A stretch of DNA of 22,533 bases from Candidatus Muiribacteriota bacterium (GTDB lineage Bacteria > Muiribacteriota > DAOVTB01), in NCBI GenBank assembly GCA_030633305.1, contig DAOVTB010000052.1:1-22533 (forward strand), given 5' to 3'. The notes under the pieces are model-generated. The model made no database searches. It saw nothing but the letters and a program-made list of their open reading frames with translations, and had not been told where the DNA came from. Within the stretch, counting starts at the first letter, position 1; the number at the start of each line of letters is the position of its first letter. The position numbers and the translations under genes were made by a program. Below, one piece after another: positions 1-22,533 of this stretch.

Positions 1-610
1 AAAATAAATATTGCCCTTTAATTCCATATTTATTTTTTACAAATTCGGTTTTTTCGGTGGTGAATGTGCAATGAGACCAGTTTTCTTTACCTAAATAAAT
101 TAAATCCGTTTTGTCTTTTTTTGCGCCTGTAATGGCAAGAAAGTCCTTTTTAGTTGATTCTGAAATAGTAATAACTCTATCCGCAAATTTTGCTGCTAAG
201 CATGTAAAAAAACGAAAATAATACCTTTTAATCAATTCATGATATTGAGGAAATTTAAAAAAAGTCATATCATGAATTGTTACAACTCTTTTTACGCCTG
301 GAGCGAACAGGGGGAAGGAATAGTGCAGGGAGTGAATAATATCTATCTTATTTTTAACGGCAATGTATGGAATTATAAATTGTTCCAGGAAAAATCTGAA
401 AATTAGTTTGCGAAAAATTTTGCTTTGAATTGATAAAAACTGGAAATTTCGATTCTCTATATCATCAAGTGAATGTTCGTCATCTTGTATGACAATATAA
501 TATTTATTCTCATAATTCAGTTTTGCGATTTCTTTGACGAGGTTTAATGCATATACTCCTACTCCAACTTTTTGTAGTGGAATCTGTGTAAAATCAATCA
601 GTACATTCAT
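1..610 (-). CDS. Glycosyltransferase family 4 (GT-B, group 1), N-terminal part; gene runs off the window start
   Basis: Reverse-strand translation from ATG at 610 is open to position 1 (MNVLIDFTQIPLQKVGVGVYALNLVKEIAKL...RVVTIHDMTFFKFPQY...). It resembles the N-terminal domain of GT4 enzymes and is paralogous to the downstream GT4 N-terminus (VIITVHDLVPLIHPYFS). The ORF track omits it because it is truncated by the window edge. Confidence 0.6.
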   Translation of the reverse strand, partial: MNVLIDFTQIPLQKVGVGVYALNLVKEIAKLNYENKYYIVIQDDEHSLDDIENRNFQFLSIQSKIFRKLIFRFFLEQFIIPYIAVKNKIDIIHSLHYSFPLFAPGVKRVVTIHDMTFFKFPQYHELIKRYYFRFFTCLAAKFADRVITISESTKKDFLAITGAKKDKTDLIYLGKENWSHCTFTTEKTEFVKNKYGIKGQYLF

Positions 611-782
611 TTGTCAGGAAGAAATATTGTTATGGTTAACCGTGTATTGTAGGAGCCTTTTTAAGGTAAGTGCCATGTAGTACTTTGCTTATTTCAAATA
701 CCTGCAATTTGCGTGTTTTGTTAATTTTATCAAATAGCTATAAGCATCAGGGTTGATAGGTATGCCTAATGAATAATTACAA

Positions 783-1856
783 TTATCCTATCCGGCAATA
801 TATTTCCTTTGTTAACCGAGCACACTTGCCCCACGTGAAAAGCTTAGCTCGTTCCAAGCCGAGAGCTGAAAGTTCATTAGCCAAAGAGTCATCAGTAAGA
901 ATCCTGGATAGAGCATCGGCGATCTCGCCCGTTCGCTCTGGATTCACATACAAACAAGACTGACCAGCTACCTCGGGCAGGCTTGCCCGATTGCTGGCAA
1001 CTACTGGACACCCGCAAGCCATTGCCTCCAGCACGGGGAGACCGAATCCTTCGTAAAAGGAAGGATATATAAAGGCTAAGGCTCTCTGGTAGAGTTTAAT
1101 CAGATCCTGACTAGAGACGTAGCCTAGGAAAAGCACATCTGATTTGTATTCATTAGGTATACGGAATAAATTAGAATGCTTCCAACCTTCCCTTCCAGCC
1201 AGTAGGAGGCGGGTAGACACTTTAGTTCGTTGCTTCATTTGTATAAAAGCCTCAATTAAGCCTTTAAAATTTTTGCGCGGCTCCAGGGTCGCGACAGACA
1301 GGACGTAGTCTTCCTTAGGGCTGGATATTGGCCTAAACTCCTCCCCGACCCCTTCAGGGACGACTGTAATTTTATCTGAAGGTTGGTCATAAAAATGAAT
1401 AATATCCCGTTTGGTTGAATTACTTACTGCTATAAGATGGTCCGCTTCTGATATTTGTCGTCCGACAAAATAGCGAAAGTAGACTCGATGCCTAATTGTA
1501 CTAAAATAGGGATGAATGAGAGGAACTAAATCATGGACTGTTATAATTACTGCTGTCTTTGGTTTAAAGAAAAAAGGAGTAACAACAGTTGGGCAGTGGA
1601 TGATGTCGTAGTTGCTCAGGCCTGATAGAGGATGAACAAGTGAATTAAAAAAAACGGCTCCAAACATACGTAATTGATGGTGTCTTCGCGTTTTTATGTT
1701 TCGGGGCAAAATTTCCAACGGTGTTCTATTCGATACGATAGCCGTCAAATCCAACCCGTTATGTTTACTCAACTCCTTTATTAGATGCCATGCATAATAC
1801 TGACATCCTGTCATTTCCAGACTATCGATTATTTCAAGGGGAATGGCAACATTCAT
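783..1856 (-). CDS. Glycosyltransferase family 4 (group 1 glycosyl transferase)
   Basis: C-terminal GT4 signature EGFGLPVLEAMACGCPVVASNRASLPEVAG with E-x7-E motif context (FYEGFGL...EAMA). 357 aa. Sampled 60-mers are roughly 45–60% G+C, against ~25–30% in flanking DNA. Confidence 0.85.
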   Translation of the reverse strand: MNVAIPLEIIDSLEMTGCQYYAWHLIKELSKHNGLDLTAIVSNRTPLEILPRNIKTRRHHQLRMFGAVFFNSLVHPLSGLSNYDIIHCPTVVTPFFFKPKTAVIITVHDLVPLIHPYFSTIRHRVYFRYFVGRQISEADHLIAVSNSTKRDIIHFYDQPSDKITVVPEGVGEEFRPISSPKEDYVLSVATLEPRKNFKGLIEAFIQMKQRTKVSTRLLLAGREGWKHSNLFRIPNEYKSDVLFLGYVSSQDLIKLYQRALAFIYPSFYEGFGLPVLEAMACGCPVVASNRASLPEVAGQSCLYVNPERTGEIADALSRILTDDSLANELSALGLERAKLFTWGKCARLTKEIYCRIG

Positions 1857-1906
1857 TGTCGATTTTATAGTGAGGCCTTTATCTTAGAGTTTAAGTATAA
1901 TCCGGT

Positions 1907-2719
1907 TTATTTTTTTTCAATAAATCCTACTGTTTCATTCAATCCAACCTGAGCAAGAAATTCATTTCTGAATGTAACAAGTTCCTTATCACCAGGATTT
2001 TTTCTGATCATCTTTGAAAATTCAGCCAGTGTGTCATACCACATGCCATTATTAGCATATGCCTGCACTTTATCAAGACCTTTTGCTTTTGCAAATTCCA
2101 ATTTTTCTTTTTTGCTCGGATCTACATATTTAATAGTTCCAAATGCCTTCTTATCTCCTGAAGCATCCTCTGAATTTTTACCTGAAACAGACCATTTATA
2201 TACCCTGCCAGGAAGTAATTTCATACCGTATTTTTTTAGACTAACACCCACAATACCGGATTTTTTTGAACAATTCACTTCAGTTCGAAATACATATCCA
2301 AGATTTTTCTGAGGTTTACTTACTTCATTCCCATCCTCGTCTTCATCATCTTCGTCATCAACATCTTCTTCACTGTACAAATCATCAATTGATGCTCCCT
2401 TCCTTGGTTCAAGAGTCAATGTAAAATAAATTTTCTGTTTTGTAGATTTTCTGATAAACCAGTAAATAGTTGGTTGATCTATAGATGAATATCCAATGTG
2501 ATCTGGAACAAGAGCTGAAATAAACGGAATATCATTTGGTCCTCTTGCAGCTGCACCTTCACGATTTGTAGGTGCACCTATATCTGCTTTAGGTTTATAA
2601 ACAAAAGCTCTTCTTCTTTTTTTCTTCTTCTTTTTTTTCTGAGCAAGAAGATCATTTGATGTAGAAAATAGAAATACCATAAAAACAAAAACCGCTATCA
2701 GTTTATAAAAAATTCTCAT
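1907..2719 (-). CDS. Secreted DUF928-like protein with poly-Lys/Arg and poly-Asp/Glu low-complexity tracts
   Basis: N-terminal signal peptide (MRIFYKLIAVFVFMVFLFSTSNDLLAQ), then KKKKKKKRRR, then a region I recognise as DUF928-like (IGYSSIDQPTIYWFI...TLTLEP...), then acidic run EEDVDDEDDEDEDG. GGAGG RBS 6 nt upstream of ATG at 2719. Sits beside a CHASE2 gene, as is typical for DUF928. Confidence 0.55.
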   Translation of the reverse strand: MRIFYKLIAVFVFMVFLFSTSNDLLAQKKKKKKKRRRAFVYKPKADIGAPTNREGAAARGPNDIPFISALVPDHIGYSSIDQPTIYWFIRKSTKQKIYFTLTLEPRKGASIDDLYSEEDVDDEDDEDEDGNEVSKPQKNLGYVFRTEVNCSKKSGIVGVSLKKYGMKLLPGRVYKWSVSGKNSEDASGDKKAFGTIKYVDPSKKEKLEFAKAKGLDKVQAYANNGMWYDTLAEFSKMIRKNPGDKELVTFRNEFLAQVGLNETVGFIEKK

Positions 2720-2769
2720 TCAATTCCTCCATATTTATATGTTACATTATTATAATGACAAGAACATCT

Positions 2770-4701
2770 CTATTTTGTCAAATTTTTACTCAATTCTTCC
2801 TTAACTCTATATATATCAATTTCTCGGTCTTTTCCTTTTAATCGGACAGAGCCTACTTTTTCCGTTTTGAATTTGCCTCTTACATACATATATGTTGATA
2901 CACCAATTAAAATCCTACAAACACCATAACTCATATTATCCGTTTTATCAAAACTTTCAAGTCGAGAAGCAGTATTTACAGTATCCCCTAATACCGTATA
3001 CTCCATACGGGTTGTACTTCCAAGACTTCCGGCAATTACAGGTCCAGTGAATATTCCTATTCTCATTTTTATCATTGGTAATTTTTTTTCAACAAGTTTT
3101 TTATTTAATTGAATCAACGCTTCTTCCATATCTAATGCACAGCTTACGGAATTAAAAGCATCTTCAGATATTGCTTCAGCAGTTGTCCTGGCAACCGGAA
3201 TTCCAAAAACTGCCATTATAGAATCTCCAATAAATTTATCGATAACTCCATTATGCTCAGCAATCACTTGAGACATCAATTCCATGTATTCATTCAACCA
3301 ATCAAGTAAAACTCCCGGTTCCATTTTTTCAGATATTGTTGTAAATCCCTTCAAATCTGAAAATAAGACAGTAGTCATCATCCTTTGAGGCTGAGGACGA
3401 TTACCATCCATAAACTGATCTCTTTTTTCCCAAAGTGCTTCAGCAACATCCTGTGAAACATGCTTTGAAAACAATTGCATTAACTGTCCCCGATGCATTT
3501 TTTCCTGCCTTGAAATTATAACCAGAATAATAGATGATGTGATCAAATATGAAAAAATCTGCGGGACAACAGGAATCCAGAGACCTATTGCTAAAAGGTG
3601 AAATGTAAATAAAATCAATCCAATCATTACTATTATTGAAATAATAGCAAAAAAAACGGATGATCCCAGCCATAAAGCCACGAAACTTCCTAGTAAAGAC
3701 CAAAGCACAATCCAAAGATTTTCAAACGTTTCGTTAAAACTGCGCATTGGTTTTTTTCCATCCAGAACACATCTAAGTAACTGACTGACAATTTGCGCAT
3801 GAATCATGACACCAGGAGTTTTCTGCCCTGATTTCATTGACTGGCTGAAAGGAGTATAAAAGAAATCTTTCTTACTCACCGCAGTAGGACCAATTATCAC
3901 TAGTTTGTCTTTCAAATCTTTACTACTGACTTTACCAGTTAAAACATCCTGCAAAGAAAATTTTGTAAATCTTGATCCTATTGACTGGTAATCAAGCATA
4001 AATTGAAAGCCATTTACATTTGCATTTATATAACCACCTTCATCAGGTTTCATCCTGTACAACCTGAGTTTTCCAAATTGTATACTGTCATCTTGATTCT
4101 GTTGGAATACGATCGCAGAATCAACATAATGATATGCCAGCAGAAAGGCAAAAGAATTAAACATTTTTTCTTCTAAGTTCATGAATATAAGTCCACGTCT
4201 AATAATCCCACCGGGATCAACTACAACATCATTAAAACTCACCAGTTCTTGATGTTGCAAAAAATGCATTGCTGGCTTTACGCCCGGAGTTAGTTCATCT
4301 CCCATTTTTTGAATTGTTACAATCAATGGTTCGTCATCCGGGTCAACGTCAAACATAGCTTTTAATTTTTCTGTTCCAGGGGGAACTGGCTGATCACGAT
4401 AGAAATCAAAACCTATAACTGCAGGCTCATATTTCAAAAGGGTTGTAAATAATTCGTGAAGCAGGTCATCGTTCAATGTCCACGGAGAATTCCGATTTTT
4501 AAAAGCCCACGCTAAGTCATCATCTGTAATTCCAATTATCACAATCCTGTCATCTTTGACATTCTTACTCGCACTTTCCCTTAGATATAAATCATAAGCT
4601 GCAAGTTCAAGATATTCAAAAAAACCATATGTTCTCATGAAAATAATAGAAGAACATACTATGAATATACAAATAATCATCAATTTCAATTTTGCAGTCA
4701 T
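2770..4701 (-). CDS. CHASE2 extracytoplasmic sensor domain – transmembrane – class III adenylate/guanylate cyclase
   Basis: N-terminal TM helix, ~300 aa periplasmic domain matching CHASE2 (IVIIGITDDDL...FDF...), three TM helices, then CYC catalytic domain (TVLFSDLKGFTTISE...FIGDSIMAVFGIP...RIGIFTGPVIAGSLGS...YTVLGDTVNTASRLES). AGAGG RBS upstream. Confidence 0.85.
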   Translation of the reverse strand: MTAKLKLMIICIFIVCSSIIFMRTYGFFEYLELAAYDLYLRESASKNVKDDRIVIIGITDDDLAWAFKNRNSPWTLNDDLLHELFTTLLKYEPAVIGFDFYRDQPVPPGTEKLKAMFDVDPDDEPLIVTIQKMGDELTPGVKPAMHFLQHQELVSFNDVVVDPGGIIRRGLIFMNLEEKMFNSFAFLLAYHYVDSAIVFQQNQDDSIQFGKLRLYRMKPDEGGYINANVNGFQFMLDYQSIGSRFTKFSLQDVLTGKVSSKDLKDKLVIIGPTAVSKKDFFYTPFSQSMKSGQKTPGVMIHAQIVSQLLRCVLDGKKPMRSFNETFENLWIVLWSLLGSFVALWLGSSVFFAIISIIVMIGLILFTFHLLAIGLWIPVVPQIFSYLITSSIILVIISRQEKMHRGQLMQLFSKHVSQDVAEALWEKRDQFMDGNRPQPQRMMTTVLFSDLKGFTTISEKMEPGVLLDWLNEYMELMSQVIAEHNGVIDKFIGDSIMAVFGIPVARTTAEAISEDAFNSVSCALDMEEALIQLNKKLVEKKLPMIKMRIGIFTGPVIAGSLGSTTRMEYTVLGDTVNTASRLESFDKTDNMSYGVCRILIGVSTYMYVRGKFKTEKVGSVRLKGKDREIDIYRVKEELSKNLTK

Positions 4702-4888
4702 TCTATGCCTCTATCCAATCTTTTCCACACATTGATCACCAGTATTCAACAACATTCTGCAAATACTCATCTCCATCAGGGACTAATTTTTCACCAATAT
4801 TATAACACAACTCTTTATTATTAAAACTTTTTTCAAGATCCCAGACTTTGAATGAGATGAAGATTGGAACTTTCAAAGCAATTTATGC

Positions 4889-4932
4889 TGAGGTGTGCAC
4901 CCCACTCCGCAAGCATAAATTGTTGTAGAAAG
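4889..4932. other. Perfect 10-bp inverted repeat (CAATTTATGC/GCATAAATTG) enclosing a 24-nt G+C-rich loop (TGAGGTGTGCACCCCACTCCGCAA)
   Basis: Read directly from sequence. Lies 30–75 nt downstream of the CHAT gene stop (minus strand) and upstream of the cyclase gene. Not a canonical Rho-independent terminator: large loop, no clean U-tract. Confidence 0.5.
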
Positions 4933-4962
4933 TTTCAAGATTTGCTCATTCAATGTTTGGGA

Positions 4963-7260
4963 TTATAACCAGTTTCCAATCAGAATAAACGCGGACCAAT
5001 AAAGCGGATGCTTGTATCTATCATCTTTAAGAAGTTTTACCTGGGACATTTGAAGAGCCTTTGCTTTTGAAATCGAACTATCTTTAAGATTTTTATAAAA
5101 ATTAACAATCATGTCTGATGCAGCCTTATCATCAACATACCACAAGGACGCTAGTGCAGATCTAGCACCAGCTTTAATAGCAACTCCTGCCAATCCAAGT
5201 GACGCTTTATCATTCCCGGCAGCTGTTTTACAAGCACTCAGTGTCAGCAGTTCAACGGGTTTATCGCGAAATACCGTCTGGCTCATGAATCTTTCCAGAT
5301 GATCCATAGTCATCTTTTTATCCCAGGCCAGAAGATAACTCTTTCTGGCATCATCAAGAAATTCTCCATGTGAAGCGATATGAACAATTGAATAAGGCTC
5401 ATTTTTAAGATTTTCCCCAAAACTGTCAACAAGAAATTCCTTGTTCTTCAGGACATTACTATCATAAGATTCTTTTATCTCTTTCAGTTCCTTCTCGACA
5501 TTACCAAGAGGAGCAAATCCCTGGACTGATTCTGTTAAACCAGCCATCATGATTTTTACATCTTCCCTTTTAATTGGCTTTGGATCTGTTAGATTAAGAC
5601 CTGGAGTCACAGCAATAGCAAATTTTTCAATAAGATATTTTTTTTCTTTTCTATCCCTTAATGCACCCATGGGAATTGCACGCAATGAACCATCTGGAAC
5701 AAACACCAAAGTTGTAATATTTTGAGCTTTTAATTCTTCTTCAATAGGTTTGATTATCCATTTATAGAGCCTGTACGAATATTTCAGATACCTGTATGTT
5801 GTAGAATCAACAATATGTTTTCTTAATCTTCTGGCATTTTTCATTAATCGTTTTGAAGTAACTTTAACCTCAAATCTCTTGATATCTTTAGAAGTACTTA
5901 CCAGTAATTCCAATCTGTCCTGAAGAGGAATTATATATATTATTGCAGCATCTGAAGAGATGGAATCAAGTGATTTCTTTTTTGCTTTAAGAACAACTGC
6001 ACAATCATCATGAAAATAATCCTGCATTTCAGCTGTTTTCATCGATTCGATTGTTTCTCTGGCTTTAAGAAGATATTTTTTTTCAGCATCACCCTTCAAA
6101 CCAACAGACCTTAAAAGATATAAATCCGCGAGTCCATAGTATACTGGTTCTACCGCTTCCCTGTAAGACACTCTTCCCGCAGTACCACCACTGGACATTG
6201 CCTGTCTAACTGACTGGAGCGTATCAACAGCACTTTTATAAGCTATTATCGCATCATCATATTTCCCTTTATTCTTTAGAAACTTCCCGATTTGAGCTTC
6301 CCATAGATATACAGATTCAGGCGCCTGCCCTTTCTGCGCTGCTTGAAGTGCTTTTCTGGTCAATTCTATTGCATCATCAAAACTACCTCTTTCTTCATGT
6401 AATTGTGCAAGATACCCGTATGCATATGATGCGGCCCGCATATCCATAATTTTTTCAGCCATTATTGCTGAATCAGTTAACAATTTGTATGAAAGATAAA
6501 GTAAATCAGCAATCTTGGTAGTATCTTTACACAAAGTAGAAACCCGTTTATATGATTGTGCAATATTGATCAAACCATAAACTTTTCCATGTGAATCAGG
6601 AAGAGATCTGAATCTTTGATCTGCAATATCTAAAACCTCAAGGGCTACATCCATCTTCTTCATAAGAAACGCTGTTCGTCCAATATTTGCCAGCATTTTT
6701 GCAGACATGAGTTTTTTTCCGGTTTTACTGGTATATTTTACCCCGGCCTTATATGAATCAATGGCTTGAGCATATTTTTTTGTATAAATATAAAGGTTAC
6801 CCAAATTATTAAGTGCGCCGGCAACAGCATCAAGATTATCACATTTAATTCCAATCTTGACTGCCTCTTTAAGATCTTTTTCAGCCTTATCAAATTTCCC
6901 GAGAAACATTGAAGCATTTCCCAAACCAGACATTATCAGAGCTTGGATACTTTCAAATTTGTATTTTACAGCATTTTTTTCTGCAAGTTCCAGCGCCACA
7001 GACGCTTTCGTATACTCTCCCAGATACTGGTACGAACGGGATAATTCCAGTAAAGCCTGGCAATACAGGTTATGTTCCGCCTTTTTTGCAAATTTATCTG
7101 CTGCAAATTTGAAACTAAGGGCTGCATCTTCAAAATTCCCATTTTTGTAATATTGATATCCCCGACTTTGATATCCTTTTCCATCAATTGGAAAACAAGG
7201 CATCAATACAAAATTAAAAACTATAAAAAAAACAAGAACATTAATAATATATCTATTCAT
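4963..7260 (-). CDS. Signal-peptide TPR-repeat protein with C-terminal CHAT (caspase-like HetF-associated with TPRs) peptidase domain
   Basis: N-terminal hydrophobic signal/TM segment; multiple TPR-like repeats (YQYYKNGNFEDAALSFKFA..., LGNLYIYTKKYAQAIDSYKAG...); C-terminal CHAT domain with His/Cys dyad context (IVHIASHGEF...LLTLSACKTAAG...). GGTGGA RBS upstream of ATG at 7260. Confidence 0.85.
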   Translation of the reverse strand: MNRYIINVLVFFIVFNFVLMPCFPIDGKGYQSRGYQYYKNGNFEDAALSFKFAADKFAKKAEHNLYCQALLELSRSYQYLGEYTKASVALELAEKNAVKYKFESIQALIMSGLGNASMFLGKFDKAEKDLKEAVKIGIKCDNLDAVAGALNNLGNLYIYTKKYAQAIDSYKAGVKYTSKTGKKLMSAKMLANIGRTAFLMKKMDVALEVLDIADQRFRSLPDSHGKVYGLINIAQSYKRVSTLCKDTTKIADLLYLSYKLLTDSAIMAEKIMDMRAASYAYGYLAQLHEERGSFDDAIELTRKALQAAQKGQAPESVYLWEAQIGKFLKNKGKYDDAIIAYKSAVDTLQSVRQAMSSGGTAGRVSYREAVEPVYYGLADLYLLRSVGLKGDAEKKYLLKARETIESMKTAEMQDYFHDDCAVVLKAKKKSLDSISSDAAIIYIIPLQDRLELLVSTSKDIKRFEVKVTSKRLMKNARRLRKHIVDSTTYRYLKYSYRLYKWIIKPIEEELKAQNITTLVFVPDGSLRAIPMGALRDRKEKKYLIEKFAIAVTPGLNLTDPKPIKREDVKIMMAGLTESVQGFAPLGNVEKELKEIKESYDSNVLKNKEFLVDSFGENLKNEPYSIVHIASHGEFLDDARKSYLLAWDKKMTMDHLERFMSQTVFRDKPVELLTLSACKTAAGNDKASLGLAGVAIKAGARSALASLWYVDDKAASDMIVNFYKNLKDSSISKAKALQMSQVKLLKDDRYKHPLYWSAFILIGNWL

Positions 7261-7344
7261 AAATCCACCATTTTAATTTACTTATGTTTCCAACAAATGT
7301 TAACAGATACATAAAGCTTTATCAAGCGATAACCAAGCTCAGAG

Positions 7345-7585
7345 TGCATAACTTTTTAGTTCAAATAATATAAAAATTAACAAAATGCTTTTTTAGCCAC
7401 AGATGGACACAGATAAAACACAGAATTTTTAATACAAAAGAATCAAAAAAATGTATAAAACTTCAAAAACAATCTTTACTTAATCTTTTGCTGTTTTATT
7501 ATAAGCACTCTTATATCTGTGTTTATCTGTGTTAATCTGTGGCCTAATTTTTTTTAATTCTATTGCAGAACTAAAAAGTTGTGCA
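7345..7585. repeat. Nested imperfect palindrome: outer 18-bp inverted repeat (TGCATAACTTTTTAGTTC / GAACTAAAAAGTTGTGCA), inner ~30-bp inverted repeat made of three helically phased CACAGAT units per arm
   Basis: Left arm 7393–7425 GCCACAGATGGACACAGATAAAACACAGAA. Right arm 7515–7546 is its reverse complement with 3 mismatches. CACAGAT units at 7398, 7408, 7419 and ATCTGTG at 7515, 7525, 7535 (10–11 bp spacing). Sits in the divergent intergenic region between the CHAT and TpsB genes. Confidence 0.7.
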
Positions 7586-7671
7586 CCCCCAAGCTTTTCT
7601 CATGTAAAAAATTCTAATATTTCATTATTTTATGTCGATAATTCCTACAATATAATAATGAATGGATTAAA

Positions 7672-9279
7672 ATGAAATTTAACTTTTCTAATATTTGTAT
7701 TTATGCTGCTTTGATTCTATGCCTGTTCATCACGGGATTTGAGTCAAATGTTTTTTGTGAACCAGCAGGCAGTGATTCAAAAATTCTATCGAAAATTCAA
7801 GTGAATAGCATCAAAGTTTCAGGAAATACTGCAATATCTGATAAAGAGCTTAGAAAATTCCTTGAAAAATATGAGAATACTACAATAACCTTTGAAGAAC
7901 TTCAAAAACTCAGGCATGATCTTACTGCTTTCTATATTTCCAAAGGGTATATCAATTCAGGAGTAATCATACCTGATCAAAAATTAGAAAATGGTAACAT
8001 CGTTCTGAAAGTAATAGAAGGTAAATTAACTGGTGTTGAAGTTAAAAATAATAAACACTTCAGATCATCATATATATCCCGAAGACTGCAAAGTGTTGCT
8101 GGCCCGCCACTTAATCTGAATAAAATTCAGTTAATGCTCCTTAGGCTTCAGCAACATCAGGGTATAAAAAGAATAAATGCAAAAATGAGTCCCGGAATAA
8201 AACCTGGTGACGGAATACTAAATGTAAAAATAACTGAAAATAATCCATTTTCAATTGGGATCAGGTTCAGTAATGATCGTCCTCCAAGCGTTGGAGAAAA
8301 CAGAGCCGAGATTACTTTAAATCACATTAATGTAACAGGTCACGGAGATGCTCTTTACACAAAATTTGGGATAACACGCGGAATGGATGATTATGACATC
8401 AGCTATCATTACCCGATCAATGCAAAAGATACTATTTTTAAAGTTCAGTATAGAAAAAGTGATAGTACAGTTATTGAAGGATTATTCAAACCTCTGGATA
8501 TTGACAGCGCATCTGAAACAATAGGCATTGGTTTTCAACATCCATTAAAATGGTCACCAAATCAGGAATTTACTCTTGGACTTGTCGGCGAGCACCGAAA
8601 CAATAAAACATTTTTACTAGGAAGACCTTTTTCGTTTTCGCTTGGAGCAGAAGATGGGAAAACGAGAGTTTCAGTAATTCGATTTTCACAGGAATGGATG
8701 AAAAGATGCAGCCTGCAGGTTGCAGCAGCAAAATCAATATTTAATTTTGGTATAACTGCATATGGTGCAACTTCAAATGTTTATGATGTTGACAGCCAGT
8801 TTTTCTCCTGGCAGGGACAGTATCAGCTAGTAAGAAGACTTGGAAGTAAAGGTACTCAGATGATCTTTAAAACCAATGCTCAGATAACAAGCGATATGCT
8901 ACTTCCTCTTGAAAAATTTTCAGTAGGTGGTACAAATACAGTAAGGGGTTATCGTGAAAACCTGTATGTAAGGGACAACGGAGTAATAGGGTCACTTGAA
9001 TTCAGAATTCCATTAAAAAAATGTAAACATTGTTCAATACAATGGGCTCCATTTTTAGATTACGGAAAAGCCTGGGATACACGTTCTGAAAGTCCTGGAA
9101 GTCTATTAAGTTTGGGCATGGGTTTACGCTGGTCTATTGGAAAAATCGGTGAATATATCTTTAAACACCCGAAACTTATAAATATCTATTACGGCTATGA
9201 TCTAAAAAATATACCGAGTACCGGCGAGGAACTTCAGGATAAAGGGATTCATATTGAATTCTCTACAATGCTATTCTAA
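7672..9279 (+). CDS. ShlB/FhaC/HecB-family two-partner-secretion transporter (TpsB-like, POTRA + Omp85-type beta-barrel)
   Basis: Signal peptide, POTRA signature (IKVSGNTAISDKELRKFLEKY...LRHDLTAFYISKGYINSGVIIPDQKLENGNIVLKVIEGKL), long beta-rich C-terminal region ending in an aromatic residue (…EFSTMLF). Confidence 0.8.
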   Translation: MKFNFSNICIYAALILCLFITGFESNVFCEPAGSDSKILSKIQVNSIKVSGNTAISDKELRKFLEKYENTTITFEELQKLRHDLTAFYISKGYINSGVIIPDQKLENGNIVLKVIEGKLTGVEVKNNKHFRSSYISRRLQSVAGPPLNLNKIQLMLLRLQQHQGIKRINAKMSPGIKPGDGILNVKITENNPFSIGIRFSNDRPPSVGENRAEITLNHINVTGHGDALYTKFGITRGMDDYDISYHYPINAKDTIFKVQYRKSDSTVIEGLFKPLDIDSASETIGIGFQHPLKWSPNQEFTLGLVGEHRNNKTFLLGRPFSFSLGAEDGKTRVSVIRFSQEWMKRCSLQVAAAKSIFNFGITAYGATSNVYDVDSQFFSWQGQYQLVRRLGSKGTQMIFKTNAQITSDMLLPLEKFSVGGTNTVRGYRENLYVRDNGVIGSLEFRIPLKKCKHCSIQWAPFLDYGKAWDTRSESPGSLLSLGMGLRWSIGKIGEYIFKHPKLINIYYGYDLKNIPSTGEELQDKGIHIEFSTMLF

Positions 9280-11099
9280 TCTTTCAAAAAGTAGACATCC
9301 ATTCCGCAGTCTCCGCATTTGAAGACTAATCTAAAACGATTTCCATCTTCGTCCTTTAAAATCATATCACTGTTTTTTATTCTTTTCCCATTACAAAACT
9401 CTAGTTCTTTTAATATGCAATATTGGGTATTCATCAAAAGCAAATCTACTTTTCCAGAAATTTTCTCAATAGATGGCTCTATTTCAGTTATTCCATATTT
9501 TCTATAAAAGGCCTCTGCCCTTGAATTCATAACATTATCTTTATAATCAATACTTTTCTTGAAATAATCAGTTGTACATGCTTTCTGATTAAAAAAATGT
9601 CTGTGAATCCTTAGTCTTTTAATTTTTCTTTCCTTGATCAATTCTTCAATAAAATCTCTCCTGATTTTATTCAAAAGGGATAATGGAATAAACAATATCG
9701 GATCCAACAAAATATCGATTTTCTGGCAACTGAATATAGTTTCACCAAGTTTACCAAAACATTTATTGATATTTTTTTTCATTTCAAGATTATTTTTTGC
9801 AAGCTCTTTTTTTAAATCTACTTTTATTACTGCTCTAATCTGATCTTCATCTAATCCCTCAACTGTAATTCCAGTTTCTGTTTCACTTATCTTAATTGTA
9901 AGACTTATTCTTCTTTTTGACGGAACCTTTTCCAATAATTTTATAAATTTACTATCATAATTCCGAAATATCTCAGTTCCAATTTTTATCCCATCCATTC
10001 GTTCAGGATAAATTTTTGTGTCCATCTTCTTTATAATCTGCGTTCCACTTAAAACATTTTTATCATTCAAAAAACATATTCCATCTGAAACAGTAATATC
10101 TGTTACAGATTCAAGAATAAAACTTTCAATGTCCAGCTTTGATACTTTTCCCATAGGCTCGCCTGTAGATTTAGGCGAAAATATAGAAGCACACGATTCT
10201 GGTTTTCCATTTACACAGTATTTGGTATAACCCCGGTTAAACGTTTTTAAAGGGTTAGGCTTAAAACCTGGCGTCACAGATCCGGACGAACTTCTGTTAA
10301 ATCTAATATCTTCCTCAAGTTTTTTTAAAATATCATCATAATATGCAGTTATATTGGTTACATAAGGTATATTTTTCAATCTACCCTCGATTTTAAATGA
10401 GCTGATACCTGCATTTAGTAAATCTCCCATCTGAGATGAAAGATTGAGATCTTTTAATGATAATAAATATGCATTTTTTGAAACAGGATTGTTCTGCATA
10501 TCCAGCAGAGTGTATTTTTTTCGACACGGCTGAGCACACTGACCTCTGTTTCCACTTCTGCCTCCAAGCCCATAACTCATGTAACAATTTCCGCTAACTC
10601 CTACACAAAGAGCACCATGAACAAAATATTCAAGCTCTATATCTGTATTTTTACTTATATGATTTATTTCATCAAGAGAGAGTTCACGTGGAAGTATTAC
10701 CCGACTGAAACCTACCTTTTCCAGAAATTTGACTTTTTCAACGGAAGAACAATTCATCTGTGTACTTGCAATAAACGAAATGCTAGGAATATCAAGTTCC
10801 AGCAATCCCAAATCCTGTATAATTACAGCGTCGACATCATATTTGTATAAGCGATTAATTAATTTTTCCGCATCTAGCAATTCATGATCATAAAGCAATG
10901 TATTAAGCGTCACATAAACTCTTGCATAGTATTGATGAGCAAATTCACATAATCTCTGGATATCTGTGATATTGTTTCCTGCAGACTCCCGCGCTCCAAA
11001 CTTTTTTGCTCCAATATAAACCGCATCAGCACCACTTTTTATAGCTGCGATTCCTGTATCAGCGTCCTTTGCTGGAGATAATAATTCTATTTTATTCAT
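9276..11099 (-). CDS. Peptidase U32 family protein (collagenase-like/YegQ–RlhA type) with C-terminal extension
   Basis: U32 signature EYFVHGALCVGVSGNCYMSYGLGGRSGNRGQCAQPCR. 607 aa. 4-bp convergent overlap with the TpsB gene. Confidence 0.85.
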   Translation of the reverse strand: MNKIELLSPAKDADTGIAAIKSGADAVYIGAKKFGARESAGNNITDIQRLCEFAHQYYARVYVTLNTLLYDHELLDAEKLINRLYKYDVDAVIIQDLGLLELDIPSISFIASTQMNCSSVEKVKFLEKVGFSRVILPRELSLDEINHISKNTDIELEYFVHGALCVGVSGNCYMSYGLGGRSGNRGQCAQPCRKKYTLLDMQNNPVSKNAYLLSLKDLNLSSQMGDLLNAGISSFKIEGRLKNIPYVTNITAYYDDILKKLEEDIRFNRSSSGSVTPGFKPNPLKTFNRGYTKYCVNGKPESCASIFSPKSTGEPMGKVSKLDIESFILESVTDITVSDGICFLNDKNVLSGTQIIKKMDTKIYPERMDGIKIGTEIFRNYDSKFIKLLEKVPSKRRISLTIKISETETGITVEGLDEDQIRAVIKVDLKKELAKNNLEMKKNINKCFGKLGETIFSCQKIDILLDPILFIPLSLLNKIRRDFIEELIKERKIKRLRIHRHFFNQKACTTDYFKKSIDYKDNVMNSRAEAFYRKYGITEIEPSIEKISGKVDLLLMNTQYCILKELEFCNGKRIKNSDMILKDEDGNRFRLVFKCGDCGMDVYFLKD

Positions 11100-11113
11100 T
11101 ATATTTACCAGTT

Positions 11114-12328
11114 TTACTGTAATTTTGCAGCAATAAAAGCTGTTGTCCAGGCGGCTTGTAAATTGTAACCTCCTGTTATTCCATCAATATCTAATAATTC
11201 TCCAGCAAAATACAGATTTTCACAAACCCTGCTCTGCATAGTTTCAATATCAATGCTTTTAAGGCTTACACCCCCGCAAGTAACAAACTCATCTCTAAAA
11301 GTCGTTTTTCCGCGAACCAAATAAACATCGCTGGTTAATATATTAATCAATTTATTCAGCCCCTTTTTACCAAGTTCATTCCATTTTTTCTTATCATCTA
11401 ACCCAACTTTTTCAAGTAAATACAACCATAATCTTTCTGGTAACTGATAAGGTCTATAATTTGACAGAAATTTATTTGGGTATTCGTTTACAATACGATT
11501 CAAAGTGTCAGATACAGCATCATGATTTTGTACATTAACCCAATTAACCTGAATACTAAAATCATATTTTTTTTCTTTCAATAATACTGCACCAAAGGAA
11601 GATAGTTGCAATATAACCGGTCCGCTCATTCCCCAATGCGTTACAAGCAATGCCCCTTCTGATTTAAACTTTGTTCCGATTATTTTTACAAAAGTTTTTT
11701 CAACAACAATTCCCATCATTTCAGTAATAGATTCAGTCGGCATATTGAATGTAAACAAAGAAGGTACGGGATCTTCAATCTTATGACCCAGTTTTTCATA
11801 ACACTCCAGATCCTTTCTTTTAGGAGACCCTCCGGTTGCAACAATTACCTTATCAAAACTTCTTGATTTTTTTTTATCATCTTTAAAATTCAATACCAGC
11901 TTTTCACCATCTCTTTTAATGGATTTCAGGTCCATATTCAACTCAATCCTGATATTTAATTTTTTTGTTTGATCAAAAAAACATTCAACAATGCTTTTTG
12001 AACTCTGAGATTCAGGGAAAACACAGTTATCATCCTGAATAATCAATGGAACACCTCTGGATTCAAACCACTCAATAGTATGTTTGTTGTTAAAGATACG
12101 GAAAACTTTTTTTAAAGTTTTTCCTCCTCGAGGATAAGCTTCAACAAGTTTTTTTATTGTTTCGCAAGCATTTGTTAAATTACAGCGTCCGCCGCCGGAA
12201 ATCTTTACTTTGCTCAAAAGATTTTTTGATTTTTCAAAAATTACAACCCTGGCATCTGGATAATTTTCTTTAACAGCGATTGCCGAAAAGAAACCTGCAG
12301 CTCCACCACCAATTATTGCAACTTCCAT
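11114..12328 (-). CDS. HI0933/BaiN-family FAD-dependent oxidoreductase (aminoacetone-oxidase-like flavoprotein)
   Basis: N-terminal Rossmann GxGxxG (VAIIGGGAAGFFSA), GGGRCNLTN motif, C-terminal CGGVSLKSID...GELLDIDGITGGYNLQ typical of this family. Confidence 0.8.
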   Translation of the reverse strand: MEVAIIGGGAAGFFSAIAVKENYPDARVVIFEKSKNLLSKVKISGGGRCNLTNACETIKKLVEAYPRGGKTLKKVFRIFNNKHTIEWFESRGVPLIIQDDNCVFPESQSSKSIVECFFDQTKKLNIRIELNMDLKSIKRDGEKLVLNFKDDKKKSRSFDKVIVATGGSPKRKDLECYEKLGHKIEDPVPSLFTFNMPTESITEMMGIVVEKTFVKIIGTKFKSEGALLVTHWGMSGPVILQLSSFGAVLLKEKKYDFSIQVNWVNVQNHDAVSDTLNRIVNEYPNKFLSNYRPYQLPERLWLYLLEKVGLDDKKKWNELGKKGLNKLINILTSDVYLVRGKTTFRDEFVTCGGVSLKSIDIETMQSRVCENLYFAGELLDIDGITGGYNLQAAWTTAFIAAKLQ

Positions 12329-12330
12329 AA

Positions 12331-13476
12331 TTATTTTGATAGTGAATAAGTCAGATAAGCTTCTATAAAATCATCCAGATTCCCATCCATAACAGACTGT
12401 ACATTTCCAGTTTCATGAGCAGTACGTAAATCTTTAATCATATTATACGGATGAAAAACATATGAACGGATTTGATGACCCCAGCCAATTTCAGTTTTTT
12501 CACCCTTGATCTTTTCAAATTCAGCTTCTTTTTCTGCACGAAGCTGTTCGTAGAGTTTAGAACGTAAAATCTTCATTGCAGTTTCTTTGTTTTGATGCTG
12601 ACTGCGTTCGTTCTGACAACTTACAACAGTTCCTGTAGGGAGATGTGTTATCCTTACAGCTGAATCGGTCACATTTACATGTTGCCCTCCGGCACCACTT
12701 GCACGAAAAGTATCTATTCTGAGATCACCTTCAGAAATATCTATTTCAATATCATCATCAATTTCCGGATAAACTTCCACACTTGCAAAAGAAGTATGAC
12801 GCCTTTTATTGGAGTCAAATGGAGAAATCCTGACTAGACGATGAATACCTCTTTCCCCTTTTAAACGGCCGAAGGTATAATCACCTTGAATATATAATGT
12901 CACATTCTTTATCCCTGCTACATCTCCTGGAAGCAATTCAATAGTCTTGTATGGGAAACCTTTTAATTCAAACCATCTGGTATACATCCTGAGAAGCATA
13001 TTTGCCCAGTCACAGGATTCTGTTCCTCCTGCACCTGGATGTATATTGATATATGCATTAAACGTATCAAATTCATCACTTAATAATGTTTTTATCTTAT
13101 AATCTTTGAAAAGCCTTTCAACTTTTTTTGAGCCAGTACATAATTCCTTAAACAGACCTTCATCTTCGTCTTCCTGAAGAAGTTCAATCGTTGCACCCAT
13201 ATCTTCAAATCTATCCCTGAGGTCTTCCCATTCAGCTATTTTATTTTTTATAAATTTTATTTTTTTGTTTACTCTTTCAATTTCTTTTTTATTTTTAGAC
13301 CAGAACTCGCTCTTCGCTGTTTCAGCTTCCAGCTCTGAACGTTCACTTTCTAATTCATCCAGTTTCAAATGTTTACTTAAATCTTCAAATTCTTCATGTG
13401 TCTTCCCAAGAGACCTGGTAATGTCGCCCAGTCTATCCTTATCCATCCTGATTTCTCCAAAATTCATTTTCCTCAT
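12331..13476 (-). CDS. prfB: Peptide chain release factor 2
   Basis: RF2 motifs SPFDSNKRRHTSFASVEVYP and GGQ (RASGAGGQHVNVTDSAVRITHLPTG). Track ORF starts at a TTG at 13515. ATGs at 13476 (MRK...) or 13467 (MNFGEI...) are more plausible starts, and I cannot tell which is used. The reading frame is continuous and no CTTTGAC shifty site is present, so no programmed +1 frameshift. Confidence 0.8.
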   Translation of the reverse strand: MRKMNFGEIRMDKDRLGDITRSLGKTHEEFEDLSKHLKLDELESERSELEAETAKSEFWSKNKKEIERVNKKIKFIKNKIAEWEDLRDRFEDMGATIELLQEDEDEGLFKELCTGSKKVERLFKDYKIKTLLSDEFDTFNAYINIHPGAGGTESCDWANMLLRMYTRWFELKGFPYKTIELLPGDVAGIKNVTLYIQGDYTFGRLKGERGIHRLVRISPFDSNKRRHTSFASVEVYPEIDDDIEIDISEGDLRIDTFRASGAGGQHVNVTDSAVRITHLPTGTVVSCQNERSQHQNKETAMKILRSKLYEQLRAEKEAEFEKIKGEKTEIGWGHQIRSYVFHPYNMIKDLRTAHETGNVQSVMDGNLDDFIEAYLTYSLSK

Positions 13477-13619
13477 AATAACATATTTGATGGGATATTT
13501 AAACCTTGTTATCAAGGAGGTTTCCCGGAAAGGAACAGACTTCTTCTGAACAGGTCTAAATAAACCTGATTTTATGCCGATAAATACTATAGATAATAGT
13601 ATTCAAAAGGAGCATTAAC

Positions 13620-14459
13620 ATGATAGAAACTTACAATAATTCTTATGCAGCAATGAATGCCCCACTTGCCACAGAAACTCAGTTAGGAAACACTCATCTT
13701 CCATTCCATGCGGGTTCTGAAATAAATGGCGATACTTCATCAAATGTCAAAAGTTTCAATGATCTACTTTCAGAACAAAGTATTGAATTAGAAACAACTG
13801 ACGTTGCACCAGCTTCGTTGGATTTGACTCAGGATTCGTTAAACATTCTTAAGCTTAGAGGTCTTTCAACACAACAGATCAATGATTTTGCCGATTTACT
13901 TGGCAGATCACATCAAAAGATTGATAATGGCAGTTCTGCAAAAAATGTCTTATCAGAAATGACTCGTGATGAACTTAAACTTATACAAAAAGCGACTTGC
14001 TTAGCTGAACATATCAAGGTCAATGTTCTCAGCGCTGAAGGTGCTCAAAATTTATTGGCACAGCCAGATAGAAGCAATATGGTAGACATCGGAAATGATG
14101 GAATAGTTGAAGTCGGCGCAGCGCGAACAATATCTTTTCCACCAGTTAATGCCCCAGATTCTGTAAAAATTGCCTGGGAAACAGCCACTGAAGGAATGTC
14201 GTTTGCTGATAAAGCAATCTTTGAACTGCAGATGCATCTTCATGTTTATGGCATAGACATACCCGGCATTCCAAAAAAAACACCTTTATCGCCAGACCAG
14301 CAATGGTCGAAACAGGGACAGATGGATTTAATAGAACAAGCCCGTTCAGCATTAAAGTTCGCAGTAAGCCGTGATGGGTGGACCAGTAGACATCTACTTG
14401 AACGAGATTTTTACAATGATTTTGAAAAGGCACTTTCTACCTCAACTCAAAATACTTGA
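13620..14459 (+). CDS. Hypothetical protein, no recognisable domain, no signal peptide
   Basis: 279-aa ORF with coding-like composition, slightly G+C-richer than its neighbours. I recognise no conserved motifs. Confidence 0.5.
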   Translation: MIETYNNSYAAMNAPLATETQLGNTHLPFHAGSEINGDTSSNVKSFNDLLSEQSIELETTDVAPASLDLTQDSLNILKLRGLSTQQINDFADLLGRSHQKIDNGSSAKNVLSEMTRDELKLIQKATCLAEHIKVNVLSAEGAQNLLAQPDRSNMVDIGNDGIVEVGAARTISFPPVNAPDSVKIAWETATEGMSFADKAIFELQMHLHVYGIDIPGIPKKTPLSPDQQWSKQGQMDLIEQARSALKFAVSRDGWTSRHLLERDFYNDFEKALSTSTQNT

Positions 14460-14555
14460 TTTTCATCTTCTTAAAACAAATGAACCACAATAATTAATAT
14501 TTGATTATTTCCAAACAATATCTTATGATTAATATTGAAATTGAGGAGATTAAAT

Positions 14556-15140
14556 ATGAGACTAAAATATAATTCACCAGTAATATTAACTTATACGTTC
14601 ATCTGTGTTGGAATTCTTGGCATCCGCTATATGATGGGAGAAGAAGCTGGTAAAAACTTCATGTTGACTTATTTTTCTGCACCTGCAAAATCTCAGTTTT
14701 CTCTTACTAGTCCTCTTTTTTATTTCAGGCTGATTTCCCACGCTCTCGGACATGCAAACTGGGCACATTTCTTTGGAAATTTTTCATTTATACTCCTGAT
14801 TGGTCCAATGCTCGAAGAAAAATATGGATCAACAGTTTTATTAGAGATGATACTTATCACTGCTTTTATCACCGGGTTGCTGAATTCTATTTTTTTCTCA
14901 AACCTTATTCTTGGAGCAAGTGGAATTGTATTCATGCTCATACTGCTGAGTTCATTTACAAATTTCAAATCAGGTGATATTCCATTAACCCTGCTTTTAA
15001 TAGTCATAATGTATCTTGCAAAAGAATTCATCAATTCTTTTGCCGATGATAGAGTTTCTCAATATGGACATATCATGGGTGGACTGATAGGTGCAGGATT
15101 CGGATTTTTGATAACTGGCAATAAAGAATCCTTTAAATAA
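14556..15140 (+). CDS. Rhomboid-family intramembrane serine protease
   Basis: Six predicted TM helices. GHANWAHFFGN (TM2 H/N), GASG catalytic serine motif, YGHIMGGLIGAGFG catalytic His in the last TM. ATG at 14556 is preceded by GAGGAG at 14543–14548; the track's TTG at 14535 is less likely. Confidence 0.8.
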   Translation: MRLKYNSPVILTYTFICVGILGIRYMMGEEAGKNFMLTYFSAPAKSQFSLTSPLFYFRLISHALGHANWAHFFGNFSFILLIGPMLEEKYGSTVLLEMILITAFITGLLNSIFFSNLILGASGIVFMLILLSSFTNFKSGDIPLTLLLIVIMYLAKEFINSFADDRVSQYGHIMGGLIGAGFGFLITGNKESFK

Positions 15141-15141
15141 A

Positions 15142-15462
15142 CTAATCTTCCATAACTGATCCAAGGAAGATTTTTTTATCAAATCCTCCTCTTTTCTTCT
15201 TCTTGGTTTCTTTTATAGCGTAAACTTCATCCATATTATTTCCAGAGTCATGTACAAGACTTTCTATCACTTCCAAAATGTCTGCAATTTCACTTAATTC
15301 ATCTGAATCAAGAAATTCATTAACTTCTTCTTGAAGCTTTTTCCTTAATTCCACTCTATATTCAGATTCATCCAAAATTCTAGTCTTAAATTTTTTTCCA
15401 GCTGATTCAATTATCTCAGGAATCCTGTCTCTTATAAGTTTATTGTATGTTATTTTTTTCAT
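15142..15462 (-). CDS. MazG-like all-alpha nucleoside-triphosphate pyrophosphohydrolase (house-cleaning NTP-PPase)
   Basis: YNKLIRDRIPEIIESAGK...LQEEVNEFL...ELSEIADILEVIESL is the characteristic pattern of this small family. Probable start is ATG at 15462 (MKKITYNK), downstream of the track's TTG. Confidence 0.65.
   Translation of the reverse strand: MKKITYNKLIRDRIPEIIESAGKKFKTRILDESEYRVELRKKLQEEVNEFLDSDELSEIADILEVIESLVHDSGNNMDEVYAIKETKKKKRGGFDKKIFLGSVMED
15144..15177 (+). terminator. Rho-independent terminator for the rhomboid gene
   Basis: 8-bp stem AATCTTCC/GGAAGATT, 12-nt loop, followed by T7 run (15171–15177). Overlaps the last codons of the convergent MazG-like gene. Confidence 0.6.
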
Positions 15463-15617
15463 GTCCTGATTATACTTCTTTTTGTAATTGACTACCAATT
15501 GTTATTCTTTTGTTGTAAAATAATTATTTTGGTCTATGTATCTATATTATTTGATTTTTTAATTATTCGGTTTTATAATTAGCTGAAATCTAAAAAATCA
15601 TTACTGGAGAATTATTT

Positions 15618-16154
15618 ATGAAAAAAAATCTTTGTTTACTCGTAATAACAGTTTTTACATTAGCGTTGTTTTTTTCTATTCAGGGTTGTTGTGGATCTGA
15701 AAAAACAGTCGAAAAGAAAACTGTTGAACAAAAAATAGTCCTTTCTCTTCCCAATCCTGATAAAGCAGTTGATGCATATAAAGATGCAATATTGAATAAA
15801 GATGTTGAGAAATTTAAAGCAACAATAACAGAAGGACATCTTGATAAACTTAACGGAATTATAGAAACTATAAAGATGCAGAATAAGATTAAAGATGACA
15901 CAATAGCCTGGGATAAATTTCTTGCTAAAGAAAATTCTGAATGGAAAGAATTTATTTTAAAAAGACATCCAGTAAAAAAATCAGATGATTCACATGCCGA
16001 GATAAACTTTGATATAAAAAACCCAACAAAAAATACAAACATTCGAATCTATCTTGAACAGAAAGGAAAAAACTGGAAAATCATCGGATGCTCCAAATTT
16101 AAATCCAGTAAATATATAAAGCAGAGCACTGGATTTTTTAACAGTAAAAAATAA
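15618..16154 (+). CDS. Hypothetical lipoprotein
   Basis: Signal peptide with lipobox (LALFFSIQGCC); Lys-rich mature part. No catalytic motifs recognised. Confidence 0.55.
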   Translation: MKKNLCLLVITVFTLALFFSIQGCCGSEKTVEKKTVEQKIVLSLPNPDKAVDAYKDAILNKDVEKFKATITEGHLDKLNGIIETIKMQNKIKDDTIAWDKFLAKENSEWKEFILKRHPVKKSDDSHAEINFDIKNPTKNTNIRIYLEQKGKNWKIIGCSKFKSSKYIKQSTGFFNSKK

Positions 16155-16250
16155 CTAACCTGGATATTTCATCATTTTTTACTTTTAAACTTCGCTTTCT
16201 TTTTGTTTACAATTGTTTTTAAAATTTTTTTATTGCTTTTTAACCTTCTC

Positions 16251-16377
16251 AACCCGCATATTGCATGAGATGAAGGTTGGAATTTTCCAGTCTGGGCAAG
16301 CTGAGGCGTATTTTTATACGTCGCAAGCTTGAACTGATGCAGAAAATTTCAAGATTCGCTCATGCAATATGCGGGTT
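16251..16377. ncRNA. 127-bp element with perfect 19-bp terminal inverted repeats (AACCCGCATATTGCATGAG … CTCATGCAATATGCGGGTT); candidate panhandle structured RNA, or MITE-like repeat
   Basis: TIRs at 16251–16269 and 16359–16377 are exact reverse complements. The interior (16270–16358) is G+C-richer than surrounding DNA and holds an internal hairpin CGTAT-TTTT-ATACG (16307–16320) and a CAAGCTTG palindrome. Lies between the convergent lipoprotein and MVP-like genes. Strand of any transcript unknown. Confidence 0.4.
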
Positions 16378-16383
16378 AACTAT

Positions 16384-22533: not shown

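Follow-up and report, generated by a model that had tools for sequence, protein, structure and literature searches.

The window, by which we mean the whole stretch of 22,533 nucleotides that was analysed from a Candidatus Muiribacteriota genome, carries four neighbouring genes for envelope proteins. Three are on the minus strand and encode a DUF928 protein (1907-2719, 270 aa), a CHASE2 receptor joined to a class IIIb adenylate cyclase (2770-4701, 643 aa) and a TPR-CHAT caspase-like protease that is putatively exported (4963-7260, 765 aa). The fourth is divergent from these, on the plus strand, and encodes a TpsB-type (ShlB/FhaC family) Omp85 outer-membrane transporter (7672-9279, 535 aa). The initial annotation had the four ORFs at exactly these coordinates, and the domains proposed in it (DUF928, CHASE2 with a class III cyclase, TPR-CHAT, and ShlB/POTRA_2) were all confirmed with Pfam. 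It had also taken all four products to be envelope proteins, which is supported by the hydrophobic segment, a predicted signal or anchor, at the N-terminus of each of the four.

The DUF928 protein matches PF06051 over profile positions 2-179 of 184, with 95.7 bits against a cut-off of 26 (E 3.8e-27). An exhaustive search with it gave 2166 representative relatives, and a word-index search gave two only. In the protein a signal peptide is followed by a linker rich in Lys and Arg and by a conserved motif, both near the N-terminus, and beyond these come a beta-sandwich and a TPR-like domain of five helices. An N-terminal hydrophobic signal segment is present in 78 of 88 homologues. The poly-K and acidic tracts that had been remarked on earlier are real, with KKKKKKKRRR at residues 28-37 and EEDVDDEDDEDEDG at residues 117-130. 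Both are clade-specific; the acidic tract is inserted into one of the beta-sandwich loops, and other members of the DUF928 family lack it. The family has the motif Y.PP.RGAP..RVGGGTRG after the signal peptide, and alignment shows that in the window this takes the clade-specific form VYKPKADIGAPTNREGAAARG (residues 40-60; 2540-2602, minus strand), in which Y41, P43, G48, P50, R53 and R59 are kept and other residues stand in place of the first Arg and the GGG. R59 does not vary in the family, and the window variant of the motif is also found in a relative with 60% identity (P0002).

The closest fold to the model of the DUF928 protein, by two methods, is that of MtxA (C-terminal domain, PDB 4Z29). 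The DUF928 profile gave nothing relevant when run against PDB sequences and did not detect 4Z29 even at E 10, so the link to MtxA is one of fold and gene neighbourhood only. With regard to neighbourhood, in magnetotactic bacteria the gene after mtxA encodes a CHASE2-adenylate cyclase (PMC4439547), and the DUF928 gene likewise neighbours a CHASE2 cyclase gene. MtxA differs in having no detectable sequence similarity to DUF928 and in its N-terminal region, which is different and longer. Deletion of mtxA gave no phenotype under standard conditions (PMC4439547), a result that counts against the signalling role that we suggest below, as MtxA is the nearest structurally characterised relative of DUF928.

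In the cyclase protein Pfam finds CHASE2 at residues 18-339 (E 5e-53) and Guanylate_cyc at residues 443-627 (E 4e-28). There are hydrophobic segments at about residues 5-25 and 328-397, which suggests an order of one transmembrane segment, a periplasmic CHASE2 domain, a hydrophobic block of about 70 residues that could hold three transmembrane segments, and a cytoplasmic cyclase. A CHASE2 domain bracketed in this way and followed by a class III cyclase is the arrangement of CyaK/CyaD1-type receptors. One public annotation of the gene gives a shorter product of 622 aa. The best match among solved structures is CyaB of P. aeruginosa (PDB 3R5G, E 7.6e-31), and alignment to it identifies D449, K489, D493, T569, N576 and R580 as the catalytic residues. 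On the choice between ATP and GTP, which had been raised as a check, K489 and T569 are the class IIIb adenylate cyclase pair, as in CyaB. The window cyclase has all of the catalytic residues together with this adenine-specifying pair, and cAMP is a credible prediction for its product. Among homologues both metal-binding Asp residues are present in 59 of 59, and the Asn and Arg in 56 of 59. About half of the related cyclases have Asp instead of Lys at the adenine-specifying position, and the product of these is therefore uncertain.

The 765-aa protease matches several TPR families and, at residues 494-763, CHAT (E 5e-56). It begins with a hydrophobic segment, either a signal or an anchor, continues with some 20 TPR-type helices and ends in the CHAT domain. 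Alignment of homologues places the catalytic dyad at H631 (5368-5370) and C677 (5230-5232), both on the minus strand, and this His-Cys dyad is invariant in 57 of 57 homologues. An AlphaFold2 model of the protein has a pLDDT of 89.6, and the top Foldseek matches of this model are Csx29/craspase (E down to 5e-17, TM up to 0.6), DdvA and separase, all of which share with it the succession of a TPR solenoid and a His-Cys CHAT domain. Identity to the three is 10-14%. They emerged by fold alone, as the comparison with PDB sequences gave TPR proteins only. The NCBIfam Csx29 model gives 29 bits against a cut-off of 300, there are no cas genes in the window, and the protein is associated neither with Cas7-11 nor with any CRISPR locus. 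The TPR-CHAT part of DdvA is periplasmic and has been proposed to be the transducer of an envelope signal (PMC11506125), but it is fused to a transmembrane anti-sigma domain whereas the window protein is free and putatively exported. An N-terminal hydrophobic signal segment is present in 44 of 51 CHAT homologues, and about a fifth have signal peptides of the lipobox type. Judging from the sequences, we predict that the TPR-CHAT and DUF928 proteins are exported and that CHASE2 is extracytoplasmic.

The transporter matches ShlB (E 9e-26), POTRA_2 (E 6.5e-24) and also Omp85. Its signal peptide is followed by POTRA and a barrel, with the VRGY motif of loop 6 at residue 424. Its best match among PDB sequences is CdiB (6WIM). 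These features it shares with the type Vb systems FhaB/FhaC and CdiA/CdiB, in which TpsB transporters recognise the TPS domain of the substrate. It differs in having no TpsA partner and no N-terminal linker region: two features of canonical homologues, the Pro-rich linker and the PTGRSGEPP motif, are missing, and judged from the sequence so is the N-terminal plug helix. The spacing between signal peptide and POTRA1 is about 13 residues in the window and in its closest relatives (L101-L103), compared with 40-70, including the Pro-rich linker, in canonical homologues. The initial annotation had noted that no TpsA was visible, and this was borne out by a profile built from 43 TpsA homologues, which, used with filters off on the six-frame translation of the window, found neither a protein with a TPS domain nor a remnant of one.

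In related loci a TPS-domain TpsA of about 900-1200 aa adjoins TpsB in 47 of the 49 that could be evaluated. TpsA is absent also from L101-L103, and its absence is a peculiarity of the window's own clade. The adjacency of ShlB and CHAT in this clade has outlived two rearrangements, the genes being divergent in L101 and in the order CHAT then ShlB in L102 and L103, and the CHAT, DUF928, cyclase and TpsB genes remain intact in at least three arrangements without TpsA. The TpsA homologues of the related loci have no recognisable toxin domain and no known adhesin domain, and in this, and in a family-specific Cys/Arg/Gly/Pro tail, they differ from FhaB and CdiA. The tail is conserved as SSFvV.GR.GlP.EPGG, contains a Cys and is often followed by a second C-terminal Cys. 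A motif of the type Arg-Gly-(Gly/Ala/Ser)-x-Pro is present in exposed termini of DUF928, TpsA and TpsB proteins; it was defined post hoc, and is altered in the window DUF928 protein and absent from the window TpsB.

The gaps in the locus contain repeats. In the 261 bp between the CHAT and cyclase genes there is a long hairpin repeat of about 125 nt (4838-4961), with a second copy at 16251-16377. The RNA fold z-scores are -6.5 and -12, and there is no Rfam match to it or elsewhere in the window. It is probably a REP/MITE-like insertion and not part of the module. The 411-bp divergent region between CHAT and ShlB has nested inverted repeats (7344-7362/7568-7586 and 7396-7417/7522-7543). Scans of the window for promoters and terminators gave sites no more numerous than in shuffled sequence.

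A genome scan using a 12-sequence alignment gave loci anchored on DUF928 alone from 79 species-level genomes in about ten phylum-level groups, of which 58 have CHASE2 and cyclase, 59 CHAT and 55 ShlB. Full flanks, meaning 8 kb or more upstream and 3 kb or more downstream of DUF928, are available for 41 loci, each from a different species, and in these CHASE2 is present in 35, cyclase in 34, CHAT in 38, ShlB in 34 and all four in 29. An independent anchor on CHAT, using precomputed Pfam annotation, gave the same neighbourhoods. The pairwise identities of the four proteins correlate (r 0.45-0.80 for 44 loci), most strongly for CHAT and ShlB (r 0.80) and for DUF928 and CHAT (r 0.73). The adjacency is thus far beyond chance, and the genes have been inherited together in many phyla. 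In the canonical module the order is TpsA, TpsB, TPR-CHAT, CHASE2-cyclase, DUF928. The initial annotation was therefore right to treat the genes as a conserved and functionally uncharacterised module, and its statement that they co-occur in cyanobacteria is consistent with annotated Nostoc plasmids. The fifth gene (TpsA), the local cNMP receptors described below and the MtxA-like fold of DUF928 were not part of it. The searchable literature holds fragments only, and we found in it no description of the module or its mechanism.

The link between CHASE2 and CHAT that had been suggested is seen both in the conserved adjacency and in CHAT-CHASE2 fusion proteins, which lie beside DUF928 and TpsA on Nostoc plasmids, in the cyanobacteria, and in L095. 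The fusions suggest that CHASE2 may be a receiver with interchangeable outputs. TPS, CHAT and DUF928 are present without a CHASE2 cyclase in five loci (L029, L058, L072, L076 and L106), and the cyclase is therefore an optional output and not part of the core. There are ORFs with cNMP_binding domains in 22 of the 79 loci, in 19 of them no more than 1.5 kb from the edge of the module, and the domain is fused to a kinase, a transporter, an HD-GYP domain, a glutaminase or an MMPL protein. These effectors that abut the module, together with the conserved catalytic residues, make the cyclic-nucleotide output proposed earlier credible. In the window there is no gene for a cNMP-binding protein or effector and, as TpsA is also missing, neither the input nor the reader of the signal is seen there.

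A CHASE2 cyclase that works with an outer-membrane barrel has a precedent. In Sinorhizobium meliloti NsrA, a barrel protein of the outer membrane, is required for the sensing of a protein signal by the CHASE2 cyclases CyaK and CyaD1/D2 (PMC7529298, PMC13001267). The likeness is in the CHASE2 receptor cyclase with a neighbouring barrel, and in an extracellular protein signal that raises cAMP, and in one of our loci (L098) an NsrA-like FecR-TPR-barrel gene is directly upstream of the CHASE2 cyclase gene. The NsrA-like protein is, however, a single chain of 1256 aa with FecR, TPR and a C-terminal barrel. We considered NsrA as a homologue of ShlB and rejected this, as the best ShlB-profile score for the L098 protein is below 0 bits and it is not a ShlB/Omp85 homologue; nor does it have a significant match to the DUF928 or CHAT profiles. 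The NsrA system also differs in having no CHAT protease, DUF928 or TpsA, and there is no FecR protein, the NsrA-type partner, in the window.

We suggest that the window genes are a reduced version, without TpsA, of an envelope-spanning module that is widespread and would serve outside-in signalling with cAMP as output, and put the probability of this at a little over one half (about 55%), the wiring being as we infer it here. The TpsB barrel, which normally bears a surface TpsA filament, would relay an event outside the cell or at its surface to the TPR-CHAT protease in the periplasm. This protease would act on, or be restrained by, the MtxA-like DUF928 protein through the conserved, flexible N-terminal Arg/Gly/Pro motif of the latter, and the periplasmic CHASE2 domain would read the resulting state of DUF928 or CHAT and switch the cytoplasmic class IIIb adenylate cyclase. 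The cAMP would then go to cNMP-binding effectors, which in this organism would be encoded outside the window. The order protease, DUF928, CHASE2 is one that we infer from anatomy and gene neighbourhood. The barrel of the window's clade would have lost its N-terminal linker as well as its TpsA partner, and it is probably a surface receptor or docking site and not an exporter. A more specific version, which we put forward tentatively as a minority possibility, is a proteolysis-gated trans-envelope pathway in which CHAT turns the state of the surface TPS filament, or of the bare TpsB barrel in the window's clade, into a cytoplasmic second-messenger signal by cleaving or releasing DUF928, which would be an MtxA-like adaptor and the physiological ligand of CHASE2.

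Of the other explanations the one that fares best, although we think it unlikely, is retention and release of an adhesin in the manner of the Lap system. CHAT would trim the C-terminal tail of TpsA and so free the filament from the TpsB pore, DUF928 and the cyclase would only tune or report this, and the window copy would be a remnant minus the adhesin. The parallel is with Pseudomonas aeruginosa (PMC4694147), where LapD-LapG controls CdrA, an adhesin of TpsA type, and its transporter CdrB: there too the target of a cysteine protease in the periplasm is a surface protein of type Vb, and a protein of the inner membrane provides the link to a nucleotide second messenger. The conserved Cys-containing tail of TpsA would suit it, as would the cyclase-free loci with TPS, CHAT and DUF928. 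The two systems are alike in logic only, and homology to the module is limited to the TPS pair: LapG does not belong to the CHAT proteases, and LapD is a c-di-GMP receptor working inside-out, whereas the protein in the inner membrane is here a cyclase whose sensor domain is periplasmic. No LapG-family protease or LapD GGDEF-EAL receptor was found by Pfam among the window ORFs. The intact TpsA-less sets of the window's clade argue for a function independent of adhesin release, and the cyclase is an output enzyme which, with local cNMP-binding effectors, suggests a purpose in signalling. At canonical loci this explanation overlaps with the signalling module that we favour.

The initial annotation had offered it as a plausible scheme that the TpsB barrel might export TPR-CHAT, to the surface or medium, and that CHASE2 would sense extracellular products of its proteolysis. 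We regard this as improbable. The CHAT protein has no TPS domain, which a TpsB needs in its substrate, and the pairing of the same TpsB family with true TPS-domain TpsA proteins, noted above, points elsewhere, as do the lipoboxes of about a fifth of the CHAT homologues; a folded TPR solenoid of 85 kDa would also be an unlikely client. What can be said for it is that the CHAT protein has a signal peptide, that the window has no TpsA, that ShlB and CHAT stay adjacent through the two rearrangements, and that their identities give the strongest correlation.

Also suggested initially was a conflict or contact-dependent role, which in its anti-phage form would have an envelope sensor of attack leading to a cyclic-nucleotide response of the Pycsar/CBASS kind or to caspase-like suicide. 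The cyclase domain does match Pycsar cyclase models in PADLOC (best E 2.8e-30), but the match is to the generic class III fold; CHAT matches a generic TPR model only (E 8.8e-8), with BovA weakly (E 4.2e-5), and DUF928 and ShlB match no defence model. The fusion of CHASE2 to CHAT and a plasmid CHASE2 match (H33) annotated as a TIR domain-containing protein could be read in its favour, and DdvA, the only characterised periplasmic TPR-CHAT protein, controls a CBASS/CRISPR defence island (PMC11506125). In half of the related cyclases the substrate residues depart from the canonical ones, but those of the window are canonical for adenylate cyclase. The cNMP-binding proteins encoded nearby are kinases, transporters, an HD-GYP protein and a glutaminase, whereas the killers in Pycsar are small membrane proteins or TIR proteins. 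There is no adjacent killing effector activated by a cyclic nucleotide in the window. With toxin, immunity and mobile-element genes absent from the flanks of the window module, and no recognisable toxin domain in the TpsA homologues, we think a defence role very unlikely.

Chance adjacency of four unrelated envelope genes, for which one could cite nothing except the 261-bp and 411-bp gaps and their repeat elements, is refuted by the neighbourhood analysis, as the genes are together in dozens of species of many phyla from two independent anchors and CHAT-CHASE2 fusions occur.

CHASE2 is a common bacterial sensor domain, for which to our knowledge no endogenous ligand has been defined. The module offers it a candidate partner, the MtxA-like DUF928 protein, and a candidate upstream enzyme, the periplasmic caspase-like protease. 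If the proteolysis-gated version of the favoured reading is true, this would be the first endogenous ligand for a widespread orphan sensor domain, and the pathway would be a bacterial counterpart of protease-activated receptor signalling. A link between CHASE2 and DUF928 would also explain why the 'magnetotaxis' protein MtxA is encoded beside a CHASE2 cyclase. We know of no periplasmic TPR-CHAT protein other than DdvA that has been studied, and the family represented in the window is free-standing and far more widespread than DdvA. The module ties type Vb surface filaments to cAMP signalling, and makes surface or contact sensing through TPS systems testable. The window's clade, with no TpsA and a TpsB truncated at the N-terminus, is a natural minimal version of the module and may help in dissecting the role of the barrel itself.

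The four genes of the module were found at exactly the coordinates that the initial annotation had given them, and all of the domains it had named gave Pfam matches far over the curated cut-offs. They are a DUF928 gene (1907-2719, minus strand, 270 aa), a gene for a CHASE2 sensor with a class III nucleotidyl cyclase (2770-4701, minus strand, 643 aa), a TPR-CHAT gene (4963-7260, minus strand, 765 aa) and, divergent from the other three, a tpsB-type gene with ShlB and POTRA_2 domains (7672-9279, plus strand, 535 aa). The start of the cyclase gene differs between records, with 622 aa in ENA and 643 aa in NCBI, and the longer call takes in the first transmembrane segment. The module is flanked by housekeeping or unrelated genes, namely those for a GT4 glycosyltransferase, a U32 peptidase and a HI0933-like flavoprotein, and prfB. 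A 466-aa ORF at 16384-17784 (minus strand) has an SPFH/Band 7 domain, with a weak major-vault-protein shoulder and repeat matches.

A search of representatives of 1.84 billion proteins gave about 2166 relatives of DUF928, and a genome scan with a DUF928 alignment, keeping one genome per species, gave 79 loci, with labels that include Desulfobacterota, Nitrospirota, Nitrospinota, Acidobacteriota, Verrucomicrobiota, Rokubacteria, Zixibacteria and the Alpha-, Beta- and Gammaproteobacteria. Every ORF of these loci was searched with profiles seeded from the domains of the window, and CHASE2 plus cyclase was present in 58, CHAT in 59 and ShlB in 55, with all four genes in 29 of the 41 loci that have sufficient flanking DNA. 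A second, independent anchor, using homologues of the window CHAT protein and precomputed Pfam neighbourhoods, gave the same picture. The four-gene set is thus co-located across many species and phyla, as the initial annotation had expected of a true module, and chance adjacency is refuted. Pairwise identities of the four proteins correlate (r 0.45-0.80, 44 loci), which fits inheritance as a unit, with species phylogeny contributing to the correlation.

Clustering of the leftover ORFs added a fifth family, present in 51 loci, of 900-1200 aa proteins with a TPS secretion domain. This is the TpsA exoprotein, and its gene adjoins that for TpsB. The usual order, on one strand, is TpsA, TpsB, TPR-CHAT, CHASE2-cyclase and DUF928, and in a frequent variant the TpsA-TpsB pair is convergent and downstream of DUF928. 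Among 56 ShlB-bearing loci TpsA is found in 47, another 7 run into the end of a contig, and only the window and one other locus, L029, are without it. Duplication of DUF928 is frequent: a locus may have two or three copies of the gene in tandem, or a single protein of about 450-500 aa may contain two DUF928 units (for example loci L058 8971-11380, L072 9788-11400, L076 9214-10832 and L105 6769-8181, and proteins P0003, P0004 and P0006). In Rhodoferax-type loci (L053, L056, L057 and L070) a secreted 273-aa protein with a PEP-CTERM signal is encoded between the TpsA and CHASE2-cyclase genes (for example L057 6790-7608).

No TPS-like sequence, not even a remnant, was found in the window, and TpsA was not found in its closest relatives, L101-L103. 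L101 (CHAT 70% identical) has the layout of the window, with ShlB divergent from CHAT and then CHASE2, and in L102 and L103 (83% identical) the cyclase gene is divergent from CHAT and ShlB follows CHAT. The TpsB proteins of this clade have only about 13 residues from signal peptide to POTRA1, a stretch that in the canonical homologues is a 40-70 residue Pro-rich linker, in many cases beginning (D)PTGRSGEPP. The DUF928 motif is also altered, to VYKPK..IG.P.NREGAA.RG, and is conserved inside the clade. Since the relatives are also without TpsA, and the short TpsB N-terminus and altered motif are clade-wide, we take the loss of TpsA to be an evolved state and not an accident of assembly. This bears on the possibility that the module serves in release of an adhesin, as in Lap-like systems, which is plausible for the canonical loci but leaves the maintenance of the TpsA-less form unexplained, and we consider it unlikely.

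The divergent CHAT and ShlB genes are 411 bp apart, and the region that separates them includes nested inverted repeats (7344-7586) of 19 nt (95% complementarity) and 22 nt (91%), which could be a regulatory site or the scar of a rearrangement that removed TpsA. A long-hairpin repeat of about 125-130 nt has two intergenic copies, one between the CHAT and cyclase genes (4838-4961) and one at 16251-16377. Identity between the copies is 73-80%, their RNA folds have z-scores of -6.5 and -12, and Rfam gave no match for the element, which looks to be of the REP/MITE type.

The TPR-CHAT protein has a hydrophobic N-terminus. Among 51 homologues 44 share this feature, including about ten with lipoboxes, and the His-Cys dyad (H631 and C677 in the window) is invariant among the CHAT homologues. 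The closest folds to its AlphaFold2 model (pLDDT 89.6) are Csx29 of the craspase, the periplasmic TPR-CHAT part of the anti-sigma factor DdvA, and separase. The window TpsB is a standard barrel of the ShlB/FhaC family that has the VRGY motif in loop 6 and is similar to CdiB. It had been proposed in the initial annotation that this barrel secretes the CHAT protease, and the absence of TpsA from the clade would fit that proposal. However, a TpsA partner is near-universal in related loci, the CHAT protein has no TPS domain and lipoprotein-type CHAT homologues exist, so that we now think such export improbable.

The DUF928 protein has a signal peptide, a flexible segment with the family motif (Y.PP.RGAP..RVGGGTRG), and then a beta-sandwich packed on five helices. 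The poly-Lys/Arg and poly-Asp/Glu tracts reported for the window protein are genuine and both are clade-specific, the first lying after the signal peptide and the second inserted into a beta-sandwich loop of low model confidence, an insertion missing from the rest of the family. Short motifs of the form Arg-Gly-(Gly/Ala/Ser)-x-Pro are found in the canonical module at three termini exposed to the periplasm: the N-terminus of DUF928, the N-terminus of TpsB (for example L047 10654-12417) and the C-terminal tail of TpsA (for example L012 8728-11466), where the pattern is C..R...G..SSFvV.GR.GlP.EPGG and many tails have one or two conserved Cys. Terminal enrichment is about 17- to 23-fold against all ORFs of the loci, and the motif is nearly absent elsewhere in TpsA and TpsB. 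TPR-CHAT might dock or cleave at this shared motif, but as the motif was defined after inspection of the data we treat it as a lead only.

Among solved structures, the best relative of the window cyclase is P. aeruginosa CyaB (PDB 3R5G), an adenylate cyclase of class IIIb. The metal-binding residues D449 and D493 and transition-state residues N576 and R580 are present, and the choice between ATP and GTP, also raised in the initial annotation, appears to fall to ATP, as the window has the Lys/Thr pair K489 and T569 of adenylate cyclases. Of 59 homologues, 56-59 retain the metal-binding and transition-state residues. In about half of the 59, Asp replaces the adenine-specifying Lys (context VDDYAGDGIK), and Gln, Ser, Arg and Asn also occur there. 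A conserved GDGIK that follows the second metal-binding Asp is common to the non-Lys enzymes (for example L009 7856-9772 and L013 8050-9957), and their product is uncertain and may be other than cAMP.

ORFs with a cNMP-binding domain are present in 22 of the 79 loci, in 19 of them inside the module or within 1.5 kb of its edge (for example L080 724-2130, L004 10720-12666, L052 10785-12551, L059 3541-5469 and L037 10754-13600). The domain is fused to a Ser/Thr kinase, Na/sulfate symporter, HD-GYP, glutaminase-STAS or MMPL partner, the pattern expected for local readers of a cyclic-nucleotide output. The window copy is without such local readers as well as without the TpsA input filament.

On two Nostoc plasmids and in L095 there is a protein with CHAT N-terminal to CHASE2 and no cyclase. 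In pCC7120alpha (L099 8732-11077) its neighbours are DUF928 and TpsA, in the N. punctiforme plasmid (L100 8822-11107) TpsA and a separate TPR-CHAT, with a sigma-70 factor and a DUF1822 gene also beside the fusion in both, and in L095 (15259-17586) it adjoins DUF928, TPR-CHAT and a TpsA-ShlB pair. Given its position before CHASE2, the CHAT part of the fusions is probably cytoplasmic, and as it replaces the cyclase, CHASE2 looks like a receiver with exchangeable cytoplasmic outputs. Some loci retain TPS, CHAT and DUF928 without CHASE2; the core is this periplasmic trio, to which the cyclase is added as an output.

We suggest that the module carries out outside-in signalling, to which we give a probability of a little over one half (about 0.55). 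The analysis shows that the genes are inherited together, that there are signals for extracytoplasmic location, that the catalytic residues are intact, that the window cyclase has the residues for adenylate-cyclase specificity, and that relatives encode cNMP receptors locally. TpsB, normally with its TpsA filament, would relay an event at the surface to the TPR-CHAT protease in the periplasm, and the protease would cleave DUF928, or be held back by it, by way of the flexible N-terminal motif; CHASE2 would read the resulting state and switch the cyclase, and cAMP would then act on cNMP-binding effectors. In the particular route that runs from the protease through DUF928 to CHASE2 our confidence is lower, well under one half. 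In the clade of the window the barrel, having lost filament and linker, would probably be a receptor or docking site, in the manner of NsrA, the outer-membrane protein of S. meliloti that the CHASE2 cyclases CyaK and CyaD1/D2 need to sense a protein signal (PMC7529298, PMC13001267). A role in defence, for which the support is only generic, is improbable.

None of the domain families is new, and parts of the association have been published: a Nostoc punctiforme cluster of CHASE2, DUF928 and WD40 (PMC5587647), the TPR-CHAT that DdvA has in the periplasm (PMC11506125), signalling by NsrA and CyaK, and mtxA, for a secreted protein of magnetotactic bacteria, which precedes a CHASE2-adenylate cyclase gene and whose deletion gave no phenotype (PMC4439547). 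In the literature searched we found no description of, or mechanism for, the module of TpsA, TpsB, TPR-CHAT, CHASE2-cyclase and DUF928. We class it with receptor-cyclase signalling systems having envelope accessory proteins, and the window has a reduced member. The module is widespread, crosses phyla and is unstudied, and its parts allow sharp experiments.
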